IMG/VR virus record: IMGVR_UViG_2740892421_000003
Length of the DNA: 5,743 nucleotides
Source of the DNA: a virus
Taxonomy: Duplodnaviria; Heunggongvirae; Uroviricota; Caudoviricetes
Reading direction: 5' to 3' (one strand)
Of the stretch, positions 1 to 5,743 are shown in pieces. Below the pieces are notes generated by a model. The model was not told where the DNA came from, ran no database searches, and saw only the letters and a program-made list of their open reading frames with translations. How positions within the stretch are numbered: the first letter of the stretch is position 1; each line of letters opens with the position of its first letter. The position numbers and the translations under genes are program-made.

Positions 1-2
1 CG

Positions 3-3000
3 TCATCGGCCTCATCGGCGTCTGCTTCAAAAGATGAGGCGACCAGACAAGCGTCAGCAGCGAAGGGCAGCGCCACGACGGCATCCACGAAGGCAACAGA
101 GGCTGCTGGCAGTGCGACGGCGGCATCTCAGAGCAAAACTACTGCTGAATCCGCTGCGACCCGTGCGGAAGCTGCTGCTGATCGTGCTGAAGAGATTGCC
201 GGTGCAGTTGCGATGGAAGACGCAAGCCTTACAACTAAAGGTGTTGTGAAACTTAGCAGTGCTGTTGATAGCACCAGTGAATCGCTGGCCGCAACGCCAA
301 AAGCAGTTAAAGCAGCCAATGACAATGCGAATAGCAGGGTGCCATCTAACCGAAAAGTTAACGGAAAAGCACTGACTGCGGATATAACATTAACGCCGAA
401 AGATATTGGTACTTTAAATTCAGTAACGATGTCTTTCTCTGGCGGGGCTGGGTGGTTCAAACTGGCTACGGTTACCATGCCACAAGCGAGTTCCATCGTT
501 TACATCGCATTGATTGGTGGCGCTGGTTACAACGTCGGTTCCCNNNNNNNNNNCACATTAACGCCGAAAGATATTGGTACTTTAAATTCAGTAACGATGT
601 CTTTCTCTGGCGGGGCAGGGTGGTTCAAACTGGCTACGGTTACCATGCCACAAGCGAGTTCCATCGTTTACATCGCATTGATTGGTGGCGCTGGTTACAA
701 CGTCGGTTCCCCACATCAGGCAGGCATTTCAGAACTGGTTCTACGAGCAGGCAATGGAAACCCCAAAGGAATTACCGGGGCTTTGTGGAAGCGTACAGCC
801 GTCGGATTAACGAATTTCGCCTGGATCAACACATCCGGCGATACATATGATATTTACGTTGAGATTGGCAATTATGCGACGAGTGTAAATATCCATTGGG
901 ATTGTACTGCAAATGCGTCAGTTTCTGTTTATACCTCGCCAACATATTCAGCGAGTAAGCCTTCCAGCGTTACCTATGGTGTTGTTTATACGATGTATAG
1001 CTCACATCAGAAACCTACACCATCAGATATTGGAGCACTGCCAACAACCGGAGGAACAGTTTCAGGTCCGTTGTCTGTTACAGGTGGATTAACTGGTTCA
1101 TTGAATGGTAATGCAAGTACAGCCACGAAATTGCAGACGGCAAGATCTATCGGTGGAGTTGTTTTCGACGGTTCTGCAAATATTAACCTTCCAGGTGTAA
1201 ACACTACGGGTAATCAGAACACCACTGGTAATGCTGCAACTGCTACAAAACTTCAGACTGCAAGAAAAATATCCGGTGTTCCATTTGATGGTTCTACTGA
1301 TATCACTTTAACCGCCGCGCATGTGGCTGCTTTTGCCAGAAGGGCAACGGATACATATGCCGATGCGGATGGTGGCGTTCCCTGGAATGCCGAATCAGGC
1401 GCTTACAATGTCACCCGCTCTGGCGACAGCTATATTCTGGTTAACTTCTATACCGGAGTCGGAAGTTGCCGGACCCTGCAGATGAAGGCGCATTACAGAA
1501 ATGGTGGTCTGTTCTACCGTTCTTCAAGAGACGGTTATGGTTTTGAGGATGACTGGGCAGAAGTTTATACCTCGAAAAATCTTCCACCAGAAAGCTACCC
1601 AGTCGGCGCACCAATCCCGTGGCCATCAGATACCGTTCCGTCTGGCTATGCCCTGATGCAGGGGCAGACTTTTGACAAATCTGCATACCCGAAACTTGCA
1701 GTGGCTTATCCGTCAGGCGTTATTCCTGATATGCGTGGCTGGACGATTAAGGGCAAGCCCGCCAGTGGTCGTGCCGTATTGTCTCAGGAACAGGACGGCA
1801 TTAAATCGCACACCCACAGCGCCAGCGCATCCAGTACGGATTTGGGGACGAAAACCACATCATCGTTTGATTACGGCACTAAATCCACGAATAACACTGG
1901 TGCACATACCCATAGTGTTAGCGGTACGGCTGCTTCAGCCGGTGCACATACCCATTCGATGACATTTGTTTCAGGTGGTTCCAGTGGTGCTCCGGGAANN
2001 NNNNNNNNAGGTGCTTTGTGGAAGCGTACAGCTGTCGGATTAGCGAATTTCGCCTGGATCAACACATCCGGCGATACATATGATATTTACGTTGAAATTG
2101 GCAATTATGCGACGAGTGTAAATATCCATTGGGATTGTACTGCAAATGCGTCAGTTTCTATTTATACATCGCCAACATATTCAGCGAGTAAGCCTTCCAG
2201 CGTTACCTATGGTGTTGTTTATACGATGTATAGCACACATCAGAAACCGACGCCGTTAGATATTGGAGCACTGCCAACAACCGGAGGAACAGTTTCAGGT
2301 CCGTTGTCTGTTACTGGTGGTATCACCGGAACATTAAATGGTAATGCAAGTACAGCAACGAAATTGCAGACGGCAAGATCTATCGGTGGAGTTGGTTTCG
2401 ACGGTTCTGCAAATATCAACCTTCCAGGTGTAAATACTACGGGTAATCAGAACACCACTGGTAATGCCGCAACTGCTACAAAACTACAGACGGCAAGAAC
2501 TATCGGCGGCGTGAGCTTTGATGGTACTGCAAATATTAATTTGCCAGGTGTTAATACGACTGGTAATCAGAATACAACAGGTAATGCGGCTACTGCTACG
2601 AAGTTGCAGACTGCGCGTACTATTAATGGGGTGTCGTTTGACGGTTCTAAAAACATTGAGCTAACTCCAAGGTCTATAGGCACGATCAACTCAGCAACAA
2701 TATCTTTTAGTGGTGGTGCCGGATGGTTCAAGCTGGCAACTGTAACCATGCCACAGGCCAGTTCCGTGGTTTACATAAGCCTGATTGGTGGTGCAGGGTA
2801 TAACGTTGGCTCCCCGCATCAAGCAGGCATCTCTGAGCTGGTTCTGCGTGCCGGAAATGGAAATCCAAAGGGTATTACTGGTGCATTATGGCGACGGACA
2901 TCGGTTGGATTTACTAATTTTGCATGGGTGAATACATCCGGTGATACCTATGATGTTTATGTTGAAATAGGTAATTACGCCACAGGTGTTAATATTCAGT

Positions 3001-5330
3001 GGGATTATACCAGTAACGCCAGCGTAACGATTCATACATCACCAACTTATACAGCGAATAAACCAACTGGTCTTACTGATGGAACGGTATATGTCATTTA
3101 CAGTTCGCACATTAAACCGACCGCCACGGATGTCGGCGCATTACCAATAACCGGAGGAAATCTCAACGGCGGTTTAACGGCTACTGGTGAGATCATTTCA
3201 AAATCGGCGAATGGTCTGCGCATTGCCTACGGAAGCTACGGATTCTTTATCCGAAACGATGGTTCAAACACATATTTCATGTTGACCAATTCGGGTAACA
3301 GCCTGGGAACCTATAATAGTTTAAGGCCGCTTATCATTAACAATGCCAATGGTGCTGTTACGATCGCTAATGGACTCAATGTTACTGGTGGCGTAAATGG
3401 TAGCTTGAATGGCAATGCTTCAACGGCTACGAAGTTGCAAACAGCGAGAAACATCAATGGTGTTAAGTTTGATGGTTCAGGCGATATCAATATTAATACA
3501 TTGGTATCTCGTGGCCGAGTTACGGCGTTAAGCGGCTCTACTCAAGGCACTGCTGGCATTCAAATGTATGAGGCGTACAACAATAGCTACCCGACCATGT
3601 ATGGCAACGTATTGCACATGAAAGGTGCGAGTGCTTCTGGTGAGGGCGAGATGCTTGTTGGCTGGAGCGGAACGGATGGTGCTCATGCACCGGTTTATGT
3701 TCGTTCACGCCGTGATACTTCGACAGCGAATTGGTCTGGTTGGGCGCAGGTCTATACCACTGCTCATAAACCCACAGCGAAAGATGTTGGGGCTGCACAG
3801 ACGTTTAGCGCGTCATACAGTACTGGGGCTGGCAACTGGACTACCGCTGAATTTATCGCATGGCTGAAGGAGCGTGGTGCTTTCGCCGTACCGTATTGGA
3901 TGATGAAAGGCTCTTGGTCATATGCCGACAATAAAATTATCACTGATACAGGTGTCGGCAATATTTGTCTTGCTGGTGCGGTTATCGAGGTTTTAGGTCA
4001 CGAAGGCGCAATGACCATCCGAGTTACTACGCCTACAACGACAACCGGAGGTGGTATTGCCAGTGCTCAGTTCACCTATATTAATCACGGTAGCGCGTAT
4101 GCCCCTGCCTGGCGCAGAGATTACAACACTGCTCTCAAACCCACTGCGGCTGATGTCGGTGCGTTACCGATTTCTGGCGGAACAATGACTGGTGTGCTGA
4201 CGCTGCAAAATGTGAGTCAGCCCCTCAAGACGCAAGGTGGAGGCATTCTGGCAAATGATGGAAATTTATACATTAATAAGTCGGGATTTGCAGGCTGGAT
4301 TGATGCGCTATTTATGAAAAACAGCGGCGGTACGATGTCCGGACAGCTTAAGATCCGCTCTACGGATGGGTTACGCATTTACGATGCGGCATACGGGATG
4401 ATTTTTCGCCGTTCCGAAAATAATTTTTACCTTATCCCGACAGCAAAAGACCAGGGAGAAAATGGTGATATAGGTTCGCTTCGTCCATTTTATGTAGATC
4501 TCACTAATGGCAGAGTAACAATGGGCAATGGTGCTGTTGTTAACGGTGGTCTTGGGCTGGGTGTGGTCAATGGTCTTGGCGGTAATTCCATTGTTCTGGG
4601 TGACAATGACACCGGCTTTAAACAGAACGGAGATGGCATTCTGGATGTTTACGCCAATAGCGCCCATGTTTTTAGGTTCGTTAATAGCACGCTGCAAAGC
4701 CTTAAGCCGTTGAGTGTAACGGGTGACATCACGTCAAGTGCGTGGGTTTACGCCAACCGTTTTTCCATCAACAGCGGCTCTGGCGCGTGGATAGATATGC
4801 GTAACCAGAACGTCATCTTCGGGAGGAACGCTGTAAGTACAAGCTCTGCACAAGCGTTGTTGAGACAAGACCACGCGGATCGCAAATTCTTCTTGGGTGG
4901 CTTGGGAAACAGTCAGTTTGGTTTTTACATGATCAACAACTCACGTACCGCAAACGGCACTGACGCTGCCGCTTATCTCCAGAACGACGGCACTTGGGTT
5001 TGCGCAGGCAACGGTAGTTTTAATGACGTTTACATCCGTTCCGACCGCCGTAGTAAGCGCAATATTCGCAAAATTGAGCGGGCGCTCGACAAGCTGGAGC
5101 AGATCGAAGGTGTTCTCTACGAGATTCAGGTCTGTGGCCGTTATGAGCAGTCTGGCGGCCTCATCGCTCAGGACGTCCAGAATGTTCAGCCTGAACTGGT
5201 AACGGTTGACCATAACGATCAGTCAGGAGAGCCTCGTCTGCGTCTTAACTACAACGGCGTTATCGGCATGTTGGTCGAGGCTGTCAAAGAGCTGCGCGAG
5301 GAAGTGCGCGAACTGAAGGCAAAAATGTAA
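3..5330 (+). CDS. Long (side) tail fibre protein, mosaic, with C-terminal intramolecular chaperone domain; 5'-partial (continues upstream of window); spans two N-run gaps
   Basis: Frame +3 has no stop codon from nt 3 to TAA at 5328-5330 (1775 sense codons in window). Translation upstream of the track's ATG at 213 reads [70 protein letters not shown], a typical fibre shaft, so 213 is an internal Met. Contains the Stf-type motif [25 protein letters not shown], 40-aa tail-fibre repeats, a tail-collar-like block, HTHS motifs, and an S-D-x-x-x-K C-terminal domain. Family call from memory, not a search. Confidence 0.9.
237..311 (+). other. Conserved side-tail-fibre motif ([25 protein letters not shown]), as recalled from lambda Stf and relatives
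   Basis: Direct translation of frame +3. The motif and preceding Ala/Ser/Thr-rich stretch resemble the central region of lambda Stf as I recall it (..[25 protein letters not shown]..). Confidence 0.7.
387..711 (+). repeat. Tandem direct repeat: 157-nt unit (387-543) repeated at 555-711, period 168 nt, copies separated by the 10-N run
   Basis: Both copies encode [52 protein letters not shown]. By manual alignment there is one mismatch (T449 vs A617, GCT vs GCA, synonymous). Confidence 0.85.
544..553. other. Run of 10 N (assembly gap or masked bases) inside the tail fibre ORF
   Basis: Literal nnnnnnnnnn in the sequence; flanked on both sides by the same 157-nt repeat unit. Confidence 0.99.
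778..1265 (+). repeat. Long direct repeat, copy A (~488 nt; partner at 2011-2498, in-frame offset 1233 nt)
   Basis: Manual alignment gives about 28 mismatches in about 488 positions (about 94% identity; needs computational confirmation). Encodes [49 protein letters not shown]...[17 protein letters not shown]...[12 protein letters not shown]. Confidence 0.85.
1101..1320 (+). repeat. Two tandem copies of the ~40-aa phage tail-fibre repeat (120-nt period)
   Basis: [43 protein letters not shown] followed by [27 protein letters not shown]. The GGT-AAT-GCx starts at 1107 and 1227 are exactly 120 nt apart. Confidence 0.8.
1599..1998 (+). other. Tail-collar-like domain followed by three His-x-His (HTHS) motifs; a lambda-Stf-type distal receptor-binding region found here in the middle of the ORF
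   Basis: [133 protein letters not shown]. Matches my recollection of the C-terminal region of lambda Stf and of tail-collar domains (..LPDMRGW..). The block ends exactly at the second N run. Confidence 0.75.
1999..2008. other. Run of 10 N (assembly gap or masked bases) inside the tail fibre ORF
   Basis: Literal N run. Left flank is the end of the HxH block; right flank starts in the middle of the repeated module (GALWKRT...). Confidence 0.99.
2011..2498 (+). repeat. Long direct repeat, copy B (partner of 778-1265)
   Basis: Same manual alignment as copy A. Protein differs at only about 7-8 residues (for example LTNF/LANF, SVSVY/SVSIY, TPSDIG/TPLDIG, GGVVFDG/GGVGFDG). Confidence 0.85.
2334..2680 (+). 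repeat. Three tandem copies of the ~40-aa tail-fibre repeat (120-nt period; units start near 2340, 2460, 2580)
   Basis: ..[40 protein letters not shown] / [40 protein letters not shown] / [27 protein letters not shown]. Nucleotide copies are diverged, mostly at synonymous positions. Confidence 0.85.
2664..3158 (+). repeat. Third, diverged copy of the ~230-aa fibre module (TPRSIG...[18 protein letters not shown]...[10 protein letters not shown]...[16 protein letters not shown]...[17 protein letters not shown])
   Basis: Collinear at protein level with 387-1058. Nucleotide sequence is clearly more diverged than the A/B pair (roughly three quarters identical by eye, not computed). Confidence 0.75.
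3213..4580 (+). other. Distal fibre region with two related units of about 60-70 aa (3213-3400 and 4368-4580; pattern GLRI..Y..G..FR....N.YF..T.....G...SLRP......NG.VT..NG) and small domains each ending in a KPT..D.GA junction
   Basis: [54 protein letters not shown] versus [55 protein letters not shown]. Protein-level similarity only; no nucleotide repeat. Confidence 0.5.
3405..3500 (+). repeat. Sixth, isolated copy of the 40-aa tail-fibre repeat
   Basis: [31 protein letters not shown] in frame +3. Confidence 0.75.
5040..5327 (+). other. C-terminal intramolecular chaperone / autoproteolytic domain (endosialidase-chaperone, peptidase S74-like); predicted cleavage after Ser encoded at 5040-5042, Lys at 5055-5057
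   Basis: Translation ..[102 protein letters not shown]. The S-D-x-x-x-K spacing and the GLIAQDV / LNYNGVIG / terminal helix signature match the self-cleaving C-terminal domains of phage K1F endosialidase and T5 pb1 as I recall them. Confidence 0.8.
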
Positions 5331-5336
5331 TCAAGG

Positions 5337-5366
5337 TGAATGGTGAGGGGCCACCCTCACCATTCA
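5337..5366 (+). terminator. Perfect hairpin (13-bp stem, 4-nt GCCA loop) 6 nt after the fibre stop codon; possible terminator or attenuator lacking a canonical U-tract
   Basis: TGAATGGTGAGGG-GCCA-CCCTCACCATTCA; all 13 positions pair (7 G:C). Downstream sequence is GGATATTCACATC, not a T run. Confidence 0.45.
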
Positions 5367-5382
5367 GGATATTCACATCAAA

Positions 5383-5388
5383 AAGGAG
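5383..5388 (+). promoter_or_regulatory. Shine-Dalgarno sequence (AAGGAG) for the downstream gene
   Basis: AAGGAG sits 7 nt upstream of GTG at 5396 (5 nt upstream of the out-of-frame ATG at 5394). Confidence 0.6.
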
Positions 5389-5395
5389 ATTAGAT

Positions 5396-5743
5396 GTGCC
5401 AATTGTCGGTGTTCCCGGTTGGATTGGGTCTTCGGCTGTCAGTGTGACAGGCCAGAGATGGATGAGTGCGGCTCGAACGGCGGTGCAACTGCCAGCGGCT
5501 GGTTCAATGTCTCAAATGGCCGGGCGATCTAAAGAAGTTCAGTACAGCATCGGTGCGAATCATAACTACAACAAAGACACACTGATCAACTATTTAAAAT
5601 CCCAGGGGGCGACGCCAGTCGTTGTTACCATTACAGGGGATCTGGTGTCGTCCAGTAGCGGCGTGCCATGTTTAGATTTCCCGAGTTCACTTACCAACTC
5701 TTATATCAGCCTTGTAATCAACGCAGGTGTGACTGTCTATGGA
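5396..5743 (+). CDS. Hypothetical phage protein, GTG start, 3'-partial (runs off window); function unknown
   Basis: Frame +2 is open from GTG 5396 to the window end (116 codons, no stop): (M)PIVGVPGWIGSSAVSVTGQRWMSAARTAVQLPAAGSMSQMAGRSKEVQYSIGANHNYNKDTLINYLKSQGATPVVVTITGDLVSSSSGVPCLDFPSSLTNSYISLVINAGVTVYG. The overlapping ATG at 5394 is in another frame and stops after 17 codons. Missing from the ORF track because it has no ATG start and no stop in window. Confidence 0.6.
   Translation, partial: MPIVGVPGWIGSSAVSVTGQRWMSAARTAVQLPAAGSMSQMAGRSKEVQYSIGANHNYNKDTLINYLKSQGATPVVVTITGDLVSSSSGVPCLDFPSSLTNSYISLVINAGVTVYG

Follow-up and report, generated by a model that had tools for sequence, protein, structure and literature searches.

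In tail fibres of the lambda Stf or T4 gp37 type, which are accompanied by Tfa, a collar domain is followed by an HxH needle. A close chromosomal representative is the lambdoid stf of E. coli STEC409 (WP_161620475.1), which lies in the gene order J - lom - stf - tfa. In gp37 fibres of the S16/T2 type, a separate gp38 adhesin docks at a site that becomes exposed once the chaperone is removed, and the cleavage sites are DLNVS^SDRRIKK in S16 and DVYIR^SDGRLKI in fPS (PMC7917993). Other phage groups have natural fibres in which a Gp12-like binding domain comes first and a T5-like one, which carries a C-terminal chaperone, comes second, namely the 'T-shaped' dual-receptor-binding fibres of Tequintavirus, Gordonclarkvirinae and Wifcevirus, described in virulent coliphages (PMC11990801). 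Here, we compared these systems with a window of 5,743 nt (the whole stretch of DNA analysed), in which a preliminary description had seen one real dual-architecture fibre or, alternatively, a fusion of two fibre genes at runs of N. The comparison points with high confidence to the second possibility: this 5.7-kb window is very probably a short-read scaffold that misjoins two related tail-fibre genes of one E. coli isolate.

An ORF scan of the window confirmed that frame 3 is open as had been described, with zero stop codons from 3 to 5330, which gives 1775 codons plus the stop. The two N runs, which had been placed only within the approximate spans 380-720 and 1900-2100, are each exactly 10 N long and lie at 544-553 and 1999-2008, splitting the window into contigs A (1-543), B (554-1998) and C (2009-5743). 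The continuity of the frame from 3 to 5330 exists only across these two runs, which argues against a real single gene. In addition, repeated sequence flanks both runs: 387-543 is the same as 555-711 apart from one mismatch, and 2010-2309 matches 777-1076 at 96% identity. Only because both offsets are, by chance, multiples of three does the frame stay open across the joins. That both joins should be in frame by chance is a coincidence of about 1 in 9, and this counts against a misjoin.

Contig A (plus strand) has an Ala/Ser-rich shaft with a Phage_fiber_2 repeat at 225-347 (Pfam PF03406), in keeping with the Stf-like shaft of the preliminary description, and corresponds to part of the interior of an stf gene in a chromosomal lambdoid prophage. 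Its 543 nt agree throughout (100% identity) with 4615-5157 of the STEC409 reference L004, inside stf, compared to 11 mismatches with the phage-plasmid reference L010, and has the chromosomal bases at the diagnostic positions in the allele table. Contig B is 99.93% identical to the same chromosomal stf gene. Its larger part (776-1998, plus strand) consists of a chromosomal stf shaft module, a gp37_C-like region (PF12604, 1365-1574), the tail collar (PF07484, 1605-1748) and the start of the HxH needle (PF03335 repeat, 1890-1931), with HTH motifs at 1809, 1905 and 1947. These Pfam matches bear out the internal collar and His-x-His block that had been noticed (1605-1955), and contig B also matches the T4 gp37 tip (PDB 2XGF, E 3e-60), while an NCBIfam search of contig B, contig C and the gp38 fragment (see below) gave zero matches. 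Positions 776-1998 have 0 mismatches to L004, and 776-1266 have 27 to the plasmid. At least 80% of contig B is covered in 314 complete genomes, and among the matches listed 25 of 25 are chromosomes.

Contig B breaks off partway through the HxH needle, whereas the 99.9%-identical L004 gene has a further 79 codons before its true stop, which speaks against a real ORF. In L004, stf runs on to 6683 and is followed by tfa (6683-7264), and in the window the complete needle with its stop and a tfa gene directly downstream are both absent. Relative to WP_161620475.1, to which 1-543 is 100% and 555-1998 is 99.9% identical, the window holds only residues 387-997 of 1075 and lacks tfa as well as the final 79 codons; at N run 1 it has an artificial second copy of 56 codons, and contig B begins with the plasmid gene's alleles at two bases. 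Taken together, these results indicate that the collar/HxH part of the window (contigs A and B) is a piece of a chromosomal lambdoid prophage stf gene.

N run 1 (544-553) is a false gap. Placed on L004, the two contigs A and B share 157 nt (387-543 with 555-711), and thus the scaffold carries the 56 codons twice, with a frame-preserving offset of 168 nt. The two overlap copies differ at one position, T at 449 versus A at 617. We rejected a true 168-nt tandem duplication, since the repeat is single-copy in all references examined and the two copies carry alleles of two different genes. At the two diagnostic positions, the start of contig B (554-775, plus strand) reads as the phage-plasmid does (C at 554 and A at 617), and it shows 0 mismatches to the plasmid L010, whereas the chromosome L004 differs at both. 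From 776 on, contig B has chromosomal bases, so that the switch falls across 618-775, which exact-run analysis identified as a 158-nt stretch identical in the chromosomal and plasmid genes. This stretch belongs to about 1.1 kb of proximal shaft that the two genes have in common at 96.5% identity. Contig C starts exactly at the first distinguishing position after the 158-nt repeat, with the plasmid base. In merged A+B coordinates, contig B starts at distinguishing position 386 and contig C at 608, with the exact repeat between 449 and 608. Contig boundaries at the very positions that distinguish the two genes speak against a single real gene.

The fibre part of contig C (2009-5330, plus strand; stop codon 5328-5330) comprises the last 1106 codons of a long tail fibre of SSU5-like phage-plasmids. 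Positions 2009-5743 align in one block with 7758-11493 of L010 at 99.1% identity, and 1101 of the 1106 residues (99.5%) are identical to residues 587-1692 of its 1692-aa fibre P0001, which is encoded without N and has no Collar. The closest likeness is with such fibres of the SSU5-like (pHCM2-type, IncFIB) group, e.g. P0001 and WP_419773060.1 of pNT1F34-108k, with the same downstream gene and plasmid backbone context; the difference is that the first 586 codons are absent from the window. The intact fibres of complete plasmids likewise have S74 and lack Collar. The shaft of contig C is made of repeated Gp34_trimer-like modules (e.g. 3105-3338, PF21446) and a Mu-S-like distal segment, and PDB matches are 5YVQ and 6F45_A. 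These identities indicate that the chaperone part of the window (contig C) is a piece of a fibre gene carried by an SSU5-like phage-plasmid. In L010, the point that matches 2009 is directly preceded by sequence resembling contig A and then 554-775 of contig B. For this isolate, the plasmid sequence upstream of 2009 lies outside the window, which counts against a misjoin. Middle shaft modules vary among SSU5-like plasmids, which is natural mosaicism, and the fibre genes at this locus are highly mosaic; unusual recombinants are therefore possible in principle, and this also counts against a misjoin.

A self-cleaving chaperone domain about 1100 codons after the collar block had been proposed, and an intramolecular chaperone (Peptidase_S74) of 96 residues does lie at the extreme C-terminus (5040-5327, plus strand), where the protein ends; PF13884 matches at 5040-5204 above its gathering score (E 2.7e-11). 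Other fibres with such a C-terminal chaperone are endoNF, T5 pb1 and S16 gp37. The region aligns to the chaperone of S16 gp37, including 'SSDRRIKKDI', and the conserved Ser...Lys cleavage motif (S-D-x-x-x-K) at the start of the domain (SDRRSK, 5040-5057) aligns to SDRRIK of S16. Self-cleavage is predicted at DVYIR^SDRRSKR, with the Ser codon at 5040-5042. Schulz et al. (2010) reportedly assigned a Ser-Lys dyad a role in the self-cleavage of such chaperones.

Next to the fibre gene lies a gp38-type adhesin gene ('receptor-recognizing protein'; 5396-5743, plus strand), of which the first 116 codons are present before it runs off the end of the window; homologues have 260 aa, and a gp38 of the S16/T2 type would be expected to have a receptor-binding domain rich in polyglycine. 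It has a GTG start preceded by an AAGGAG ribosome-binding site at 5383-5388, and the same start is annotated by PGAP in L001, L002, L006 and L007. Both Gp38_N (PF21721, E 1.5e-15) and GP38 (PF05268, E 1.8e-26) were found by Pfam, and the ORF aligns with S16 gp38's N-terminal attachment domain (PDB 6F45_D, E 3e-20), and its Trp9 and Trp22 fall on the two S16 tryptophans. The second ending had been assigned to the chaperone-independent K1F/T5-pb1 type; this assignment to a self-sufficient receptor-binding tip does not hold, and the sequence shows instead that the real plasmid fibre is a gp37 of the S16/T2 type with its gp38 adhesin gene downstream. The likeness to the distal fibre of Salmonella phage S16 and T2 (PDB 6F45) lies in the chaperone and its cleavage motif, DVYIR^SDRRSKR versus DLNVS^SDRRIKK. 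However, the module is here on a temperate phage-plasmid and not on a T-even myovirus, the plasmid fibre combines a lambdoid Stf-like proximal half with a Mu-S-like distal shaft, and cleavage and docking are predicted.

N run 2 (1999-2008) is a misjoin of two different genes from two different replicons. In all seven references that contain it (L001, L002, L004, L006, L007, L009 and L010), the first base of contig C (2009) falls on B position 776, with the end of contig B lying 1223 nt further downstream. The contig order is non-collinear because of this correspondence, and on every reference examined the A+B and C parts fail to follow one another; in a real single gene the sequence would have to restart 1223 nt 'earlier' in the shared module. 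In addition, the best-matching reference changes exactly at the N runs, and every junction between parts is an N run. The join is refuted here by comparison with other genomes, as opposed to reads of the isolate itself.

On this reading, the two genes involved are as follows. Gene 1, the stf gene of a chromosomal lambdoid prophage, is the source of contig A and most of contig B and encodes a fibre with a T4-gp37-like collar and HxH needle tip, served by a separate Tfa chaperone gene. Gene 2, the SSU5-like phage-plasmid long-tail-fibre gene, is the source of contig C; its C-terminal chaperone is predicted to help the trimer fold and then to cut itself off at DVYIR^SDRRSK, which would expose the tip as the docking site of the gp38-type adhesin encoded just downstream. 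Whereas the chain of identities was observed directly, we infer that the assembler was unable to phase the two copies over the 158-nt identical stretch. The resulting contigs would then break at distinguishing positions, with contig B switching copy, and a scaffolder would have set the contigs end to end with 10-N spacers. With both joins in frame by chance, a fictitious 1775-codon ORF would result.

Searches for a natural fibre in this order agree with a scaffold misjoin. Searches of 5,426 complete genomes of E. coli and of 50,697 phage records turned up no place covering at least 80% of the window. A query spanning the junction (1450-2560) gave 297 places with at least 80% coverage in the complete E. 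coli genomes. These were rejected as examples of a natural collar-then-module order: the halves map reversed inside ordinary stf genes, and the 297 places are artefacts because of how pieces get joined into 'places'. Against plasmids, the same query gave no match of at least 80%, and the best match, pTB212, is also non-collinear. The preliminary description had asked whether homologues carry both endings in one polypeptide, and the best 120 protein homologues all have S74 without Collar (120/120), the best of them covering only the C part, 62% of the query. Hence no complete genome, phage, plasmid or protein among the matches listed has the collar-then-chaperone order, which speaks against a real ORF. 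Phage JL22 (about 100 kb) seemed at one point to connect C-type modules to the collar region, but it proved to be P1-like and to carry an ordinary stf-tfa pair. In strains CP53 and EP91B, both genes are present as separate chromosomal and plasmid loci.

It is improbable, though not negligibly so, that the two genes are separate and truly adjacent on one replicon, as in a phage-plasmid with two fibre cassettes or a plasmid-prophage cointegrate. In that case N run 2 would be a placeholder of fixed size that conceals several kilobases, made up of the rest of stf, tfa and 1.76 kb at the 5' end of the second gene. Such an arrangement gains some plausibility from the fact that a 10-N run can stand for an unknown length, that SSU5-like plasmids can have the one cassette or the other at this locus (collar plus Tfa in pTB212), and that the shared 1.1-kb segment is a plausible site of homologous recombination. 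However, the complete plasmids examined all carry a single fibre gene there, and contigs A and B match chromosomal genes at 99.9-100% compared to only 94-97% for collar-type plasmid fibres. The allele switching in contig B and the false overlap at gap 1 also point to a tangled assembly graph and away from true adjacency. The weakest reading takes the ORF as real. A single polypeptide would then have dual receptor binding, through an internal collar-HxH region of the gp37/Stf type and through a distal tip processed by a chaperone; despite a frame that is open over both N runs and the existence of T-shaped fibres, this reading is scarcely credible, since T-shaped fibres have adjacent binding domains and here the regions are about 1100 residues (codons) apart and combined only across an assembly gap, so that the likeness, a gp12/gp37-like collar region plus a chaperone-bearing tip, is superficial and one of architecture. 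The headline of the preliminary description is likewise unsupported, the parts being non-collinear and no contiguous homologue having been found, and its alternative, a fusion at the N runs, stands. The chance is tiny that this isolate encodes, in one polypeptide, a gp37/Stf-type collar-HxH receptor-binding region inside the shaft of a phage-plasmid fibre with a self-cleaving chaperone and a docking tip for gp38 at its end; if true, the temperate phage-plasmid would have a fibre of dual or triple specificity.

With a scaffold misjoin as the preferred reading, the 'giant' 1,775-codon tail-fibre gene appears as a scaffolding artefact and not a real feature, and the two genes behind it are both of known kinds and ordinary among them. 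Where prophages and phage-plasmids reside together, their tail-fibre genes have long near-identical shaft segments in common, and short-read scaffolds can therefore fuse such genes in frame into fictitious 'giant mosaic' receptor-binding proteins. These fused ORFs could contaminate protein databases and host-range predictions, and the main value of the present case is caution. The phage-plasmid and the chromosomal lambdoid prophage share the 1.1-kb fibre shaft and have different distal ends, a pattern already known from the recombinational exchange of host-range modules.

A perfect 13-bp hairpin (5337-5366, plus strand) separates the stop codon of the fibre gene from the ribosome-binding site of the gp38-type gene. 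It was rejected as a terminator, as it has no T tract and was not called by the terminator scan. The fold of 5328-5400 has -29.6 kcal/mol (z -5.3), and 0 of 200 shuffles were as stable.

Frame 3 of the + strand is an open run of 1775 codons between position 3 and its TAA stop (5328-5330), and Pfam finds along it a Phage_fiber_2 repeat (225-347), a gp37_C-like stretch (1365-1574), a tail Collar domain (1605-1748), an HxH 'Phage_fiber' repeat (1890-1931) and a Peptidase_S74 intramolecular chaperone domain (5040-5204), with HTH motifs at 1809, 1905 and 1947 on the same strand. The collar/HxH stretch is a very close match of the T4 gp37 tip structure (PDB 2XGF, E 3e-60), and the Peptidase_S74 domain lies ~1100 codons beyond this block. 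The long open frame and the two fibre endings of the preliminary description are thus both present. Continuity of the frame depends on two stretches of exactly ten N (544-553 and 1999-2008). They cut the window into contig A (1-543), contig B (554-1998) and contig C (2009-5743). In the repeat analysis, 387-543 recurred at 555-711 with a single mismatch, and 2010-2309 matched 777-1076 at 96% identity. Therefore, both N runs are flanked by sequence present elsewhere in the scaffold, which is the signature of overlapping or competing contig ends and not of a simple unsequenced hole.

Over its full length, contig B matched tail-fibre genes of chromosomal prophages in complete E. coli genomes at up to 99.9% identity; at least 80% of it was covered in 314 genomes, and among the 25 matches listed all were chromosomes. 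In E. coli STEC409, the matching prophage locus (L004) has the gene order gpJ - lom - stf (3456-6683, 1075 aa) - tfa (6683-7264) and is a classical lambdoid side-tail-fibre locus. Since contig A is 100% identical to 4615-5157 of this locus and contig B differs from 5001-6444 by one base, A and B are overlapping pieces of one gene stretch (residues 387-997 of 1075). Judged by this comparison, the first N run is a false gap with 157 nt duplicated. The offset at this run (157 nt, 10 N and one extra base) amounts to 168 nt, which is a whole 56 codons and by chance preserves the frame across it. Beyond the end of contig B, the STEC409 stf gene has another 239 nt (79 codons) of HxH repeats, ends in '...NIAFNYIVRLA*' and is followed by tfa. 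The stop codon and tfa-like gene that the preliminary description had named as evidence against a single uninterrupted fibre are therefore seen through comparison with this 99.9%-identical gene. The prophage Stf fragment is a trimeric fibre tipped by a T4-gp37-like collar and an HxH needle. As known for lambda Stf and T4 gp37, such a fibre requires a separate Tfa chaperone, whose gene sits downstream of stf in the STEC409 reference.

Contig C matched ~105-120 kb SSU5/pHCM2-like phage-plasmids, and CMS-2020a and SSU5 were among the phages that it matched. When the whole chimeric translation was searched, the top match was a 1692-aa 'tail fiber domain-containing protein' (P0001), which spanned only 62% of the query, exactly the contig C part, and 0 of the 120 homologues listed combined Collar with Peptidase_S74. 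P0001 is encoded on a 38-kb N-free phage-plasmid contig (L010) in the order TipJ-like tail-tip gene, fibre, gp38-like gene and usual plasmid backbone genes. Window 2009-5743 aligned with L010 7758-11493 at 99.1% in one single block, and the contig C fibre protein is identical to P0001 residues 587-1692 at 1101 of 1106 positions. Directly upstream of the 2009-equivalent, L010 carries counterparts of window 1-543 (98.0%) and 554-775 (100%), and the collar/HxH sequence is absent there. Intact fibres of complete plasmids, such as pNT1F34-108k (1539 aa) and the reference locus L007 (1168 aa), have S74 and Gp34_trimer-like modules without Collar. In every reference holding it (chromosomal L004; plasmid L001, L002, L006, L007, L009 and L010), the sequence from 2009/2010 maps to the position of contig B 776/777, 1223 nt before the end of B, and in plasmid pTB212 (L008) the collar is downstream of this module, not upstream. 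A query spanning the junction (1450-2560) appeared to be at least 80% covered in 297 genomes, and these were rejected as natural junctions since the two halves lie in reversed order inside ordinary stf genes; no plasmid covered at least 80% of this query, and no complete genome or phage record covered at least 80% of the whole window.

Between the chromosomal and plasmid reference genes, 38 of 1098 aligned positions are different (96.5% identity), and the two are identical for at most 158 nt in a row (450-607 in merged A+B coordinates). Where the two genes can be told apart, contig A carries the chromosomal base (A at 386 and T at 449, merged coordinates). Contig B starts exactly at merged position 386 with the plasmid base (C, window 554), has the plasmid base at 449 (A, window 617) and, past the identical stretch, has only chromosomal bases from 608 (window 776); contig C, which starts exactly at 608 (window 2009), has the plasmid base there and is plasmid-type thereafter. 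These bases place the contig ends on shared-sequence borders and show that B switches copy across the 158 nt, which cannot be phased by short reads. We infer that the assembler failed to separate two related genes and that the scaffolder would then have lined the pieces up with minimal 10-N spacers. In the complete genomes of CP53 and EP91B both genes occur in the same strain, as separate chromosomal and plasmid loci. We give only a slim chance to the two genes truly lying side by side on one replicon, with the gap concealing kilobases of sequence. The 'T-shaped' fibres of BASEL phages are real single polypeptides with two receptor-binding domains, joining a Gp12-like domain to a T5-like domain bearing a chaperone (PMC11990801), so the claimed architecture is not without precedent. 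That the giant ORF itself is real, as frame 3 being open across both N runs might suggest, is hardly credible, since the dual-ended architecture exists here, in contrast to those fibres, only across an assembly gap. In our judgement the giant ORF is no real feature, a verdict drawn from comparative evidence in which several independent lines agree, and both underlying genes are ordinary members of known families. The shared segment of 1098 nt (window 1-1266, L004 4615-5712, L010 7151-8248) includes exact blocks of 158, 124 and 116 nt; distal host-range modules of prophage stf and phage-plasmid fibre genes could readily be swapped through it by homologous exchange.

The distal end of the phage-plasmid fibre, earlier labelled as the chaperone-independent K1F/T5-pb1 type, is S16/T2-like with a downstream gp38. 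The last 96 residues (5040-5327, + strand) are an S74 intramolecular chaperone, and this region aligns to the solved S16 gp37 structure (PDB 6F45_A). The predicted self-cleavage site, DVYIR^SDRRSKR, matches those reported for S16 gp37 (DLNVS^SDRRIKK) and fPS phages (DVYIR^SDGRLKI) (PMC7917993). A gp38-type adhesin gene (+ strand; Pfam Gp38_N and GP38; PDB 6F45_D, E 3e-20) starts at GTG 5396 after an AAGGAG site (5383-5388), leaves the window at 5743 after 116 codons, and keeps both tryptophans seen in S16 gp38's N-terminal attachment domain. By analogy with S16, it is likely that the chaperone would aid trimer folding and then cut itself off, and that the uncovered tip would bind gp38, so that the receptor would be recognised by gp38 and not by the fibre itself. 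A T-even/S16-type tip (putatively self-cleaving chaperone fibre plus gp38 gene) is carried by an SSU5-like phage-plasmid on a fibre whose proximal half is lambdoid Stf-like. The fibre stop codon and the gp38 ribosome-binding site are separated by a perfect 13-bp GC-rich hairpin (5337-5366; fold of 5328-5400, -29.6 kcal/mol, z -5.3); it has no T tract and is therefore not a canonical intrinsic terminator, and a role in setting the fibre-to-adhesin ratio, as stabiliser or attenuator, is possible.

Just before the chaperone cleavage site, 4749-5069 strongly resembles residues 340-445 of the phage Mu tail fibre protein S (PDB 5YVQ, E 2.8e-35) and is another mosaic piece of the plasmid fibre. The internal repeats of contig C (2340-2650, 2658-3180 and 3411-3478) are genuine, being within one contig and confirmed by the independent contig L010; they include three tandem 120-nt (40-aa) units and a second, diverged (66-71%) copy of a 'TLTPKDIG...GALWKRT...' module. 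SSU5-like plasmids exchange cassettes at their fibre locus. In two complete plasmids (L001 3235-7098 and L002 3127-7497), the annotation splits the fibre gene into a pseudogene fragment and a shorter CDS, which could reflect either frameshift errors of long-read sequencing or a fibre gene in real decay. Plasmid pGMI17-003_2 (L009 5606-9465) has a third kind of ending, with two small hypothetical genes after it. In pTB212 (L008 4240-8881), a collar/HxH fibre, a macro-domain protein and Tfa replace the S74 fibre and gp38; to find a macro-domain gene separating fibre and tfa is unusual.

Follow-up and report, generated by a model that had tools for sequence, protein, structure and literature searches.

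An apparent 1705-residue tail fibre with an internal collar/HxH block is very probably a scaffold chimera of two paralogous fibre genes

The 1705-residue protein apparently encoded by the 5,743-nt stretch of viral DNA analysed here (IMG/VR record IMGVR_UViG_2740892421_000003; hereafter the window) does not exist; the scaffold strings together pieces of two separate tail-fibre genes. With a probability of about 0.95, the window is a short-read scaffold in which two paralogous fibre genes from one E. coli-type isolate were interleaved. We infer both the behaviour of the assembler and the origin of the two genes in one isolate, as opposed to a mixed sample. The first gene (gene A) is the side tail fibre gene (stf) of a chromosomal lambdoid prophage, whose product has a T4 gp37-type collar-needle-head tip and needs the downstream chaperone gene tfa. 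The second (gene B) is the fibre gene of an SSU5-like phage-plasmid, with a self-cleaving S74 chaperone end and a gp38-like adhesin gene after it. About 0.9 kb is common to the two genes at 92-100 % identity. A preliminary description of the window had asked whether the collar/HxH block is a true internal domain or the product of a scaffold chimera; the second reading is the one that stands, as the flanks of the junction are not adjacent in gap-free relatives, and the first is rejected.

Two N runs of 10 N each divide the window into three contigs (1-543, 554-1998 and 2009-5743; Table 1). A single open reading frame (213-5330) spans both runs in frame, each being translated as XXXX. Where linked contigs resist merging, the assembler SPAdes may place an 'artificial gap' of constant length, 10 N, between them. 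The overlap of the flanks at N run 1 and the comparison with reference loci suggest that both runs in the window are arbitrary spacers, a use of 10-N runs as gap or concatenation markers that is also met in published papers.

Table 1 Features of the window (L003, stf locus of the STEC409 chromosome; L009, gap-free phage-plasmid fibre contig)
Feature	Position	Strand	Evidence
Contig 1, chromosomal lambdoid-prophage stf allele	1..543	+	100 % to L003 2870-3412; Pfam PF03406
Contig 1 content: Ala/Ser-rich shaft, Phage_fiber_2 repeat (PF03406), first half of shared module	1..543	+	
N run 1, putative artificial 10-N spacer between overlapping contigs	544..553	.	157-nt overlap on L003
Contig 2 start, plasmid-allele bases C554 and A617	554..617	+	554-775 100 % to L009
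Stretch exactly common to both paralogous fibre genes; zone of the plasmid-to-chromosomal switch in contig 2	618..775 (158 nt)	+	Zero differences vs L003 and L009
Chromosomal stf-specific part: module second half, 40-aa repeats, gp37_C-like region, Collar, 3/7 HxH	776..1998	+	100 % to L003 through 4699
N run 2, putative artificial spacer between non-adjacent sequences of two different genes or replicons	1999..2008	.	Junction in 0/5,426 genomes
Contig 3 coding part, SSU5-like phage-plasmid fibre, mid-module to stop	2009..5330	+	100 % to L009
Best Gp34_trimer stretch	~3105-3338	+	Pfam
Peptidase_S74 intramolecular chaperone (PF13884, E 2.7e-11)	~5040-5204	+	Pfam
Perfect hairpin of 13 bp; the spacer that contains it separates the fibre gene from the gp38-like gene by 65 nt	5337..5366	+	RNA fold
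gp38-like adhesin gene, 5' part only	5396..5743	+	Pfam Gp38_N, GP38

The reading frame is one argument for a genuine internal domain. On that view the Ns would stand for some 10 real bases, and a single fibre of 1705 residues would carry half of a collar/HxH tip and, after it, the repeated module for a second time. The preliminary description was right that the frame is kept across both runs, and right that this continuity is uninformative if the spacers are arbitrary. Under the arbitrary-spacer model the frame would be kept at both runs by chance in about 1/9 of cases, and therefore its preservation carries little weight.

The collar/HxH block itself is real sequence, and it stops immediately before the second N run, as first described. 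At 1605-1748 Pfam detected a Collar domain (PF07484; E 1.2e-11; score 44.8 bits, cut-off 24), corresponding to residues 351-398 in the translation of 555-1997. An HxH-type Phage_fiber repeat (PF03335) was also matched after the Collar, together with gp37_C. The window holds three HxH motifs (1809-1817, 1905-1913 and 1947-1955), and the last residues of the block, ...SGGSSGAPG, end at 1998 and adjoin the N run.

When positions 1300-1998 were compared with 5,426 complete E. coli genomes using megablast, 100 % matches were obtained, with 6,181 places on chromosomes versus 143 on plasmids. In the closed STEC409 and ETEC1746 chromosomes the matching gene is stf, arranged as in lambdoid phages (J - lom - stf - tfa). 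Positions 555-1998 are 99.93 % identical to 3256-4699 of the STEC409 locus (L003). Beyond the equivalent of position 1998, the stf gene of this locus goes on for another 79 codons, which encode four further HxH motifs and the terminal ...NIAFNYIVRLA; tfa comes next. The preliminary description had expected from lambda Stf that about 100 residues follow the HxH motifs; a C-terminus is indeed missing from the window, and in the chromosomal homologue of 100 % identity it is exactly 79 residues long. The C-terminal end ...KNIAFNYIVRLA with adjoining tfa is present in the loci L003-L005, L084 and L085. No such end directly followed by tfa was found in the window, which has a gp38-like gene next instead. 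Some P1-like phage-plasmids of the IncY group also bear the collar/HxH block; there too it is C-terminal, about 83 codons follow the equivalent of position 1998, and tfa comes directly afterwards. The window matches a lambdoid Stf (J-lom-stf-tfa, gp37-type tip, Tfa) at 100 % (1-543) and 99.93 % (555-1998) identity and has its Collar domain and HxH motifs, but its copy ends with the contig and lacks the last part of the protein, with four of the seven HxH motifs, as well as tfa.

The structure of the tip shows what this truncation removes. The last 216 residues of the STEC409 Stf (860-1075) were aligned to residues 26-242 of the T4 gp37 tip (2XGF_A) over the whole domain with an E-value of 2.5e-90. 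In the T4 tip, three chains extend to the head and then turn back, which makes a six-stranded antiparallel needle (PMC9659904); HxH motifs coordinate seven iron ions in it (PMC11705849). The STEC409 Stf has seven HxH motifs, at residues 934, 966, 980, 1015, 1029, 1038 and 1047. The break in the window comes after residue 996, in the stretch aligned to the gp37 head, where the hairpin turns back. The full needle, with outgoing and returning strands and seven HxH motifs, is absent from the window. As the Stf sequence breaks off at this turn, after three of the seven motifs, a half needle inside a longer chain probably could not form the gp37-type fold. This counts against a genuine internal domain. 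We regard as extremely improbable a recombinant fibre in which a truncated gp37-type collar and half-needle, a short linker, a second copy of the shared module and an SSU5-type S74/gp38 end would make a cryptic internal half-tip. The collar/HxH module is not an internal domain but the C-terminal tip, cut short, of an ordinary lambdoid Stf.

After the second N run the sequence resumes in the middle of a module (GALWKRT...), as the preliminary description had recognized; a second copy of the same module lies at 777-1076 (96 % identity), and a more distant copy at 2880-3179. Positions 2009-5743 were aligned in one collinear block, at 100 % identity over 3,735 nt, to IMGVR_UViG_2630968639_000001 (L009), a contig which may come from a close relative or even the same strain and is not necessarily fully independent. 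This contig of 4,486 nt contains no Ns and was found by an exact-pattern scan of IMG/VR. Upstream of the equivalent of position 2009 it has the first half of the module and an Ala/Ser-rich shaft, and no collar/HxH block; the 222 nt immediately upstream are identical (100 %) to positions 554-775 of the window. Its partial reading frame is uninterrupted over 1,324 codons and has no Collar or HxH sequence. A gap-free record in which the same right flank is preceded by other sequence is hard to reconcile with an internal domain.

The right flank resembles the fibres of non-mobilizable plasmids of 105-116 kb from E. coli and Enterobacter, with 90-98 % identity to the E. coli fibres and up to 98.6 % among plasmids of this size. 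The fibre of Salmonella phage SSU5 is 90.6 % identical over 3547-5314. The gene order on the plasmids is TipJ - fibre - 'receptor-recognizing protein' (L001, L002, L006, L007 and L086), with TipJ lying upstream of what the window covers. Gp34_trimer repeats and a C-terminal Peptidase_S74 domain were found by Pfam in the contig-3 fibre, and the partial reading frame at 5396-5743 matched Gp38_N (PF21721; E 1.5e-15) and GP38 (PF05268; E 1.8e-26); this gene is annotated as a receptor-recognizing protein in L001, L002, L006 and L086. Such a gene normally follows the plasmid-type fibre, and it is not tfa. The S74 and gp38 distal end is self-contained and of a different type from the Tfa-dependent gp37-type tip. 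The window shares this end, the S74 chaperone and the gp38-type gene, with SSU5-like phage-plasmid fibres (T2/S16-style distal end). It differs from them in its 5' part, which is split, the true upstream piece (554-775) lying 1.2 kb of gene A away. As a side observation, the hairpin at 5337-5366 folds at -25.2 kcal/mol (z = -5.1); 0 of 200 shuffles folded equally well, and no T run follows it.

The junction between positions 1998 and 2009 was searched for directly, with a gap-closed query of 300 nt (1849-1998 joined to 2009-2158). Among the 5,426 complete E. coli genomes, none matched at least 80 % of this query in one place, while one or other half was found in 3,308 of them. No record contained at least 80 % of the window in one place, and the junction with its 10 Ns gave no match in genome contigs. 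In IMG/VR, all 62 contigs with the 46-mer ending at 1998 continue with GTGGA.CA.CTGATTA, the Stf C-terminus. Both contigs with the 46-mer starting at 2009 (L008 and L009) have ...AAAGGAATTAC just before it, and the preceding sequence in both, ...GGAAACCCCAAAGGAATTAC, equals positions 696-775 of the window. In genome contigs, the only match to the exact 46-mer ending at 1998 was in an unrelated 79.5-kb E. coli contig.

The flanks of N run 2 are thus non-adjacent in the gap-free relatives, that is, in the 5,426 genomes, the 62 viral contigs and L009. By the preliminary description, a gap that closed with no more than about 10 real bases and uninterrupted coding would have marked a genuine internal domain. 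The gap-free relatives show the opposite, the left flank running on into the 79 Stf residues and tfa and the right flank being preceded by the first half of its module. Tail-fibre genes are mosaic, with modules shuffled between phages, and one contig (L008) does join a plasmid-type start to chromosomal-type sequence up to the equivalent of position 1546, which would speak for an internal domain. However, the absence of the junction from the complete genomes and the uniform continuation of the left flank into the Stf C-terminus weigh heavily against it, as do the 157-nt duplicates around N run 1 of the same record, which overlap on the reference, and the start of contig 3 at the first allele-specific base. 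An internal domain can hardly be maintained on this evidence.

The contigs might also be in the correct order with a large gap between them. Two tandem fibre genes would then lie on one replicon, and N run 2 would conceal the end of Stf, the tfa gene and the region of the second fibre gene that encodes its N-terminus. Scaffolders usually join contigs by read pairs, and two fibre genes do occur in some phages. Yet in closed genomes the left type lies on chromosomes, in the order J-lom-stf-tfa with non-fibre genes after it, and the right type lies on plasmids of 105-116 kb between TipJ and a gp38-like gene; the two were never joined in any record within the joining distance of the search. Moreover, contig 2 starts with plasmid-allele sequence and contig 1 is chromosomal, so the branches are interleaved rather than ordered, and read pairs within the shared 0.9 kb would suffice for a false link. 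We consider such a hidden gap very unlikely. The two types do occur together in separate replicons of one host: the closed genome of CP53 has stf on the chromosome (L005) and an SSU5-type fibre on plasmid pCP53-113k (L086), which are about 90 % identical to each other over some 1.9 kb and have an exact repeat of 185 nt.

N run 1 separates contigs that overlap. On the STEC409 locus the left flank of this run reaches as far as 3412, but its right flank already begins at 3256. Because contigs 1 and 2 therefore overlap by 157 nt, N run 1 is no true gap. Within the window, positions 387-543 equal 555-711 except for one base. A real in-frame tandem duplication of 168 nt at this place was considered and rejected: the copies differ exactly at the sites that distinguish chromosomal from plasmid alleles, and both references are single-copy.

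Contig 1 was assigned to the chromosomal allele by nine diagnostic bases (nine differences versus L009). At position 554, the four plasmid loci all have C and the three chromosomal loci all have A. Position 2009 is the A of ATTAC-AGGTGC (plasmid) as opposed to ATTAC-CGGGGC (chromosome), the first base to differ between the alleles. Both contigs that follow an N run thus begin exactly on an allele-discriminating base, 554 and 2009. Such starts are those of edges in a branching assembly graph; a biological junction has no reason to fall there.

It is also conceivable that contig 2 is a real recombinant allele, in which gene conversion linked C554 and A617 to the 3' part of the chromosomal stf; the artefact would then be limited to the join at N run 2. 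When the reconstructed path A was compared with path B, exact common stretches of 52-158 nt were observed, the longest match being 158 nt, and these would permit homologous exchange. One contig (L077) does combine A617 with the chromosomal-type CGGGGC branch. The 44-mer with A617 was found in 13 independent metagenome and viral contigs. However, all nine contigs with C554 and A617 that reach position 776 take the plasmid branch of the contig-3 type, and no collar/HxH sequence was found in the eight contigs of this kind long enough for comparison. Contig 1 already has the chromosomal alleles at the same positions, which also argues against gene conversion. We judge a recombinant contig 2 unlikely, though less so than the other alternatives. 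Even if it were true, it leaves the verdict on the junction at N run 2 as it is.

Under the preferred reading of a chimeric scaffold, the repeats common to the two genes, being probably longer than the usual short-read k-mers, would have caused the assembly graph to branch and invited false read-pair links. The scaffolder would then have set the branches in series with fixed 10-N spacers: chromosomal 1-543, N, the plasmid start, shared stretch and chromosomal part of 554-1998, N, and plasmid 2009-5743. The true gene A would consist of positions 1-543 and 712-1998 plus about 239 nt outside the window (79 residues with four HxH motifs, and the stop), followed by tfa. The true gene B would consist of an upstream part outside the window, positions 554-775 and positions 2009-5330. 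Position 775 would continue directly into 2009 (ATTAC-AGGTGC), and position 1998 into GTGGATCACCTGATT. The window shares with short-read scaffold artefacts, in which paralogous branches are placed in series with fixed N spacers, its 10-N runs, the duplicated flanks of its first gap, the contig starts at branch points and the non-adjacent flanks of its second gap.

Genes A and B both belong to well-known families, and their apparent fusion is not a real feature. The 1705-residue 'giant tail fibre' with an internal collar/HxH block should not be annotated or counted as a new domain architecture. This reading frame is also unfit for host-range or structure prediction, and the main value of the case lies in quality control. 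That unrelated temperate phages trade fibre modules is well established, and here a lambdoid prophage and an SSU5-like phage-plasmid have exact stretches of 150-185 nt in common. The case shows how such paralogous fibre genes defeat short-read assembly, with an in-frame chimeric reading frame as the outcome.

The SSU5-like phage-plasmid fibre in the window ends at its C-terminus in a Peptidase_S74 intramolecular chaperone, and a separate Gp38-type adhesin gene lies downstream (see table). This combination is like the T2/S16-style long-tail-fibre tip, here borne by a siphovirus-like phage-plasmid. A perfect 13-bp hairpin, GAATGGTGAGGG-GCCA-CCCTCACCATTC, separates the two genes (-25.2 kcal/mol, z = -5.1 in RNA folding). 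It is not a canonical intrinsic terminator, because no T run was found 3' of the hairpin.

Tandem repeats of 120 nt (40 aa), with a motif beginning GNA(S/A), are present in both fibre genes. Their number is not equal in the two paralogues: the part from the chromosomal stf has two and the plasmid fibre three, plus one further copy standing alone. Two plasmids carrying SSU5-like fibre genes (L001 and L002) have a pseudogene annotation ('missing C-terminus') on the 5' portion of this gene, with a separate fibre CDS after it. Both assemblies are listed as complete. Either the gene, which is rich in repeats, is truly disrupted, or the split stems from a frameshift or an error of assembly.

Features of the fibre genes and related loci (w, position in the window)
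Feature	Location	Remark
Exact stretch common to stf and plasmid fibre	w618-775	158 nt
40-aa repeats	w1107-1296, w2340-2649, w3411-3478	GNA(S/A)... motif
Peptidase_S74	w5040-5204	C-terminus of plasmid fibre
Hairpin	w5337-5366	between fibre stop codon and gp38-like gene
Gp38-type adhesin gene	w5396-5743
Annotated pseudogene in L001	3235-4926	5' part of fibre gene
Annotated pseudogene in L002	3127-4353	5' part of fibre gene
Contig L008 (IMGVR_UViG_2671180727_000014)	10303-11295	plasmid-type start, then chromosomal type

Contig L008 is a further natural mosaic built from the same stf and plasmid-fibre modules. Its start carries the plasmid-allele bases C554 and A617 and the AGGTGC branch, after which it follows the chromosomal type at 93 % as far as w1546, in the gp37_C-like region, and stops short of the collar/HxH block.

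When the chromosomal lambdoid stf and the SSU5-like plasmid fibre were compared, an exact common stretch was observed in the window and another, of 185 nt, between the corresponding loci (L005 and L086) in the closed genome of strain CP53. In both pairs, the exact stretch sits inside 0.9-1.9 kb of 90-96 % identity. This suggests that two temperate elements, unrelated to each other, have recently exchanged modules within one host.

Follow-up and report, generated by a model that had tools for sequence, protein, structure and literature searches.

An apparent tandem duplication in a phage tail-fibre reading frame, very probably a scaffolding artefact made from two fibre genes

The stretch of DNA analysed here (the window, 5,743 nt, from the IMG/VR virus record IMGVR_UViG_2740892421_000003, Caudoviricetes) contains one ORF of 1705 aa, at 213–5330, whose sequence is of the phage tail fibre type and in which a 157-nt segment occurs twice in close succession. 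Taken at face value, this is a 1705-aa fibre with a fresh tandem duplication, and the question raised by the locus is whether a gene really carries the segment twice. An earlier note on this DNA had treated a recent duplication and an unmerged overlap as indistinguishable; its artefact alternative was right, but the two can be separated using public single-copy sequences. Judged from these sequence comparisons, the apparent duplication is very probably a scaffolding artefact, in which the versions of one segment from two fibre genes, here called Q and P, stand in series, with one copy per gene. The tandem appearance would thus come from the scaffold, on which the segment is written first in its Q version and then in its P version.

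The window is a scaffold of three contigs (1–543, 554–1998, and 2009–5743) with two N runs between them, at 544–553 and 1999–2008. These runs are fixed-length placeholders rather than measured gaps, because both are exactly 10 nt. The reading frame is already open at the start of the window, in contig 1, and the 1705-aa ORF reads through both N runs. Two references are used below, the Escherichia coli STEC409 chromosome (L001) for gene Q and the IMG/VR contig UViG_2630968639_000001 (L019) for gene P; “collapsed” coordinates are those of a single-copy query made of window 1–543 and 712–1300 (1132 nt). The features of the window are as follows:

1–543, plus strand: contig 1, from the interior of a side-tail-fibre (Stf-like) gene of a lambdoid prophage, version Q
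387–543, plus strand: copy 1 of the 157-nt unit, Q version, with T449 and with A386 just upstream; ends at the end of contig 1
544–553, no strand: first 10-N placeholder, a scaffold join
554–711, plus strand: copy 2, the first 158 nt of contig 2; P version (C554, A617)
618–775, plus strand: 158-nt core identical in Q and P (no differences between L001 and L019, collapsed 450–607)
776–1998, plus strand: rest of contig 2, with the body of the Q-type Stf continuing into the GAHTHS repeats; breaks off mid-gene
1999–2008, no strand: second 10-N placeholder, where gene Q, cut in its middle, is joined to the interior of gene P
2009–5330, plus strand: contig 3, body and C-terminus of fibre gene P to the stop codon; 100% identity to UViG_2630968639_000001
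2658–2814, plus strand: third, diverged copy of the unit (71% nucleotide identity), part of an old duplication of a larger module in gene P

Downstream of the fibre stop (5330), an ORF on the plus strand, in the codon frame of 5333, occupies ~5400–5743 and runs off the end of the window (...MSQMAGRSKEVQYSIGANHNYNKDTL...).

The repeat itself is present as first described, with two direct copies of 157 nt at 387–543 and 555–711 that are 99% identical (156/157), lie on either side of a 10-N run, and are spaced 168 nt from start to start. A match of this quality cannot arise by chance. The sole mismatch inside the copies is indeed synonymous, T449 against A617 (GCT and GCA, both Ala). The copies had been said to be separated by the N run only, and the run is there (544–553), but one real base, C554, also intervenes. 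Copy 1 ends (...GGTTCCC) at 543, the final base before the run, and copy 2 starts (ACATTAACG) at 555, one base after the run. C554 is aligned with A386, a second mismatch, so that contig 2 overlaps contig 1 by 158 nt with two mismatches. In contig 1, which stops at 543, the equivalent of the 618–775 core begins at 450.

The 168-nt in-frame period had been taken as compatible with a real duplication, a support that falls away once the period is broken down into its parts, namely 157 nt of repeat, one further base, and 10 placeholder Ns; 157 is not a multiple of 3, and the in-frame period is an accident. Both joins of the scaffold happen to keep the frame. For two arbitrary joins this would be mildly unexpected, with a probability of about 1 in 9; the frame is kept because of the fixed 10-N length, as a matter of arithmetic.

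The first of the two genes is found intact, with one copy of the unit, in E. coli chromosomes. When the collapsed query was compared with 5,426 complete E. coli genomes, 541 of them matched it at a coverage of at least 80%, and three complete chromosomes were 100% identical over all 1132 nt. Contig 1 is 100% identical over 543 nt to the chromosomes of E. coli STEC409 and 2017.15.02CC (7001–7543 of L001 and L002). On L001, contig 1 maps to 7001–7543 and contig 2 to 7387–8830, as overlapping tiles of a single-copy gene, and window 712–1998 is identical to 7544–8830. Window 1–543 joined to 712–1998 (1830 nt; path Q) is an exact substring of the STEC409 chromosome by string test. The L001 gene runs on to 9069, is followed by a tail fibre assembly gene, and lies between gpJ/lom and that gene; it is annotated as a “prophage tail fiber N-terminal domain-containing protein”, with a product of 1075 aa in total. 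We assign gene Q as a predicted lambda-Stf-type side tail fibre of a chromosomal lambdoid prophage, because its L001 counterpart has the Pfam domains PF08400 (phage_tail_N) and Collar together with GAHTHS-type Phage_fiber repeats. Beyond the base that matches window 1998, L001 reads GTGGATCACC..., which is unrelated to the window from 2009 onward, so that contig 3 is no continuation of Q. Near the end of contig 2, at 1899–1955, GGTGCACATACCCAT occurs twice, 42 nt apart, and encodes GAHTHS motifs (Pfam Phage_fiber repeats, as in Stf/gp37-type fibres); contig 2 stops ~45 nt downstream of these repeats, and they may explain why the assembly stopped there.

The second gene is found in L019, which is free of Ns. 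Contig 3 (3735 nt) is 100% identical to this contig, and window 554–775 is identical to 432–653 of its reverse complement, C554 and A617 included. Window 554–775 joined to 2009–5743 (3957 nt; path P) is an exact substring of the L019 reverse complement by string test. In L019, one uninterrupted ORF leads from the shared N-terminal region through a single copy of the unit into all of contig 3 and to the same stop codon. The product of gene P has at least 1324 aa, and the region 2009–5330 encodes the Pfam domains Gp34_trimer, Phage_fiber_2, and, at the extreme C-terminus, Peptidase_S74 (PF13884; E = 3.6e-11, residues 1229–1283 of the 1324 translated). Gene P is thus a predicted fibre with a putative C-terminal intramolecular chaperone of the Peptidase_S74 kind. 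Its closest relatives in complete genomes are on 105–120-kb E. coli plasmids and in phage CMS-2020a, and one segment is 90.6% identical to Salmonella phage SSU5. The exact gene P was absent from the complete replicons searched, in which the best complete-genome match had 91% coverage and 95.7% identity. In one carrier of a related locus, the E. coli PEC178 plasmid pPEC178_2 (L045, 3281–7144), the annotation divides the P-like region into a truncated pseudogene and a distinct “tail fiber domain-containing protein”. This phage-plasmid is closed, and it follows that some carriers have a rearranged or decayed version of the locus.

Together, paths Q and P cover every non-N base of the window, and each reference contains the unit once. 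Because two single-copy paths account for every real base, the “duplication” can be taken, as far as sequence comparison goes, as the Q version and the P version in series, which makes the 1705-aa ORF chimeric, with parts of both genes. The decomposition of the window into two exact public sequences, the assignment of alleles to them, and the single copy in all relatives examined are direct observations.

The alleles of the two genes follow the contig boundaries closely. Over collapsed 270–607, Q (L001) and P (L019) differ at two sites only: at 386 Q has A and P has C, and at 449 Q has T and P has A. Both differences are synonymous. The two genes are identical over collapsed 450–607 (158 nt) and diverge again from 608. 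Copy 1 has the Q alleles (A386, T449) and copy 2 the P alleles (C554, A617). More broadly, contig 1 carries Q alleles throughout, including the Q allele at 9 of the 9 sites in 1–543 that discriminate Q from P, contig 2 begins with the P alleles of sites 386 and 449 (C554 and A617 of the window) and has Q alleles from 608, and contig 3 starts exactly at 608 with the P allele. The first bases of contigs 2 and 3 each discriminate P from Q (C554 in the one; A2009, against C776, in the other), as expected of branch points in an assembly graph. In addition, contig 1, the core, and contig 3 do not together form an exact substring of L019, which differs from contig 1 at nine sites.

Contig 2 is itself a combination of the two genes. 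Among the fetched loci, C at 386 is paired with A at 449 only in L016 and L019, where the sequence that follows is of P type, and the combination seen in contig 2 (C386 and A449 followed by Q sequence) occurs in 0 of 61 loci. Because this haplotype is in none of these loci and the C and A pair is linked only to P, contig 2 is best read as a probable assembly path that crosses the 158-nt exact core from P into Q. Against 571 complete E. coli genomes, window 554–800 was never matched at 100%; the best match was 99.6% (over 555–800), and its single mismatch is presumably A617, as against L001. This best match had first suggested that A617 was a sequencing error, an idea that was dropped, as C386 and A449 are a real linked haplotype in L019.

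Copy number was assessed from exact-anchor scans and from the loci themselves, as BLAST joins non-colinear pieces and cannot separate one copy from two. Of 71 fetched loci, 61 have the unit at 90% identity or more, and each has exactly one copy. The only second copies in these loci are distant ones, 870–1900 nt away and 75–76% identical, which correspond to window 2658–2814. A copy-end-to-copy-start junction, sought with exact anchors (unit end, 0–30 nt, unit start), gave 0 matches in IMG/VR, in 185,579 species-representative genomes, and in JGI metagenome contigs, and was found in none of the 71 fetched loci either. The single-copy controls of the same scan returned 41, 1, and 24 contigs in IMG/VR, genomes, and metagenomes, respectively; both anchors were kept in the controls for genomes and metagenomes, and the IMG/VR control followed the unit end into its downstream sequence. 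With neither pattern was the source of the window itself recovered from IMG/VR, GTDB genomes, or metagenome contigs.

How three contigs could give such a scaffold can be outlined, and here we infer both the presence of the two genes in the sample and the mechanics of the assembler. The sample would have held two tail-fibre genes, Q of a chromosomal lambdoid prophage and P of the SSU5-like phage-plasmid kind, which differ at only two sites over ~220 nt (collapsed 386–607), including the 158-nt exact core. A short-read assembler may fail at such a repeat, with two ways in and two ways out, and three pieces would then be emitted. Contig 1 would be the left arm of Q running into the core, contig 2 a stub of P from exactly C386 with the core and the right arm of Q, and contig 3 the right arm of P from the first P-specific base; the scaffolder would have strung these together, with 10-N placeholders of fixed length in between. 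The last base of contig 1 lies 94 nt beyond the Q-specific T449, and the boundaries would fit de Bruijn nodes at k = 95 with k-1 bases trimmed from the later nodes. Single complete genomes with both Q-like and P-like genes do exist, strains PEC178 and CP53 among them. In PEC178, the Q-like stf belongs to a lambdoid prophage of the chromosome and shares 99.6% identity with the collapsed query, and the P-like fibre region is carried by a 106-kb plasmid. In the sample, P and Q may have resided together in one genome or may stem from a mixture of strains.

Real repeats do exist in these fibres. The third copy of the unit at 2658–2814 (71%) is a real and old intragenic repeat, part of a duplication within gene P of a ~210-aa module (387–1020 against 2658–3290, 66–71% nucleotide identity), and the distant second copy at 75–76% is also in the N-free relatives L003, L016, and L019. 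Unlike the 157-nt artefact, this module duplication is the real repeat architecture of the fibre. Two further repeats were observed. After the second join, 2010–2309 is a 96% repeat of 777–1076 (family D1) and belongs to gene P. Six copies of an 80-nt block, mostly 120 nt apart, lie in 1106–1305, 2339–2658, and 3410–3489 and encode a ~40-aa repeat (Pfam Phage_fiber_2); its presence in L019, a contig free of Ns, shows the repeat to be genuine.

Such internal repeats of tail-fibre genes, the 120-nt repeats and the diverged third copy among them, lend some plausibility to the idea that a single fibre gene very recently underwent a genuine in-frame tandem duplication of 168 nt (56 aa), the junction of which the assembler left unclosed; so do the close match of the two copies and the fact that the apparent period is a multiple of 3. 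However, that period hangs on the 10-N placeholder, the repeat proper being 157 nt, and C554 matches neither A386 nor A722, so that this base is out of step with a 168-nt period. The boundaries of the unit coincide with contig ends, and the two bases in which the copies differ are the very ones that set Q apart from P in this segment. Adjacent copies are in none of the relatives examined, and the junction is absent from the public data searched. In addition, the unit is the first 52 aa, or about the first quarter, of the ~210-aa module, and a fragment of a domain would have to be duplicated. Neither a period that is a multiple of 3 in real bases nor a copy-to-copy junction in the sequence of public contigs was found; what was found is a gap between the copies that abuts contig ends, a single copy in gap-free loci, and differences that are Q and P alleles. 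We regard a genuine duplication in this gene as extremely unlikely.

In a simpler artefact, two neighbouring contigs of a single locus would overlap without having been merged, and the differences between T449 and A617 and between A386 and C554 would be sequencing or contig-end errors. Contigs 1 and 2 do tile the single-copy L001 with a 157-nt overlap, and of the complete E. coli genomes none that otherwise agrees with contig 2 has A617. Yet both of the supposed errors are alleles of L019, whose downstream 3735 nt are 100% identical to contig 3, and two random errors that match a paralogue present in the sample would be very unlikely, as is this reading as a whole. The earlier proposal of an unmerged contig overlap was correct in the artefact and in one copy per gene, but the versions placed in series are those of two different fibre genes and not of one locus. 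For practical purposes, the outcome of a simple overlap and of a two-gene scaffold is the same: an artefact, with one copy per gene. There is also a very slight chance that the source genome had a real tandem duplication of 56 codons, or a fibre gene that is a natural recombinant of P and Q, arisen within a module exchanged between a lambdoid prophage and a phage-plasmid; if true, either would catch fibre-module shuffling in the act.

The two-gene scaffold that we favour matters mainly as a caution. What looks like one long fibre is actually two genes of unrelated length spliced by two placeholders, and gene calls, protein-family clustering, or any inference of repeats or of “evolution in progress” from the 1705-aa ORF would mislead. 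Mosaicism is a long-known property of tail-fibre genes, and a near-identical module common to a chromosomal lambdoid stf and a phage-plasmid fibre gene, from phages that are unrelated, is ordinary tail-fibre mosaicism.

Each of the two genes resembles a known system. In the case of lambda Stf, the L001 reference, identical to path Q, has the PF08400 N-terminus, the Collar, the Phage_fiber repeats, and the gene order gpJ, lom, stf, tfa; the window differs in that it has only an internal fragment, which lacks the N- and C-terminal ends of the gene and is fused to another gene. Gene P resembles the long fibre of SSU5-like phage-plasmids in the location of its relatives on 105–120-kb plasmids and in its Gp34_trimer, Phage_fiber_2, and Peptidase_S74 domains, and related plasmids (L045) have a “receptor-recognizing protein” gene immediately downstream of the fibre gene. 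It differs from such a fibre in being a mosaic, with 5' modules common to lambdoid stf genes.

The repeat as a whole has its parallel in genome assembly. When two copies on the same scaffold are separated by a gap, this is a recognised sign of false duplication (Ko et al. 2022, Genome Biol 23:205, PMC9516828), and the false “heterotype” duplications of that study share with the window two versions in series across a gap, version-specific variants, and a single copy in gap-free assemblies. Theirs are haplotypes of diploid vertebrates and extend over kilobases, whereas the versions in the window extend over 158 nt and come from two paralogous phage fibre genes, or from two strains, in a sample that was bacterial or viral. 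The repeat in the window is a textbook false duplication, the only twist being paralogous phage genes instead of diploid haplotypes.

Follow-up and report, generated by a model that had tools for sequence, protein, structure and literature searches.

Composition of the window and its genes

The stretch of DNA analysed here (the window, 5,743 nucleotides) carries parts of two different tail fibre genes, in which the protein motif KPT..D.GALP..GG recurs, and the start of a gp38-like adhesin gene (Table 1). Two runs of ten N mark the places where three contigs have been joined. The first two contigs, bases 1-543 and 554-1998, have a mutual overlap of 157 nt and match a single chromosomal prophage gene, the Stf gene of NZ_CP041422, with 100% and 99.93% identity, respectively. 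Bases 1-1998 are thus from a chromosomal lambdoid Stf (side-tail-fibre) gene. They have the features of side tail fibres of the lambda Stf type, namely a shaft rich in Ala and Ser at the N-terminus, a Collar domain, fibre repeats with GxHxH, and a tfa gene downstream. This part of the window has Pfam matches to Collar, Phage_fiber and Phage_fiber_2 and shows 99.9% identity to a 1075-aa gene which is located after gpJ and lom and is followed by a gene annotated as "tail fiber assembly protein".

The third contig, bases 2009-5743, has 100% identity with another contig (L004), which is free of N and on which the gene has a different upstream continuation than in the window. It codes for the tail fibre of an SSU5-like phage-plasmid. 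Features of distal fibres of the S16/T2 type are a match to 6F45 (E 1e-16), a match to Mu gpS (5YVQ), the Peptidase_S74 domain, and the presence of PF05268 and PF21721 in the next ORF. This next ORF, the gp38-like gene (Gp38_N 57.4 bits, GP38 93.8 bits in Pfam), is annotated as "receptor-recognizing protein" in homologous plasmids.

A 1705-aa ORF in the window was considered as a real giant fibre and was rejected, as it is a scaffold chimera of three contigs which fuses two genes. A preliminary description of this DNA had proposed five module boundaries in one fibre. This is unsupported because of the chimeric nature of the window: motif copy 1 resides in the lambdoid Stf fragment and copies 2-5 in the phage-plasmid gene, so that the true gene (on L004) has four copies.

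The chimera with its 157-nt duplicated overlap, the distribution of copy 1 and copies 2-5 over different genes, and the very many database homologues which are "partial" proteins on short contigs could suggest that the recurrence of the motif is itself an artefact of collapsed or chimeric contigs rather than a property of real genes. The fact that four copies are found on one N-free contig, that the block from 2351 to 3496 is present at 98% identity in one complete plasmid, and that many complete plasmids have two to three motif copies makes this explanation very improbable. There is a practical warning in this: fibre genes with common modules break short-read assemblies, and scaffolds can join pieces of different prophages into plausible-looking giant ORFs.

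Table 1. Coordinates of features in the window (Stf, side-tail-fibre).
Feature	Position	Strand	Remark
Phage_fiber_2 (PF03406) copy	~225-347		
Equivalents of the degenerate N-side motif version	393-422; 561-590		the second is an artefactual duplicate
10-N scaffold gap	544-553	.	bases 387-543 recur as 555-711 because two contigs overlap
D1 copy on the Stf contig	582-1010		
Motif copy 1	996-1055	+	regular expression and translation; belongs to the chromosomal lambdoid Stf fragment instead of the phage-plasmid fibre
r repeat copies on the Stf contig	1107-1175; 1227-1295		
10-N scaffold gap	1999-2008	.	chromosomal Stf fragment joined to mid-D1 of the phage-plasmid fibre
D1-A, partial	2009-2243		
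Motif copy 2	2229-2288	+	after D1-A, truncated where the contig starts
Three tandem 40-aa r repeats	2340-2648	+	pattern includes GN.[AS]
Degenerate N-side motif version	2664-2693	+	at D1-B entry; assigned by resemblance; AF2 pLDDT <50 in this region
D1-B	2685-3113	+	all-beta domain of ~143 aa
Motif copy 3	3099-3158	+	D1-B to Gp34_trimer-like domain; most used mosaic junction
Gp34_trimer (PF21446) match	3105-3338	+	begins at motif copy 3
Further r repeat copy	3411-3479		
92-aa domain before copy 4	3492-3767	+	C-terminal part resembles gp37_C and the end of T4 gp34 P5
Motif copy 4	3753-3794	+	without LP..GG; gp37_C-like 92-aa domain directly to Mu-S'-like domain
369-nt in-frame cassette	3768-4136	+	one motif copy plus Mu-S'-like domain; copies 4 and 5 at its limits
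114-aa Mu S/S' tail-fibre-like domain	3795-4136	+	between copies 4 and 5
Motif copy 5	4122-4181	+	Mu-S'-like domain to second Gp34_trimer-like domain
Second, weaker Gp34_trimer match	~4320-4493		
Distal tip similar to Mu gpS and S16 gp37	4752-5330	+	followed by Peptidase_S74 and stop codon
Peptidase_S74 intramolecular chaperone	5040-5204		Pfam PF13884, 44 bits
gp38-like adhesin gene, start	5396-5743	+	runs past the window end

The motif and the domains that it follows

According to searches by regular expression and translation, KPT..D.GA is in frame with the long ORF, its K being encoded at 1011, 2244, 3114, 3768, and 4137. Based on amino acid composition, 1.2e-4 matches are expected by chance, and any match was obtained in 2 of 20,000 shuffles. 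The preliminary description had listed the same five positions, and the motif is indeed found in frame at each of them, at a chance expectation of ~1e-4; copy 4 is degenerate, as had been claimed, since it is devoid of LP..GG. The coordinates in that description begin at the K, and the peptides quoted there begin two residues earlier. A fuller form of the motif is [VI]Y..H/N.KPT[AP].D[VI]GALP..GG..(T)G.L. Scans of ten sub-segments with Pfam, and scans with NCBIfam, yielded no model that covers it.

It had been proposed that each copy follows a different domain of 60-90 aa. This does not hold for copies 1-3, which all follow the same ~143-aa domain, D1, the copies of which show 71-96% protein sequence identity among themselves. 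Copies 4 and 5 do follow unrelated domains, but these have 92 and 114 aa. Sub-segment scans assigned D1 to no Pfam family and no NCBIfam model, and Foldseek found no confident fold match in the PDB (weak jelly-roll-like hits with E ~0.05 were disregarded); in the AF2 model of D1-B, strands are found at residues 17-131 (pLDDT 55-72). The 92-aa domain has strands at residues 27-91 in its AF2 model. The 114-aa domain is modelled with pLDDT 83-95 and resembles 8JU3 (phmmer E 2.6e-54; Foldseek rmsd 2.0 Å over 121 columns, 66% identity). Downstream of copy 2, there is a GG..G beta-helix-like stretch, followed by the r repeats, which had no significant Pfam match and no NCBIfam model in the sub-segment scans.

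The match to Gp34_trimer (PF21446) scores 119.1 bits over three stretches, the cut-off being 27; analysed piecewise, 101.6 bits are obtained for 3084-3500 and 33.8 bits for 4107-4700. This part matches Mu gpS (5YVQ) and T4 gp34 in the PDB, and these two were the only PDB structures matched when AF2 model 1 was searched with Foldseek, the match being through the Gp34_trimer part. In the AF2 models, all motifs lie outside the folded cores, with motif regions scoring about 45-62. Both models are monomers of low confidence (mean pLDDT 59.6 and 65.3) and their use was restricted to the limits of domains and a short helix in copy 4 (see below). The KPT motif is the exit joint of a globular domain in this gene family.

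A profile built from the five copies retrieved 1131 clusters (50% identity level) at E <= 1e-3. These relatives have up to 13 motif stretches per protein, with a median copy spacing of 109 aa. When 185 motif occurrences were classified according to their flanks, 5 upstream and 10 downstream sequence families were found in 17 combinations, and domain-order strings reveal extensive reshuffling. We thus retain from the preliminary description the modular fibre with the motif at domain exits and the reassortment of exchangeable domains around this linker; the domain sizes of 60-90 aa and the placement of all copies in one fibre are abandoned.

The recurrence might also be the footprint of domain duplication, the motif being simply a conserved edge at the C-terminus of the domains of one repeated family. 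This would account for copies 1-3 all following D1, and for the wider family, in which the motif has a period of ~100 aa and 273 of 394 inter-motif segments belong to one single-linkage similarity cluster. We consider this explanation unlikely, because no similarity was detected between the domains before copies 4 and 5, or between either of them and D1 (E > 1), one upstream domain may be joined to different downstream modules and the reverse, and the aligned ~100-aa units are conserved at their ends only.

Breakpoints in related fibre genes

Alignment endpoints were collected in a census by megablast over 80 IMG/VR loci, which are not independent, supplemented by targeted queries with 527-nt junction sequences against 5426 E. 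coli genomes. The compared loci and genomes are related, the counts refer to records and not to independent events, and alignments necessarily end at the edges of conserved patches. With this reading, HSP ends are enriched near the motif, where 8 of the 33 endpoint clusters fall into 8.8% of the gene (binomial p = 0.0065). The r repeats collect 13 of the 33, with HSP ends clustering at 2422, 2499, 2516, 2644, 3411, and 3446. The r repeats are the entry-side joint and are a more frequent breakpoint than the KPT motif, so that a role of the motif as the main crossover point is not supported.

The copies of the motif differ in their use. For copy 3, a sample of 60 from 347 E. coli records has 41 partial matches, of which 37 break at 3114-3174. 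In the alignments of this junction, the identity of the left partners extends through the K-P-T codons, and the match of the right partners starts at the D-V-G-A codons. At copy 5, breaks, concentrated at 4105-4170, are found in 21 of 28 E. coli records; in these 28 plasmids, 8 matches end at 4168-4170 and 6 begin at 4111, and 8 plasmids have only a 66-nt island (4105-4170) in common. Copy 2 is rarely a breakpoint, being spanned by 472 of 742 E. coli records, with breaks 60-80 nt downstream. Most breaks near copy 4 are inside the preceding domain, at ~3696-3709. In the E. coli junction queries, no match breaks inside the Mu-S'-like domain.

This domain, together with one motif copy, forms an in-frame cassette of 369 nt. 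Four complete plasmids are devoid of exactly this cassette and have their junction within the K-P-T codons, AAACCCAC. As far as CAT-AAACCCAC, the DNA of pCPF6-IncFIB is that of the copy-4 side; from AAACCCAC-TGCGGCT on, it is that of the copy-5 side. The crossover documented here used only 8 nt of identity. The proposal that the motif serves as a crossover point is thus borne out in the homologs by the breaks at copies 3 and 5 and by the cassette, but mostly not by copies 2 and 4.

At the DNA level, non-paralogous motif copies show 45-65% identity, with at most 11 nt of exact identity. Because of these low values, selection appears to act on the protein and not on the DNA. Ordinary homologous recombination between motif copies was also considered as a mechanism and is, for the same reason, not supported.

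Rearrangement by invertases is a feature of Mu-, P1-, and p15B-type fibres, and the motif could be conserved as a DNA recombination signal, either a Gin/Cin/Min-type invertase site or a RecA-type homology patch. In line with this, one homologue adjoins a recombinase gene and opposed tail-fibre-assembly genes, and the 66-nt island at copy 5 shows 85% identity between otherwise unrelated flanks. Gin/Cin/Min sites are partial palindromes with the core AAACC-NN-GGTTT and lie as inverted copies on both sides of the segment. No similar site occurs at any motif copy: a scan of the window with two mismatches yielded 2 matches, compared to 2.7 expected, neither being at the motif. The DNA repeat scan detected no inverted repeats flanking the modules, and the window is devoid of a recombinase gene. 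Given, in addition, the low identity between copies and the documented crossover at 8 nt, a DNA signal is very unlikely.

The probable connector and its relation to known systems

HMMER/phmmer aligned copy 4 to residues 1233-1254 of T4 gp34 (4UXE/5NXH/9X3R), with a posterior of ~9 across the motif. The aligned gp34 residues are the connector between P5 and the beta-helix, the residue numbering having been cross-checked against PMC4786415. In the gp34 crystal structure, the P5 domain comprises residues 1146-1238 and the next triple beta-helix residues 1255-1271 (PMC5537660). For 4UXG, residues 1233-FVQVFDGGNPPQ-1244 have been assigned as strand, beta-layer, and coil, and residues 1245-1258 as helix (PSDI), coil (G), beta-layer (ALP), coil, and strand (Hartmann et al., 2016; PMC4786415). 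Because the homologous gp34 residues form a beta-layer, a one-turn helix, and another beta-layer between P5 and the beta-helix, the motif is likely to be a conserved element which connects the domains of trimeric phage tail fibres. This reading, in which it also acts as a cassette boundary in fibre evolution, has in our view a probability of roughly three in four.

The beta-layer assignment would follow from homology to the single solved copy, that of gp34, which is itself diverged. Candidate beta-layer triplets in the motif are V-Y-T/S and A-L-P. Beta-layers are triangular and perpendicular to the axis, each chain of a parallel trimer contributing a beta segment of three residues; beta1 and beta2 are hydrophobic, and a small residue (A or V) is usual at beta2 (Hartmann et al., 2016). 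Among the motif occurrences, 90% have A at position 8; at position 9, 48% have L and 21% V. This composition is compatible with a beta-layer, yet it is not the canonical pattern with a small beta2. Among the motif copies, only copy 4 has a helix in the AF2 monomer models, of four residues on AKDV (residues 100-103), followed by G (pLDDT ~58-62), and copies 3 and 5 are modelled as coil (pLDDT <55). A search of the PDB with the motif profile found only 8JU3 and 9F4A, and there is thus no solved multi-bead fibre for comparison.

We envisage that the motif would begin with the final strand of a globular bead; a short loop would then lead to a helix of one turn (T/A-x-x-D-V/I), after which come a glycine and the three-residue ALP segment. 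The ALP segments of the three chains may pack as a beta-layer on the fibre axis, from which the chains would enter the following beta-helical or globular segment with a rotation of 120 degrees. As the motif sequence is the same whatever flanks it, fusions inside the motif stay in frame, and they would probably also remain foldable. Crossovers occur at very short identities inside the motif codons, and selection would then retain recombinants with structurally viable junctions. It is because of this constancy across contexts, and of fusions being in frame, that the motif probably serves as a cassette boundary.

Fibres of this kind need chaperones, and the motif might instead be conserved as a docking site for a trans-acting factor, for example a trimerisation chaperone of the gp57A or Tfa type. 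No direct evidence points to this; chaperone-type genes do occur downstream of homologues ("tail fiber assembly protein") and here (the gp38-like gene). The homologous gp34 residues form beta-layers on the trimer axis, which are poorly accessible in the mature fibre, and the motif is found in fibres with three assembly systems (Tfa, S74 intramolecular chaperone, gp38). A docking function thus seems highly unlikely to us.

Tail fibres set the host range of phages, and their engineering needs known sites where domains can be cut and rejoined. The motif is a sequence-recognisable exit boundary of globular fibre domains with one solved structural precedent, and in nature cassettes have been gained or lost in frame precisely at this motif. 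Automatic domain parsing of many unannotated fibres could therefore benefit from it, and it could suggest splice sites for chimeras. KPT..DVGALP..GG may even act throughout the family of phage and tailocin fibres as a portable splice signal, which delimits hypervariable beads of ~100 aa and the K-P-T and D-V-G-A codons of which may keep barely sufficient identity at the nucleotide level for short-homology in-frame insertion or deletion of whole beads. This is a tentative idea, which we consider rather doubtful; if it is true, fibre modules could be parsed by rule, and chimeric receptor-binding fibres could be engineered with a general splice site.

The KPT motif is a known kind of fibre connector. 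Searches of the full-text literature for motif strings gave one relevant match, the gp34 line in a table of beta-layers (PMC4786415), and general literature searches on mosaic fibres retrieved nothing specific to the motif.

Short conserved protein motifs which flank exchangeable fibre segments and serve as crossover points are also represented by the His boxes (GxHxH) of T-even gp37/gp38. His boxes are metal-binding, and in sequence and structure they are unlike the KPT motif. Tetart and colleagues are said to have described them as recombination motifs in 1998. In the window, GAHTHS boxes occur only at 1899-1916 and 1941-1958, on the Stf contig, and none is near a KPT copy. The alpha-beta repeats of gp12/gp34 (Phage_fiber_2, PF03406) likewise belong to the short elements repeated in fibres and have, on the trimer axis, an S/T-P helix N-cap. 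However, this is a distinct motif (...ATPKAVK) which builds the shaft and not a domain exit, and the KPT motif lies outside its model.

In R-type pyocin fibres, the tandem ~83-aa knobs Knob1 and Knob2 are joined by a "helix-plus-turn" connector, a helix of 3-4 residues plus a sharp turn (Buth et al., 2018, Viruses 10:427). The fibres described here have the same bead-and-connector grammar, and some motif-rich relatives are named "pyocin knob domain-containing". The pyocin connector is recognisable at the structural level only (Buth et al., 2018), whereas the KPT motif is strongly conserved in sequence, and the sole link found between the pyocin fibre and this protein is a weak fold similarity in Foldseek (E 3.5e-4, TM 0.24).

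The structural class of the solved gp34 homologue of the motif is that of the beta-layers (Hartmann et al., 2016, eLife 5:e11861), in whose description the gp34 segment is one structural example and is treated neither as a recurrent sequence motif nor as a mosaic junction. A parallel in position is T4 gp34 itself, where the homologous segment lies between the globular trimeric P5 domain and a triple beta-helix. T4 gp34 has one diverged copy, with PPQP for KPT, which is below the E <= 1 reach of the motif profile, whereas the fibres described here have up to four canonical copies and their distant relatives up to 13.

Composition of the window

A 1705-aa ORF at 213-5330 runs across both runs of Ns. 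Bases 1-543 are 100% identical, and bases 554-1998 are 99.93% identical, to the chromosomal lambdoid prophage gene L001 (NZ_CP041422). This gene codes for a 1075-aa Stf-like side tail fibre, is located 3' of gpJ and lom, and is followed by a gene annotated as 'tail fiber assembly protein'. The first two contigs overlap by 157 nt (window 387-543 is a duplicate of 555-711). The third contig, bases 2009-5743, has a 100% identical counterpart in an IMG/VR contig devoid of Ns (L004), where the gene extends further upstream and includes in full the domain that is halved in the window. The complete records closest to this third piece are E. coli plasmids of ~106-116 kb and phage SSU5. The contig matches, the gaps, and the overlap thus identify the window as a scaffold of three contigs and the 1705-aa product of the ORF as an artefact, a fusion of two genes from different replicons (a chromosomal lambdoid Stf and a phage-plasmid fibre). 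Features and the domain order of the true gene are listed in the table.

The reading frame is kept across both 10-N gaps by chance. In the protein database, most close homologues carry the label 'partial' and come from contigs of 1-2 kb; short-read assemblies appear to be routinely broken at shared fibre modules.

Features of the window, with the phage-plasmid fibre gene (from 2009) in domain order
Feature	Coordinates	Remark
Scaffold gap	544-553	exactly ten N
D1	582-1010	Stf contig
r repeats	1107-1295	40 aa (120 nt), tandem
Scaffold gap	1999-2008	exactly ten N
D1-A		partial; order 1
Motif copy 2		order 2
Three r repeats	2340-2648	40 aa each; order 3
10-residue element		ahead of D1-B; order 4
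D1-B	2685-3113	order 5
Motif copy 3		order 6
Gp34_trimer-like domain		order 7
Single r repeat	3411-3479	order 8
92-aa domain		order 9
Motif copy 4		order 10
Mu-S'-like domain		order 11
Motif copy 5		order 12
Second Gp34_trimer-like domain		order 13
Beta-helical stretch		order 14
Tip resembling Mu gpS and S16 gp37		order 15
Peptidase_S74 intramolecular chaperone	5040-5204	order 16
gp38-like adhesin gene	5396-5743	3' of fibre gene

The motif as an inter-domain connector

In-frame copies of the motif KPT..D.GA have their K codons at 1011, 2244, 3114, 3768, and 4137 (copies 1-5). From composition, 1.2e-4 matches are expected by chance, and any match was obtained in 2 of 20,000 shuffles. The motif is real and non-random, as proposed for all five positions in the preliminary description, and the conserved element exceeds the version given there ([VI]Y-x-x-x-x-KPT-[AP]-x-D-[VI]-G-A-L-P-x-x-G-G). 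The copies had been assigned to a single fibre, but four are encoded in the phage-plasmid gene and copy 1 in the chromosomal Stf gene. Each had also been described as following a different domain of 60-90 aa, which is wrong for three of the five, because copies 1-3 are all preceded by the same ~143-aa domain (D1).

D1 is all-beta, and its copies show 71-96% protein identity; a 10-residue element flanks it at the N-terminal end and the KPT motif at the C-terminal end. It has no Pfam family and gave no confident fold match. D1 is present in fibres of the lambdoid, SSU5-like, and P2-like (prophage) types and also in fibres of other plasmids, including locus L085 with its adjoining recombinase gene. 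At this locus (NZ_CP009073.1, the 48-kb plasmid of E. coli ATCC 25922; 587-1141 and 2235-3261), a D1-motif-tip fibre fragment without N-terminus adjoins the recombinase gene and two opposed 'tail fiber assembly protein' genes; it looks like an invertible fibre segment of the Min/Cin type. Copies 4 and 5 are preceded by unrelated domains: one of 92 aa, C-terminally similar to gp37_C and to the gp34 P5 domain, and one of 114 aa with 66% identity to a solved Mu S/S' fibre domain.

Copy 4 and the preceding strand were aligned by phmmer, with high posterior probability, to T4 gp34 1233-1252. In the gp34 crystal structure, the P5 domain covers 1146-1238 and the next triple beta-helix 1255-1271 (PMC5537660). 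The homologous segment of gp34 is therefore the connector between them. Structure 4UXG is annotated here, in order, as FVQ strand, VFD beta-layer, GGNPPQ coil, PSDI helix, G coil, ALP beta-layer, coil, and strand (Hartmann et al., PMC4786415). By mapping from gp34, V-Y-T/S and A-L-P of the window would be two beta-layers and T/A-x-x-D-V/I a one-turn helix, and we infer a trimeric beta-layer geometry for the motif. The AF2 monomer models score low (mean pLDDT 59.6 and 65.3), but their domain limits concur: the strands of D1 stop short of the motif, the region of motif 3 is unstructured, and a four-residue helix is placed on AKDV of copy 4. Modelled at pLDDT 83-95, the Mu-S'-like domain starts directly after copy 4 and stops just before copy 5. 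The motif is a connector between domains, and a homologue of it has been solved structurally.

Exchange at the motif and at the r repeats

Among the fibres of 80 related loci and 240 database homologues, compared at the protein level, 185 motif occurrences are flanked on both sides, with 5 upstream and 10 downstream families in 17 combinations. D1, the 92-aa, Mu-S'-like, Gp34-like, and further domains are found in many orders, a globular domain being followed by the motif and r repeats standing ahead of a globular domain. In a breakpoint census based on the ends of HSPs with at least 88% identity, 8 of 33 endpoint clusters are near the motif (8.8% of the gene, p = 0.0065); the r repeats give a stronger signal (13 of 33 clusters in 9.7% of the gene, p = 6e-6). 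No significant match to the r repeat was obtained in Pfam or NCBIfam. Mosaics among related fibres break most commonly at this repeat, which is a second joint, used more often than the KPT motif. The block 2644-3446 (D1-B, motif, and Gp34-like domain) looks like an insertion between two r repeats.

Junction queries of 527 nt each were compared to 5426 complete E. coli genomes. The copy 3 query matched 347 records, with the junction spanned in 111, and 37 of 41 partial matches from an evenly spaced sample of records break at window 3114-3174. For copy 5, 21 of 28 records break at 4105-4111 or 4168-4170. The 66-nt island in between (4105-4170) is the sole stretch that the window shares (85% identity) with eight plasmids whose flanks are unrelated in other respects, which suggests local DNA-level conservation of strand and motif. 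The proposed role as crossover point, borne out at copies 3 and 5, does not extend equally to copies 2 and 4: copy 2 is spanned by 472 of 742 records, with breaks at the first r repeat, 60-80 nt downstream, and copy 4 has some breaks at 3757-3779, the majority being within the preceding domain. With a query covering copies 4 and 5, no break internal to the Mu-S'-like domain was found in the E. coli genomes. The motif demonstrably serves as a cassette boundary.

Window 3768-4136, a 369-nt segment that encodes one motif copy and the Mu-S'-like domain, is exactly absent in four complete plasmids, e.g. pCPF6-IncFIB. Their DNA equals the copy-4 side through CAT-AAACCCAC and the copy-5 side starting at AAACCCAC-TGCGGCT. 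Since identity to both sides meets at AAACCCAC, the switch point is within the 8-nt identity of the K-P-T codons. At copy 3, identity to left-hand partners continues through AAACCGAC (K-P-T), and similarity to right-hand partners begins at GATGTCGG (D-V-G).

Ordinary homologous recombination between copies fits less well, because non-paralogous copies are too dissimilar at the DNA level (45-65% identity, exact identity over at most 11 nt). The same holds for site-specific recombination, since a site scan and a DNA repeat scan of the window revealed neither an invertase-type site nor an inverted repeat. We thus consider short-homology or illegitimate recombination inside the motif codons the best account of the exchange; selection would then retain in-frame, foldable junctions.

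Distribution and relation to known fibres

With a profile of all five copies, 1131 clusters at the 50% identity level were retrieved (E <= 1e-3); single proteins have as many as 13 motif stretches. The best 143 proteins carry 556 copies with a median spacing of 109 aa, and the sequence between copies is poorly conserved. Proteins with a name are tail fibres of Aeromonas, including a 'pyocin knob domain-containing S74 family peptidase'. Neither Pfam nor NCBIfam has a model that covers the motif; among PDB entries it is confined to 8JU3, 9F4A and, in diverged form, T4 gp34, and in the searchable literature to one gp34 row of a beta-layer table (PMC4786415). It has some practical value for fibre parsing and fibre engineering. 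A complete E. coli plasmid carries a tail-fibre gene of 1365 aa (L082 2380-6477; NZ_CP058309.1 43951-48048) under the label 'short-chain fatty acid transporter', an evident misannotation.

The Peptidase_S74 end and the downstream gp38-family adhesin correspond to the distal-fibre arrangement of the S16/T2 type, the carrier in this case being an SSU5-like phage-plasmid. It has long been established that fibres are mosaics and that exchange takes place at conserved motifs (His boxes, T-even phages). The motif is a well-documented new instance of this known kind of feature and will not surprise the specialist.

Follow-up and report, generated by a model that had tools for sequence, protein, structure and literature searches.

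Tail fibres that depend on Tfa, as in Mu S/U, P2 H/G and lambda Stf/Tfa, are encoded together with a separate assembly gene located directly downstream. The Peptidase S74 domain is an intramolecular chaperone with autocleavage activity (ICA, or IMC), marked by autoproteolytic release that follows trimerisation and is lost on Ser-to-Ala or Lys-to-Ala mutation. It carries a Ser-Lys dyad at i+5, which is S911/K916 in K1F endoNF and S587/K592 in MyRF (PMC8326128) and S1264/K1269 in T5 pb1 (PMC4690869). The cut lies at Thr1263-Ser1264 in T5 pb1 (PMC4690869) and at P586-S587 in MyRF, where it was located by mass spectrometry (PMC8326128). In both T5 (PMC4690869) and MyRF (PMC8326128), the C-terminal helix drives trimerisation as a coiled coil. 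A stalk Arg placed 14 residues before Ser serves as folding sensor and oxyanion helper in endoNF (R897) and T5 (R1250) (PMC8326128, PMC4690869), while MyRF cleaves without it and the stalk Arg is a feature of a phage subgroup (PMC8326128). In T2/S16-type fibres, removal of the IMC exposes the tip where gp38 docks, and PMC7917993 reports a DVYIR^SD site (^ marking the cut), with DLNVS^SDRRIKK in S16 and DVYIR^SDGRLKI in fPS phages. The size of the IMC is about 133 aa in T5 pb1 (PMC4690869) and 113 aa in S16 (PMC7917993).

Here, a tail-fibre gene is compared with these systems in a window of 5,743 nucleotides, which is the whole stretch of DNA that was analysed. Judged from homology and gene context, the C-terminal S74 ICA domain of this fibre very probably folds the shaft, cuts itself at an Arg-Ser bond and exposes a docking tip for a gp38-type adhesin.

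Fibre gene and its source

213..5330, + strand, tail-fibre ORF of 1705 codons including two 10-N gaps at 544-553 and 1999-2008, with the stop codon at 5328-5330
4749..5039, + strand, distal shaft segment that ends in the strand DVYIR, matched by phmmer to 5yvq_A (Mu S residues 340-434) with E=7.3e-37

The fibre ORF, which contains the Pfam domains Phage_fiber_2, Collar, gp37_C, Gp34_trimer, and Peptidase_S74, is mosaic and belongs to an SSU5-like phage-plasmid from the Enterobacteriaceae. Positions 4600-5743 share 99.7% DNA identity with E. coli phage-plasmids (Megablast), and the SSU5 counterpart of the ORF is the tail fibre SSU5_021. A T-even phage as the source of the window, suggested by the gp37/gp38 matches, was rejected, as Megablast led to SSU5-like phage-plasmids. 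A closed plasmid carries an intact fibre ORF of 1638 aa, which counters the view of the 1705-aa ORF as a pure scaffold artefact, and the very long mosaic fibre is therefore considered real. A 56-codon duplication that spans the first N gap of the ORF is suspect.

Homology to Mu S (5YVQ) covers the approximately 95 residues that precede the predicted cut. While the Mu S tip uses a separate Tfa (TfaMu, gpU), the S74 domain replaces the tip at ...WVC(A/G)G in this fibre and no Tfa follows.

Identity and fold of the C-terminal domain

5040..5327, + strand, Peptidase S74 ICA domain of 96 aa, identified by Pfam, profile matches, AF2, and Foldseek
5040..5042, + strand, catalytic Ser (residue 1610 of the ORF) at S74 profile position 1, with Ser in 140 of 148 relatives
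5055..5057, + strand, catalytic Lys (Ser+5, residue 1615 of the ORF), present in 144 of 148 relatives and equivalent to K916, K1269, and K592
5157..5177, + strand, GLIAQDV, the S74 core motif, with G, A, and Q in 146-148 of 148 relatives
5250..5324, + strand, C-terminal amphipathic helix, a predicted trimeric coiled coil (AF2 helix 105-129, pLDDT >90)

The domain matched Peptidase_S74 (PF13884) with E=3.2e-12 and 47 bits (cut-off 22) over positions 1-58 of the 58-position profile. This match is far beyond chance, covers 5040-5204, places the Ser at profile position 1 and recurs in a longer fragment. S16 gp37 (6f45_A) was matched in phmmer and profile searches (8e-13 and 8.4e-24), while the family profile also matched the MyRF ICA domain (7dc3) with E=4.9e-6. 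Further profile matches were the 8jov tail fibre and the phage neck-appendage chaperone 3gud. The SD..K positions are aligned in all of these, where SDRRSK (5040-5057), the S-D-x-x-x-K motif of the window, corresponds to SDRRIK in S16, SDERLK in 8jov, SDERHK in 3gud, and ADLRAK in the MyRF S587A crystal construct. In 148 diverse relatives, the best of approximately 26,000, Ser, Asp, and Lys were conserved in 140, 144, and 144, respectively, and G45 and Q49 of GLIAQ as well as Pro56 in all 148. RSDRRSK, GLIAQDV, and the stop codon are all in frame with ORF 213-5330, as read directly from the sequence. The domain forms the extreme C-terminus of the fibre ORF and ends at the stop codon, as is the case in nearly all of the 150 relatives listed. 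The same C-terminal module was found in 1517 phage records, including RB69 gp37, fPS-90, and T5-like L-shaped fibres.

The AF2 model, a monomer built from a 17-sequence alignment, reached a pLDDT of 87-96 over the domain and showed the complete secondary structure of the ICA core, with a mixed alpha/beta part ahead of the long C-terminal helix (H49-54, E58-65, E68-75, H77-83, E88-92, E99-103, and H105-129). MyRF ICA 7dc3 was the best structural match in Foldseek, with a probability of 1.00, a TM of 0.62 and an rmsd of 2.9 over 110 columns. The endoNF IMC 3gw6 was also recovered with a probability of 0.97-1.00, but more weakly (E~1e-2, high rmsd). The first-pass annotation had proposed a self-cleaving chaperone domain with an intact dyad, spaced at i+5 as in K1F and T5 pb1 and followed by GLIAQDV and a terminal amphipathic helix. 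All of these elements were recovered, with the significant PF13884 match, the fold and the conservation in agreement, and the domain is confirmed as an already known, standard self-cleaving folding domain of tail fibres.

The domain shares the i+5 Ser-Lys dyad, the fold class and a predicted trimeric C-terminal coiled coil with K1F endoNF (3GW6, the MEROPS S74 holotype), while endoNF differs in its larger size, its Arg897 stalk sensor and its beta-hairpin tentacles, which are long there and short here. It resembles the T5 pb1 IMC (4UW8) in that it belongs to a fibre rather than a spike, with a predicted cut N-terminal to Ser, the dyad and a C-terminal coiled coil. The T5 pb1 domain is larger, and its tentacles embrace a bullet-shaped receptor-binding domain. 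With MyRF ICA (7DC3) it shares a compact “donut” shape that lacks long tentacles. The role of MyRF is unrelated; it is a eukaryotic membrane-bound transcription factor, and its ICA remains at the membrane once cleaved.

The downstream adhesin gene

5337..5366, + strand, hairpin between the fibre and adhesin genes, with a perfect 13-bp stem and a 4-nt loop (RNA fold -29.6 kcal/mol, z=-4.4)
5396..5743, + strand, gp38-type adhesin gene (“receptor-recognizing protein”), 5' part with a GTG start, 116 codons, running past the end of the window

No T run follows the hairpin at 5337-5366. The earlier view that this fibre would need no separate Tfa stands in part. A Pfam search for a Tfa-type gene downstream of the fibre gene found none here or in two relatives, and the genes that follow in relatives are holin and endolysin-like or unannotated. 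However, the fibre is not self-sufficient, as the next gene encodes a gp38-type adhesin. It matched Gp38_N with E=1.5e-15 and GP38 with E=1.8e-26, and aligned with S16 gp38 (6f45_D) with E=3e-20, including GW(I/V)GSS and Q(R/N)W with both Trp kept. The 260-aa adhesin of NZ_CP062914.1 is 100% identical over the 116 aa at which the window ends, matches the full GP38 profile (1.4e-69) and carries a polyglycine-rich receptor-binding domain. In SSU5, the Gp38_N domain is retained in an adhesin that otherwise differs.

This arrangement is like that of the T2/S16-type gp37/gp38 pair (PDB 6F45; Dunne et al. 2018, summarised in PMC7917993), where an S74 IMC ends the distal fibre protein and the gp38 gene comes next. 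The likeness extends to the Trp-bearing N-terminal docking domain of gp38, and the identical relative has its polyglycine-rich receptor-binding domain. The site motif is likewise shared, as the window reads NDVYIR^SD and PMC7917993 gives DVYIR^SDxRxK for fPS and DLNVS^SDRRIKK for S16; the DVYIR strand is found in fPS-phage gp37 (same source) and in many relatives. Unlike the T2/S16-type systems, the host element is an SSU5-like siphoviral phage-plasmid (approximately 105-120 kb) and not a T-even myovirus, and compared to S16 the IMC is shorter (96 aa versus the 113 aa given there), with a Mu S-like shaft just upstream. Since gp38 docks on a cleavage-exposed tip and the adhesin gene adjoins, the S74 domain would form half of a two-gene module. 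T5 pb1 differs in this respect, as pb1 itself binds the receptor, a task that would fall here to the separate gp38-type adhesin.

Size and predicted cleavage of the domain

5037..5042, + strand, predicted scissile Arg-Ser bond, codons CGT TCC, by homology to the S16, fPS, T5, and MyRF sites

From Ser to the last residue, the domain comprises 96 aa. This is less than in T5 pb1, S16, and endoNF, and the first-pass annotation had accordingly considered it a possible minimal variant, shorter than usual. The best structural match to the short-tentacle MyRF form, and not to endoNF, could be read in the same way. The size census, made by exhaustive search of cluster representatives (a word-indexed search yielded only 28 matches, mainly fragments), does not bear this out. 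Among the best 148 of approximately 26,000 matching representatives, the length from Ser to the C-terminus had a median of 95 aa and was mostly 90-105 aa, and 107 of the 143 relatives with the motif fell within 90-104 aa. As it was drawn from the 148 best matches to a 96-aa query, the census leans to similar lengths, and it shows approximately 95 aa to be a common size rather than the full length distribution. The predicted structure lacks no part of the ICA core, and short beta-hairpin tentacles, a feature known to vary (PMC8326128, PMC4690869), account for the gap in size. The domain thus fits the short-tentacle form of the ICA fold, and it is very improbable that it is a truly unusual, “minimal” form of S74 that works by a changed mechanism.

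Autoproteolytic release of approximately 95 aa is expected, or of 96 aa if the cut precedes Ser. From homology, we infer the cleavage, its exact bond and the docking of gp38. Position -14 from Ser is Val, and the Arg sensor of the endoNF/T5 type is absent there, with an Arg at -1 instead; cleavage and shaft folding may therefore be coupled differently, as in MyRF. The missing sensor could also suggest that the S74 domain is kept on the mature fibre as an uncleaved distal knob or is a decaying relic. This seems hardly credible, as the catalytic and core residues are all intact and conserved across relatives, and many independent phage-plasmids carry the domain at 96-99% identity. Moreover, the stalk Arg is dispensable for cleavage in MyRF (PMC8326128), and the downstream Gp38_N docking domain requires an exposed tip (PMC7917993). 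A cut between Ser and Asp would release 95 aa and leave a mature fibre ending in ...YIRS, which is unlikely, as T5, K1F, MyRF, and S16 (S^SD) are all cleaved N-terminal to Ser (PMC8326128, PMC4690869, and PMC7917993). Cleavage at the Arg-Ser bond is the preferred reading.

Discussion

In the proposed mechanism, the terminal helices of three chains would assemble into a coiled coil, which would bring the upstream beta-structured shaft, also a trimer, into register and fold it. After trimer formation, Lys 5055-5057 would activate Ser 5040-5042 for the cut at Arg-Ser, and a fragment of approximately 11 kDa would be freed per chain. The new C-terminus ...NDVYIR would then be the tip, where the gp38-type adhesin would dock by its N-terminal domain.

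As a tentative extension that we hold to be rather less than probable, the domain may represent a short-tentacle S74 subtype without the sensor Arg, triggered by its own trimerisation as in MyRF and not by correct shaft folding. The domain, the DVYIR tip and Gp38_N might make up a portable three-part cassette that moves between T2/S16 myoviruses and siphoviral phage-plasmids of the SSU5 group and could be grafted onto Mu-type shafts otherwise dependent on Tfa.

The value of the finding lies mainly in correct annotation, with the mature fibre predicted to end in ...DVYIR. Host range would be set by the downstream gp38-type adhesin and not by the C-terminal end of the fibre itself. Constructs made to engineer or express the receptor-binding complex need to retain the IMC, together with co-expression of gp38. 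The locus adds a further case of tail-fibre module exchange, here linking the SSU5-like phage-plasmids of Enterobacteriaceae with T-even and Mu-like phages.

C-terminal domain of the tail fibre

The features of the fibre gene that carry the domain are as follows:

213-5330, + strand: tail-fibre ORF, a single very long reading frame with two 10-N gaps among its 1705 codons
5040-5042, + strand: Ser codon, read directly from the sequence
5055-5057, + strand: Lys codon at Ser+5, read directly
5157-5177, + strand: GLIAQDV, read directly
5328-5330, + strand: stop codon of the fibre ORF, read directly

Reading of this ORF confirmed the coordinates and residues given in the first-pass annotation; counted from the Ser, the fibre has 96 aa to its C-terminus. 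The Pfam search proposed there returned a significant match to Peptidase_S74 (PF13884, "Chaperone of endosialidase") with E=3.2e-12 and 47 bits, the curated cut-off being 22. All 58 profile positions were aligned, and position 1 was exactly the Ser. Among PDB sequences, S16 gp37 (6f45_A) was matched at E=8e-13 in a single-sequence search, with SDRRIKK against SDRRSKR, and at 8.4e-24 with a profile of 17 homologues. The profile also matched the tail fibre in 8jov (E=1.1e-8), the ICA domain of the eukaryotic membrane-bound transcription factor MyRF (7dc3, E=4.9e-6) and, with a weak E=0.1, the neck-appendage chaperone 3gud, which has SDERHK at the start of its chain.

AlphaFold2 modelled the final 130 aa with a pLDDT of 87-96 across the domain, whose elements come in the order short helix, beta-hairpin, helix, beta-hairpin and 25-residue terminal helix. 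The credible Foldseek matches in the PDB were ICA domains only, led by MyRF 7dc3 (prob 1.00, TM 0.62, rmsd 2.9, 110 columns) and followed by the K1F endosialidase endoNF (3gw6, prob 0.97-1.00).

When 1.84 billion cluster representatives were searched exhaustively with HMMER, 26,458 matched at E<=1e-3. Among the 148 proteins newly returned in the best 150 of these and aligned to the window, the Ser was kept in 140, the Asp in 144 and the Lys in 144, while G45 and Q49 of GLIAQ and Pro56 were invariant and A48 occurred in 146. The S74 intramolecular chaperone with an intact Ser-Lys dyad is upheld by the PF13884 match, the structural matches and these conserved residues, and the feature exceeds chance. 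Near-identical proteins in public databases are already assigned PF13884.

Domain size

The endoNF domain is bigger than the T5 pb1 and S16 versions. That of T5 pb1 comprises residues 1263/4-1396, about 133 aa (PMC4690869), and the S16 gp37 chaperone is the last 113 aa (PMC7917993). Ser-to-C-terminus length was counted in the 143 of the 148 best-match relatives with an S-[DEN]-x3-K motif. The median was 95 aa, and most fell within 90-104 aa (44 at 90-94, 50 at 95-99 and 13 at 100-104), so the earlier suggestion of a minimal variant did not hold. This sample is biased towards the query's own length, yet its members are as little as ~40% identical and belong to fibres 100-5300 aa long, and the ~95-aa form is therefore common among relatives. 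The variable part of the fold is a beta-hairpin "tentacle", which is long in endoNF, ~20 Å shorter in T5 and collapsed to a "donut" in MyRF (PMC8326128, PMC4690869). MyRF as the best match of the predicted model fits a short-tentacle form.

Predicted cleavage site and trigger

T5 pb1 is cut N-terminal to the catalytic Ser (Thr1263-Ser1264), as is K1F (PMC4690869), and MyRF is cut at P586-S587 by mass spectrometry (PMC8326128). The S16 cut is DLNVS^SDRRIKK in PMC7917993, where DVYIR^SDGRLKI of T4-like Yersinia phages is aligned with it; the window fibre has DVYIR directly before its SDRRSK. From these four characterised cases and the Yersinia-phage alignment, cleavage is predicted between Arg and Ser, which would free 96 aa (~11 kDa). 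A cut between Ser and Asp stays a minor alternative because phi29 gp12 is reported as a possible exception in which the Ser is retained (PMC4690869).

Correct shaft folding is sensed in endoNF and T5 by an Arg at -14 from the Ser, supplied by a neighbouring chain (PMC8326128, PMC4690869), whereas the window fibre has Val at -14 and Arg at -1. Since MyRF cleaves without a stalk Arg (PMC8326128), the Val is no argument against the predicted activity; the trigger of cleavage may differ from that in endoNF and T5.

Shaft modules and fibre length

Further features of the fibre ORF are:

4749-5039, + strand: Mu S-like segment, made up of the ~95 residues that lead up to the predicted cleavage site and homologous to residues 340-434 of the Mu tail fibre S (5yvq, E=7e-37)
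544-553 and 1999-2008: runs of 10 N, with the ORF in frame through both
within 555-1997: gp37_C, Phage Tail Collar domain and HxH "Phage_fiber" repeat (HTHSASASS...AHTHSVSG...AHTHSMTF)
1107-3478: ~40-aa repeat of the Pfam Phage_fiber_2 type, GNA(S/A)..., present six times

The similarity to Mu S ends at ...GNW(L/V)C (...GTWVCAG). Mu runs on into a Tfa-dependent tip, whereas the window fibre runs into the S74 domain. This marks a clear recombination junction, with a Mu-type shaft on one side and the S74/gp38 module on the other, a join of the kind usual in mosaic tail fibres. The Mu S-like stretch is also covered by PHROG profiles of T-even distal fibre subunits. By tblastn, 1517 phage records carry the C-terminal module, among them RB69 gp37, fPS-90 and T5-like L-shaped fibres.

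Positions 387-543 are repeated at 555-711 with 99% identity, directly across the first N gap, and past the second gap 2010-2309 repeats 777-1076 at 96% identity. The first of these repeats resembles contig ends that were never merged, so 1705 codons may overstate the length of the ORF; a closed plasmid relative (L002 2815-7731) does have an intact fibre ORF of 1638 aa. The domains at 555-1997, in mid-ORF before the second gap, are typical of the distal end of fibres. This stretch may represent a second tip module, of Tfa/T4 type and fused in frame, or two alternative fibre alleles joined in scaffolding. Larger internal duplications of 190-300 nt were also seen (777-1076, 2010-2309 and 2880-3179). 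The fibre shaft is made of repeated, recombining modules.

Source element and downstream adhesin

By megablast, the region belongs to SSU5-like phage-plasmids: E. coli plasmids of ~106-120 kb are 99.7% identical to it, plasmids from Enterobacter, Citrobacter and Salmonella 95%, and Salmonella phage SSU5 92% as far as the end of the fibre gene. Two features follow the fibre stop:

5337-5366: hairpin (GAATGGTGAGGGGCCACCCTCACCATTC region) in the spacer that separates the fibre stop from the gp38-like start, with a perfect 13-bp stem and a loop of 4 nt
5396-5743: partial gp38-type adhesin ORF identified with Pfam, GTG start at 5396, continuing past the window end

The hairpin has a fold energy of -29.6 kcal/mol (z=-4.4) and was rejected as a canonical intrinsic terminator, as no T run follows the stem. 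SSU5 is without this spacer, and there the adhesin gene begins right after that of the fibre.

The ORF from 5396 matched Pfam Gp38_N (1.5e-15) and GP38 (1.8e-26) and aligned to S16 gp38 (6f45_D, E=3e-20), keeping the Trp residues near the N-terminus. In the closed plasmid NZ_CP062914.1, the adhesin is identical across the window's 116 aa and has a full length of 260 aa with a polyglycine-rich receptor-binding domain. The SSU5 adhesin SSU5_022 (SSU5 sequence L001, 6750-7286; 178 aa) resembles the window protein in the ~45-aa Gp38_N docking domain alone; beyond it, SSU5_022 is unrelated and without the polyglycine-rich domain. Retention of Gp38_N alone is expected if this domain binds a conserved fibre tip, and the comparison indicates that phages of the SSU5 group exchange adhesins while the fibre tip stays constant. 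No Tfa-type gene was found after the fibre gene in the window and the two relatives examined. In S16, removal of the chaperone bares the hydrophobic gp37 tip, the docking site of gp38 (PMC7917993, summarising Dunne et al. 2018). By analogy, the functional meaning of the domain would be the known T2/S16-type arrangement of gp37 chaperone and gp38 adhesin, in an SSU5-like phage-plasmid.

Follow-up and report, generated by a model that had tools for sequence, protein, structure and literature searches.

Tail fibres of the S16/T2 type carry a separate adhesin, gp38, that caps the cleaved tip of gp37, and three conserved tryptophans lie at the apex of the attachment-domain helices of S16 gp38 (PMC6851490). 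The L-shaped fibre of T5 follows another plan, in which the receptor is bound by a bullet-shaped domain of pb1 that directly precedes the chaperone, and the cleavage dyad is defined as Ser1264/Lys1269 (PMC4690869). Mu fibres recognise the LPS core (PMC11821841).

We analysed a stretch of 5,743 nucleotides (the window) from a virus of the Caudoviricetes, IMG/VR record IMGVR_UViG_2740892421_000003. A first-pass annotation of the letters alone had described 3159-5039 as the distal half of a fibre gene and proposed that the segment just before the chaperone cleavage site, 4580-5039, determines host specificity. In our analysis, homology and gene order indicate that 3159-5039 most likely forms the distal part of the shaft, with the docking tip, in a phage-plasmid tail fibre of the SSU5 type. 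The determinant of host choice is most likely a separate gene for a gp38-type adhesin, not the pre-cleavage segment of the fibre. The fibre belongs to a siphovirus-like phage-plasmid rather than to a T-even phage.

Organisation of the fibre gene

A single plus-strand ORF, 213-5330, spans the whole of 3159-5039, which encodes aa 983-1609. The length of this ORF is unreliable because it holds two N10 scaffold joins (544-553 and 1999-2008), and the 94 bases preceding the first join reappear exactly after it, so the earlier count of a third module copy upstream of the distal half is unsafe. Minus-strand ORFs in the region (e.g. 4371-4697 and 3538-3798) were dismissed, as they lie without support inside strongly conserved plus-strand coding sequence. 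The features, all on the plus strand, are as follows.

3159..3401, +, lead-in and unit 1 (aa 983-1063), a Gp34_trimer-type module carrying a GLRI...SLRP...NGAVT unit
3402..3494, +, further copy of a 14-residue motif of the proximal half (aa 1064-1094)
3495..3779, +, small internal domain (aa 1095-1189) inside the region aligned to T4 gp34, with YVRSRRD...W..VYT and a KPTAKDVGA linker at its end
3780..4160, +, internal domain (aa 1190-1316) very similar to residues 222-323 of Mu S' (gp52; 8ju3)
4161..4367, +, linker (aa 1317-1385) within a second Gp34_trimer-type copy, from self-comparison
4368..4577, +, unit 2 (aa 1386-1455), a second GLRI...SLRP...NGRVT unit, from its similarity to unit 1
4578..4736, +, tipA (aa 1456-1508), a GDNDTG-type five-strand sheet aligning to S16 gp37 chain residues 24-55
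4737..5039, +, tipB (aa 1509-1609), a conserved neck of the Mu/P1 S type (Mu S 336-445, E = 3.9e-36)
5040..5330, +, intramolecular chaperone (aa 1610-1705) and stop codon, from Pfam Peptidase_S74 and the S16 gp37 alignment
5337..5366, +, perfect 13-bp hairpin between the fibre and adhesin genes, from folding energy
5396..5743, +, 5' part of a gp38-type adhesin gene, running off the window end, from Pfam Gp38_N and GP38 and a match to S16 gp38

By homology, 3159-5039 is built of modules common to Mu/P1 S and S', T4 gp34, P2 H and T-even gp37. Internal repeats of the fibre protein were mapped by chunked BLAST self-comparison, in which the large proximal module copies stop near aa 1000. The distal half is distinct in that aa 983-1609 differ from the proximal repeats, but the separation is incomplete: the 14-residue motif recurs, with aa 1050-1113 matching aa 282-345, 693-756 and 779-837, and KPTAxDVGALP linkers are also present in the proximal half.

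The two GLRI units, unit 1 at 3213-3401 (aa 1001-1063) and unit 2 at 4368-4577, had been taken as an internal duplication. They are related, with 35-40% identity (BLASTP 35%, E = 6e-11) and a Smith-Waterman score of 101 against 28.9 +/- 5.6 for 2000 shuffles (z = 12.9). The similarity reaches further in the chunked self-BLAST, where aa 963-1067 match aa 1304-1454 and, within this, aa 963-1039 match aa 1304-1425; the second Gp34_trimer-type copy extends in full over aa 1304-1455. Pfam Gp34_trimer (PF21446) scores 112 bits against a gathering score of 27 over three stretches of the fibre, which cover both GLRI units and their KPTAxDVGA lead-ins; the best stretch is aa 984-1042, and the N-terminal part of the model matches weakly at aa 1284-1317, inside the Mu S'-like domain and just upstream of the linker. 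The lead-in and unit 1 also align to the C-terminal region of T4 gp34, and P1 DNA is 85% identical to this region. Unit 1 resembles Mu S 268-338 (5yvq) far more closely, at about 79% identity, than it resembles unit 2, at 35-40%. Duplication in situ was rejected for this reason, and the two units are better read as separately acquired, diverged members of a widespread fibre module.

Between the units lie two further parts of uneven distribution. The small internal domain also matches Mu S' weakly in a second place, at residues 383-419, and is 71-100% identical in the ten relatives that have it; it was not detected in relatives L009 and L011. The alignment to Mu S' spans aa 1116-1316, with aa 1207-1316 highly similar to S' 222-323. 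This Mu S'-like domain is 93-96% identical in SSU5 and in five of the plasmids, 66% in L009 and 42-48% in three otherwise near-identical plasmids, with no match in two relatives; in its distribution it behaves like a swappable cassette. Among otherwise near-identical plasmids the Mu S'-like domain (42-96%) and unit 1 with its lead-in (38-79% among close relatives) are the most divergent distal parts, as would be expected if these cassettes formed a lateral second specificity site that added to host range beside gp38. We consider such a site improbable, since shaft modules are often exchanged in mosaic fashion, which may have no functional meaning, and the Mu S' counterpart is mid-fibre, at residues 222-323 of 488.

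The pre-cleavage tip

The segment of about 150 residues before the cleavage site had been regarded as unique. Pfam gives no match within 4578-5039. The segment is not unique and has hundreds of homologues, including S16 gp37, P2 H, T-even gp37 and Mu S. TipA (53 aa) is common to S16 gp37, P2 H and T-even gp37. TipB (101 aa) shares about 70% identity with Mu S over residues 336-430, with the Mu S homology ending at about aa 1600, and is 54-77% identical among Mu-like, P1-like and SSU5-like fibres. The tip aligns to S16 gp37 in two stretches (overall E = 2.3e-18) separated by an insertion of about 87 aa; in the second, the 27 residues that precede Ser1610 (aa 1583-1609) pair with residues 64-93 of the S16 gp37 chain. 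The fibre tip is thus homologous to the triangular and interdigitated domains of S16 gp37, and these last 27 residues of tipB, corresponding to the S16-type pre-cleavage strands, are proposed as a putative adhesin dock. The AF2 model, of the monomer only, is globally poor (pLDDT 73, pTM 0.37; low confidence at aa 1499-1545) and was used solely for secondary structure and domain-level Foldseek matches. It predicts five strands at aa 1460-1496, in tipA, and the predicted tip matches 6f45 chains A-C with TM 0.63-0.66.

Few parts of the fibre are as conserved as the tip. The comparison covered SSU5 (Salmonella) and nine plasmids from Escherichia coli, Enterobacter hormaechei, E. cloacae and Citrobacter freundii. 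Identity is 98% for tipA and 97% for tipB in SSU5 and 92-100% in eight of the plasmids, while the ninth, L010, has 72% in tipA and 88% in tipB; apart from that 72%, the values lie within 88-100%. TipA is 92-100% identical in nine relatives and absent from relatives L011 and L012; tipB is 88-98% identical in SSU5-like elements and 62-64% in an Aeromonas plasmid and L012. At least 90% identity over the whole of 4578-5039 occurs in 65 plasmid records, and the full tip is found in 85 records against 87 for the gp38 N-terminus. The first-pass annotation had named strong conservation across phages of differing host range as a result that would speak against its proposal, and such conservation is what the relatives show. 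Many Gly, Phe and Tyr positions of tipB are strictly invariant and look structural.

Chaperone and proposed cleavage site

Pfam Peptidase_S74 (PF13884) matches the fibre C-terminus with 44.4 bits (gathering cutoff 22), aligning aa 1610-1664 to model positions 1-58. Model position 1 is Ser1610 (nt 5040), and the sequence S1610-D-R-R-S-K1615 has the form Ser-x4-Lys, that is, a Ser/Lys(+5) dyad. By analogy, Ser1610 is proposed as the putative scissile residue and Lys1615 as its partner, which agrees with the cleavage site placed at 5039/5040 by the first-pass annotation. The chaperone gives a confident AF2 model with a terminal helix, and its Foldseek matches are the MyRF ICA and the endosialidase chaperone.

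The homology supports placing 4578-5039 at the far end of the mature fibre chain. This position, together with the T5 precedent and the location of tipB inside the invertible, host-range-switching part of the Mu and P1 S genes, favours the original proposal that 4578-5039 is itself a receptor-binding, host-specificity domain as in pb1. We find that proposal highly unlikely. Leaving aside L010 tipA, elements of four host genera have the tip conserved at 88-100%, the fibre gene is followed by a dedicated gp38 adhesin gene, and the variation resides in the hypervariable block of gp38. In Mu/P1-type fibres, too, the variation lies after tipB and not in it, with a mean pairwise identity of 0.57 in the 77-95 residues after tipB against 0.71 in tipB. 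The underlying rule that the binding tip lies just upstream of the cleavage site holds for T5 pb1 but not for S16/T2-type fibres, in which a separate protein caps the tip.

The downstream adhesin gene

A gp38-type gene with an N-terminal attachment domain lies directly 3' of the fibre gene. It starts at a GTG at 5396 with AGGAG 7 nt upstream, about 65 nt after the fibre stop. Its product matches Pfam Gp38_N (1.5e-15, 57.4 bits, cutoff 25) and GP38 (1.8e-26, also above cutoff), and S16 gp38 (6f45_D) at 3e-20. Two of the three attachment-domain tryptophans of S16 are present (GWIGSS and QRWMS) and the third aligns to Ser in AAGSMSQM; the SSU5 adhesin retains all three.

Relatives carry full-length gp38 homologues of 260-262 aa with poly-Gly motifs and hypervariable segments. 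These were seen in L002, L004 and L005, which share their first 116 residues with the window, whose own such motifs would lie beyond its end. An alignment of eight gp38 proteins gives a pairwise identity of 94% over the N-terminal 120 residues and of 53% over the hypervariable block, and this block can be aligned in no more than about 20 of 76 plasmid records, all from E. coli. SSU5 has a 97-98% identical tip yet a 178-aa adhesin sharing only Gp38_N, which indicates swapping of adhesins on a constant dock. L012 pairs the SSU5 adhesin with a tipB that is only 64% identical; docking, if it occurs, may rely chiefly on the last 20-75 residues. The layout of tipB, S74 chaperone and gp38 is also found in the Morganella T4-like phage vB_Mm5.

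The 76-nt stretch holding the intergenic hairpin has a minimum free energy of -29.6 kcal/mol (z = -4.4). A promoter and terminator scan of 5200-5500 found neither, and a terminator call for the hairpin was rejected as it has no T-run. L007, L008 and L009 have different yet self-complementary sequences at the same intergenic place.

Proposed mechanism

The sequences show homology, gene order and a pattern of conservation; from these we infer cleavage, docking and the receptor-touching residues, and we think it likely that the chaperone is cut off, that gp38 docks on the exposed tip and that its loops bind the receptor. The C-terminal Peptidase_S74 chaperone (aa 1610-1705) would nucleate trimer folding from the C-terminus and then cleave itself off between Arg1609 and Ser1610. 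This would expose tipA and tipB (4578-5039), a conserved platform on which a single gp38-type adhesin would be held by its N-terminal attachment domain. The Gly-rich hypervariable loops of gp38, encoded past the window end, would bind the host receptor and set specificity.

Against this model count the missing third attachment-domain tryptophan, the roughly 87 extra tip residues, in tipB, relative to S16 gp37, the divergent tipB that accompanies the SSU5 adhesin in L012, and the at best moderate quality of the AF2 monomer.

TipB might itself bind something, as the distal region of the Mu fibre binds LPS. In a two-tier scheme it would be a conserved, low-specificity LPS-core module of Mu, P1 and SSU5-type fibres that makes a reversible first contact, to which gp38 adds a specific one. 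The sharing of tipB by Mu-like, P1-like and SSU5-like fibres and the recognition of LPS core by Mu fibres speak for such a scheme; P1 and SSU5, too, are reported to use the LPS core. Residue-level evidence for an LPS site in Mu 336-430 was, however, not found in a limited literature search, the invariance of tipB looks structural, and a gp38 cap would sit directly beyond tipB after maturation; we therefore rate two-tier binding as unlikely. If it were true, the covarying intergenic hairpin could tune a 3:1 fibre-to-adhesin ratio.

If gp38 confers specificity, as in the model we prefer, the part to read or swap in predicting or engineering the host range of SSU5-like elements is the gp38 hypervariable block and not the pre-cleavage segment, and the conserved tip would be useful as a universal dock for exchanging adhesins. 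Phage-plasmids of this SSU5-like kind are common among E. coli, Enterobacter, Citrobacter and Salmonella, and resistance genes are present on some of them.

Comparison with known fibre systems

The arrangement is already known from the S16/T2 type and from SSU5-like elements, and the current understanding of fibre biology is unchanged by these results. With the long tail fibre tip of Salmonella phage S16 (T2/T6 type), a gp37 trimer bearing gp38 as its cap (PDB 6F45), the locus shares a C-terminal S74 chaperone on the fibre, the GDNDTG five-strand tip, homologous pre-cleavage strands and a gp38 gene immediately downstream with a Gp38_N attachment domain and a GP38 domain. It differs in the Mu S-like tipB residues inserted between the two S16-like tip pieces, in the Ser at the third attachment-domain Trp, and in having one long mosaic fibre protein rather than a gp34-37 set.

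The T5 fibre likewise has a C-terminal intramolecular chaperone with a Ser/Lys(+5) cleavage dyad, but in T5 receptor binding falls to the domain that precedes the cut, with no separate adhesin, whereas here a conserved tip is followed by an adhesin gene. Ahead of the chaperone no sequence similarity to pb1 was seen, and the PDB matches did not include pb1.

Unit 1, tipB and the S'-like domain are homologous to parts of Mu S (gp49, PDB 5YVQ), Mu S' (gp52, 8JU3) and P1 S. The fibres of Mu and P1 end in a variable head of 77-95 aa and need a separate Tfa (U) protein, whereas here an S74 chaperone and gp38 replace the variable head and Tfa. The Tfa-dependent layout, a head ending in ...QKYINGTWYNV with a Tfa (U) gene downstream, is displayed by RCS47 and SfMu and is not seen in the window.

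The closest counterparts are the SSU5 fibre SSU5_021 with its adhesin SSU5_022 and the SSU5-like phage-plasmids of Enterobacteriaceae, which have the same gene order. Identity to SSU5 is 97-98% in the tip, 92% in the chaperone and 64% overall in the distal half. The proximal modules differ, and the SSU5 adhesin, 178 aa with only Gp38_N, overlaps the fibre stop codon, whereas the window adhesin, judged by its homologues, is of the 260-aa poly-Gly type and follows a 65-nt spacer with a hairpin.

Organisation of the distal fibre

The region from 3159 to 5039 corresponds to residues 983-1609 of the tail fibre. The anatomy of the fibre's distal half was read from PDB sequence searches, and is listed here with the neighbouring features.

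Features of the fibre and adhesin region (nt, window positions; aa, fibre residues)
nt 213-5330, + strand: tail fibre, one long ORF
aa 983-1063, + strand: unit 1, resembling Mu S and the C-terminal region of T4 gp34
aa 1064-1094, + strand: repeat copy
aa 1095-1189, + strand: small domain
aa 1190-1316, + strand: Mu S'-like domain, closely resembling Mu S' 222-323
aa 1317-1385, + strand: linker
aa 1386-1455, + strand: unit 2
aa 1456-1508, + strand: tipA, aligning to S16 gp37 chain residues 24-55
aa 1509-1609, + strand: tipB, aligning to Mu S 336-445
aa 1610-1705, + strand: chaperone, Peptidase_S74
nt 5337-5366: perfect 13-bp hairpin between fibre stop and gp38 start
nt 5396-5743, + strand: 5' part of gp38-type adhesin ORF; GTG start preceded by AGGAG; runs off the window end

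The fibre frame (frame 3) is already open from window base 3, with 1-212 coding for an Ala-rich stretch, so the ATG at 213 is probably internal and the true start upstream of the window. The fibre CDS of one comparison locus (L002) begins ~1150 bases before the point aligned to window base 1. Two N10 runs inside the ORF (544-553 and 1999-2008) are probably scaffold joins. The first is flanked by an exact 94-base recurrence (450-543 = 618-711; residues 59-110 = residues 115-166), and at the second a collar/HxH region meets the middle of a module copy. Among complete plasmid and E. coli genome records, none covers as much as 80% of the window at a single site. Because of these runs, the exact repeat and the lack of a single covering record, the 1705-aa length and the proximal module-copy count ('three module copies') are probably unreliable products of scaffolding.

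The first-pass annotation described the distal half as a distinct module with an internal duplication of two GLRI...SLRP...NG.VT units. The units are indeed related (35% identity, BLASTP E = 6e-11; Smith-Waterman score 101 versus 28.9 +/- 5.6 in 2000 shuffles), and their similarity spans residues 963-1067 versus 1304-1454, a region that Pfam Gp34_trimer matches in three stretches (112 bits). Because unit 1 is ~79% identical to Mu S 268-338 and just 35-40% to unit 2, they appear to have been acquired separately, as members of a fibre module that is widespread, rather than duplicated locally. Distinctness holds in part: the large proximal module copies stop near residue 1000 in a self-comparison in chunks, but the [14 protein letters not shown] repeat and KPTAxDVGALP linkers occur in both halves alike.

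Unit 1 (3213-3401) and the Mu S'-like domain (3780-4160) are the most divergent distal parts between otherwise near-identical plasmids (identities of 38-79% and 42-96%, respectively, across twelve fetched loci), which suggests cassette exchange at Gp34_trimer-type units. These variable internal cassettes might add lateral specificity, although we consider this improbable.

Composition and conservation of the tip

The ~150-aa segment before the cleavage site had been called unique, but tipA and tipB each align to known fibres, so it consists of two modules, both widely shared. TipA is also common to P2 H and T-even gp37. TipB matches Mu S with E = 3.9e-36, and P1-like RCS47 and D6, SfMu and a Morganella T4-like phage carry it at 54-77% identity. 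The 27 residues at its end align to the S16 gp37 strands right before the cleavage site. More than 1700 database proteins match a tip-plus-chaperone query. The chaperone boundary stands as annotated, with Peptidase_S74 beginning at Ser1610 (nt 5040), where SDRRSK supplies the Ser/Lys(+5) pair that in T5 pb1 is Ser1264/Lys1269 (PMC4690869).

An AF2 monomer model (pLDDT 73, pTM 0.37) gives tipA five strands and places five more at residues 1546-1598; its confidence is low at 1499-1545 and good in the chaperone, which carries a terminal helix. Foldseek matched it to 5yvq_A (E = 7e-10), to tip chains of S16 gp37 (TM 0.63-0.66) and to MyRF and endosialidase chaperones. The window fibre tip is ~87 residues longer than that of S16.

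The same segment (4580-5039) had been proposed as the host-specificity determinant, and conservation across relatives, the refuting condition named with that proposal, speaks against this. TipA and tipB are 98 and 97% identical in Salmonella phage SSU5 and 92-100% identical in eight of nine plasmids of E. coli, Enterobacter hormaechei, E. cloacae and Citrobacter freundii, the ninth (L010) having 72 and 88%. Over the 75 residues directly preceding the cut there is almost no variation, even in an Aeromonas plasmid. Of the 85 plasmid records with the whole tip, 65 have it at >=90% identity. That tipB makes generic LPS contacts appears unlikely.

The gp38-type adhesin

Between the fibre stop codon and the adhesin GTG lie 65 bases, and the 116 in-window residues of the adhesin match Pfam Gp38_N (1.5e-15), GP38 (1.8e-26) and S16 gp38 (3e-20). 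S16 gp38 is a monomeric adhesin whose N-terminal helical domain plugs into the cleaved gp37 tip base and whose distal loops have been put forward as the receptor-binding part (PMC6851490; PMC12032242). In relatives the gene is annotated 'receptor-recognizing protein' or 'tail fiber adhesin', and full-length homologues, 260-262 aa long, contain variable segments and runs of poly-glycine. The N-terminus is present in 87 records, whereas the E. coli-type hypervariable block is alignable in only ~20 of 76, all E. coli; mean pairwise identity among eight aligned proteins is 94% in the first 120 residues versus 53% in that block. Since SSU5 has the same tip yet a 178-aa adhesin sharing the Gp38_N domain only, the comparison suggests that the dock stays constant while adhesins are exchanged on it. 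This short adhesin, with an unrelated C-terminal part (SSU5_022, L001 6701-7237), recurs in locus L012 (5130-5666) on a fibre with tipB only 64% identical and without tipA.

Of three attachment-domain tryptophans that are reportedly conserved in gp38 proteins, the window adhesin retains two, the third (residues ~33-40) being replaced by Ser (AAGSMSQM, versus PFWISS in S16 and PFWMS in SSU5) despite SSU5 and window fibre tips being 97-98% identical. The homologue in E. cloacae pG6809-1 (L008 5309-5893) is cut to 194 aa with an out-of-frame tail past the poly-Gly run, which looks like a frameshift in or near homopolymeric glycine codons. The hairpin's 76-nt stretch has an MFE of -29.6 kcal/mol (z = -4.4) without a T-run; L007/L008 and L009 carry other, still self-complementary sequences there, whereas in SSU5-type loci the two genes overlap (TGATG) and the hairpin is missing. 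The hairpin may influence mRNA stability or the ratio of fibre to adhesin expression.

By analogy with S16 and T5, a four-step mechanism is quite likely, in which the S74 domain would drive C-terminal trimerisation and then be removed at Arg1609/Ser1610, after which gp38 would dock on the exposed fibre tip and its loops would bind the receptor. The extra tip residues relative to S16 and the missing tryptophan are caveats to this mechanism. The main value of the analysis is to move attention from 4578-5039 to the adhesin gene, most of which lies past the window end.

Comparison with other fibres

The arrangement of an S74 fibre with a gp38 adhesin is already known, a previously deposited plasmid matches residues 1054-1705 at 96.9% identity, and the finding is an ordinary one. 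In Mu/P1-type fibres, what comes after tipB is instead a head of 77-95 aa and then a Tfa gene, the head being more variable than tipB (mean pairwise identity 0.57 versus 0.71). In Morganella T4-like phage vB_Mm5 (L013 3605-5201), a fibre gene with tipB and S74 precedes two tandem gp38-type genes, both annotated 'receptor-recognizing protein', the Pfam comparison covering the first only. Because either a more variable Mu/P1 head or S74 plus gp38 comes next, tipB is a conserved neck before whichever terminal device binds.

Follow-up and report, generated by a model that had tools for sequence, protein, structure and literature searches.

The window, by which we mean the whole 5,743-nt stretch of DNA analysed, holds a side tail-fibre gene (1..5330) cut at its 5′ end and, after it, a second gene (5396..5743) cut by the window end; the genes and elements described below lie on the + strand. 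The second gene starts with GTG at 5396-5398. Direct reading of the sequence located a Shine-Dalgarno sequence, AAGGAG, 5′ of this codon at 5384..5389 with a 6-nt spacer, the region around the start reading ...AAAAAGGAGATTAGATGTGCCA... From the GTG, 116 codons run to the window end without a stop, and their translation opens VPIVGVPGWIGSSAVSVTGQRWMSAAR... This is the only frame among the six that is free of stops over 5331-5743, and overlapping genes in other frames or on the other strand were rejected because all other frames are closed over this interval. The first in-frame ATG is codon 23, at 5462, so ORF calling restricted to ATG drops 22 N-terminal residues. A GTG-initiated gene with a good ribosome-binding site, missed by ATG-only calling, had been described in an earlier note made from the sequence alone, and its reading of the start was borne out.

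Comparison with homologues pointed to the same start. Residues 1-42 of the translation align with positions 1-40 of the Pfam Gp38_N profile, residue 1 falling on profile position 1, and in the alignment the initiator Met of every T-even homologue falls at this position, opening the motif MA(I/V)VGVPGWIGSSAV. NCBI PGAP used the same GTG in plasmids that are 100% identical to the window over 5300-5743. These results confirmed that the gene is real and GTG-initiated at 5396, with (M)PIVGVPGWIGSSAV and (M)PIVGVPGWIGSSAVSVTGQR as predicted N-terminal peptides of its product. Translation from a second in-frame GTG upstream, at 5336, would give a 280-aa protein, no stop intervening before 5396, and at least one automated call elsewhere uses this upstream codon (P0004, 280 aa). 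However, no Shine-Dalgarno sequence lies 5′ of 5336, the codon is inside the stem of a hairpin, and the 20 additional residues (including NGEGPPSPFR) have no counterpart in any homologue, whereas residue 1 of the 5396 product meets both the first Gp38_N position and the initiator Met of T-even gp38s, in agreement with PGAP. On these grounds we rejected 5336 as a start and regard its use as extremely improbable.

The hairpin itself (5337..5366) is located between the fibre stop codon and the ribosome-binding site of the second gene, and consists of a perfect 13-bp stem and a 4-nt loop without a U tract. Its predicted RNA folding energy of -29.6 kcal/mol (z -4.4) was equalled by 0 of 200 shuffled sequences. 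A scan of 5100-5743 for promoters and terminators found none and did not call the hairpin a terminator, and a search of the hairpin region against Rfam gave no match at E ≤ 1.

The earlier note had held that the product could not be assigned from its sequence. This proved too cautious: the 116 residues in the window matched Pfam Gp38_N (PF21721; 1.5e-15, residues 1-42, profile 1-40 of 40), Pfam GP38 (PF05268; 1.8e-26, profile 1-70 of 218) and PHROG 2056, 'tail fiber protein; host specificity' (4.2e-46). Two parts of the protein could thus be placed on the window. The Gp38_N attachment domain, a three-helix module with helices at residues 10-18, 23-29 and 38-41 in the structural model described below, occupies 5396..5521. 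It is followed at 5534..5743 by the start of the GP38 core, residues 47-116, a beta-helix domain delimited by the PF05268 match, by the alignments and by a model pLDDT of 88-97. Adhesins of the gp38 type are single proteins that use a helical attachment domain at their N terminus to cap a trimeric distal fibre, and that display hypervariable loops on a polyglycine-II sandwich (PMC6851490; PMC3157838).

Retrieval of the full gene, which the earlier note had advised, was possible from identical E. coli plasmids. In plasmid A of E. coli D9 (NZ_CP010153, locus L001:2130-2912) it comprises 783 nt and encodes 260 aa, with glycine very abundant in the C-terminal half. The 260-aa protein matched GP38 over profile positions 1-217 of 218 (1.4e-69), PHROG 2056 over its full length (3.8e-92) and the receptor-binding domain of PP01 gp38 (PDB 9V85; 1.5e-36). 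Homology to gp38 of Salmonella phage S16 (PDB 6F45, chain D; Dunne et al. 2018, as cited in PMC6851490) was full-length, covering residues 8-258 with E 1e-46 and ~41% identity. An AlphaFold2 model of P0001, a protein 97% identical to the full allele, was built from a 67-sequence alignment and reached a mean pLDDT of 92.5. Foldseek placed 6f45_D at the top for this model (TM 0.82/0.86), followed by 9v85, and returned no other significant match, confirming the fold. The family is well charted, having been studied genetically for decades and solved by crystallography (6F45, 9V85). NCBIfam gave no match for either the 116-aa fragment or the 260-aa protein, though PGAP names the protein. A confident match to a family unrelated to tail fibres would have spoken against the earlier note's reading; the family matched is that of the fibre-tip adhesins, in line with the role of second adhesin or tip protein that the note had suggested among others. 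The identity of the gene is not new: identical proteins are already correctly named in RefSeq, where D9 plasmid A carries WP_072647505.1, 'receptor-recognizing protein', on a 783-nt gene with the same GTG. A gene formerly listed as of unknown function is thus a textbook fibre-tip adhesin, ordinary in kind and mildly unusual in setting.

The frame of the upstream fibre gene is already open at the first base of the window (from base 3 by the ORF read), so its start lies upstream of the window. Pfam revealed a mosaic of Gp34_trimer repeats and a C-terminal Peptidase_S74 domain, and in a PDB search segments of the fibre matched both the Mu/P2-type fibre protein S (5yvq, 8ju3) and the S16 gp37 tip (6f45_A). 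At the nucleotide level the gene is ~89-95% identical to SSU5_021, the fibre gene of Salmonella phage SSU5. It contains two N gaps, at 544-553 and 1999-2008, whose flanks are duplicated. The S74 domain, an intramolecular chaperone (5040..5327; PF13884, 2.7e-11, residues 1011-1065 of the frame at 2010-5327), fits the earlier expectation that the gene accompanies a fibre with its own chaperone. It begins at window position 5040 with the Ser of ...NDVYIR|SDRRSK..., which aligns with ...RDLNVSSDRRIKK... of the S16 gp37 construct and would be the expected point of self-cleavage, exposing the tip for gp38. T2-type gp37 proteins are ~50% identical over the tip and the chaperone. An insertion of ~95 Mu-S-like residues separates the gp37-like tip segment of the fibre from the chaperone, and the docking geometry may therefore differ from that of S16. 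The fibre stop at 5330 and the adhesin start at 5396 place the gp38 gene directly downstream. In gene order and domain content, a chaperone-bearing fibre followed by gp38 is the same design as in T2/S16-type phages, which accounts for the impression that the fibre needs no separate Tfa.

In the S16 attachment domain the helix apices carry three conserved Trp residues, which insert into three equivalent pockets at the gp37 base (PMC6851490, Fig. 7). Two of these are present in the window's protein (W9 and W22), and the third position is Ser37. Among 67 homologues the third column holds W in 37, Y in 15, F in 1, S in 5, N in 5, A in 2, G in 1 and Q in 1. Non-aromatic residues occur mostly in the phage-plasmid lineage with the motif ...AAG(S/N/A)M... 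The third Trp varies even in bona fide T-even adhesins, being Tyr in JSE and RB49, and it is retained in SSU5_022, which sits on an almost identical fibre tip.

The window source is probably an SSU5-like phage-plasmid of E. coli, as judged from its matches. Over 5300-5743 the window is 100% identical to 5 E. coli plasmids, with those of strains D9, D4 and PEC178 among the identical ones, and at least 99% identical in 28 of the 33 matching records. Each of these 33 E. coli records is a plasmid, of ~106-220 kb and mostly ~110 kb, and none is chromosomal. In PLSDB the gp38 protein was found on 87 plasmids (Enterobacter 40, Escherichia 30, Citrobacter 13, Salmonella 3, Shigella 1), 84 of them non-mobilizable. 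The flanks in the D9 plasmid are 83-90% identical in nucleotide sequence to the SSU5 fibre, holin-endolysin-spanin and ParA genes. Members of the SSU5 supercommunity are phage-plasmids, for which affiliation with Siphoviridae has been predicted (PMC7969092).

Comparison of the D9 plasmid locus with the corresponding SSU5 locus (L002) by blastn, together with the SSU5 annotation, delimited a cassette in which the two differ and whose left part lies in the window (5315..5743). Homology to SSU5 ends 16 nt short of the fibre stop codon and picks up again outside the window, 27 nt past the gp38 stop, at the holin gene. Between these shared flanks SSU5 has four genes, SSU5_022-025, whereas the E. 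coli plasmids have the hairpin and gp38. SSU5_022 ('tail fiber adhesin', 178 aa) occupies the same slot after a near-identical fibre tip and chaperone. It matches Gp38_N (2.5e-20, Pfam) and is 52% identical to the window's protein over residues 1-46, whereas its C-terminal domain is not glycine-rich and is unrelated (4-20% identity). The three small genes that follow it, SSU5_023-025, are absent from the plasmids. Since SSU5_022 combines Gp38_N with an unrelated C-terminus, the slot after the fibre gene holds exchangeable adhesins with a common docking domain.

Alignment of the complete gp38 gene with its relatives revealed two halves of different affinity. Relative to gp38 of phage Bas45 (PaulHMueller), nucleotides 1-360 are 58-75% identical and nucleotides 361-720 are 92-100% identical; in the protein, residues 1-116 are 67-73% identical and residues 117-260 are 97% identical. 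The breakpoint lies at the first glycine-rich motif, GRGGNGG (residues 116-122), just beyond the window end. By coincidence the window thus stops at the Bas45 junction and has only the lineage-specific docking half, the glycine-rich part, in which conserved glycine-rich blocks alternate in the alignments with variable segments, being outside it. Enterobacter phage-plasmid alleles (P0024, P0026) showed the converse, with 91-96% identity over residues 1-116 and 44% over the hypervariable region (residues 159-235). JSE gp38 is 63-74% identical over residues 1-116 and 95% identical in the hypervariable region, which is 61% identical to that of T6. FL18 gp38 is 99% identical over residues 159-235, including the rare Cys173 in GGGGGCPFG, and 17-41% identical over the N-terminal 116 residues, the deposited FL18 sequence lacking about the first 22. 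Both Bas45 and FL18, near-identical to the full plasmid allele in the receptor-binding half and different in the N-terminal 116 residues, are virulent Straboviridae. The hypervariable set shared by D9 and Bas45 reads GGNRGKLIFGGGGGCPFGAGGSSSHMSSGATAGTISAPGKGSVGEGSLSAYTGG... The full allele is thus a chimera of a phage-plasmid-specific N-terminal half and a T-even C-terminal half.

The gp38 adhesins of T2, T6, K3 and Ox2 belong to this family, in which hypervariable segments are interspersed with five conserved glycine-rich motifs (PMC3157838), and differ from this case in replicon type. For T-even phages, recombination in the glycine-rich motifs has been proposed as the way in which specificity is swapped (Tetart 1998, as cited in PMC3157838). 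Chimerism of the kind observed here illustrates how modules for host range pass between virulent and temperate phages, the junction with the OmpA-binding cassette of a virulent phage being sharp. The T2, T6, K3 and Ox2 adhesins are reportedly the subject of studies by Riede et al. 1987 and Tetart et al. 1998.

The gene's position is the one usually held by Tfa, and in older annotations gp38 appears as a 'distal long tail fiber assembly catalyst'; the fibre, moreover, has a Mu-S-like distal domain (5yvq), which binds the receptor in Mu. The product might accordingly be an assembly chaperone only, of the T4 gp38 or lambda/Mu Tfa type, discarded after folding while the fibre itself binds the receptor. 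T4 gp38 and the Tfa proteins of lambda, Mu and P2 are indeed encoded at the same position after the fibre gene. However, they are folding helpers, a function that is here built into the fibre as its S74 domain, and no sequence relationship to them was detected. T4 gp38 is not found in the virion (PMC6851490), whereas the window's protein has full-length homology and fold identity to virion-tip adhesins (6F45). Searches of Pfam and PHROGs returned gp38 and tail-fibre families only, and no chaperone family of the Tfa or T4 gp38 type, as the earlier note had surmised from the lack of resemblance to Tfa-type chaperones. That variation is focused in the hypervariable segments while the docking domain is conserved is what characterizes a receptor binder. 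Tfa or T4 gp38 identity was rejected for want of homology, and we give practically no credence to a purely chaperone role. The adhesin gene might also be a decaying remnant on a defective phage-plasmid, from which no functional adhesin is made. Some SSU5-like elements are non-inducible, as in E. coli 166F4 (PMC9600943), frameshifted or partial copies of the gene occur (P0020, P0023, P0066, P0100), and there are N gaps and duplicated segments in the window's fibre. Against this, dozens of plasmids from four genera conserve an intact frame of 260 codons, the Shine-Dalgarno sequence and the start are intact, allelic diversity is concentrated in the receptor loops, and induction and packaging were observed for four SSU5-like elements of E. 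cloacae (PMC9600943). Decay is therefore very unlikely.

As to the receptor of such an adhesin, Bas45 (PaulHMueller) targets OmpA, as confirmed by complementation (PMC8594841, supporting figures), and FL18, of the narrow-host-range 'type 2' group, is OmpA-dependent (PMC12032242). Because the receptor-binding half of the full allele is near-identical to those of these two phages, OmpA is the predicted receptor, a prediction that rests on sequence outside the window. Identity of the hypervariable segments predicts the receptor well, if not absolutely; changes of a few residues alter gp38 specificity (Trojet et al., in PMC3157838). The window's allele could carry other loops and bind Tsx, OmpF, OmpC, FadL or LPS instead of OmpA. 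The hypervariable segments lie beyond the window, and near-identical N-terminal halves are paired with other loop sets in P0028 (residues 1-122 identical, hypervariable segments different) and P0004 (same N-terminal half, T6-like hypervariable set). Among the 33 E. coli plasmids, ~8 differ in the 3′ half, this half being ~82% identical in 2 and the hypervariable region unrelated in ~6. Yet all five plasmids identical to the window over 5300-5743 have the D9 3′ half at 100%, and it is at least 96% identical in 25 of the 33, which makes another receptor unlikely. Taken together, the evidence argues with high confidence for a T2/T6/S16-type gp38 adhesin capping a trimeric fibre tip on an SSU5-like phage-plasmid, with OmpA as its predicted target.

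SSU5-like phage-plasmids are frequent carriers of resistance genes. The OmpA prediction offers a testable receptor for elements known to move resistance genes. Recent literature treats gp38 as a Straboviridae (T-even) protein (PMC12032242); here gp38 is encoded, together with its chaperone-bearing fibre tip, on SSU5-like phage-plasmids. In the literature on SSU5 and phage-plasmids we found no description of a gp38 adhesin or of its exchange with T-even phages. The chimeric allele raises the possibility, which we consider evenly balanced, that temperate, siphovirus-type SSU5-like phage-plasmids and virulent T-even myoviruses share one pool of gp38 cassettes and that this allele is a recent recombinant, in which a docking half that has lost the third Trp was joined to an OmpA-binding half 92-100% identical in nucleotide sequence to that of a virulent T-even phage. 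If so, a T-even phage infecting a lysogen could give a phage-plasmid a new host range, or the change could go the other way.

By analogy with characterized members of the family, the upstream fibre would trimerise with the aid of its own C-terminal S74 chaperone, which would then cut itself off before the Ser of ...VYIR|SDRRSK... One gp38 would dock on the exposed fibre tip through the N-terminal three-helix attachment domain encoded in the window, and would thereby be present in the virion. Its beta-helix domain, partly encoded in the window, would bear the polyglycine-II sandwich encoded beyond it, and the hypervariable loops of this sandwich would bind an outer-membrane protein. In the allele of every plasmid identical to the window, the receptor-binding half was gained by recombination with T-even phages at the first glycine-rich motif. 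That a single gp38 caps the trimer, and that its loops bind the receptor, is what the family predicts.

The closest structural counterpart to this arrangement is that of S16, a virulent T4-like myovirus whose gp38 targets OmpC. Its adhesin and the present protein have in common the N-terminal helical attachment domain, the beta-helix and the polyglycine-II sandwich, and in S16 likewise the gene directly upstream of gp38 encodes a fibre that combines a gp37-type tip with a C-terminal S74 chaperone. The present case differs from S16 in its temperate SSU5-like phage-plasmid setting, in Ser37 in place of the third Trp, and in the Mu-S-like insertion before the chaperone.

The gp38 protein matched 758 records of the phage collection, and among the matches listed all but two were T-even-sized (140-180 kb); the two others were phage-plasmid CMS-2020a and an 86-kb Hafnia phage. 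A scan of genome contigs was swamped by the polyglycine pattern and returned two loci. A related gp38 copy was also observed in at least one chromosomal prophage.

Comparison of the E. coli D9 plasmid A locus (NZ_CP010153), which matches window 5300-5743 and holds the complete adhesin gene, with that of Salmonella phage SSU5 revealed a clean cassette replacement (positions 2049-2938 of the D9 locus versus 6211-7978 of the SSU5 locus). The flanks of the replaced cassette are 83-90% identical between the two. At this site the E. coli plasmids carry a hairpin and the gp38-type adhesin gene, whereas SSU5 carries four genes, encoding SSU5_022, two small membrane proteins and a Cor-like lipoprotein. 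SSU5_022, the SSU5 adhesin in the equivalent slot, joins a Gp38_N docking domain to a C-terminus of an unrelated kind.

The hairpin (window 5337-5366) follows the stop codon of the fibre gene and precedes the ribosome-binding site of the adhesin gene; it belongs to the cassette missing from SSU5. It consists of a perfect 13-bp stem and a 4-nt loop (GAATGGTGAGGGG stem arm, CCAC loop, CCCTCACCATTC stem arm), with a fold energy of -29.6 kcal/mol (z -4.4), and a spurious upstream GTG falls inside it. The structure lacks a U tract and was not called as a terminator, and Rfam returned no match for it. It could be an attenuator, an RNA stabiliser or a recombination scar.

Two residues of the adhesin are variant. 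Codon 37 (window 5504-5506) encodes Ser at the position where S16 gp38 has the third of its three docking Trp; this column holds Asn or Ala in related phage-plasmid alleles and Tyr in Krischvirus gp38. Codon 173 of the full gene (2646-2648 of the D9 locus, beyond the window) encodes a rare Cys within GGGGG(R)PFG, one of the glycine-rich motifs. Arg is nearly invariant in this column, and among the aligned sequences Cys is otherwise found only in the OmpA-dependent phage FL18.

The fibre gene upstream (window 1-5330) is itself a patchwork of modules known from unrelated phages: T4 Gp34_trimer repeats, segments of the Mu/P2 fibre protein S (5yvq, 8ju3), an S16/T2 gp37 tip and an S74 chaperone. 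A Mu-S-like insertion of ∼95 residues separates the gp37-like tip segment from the chaperone. The gene has two gaps, each of exactly 10 N (544-553 and 1999-2008), and the sequence beside each is duplicated: 387-543 and 555-711, at 99% identity, for the former, and 777-1266 and 2010-2499, at 95% identity, for the latter. Scaffolding has probably joined repeated or alternative fibre segments into the listed 1705-codon ORF (213-5330); the D9 plasmid fibre gene is 3972 nt long.

Homologues of gp38 were also detected in other settings. The E. coli TO6 chromosome (NZ_LS992166) contains a prophage in which a gp38 homologue with 86% nucleotide identity in its 3′ half follows a tail-fibre gene, with capsid genes to one side and tail-tube genes to the other (4983-9342 of the extracted locus). 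Several database homologues (P0015, P0017) are carried by contigs of 280-390 kb. Adhesins of the gp38 type thus extend beyond T-even phages and phage-plasmids. A gp38-like N-terminal half, 48% identical over residues 1-146, was found in a Flagellimonas marina flavobacterial assembly (NZ_JBHSCL010000010, 6001-6465 of the extracted locus); the 178-kb size of its contig suggests a T4-like phage genome, contaminating or infecting.

Separately, a GNAT acetyltransferase and a DUF1778 protein are paired 3′ of the D9 plasmid lysis genes (4438-5236 of the D9 locus), an arrangement typical of toxin-antitoxin pairs.
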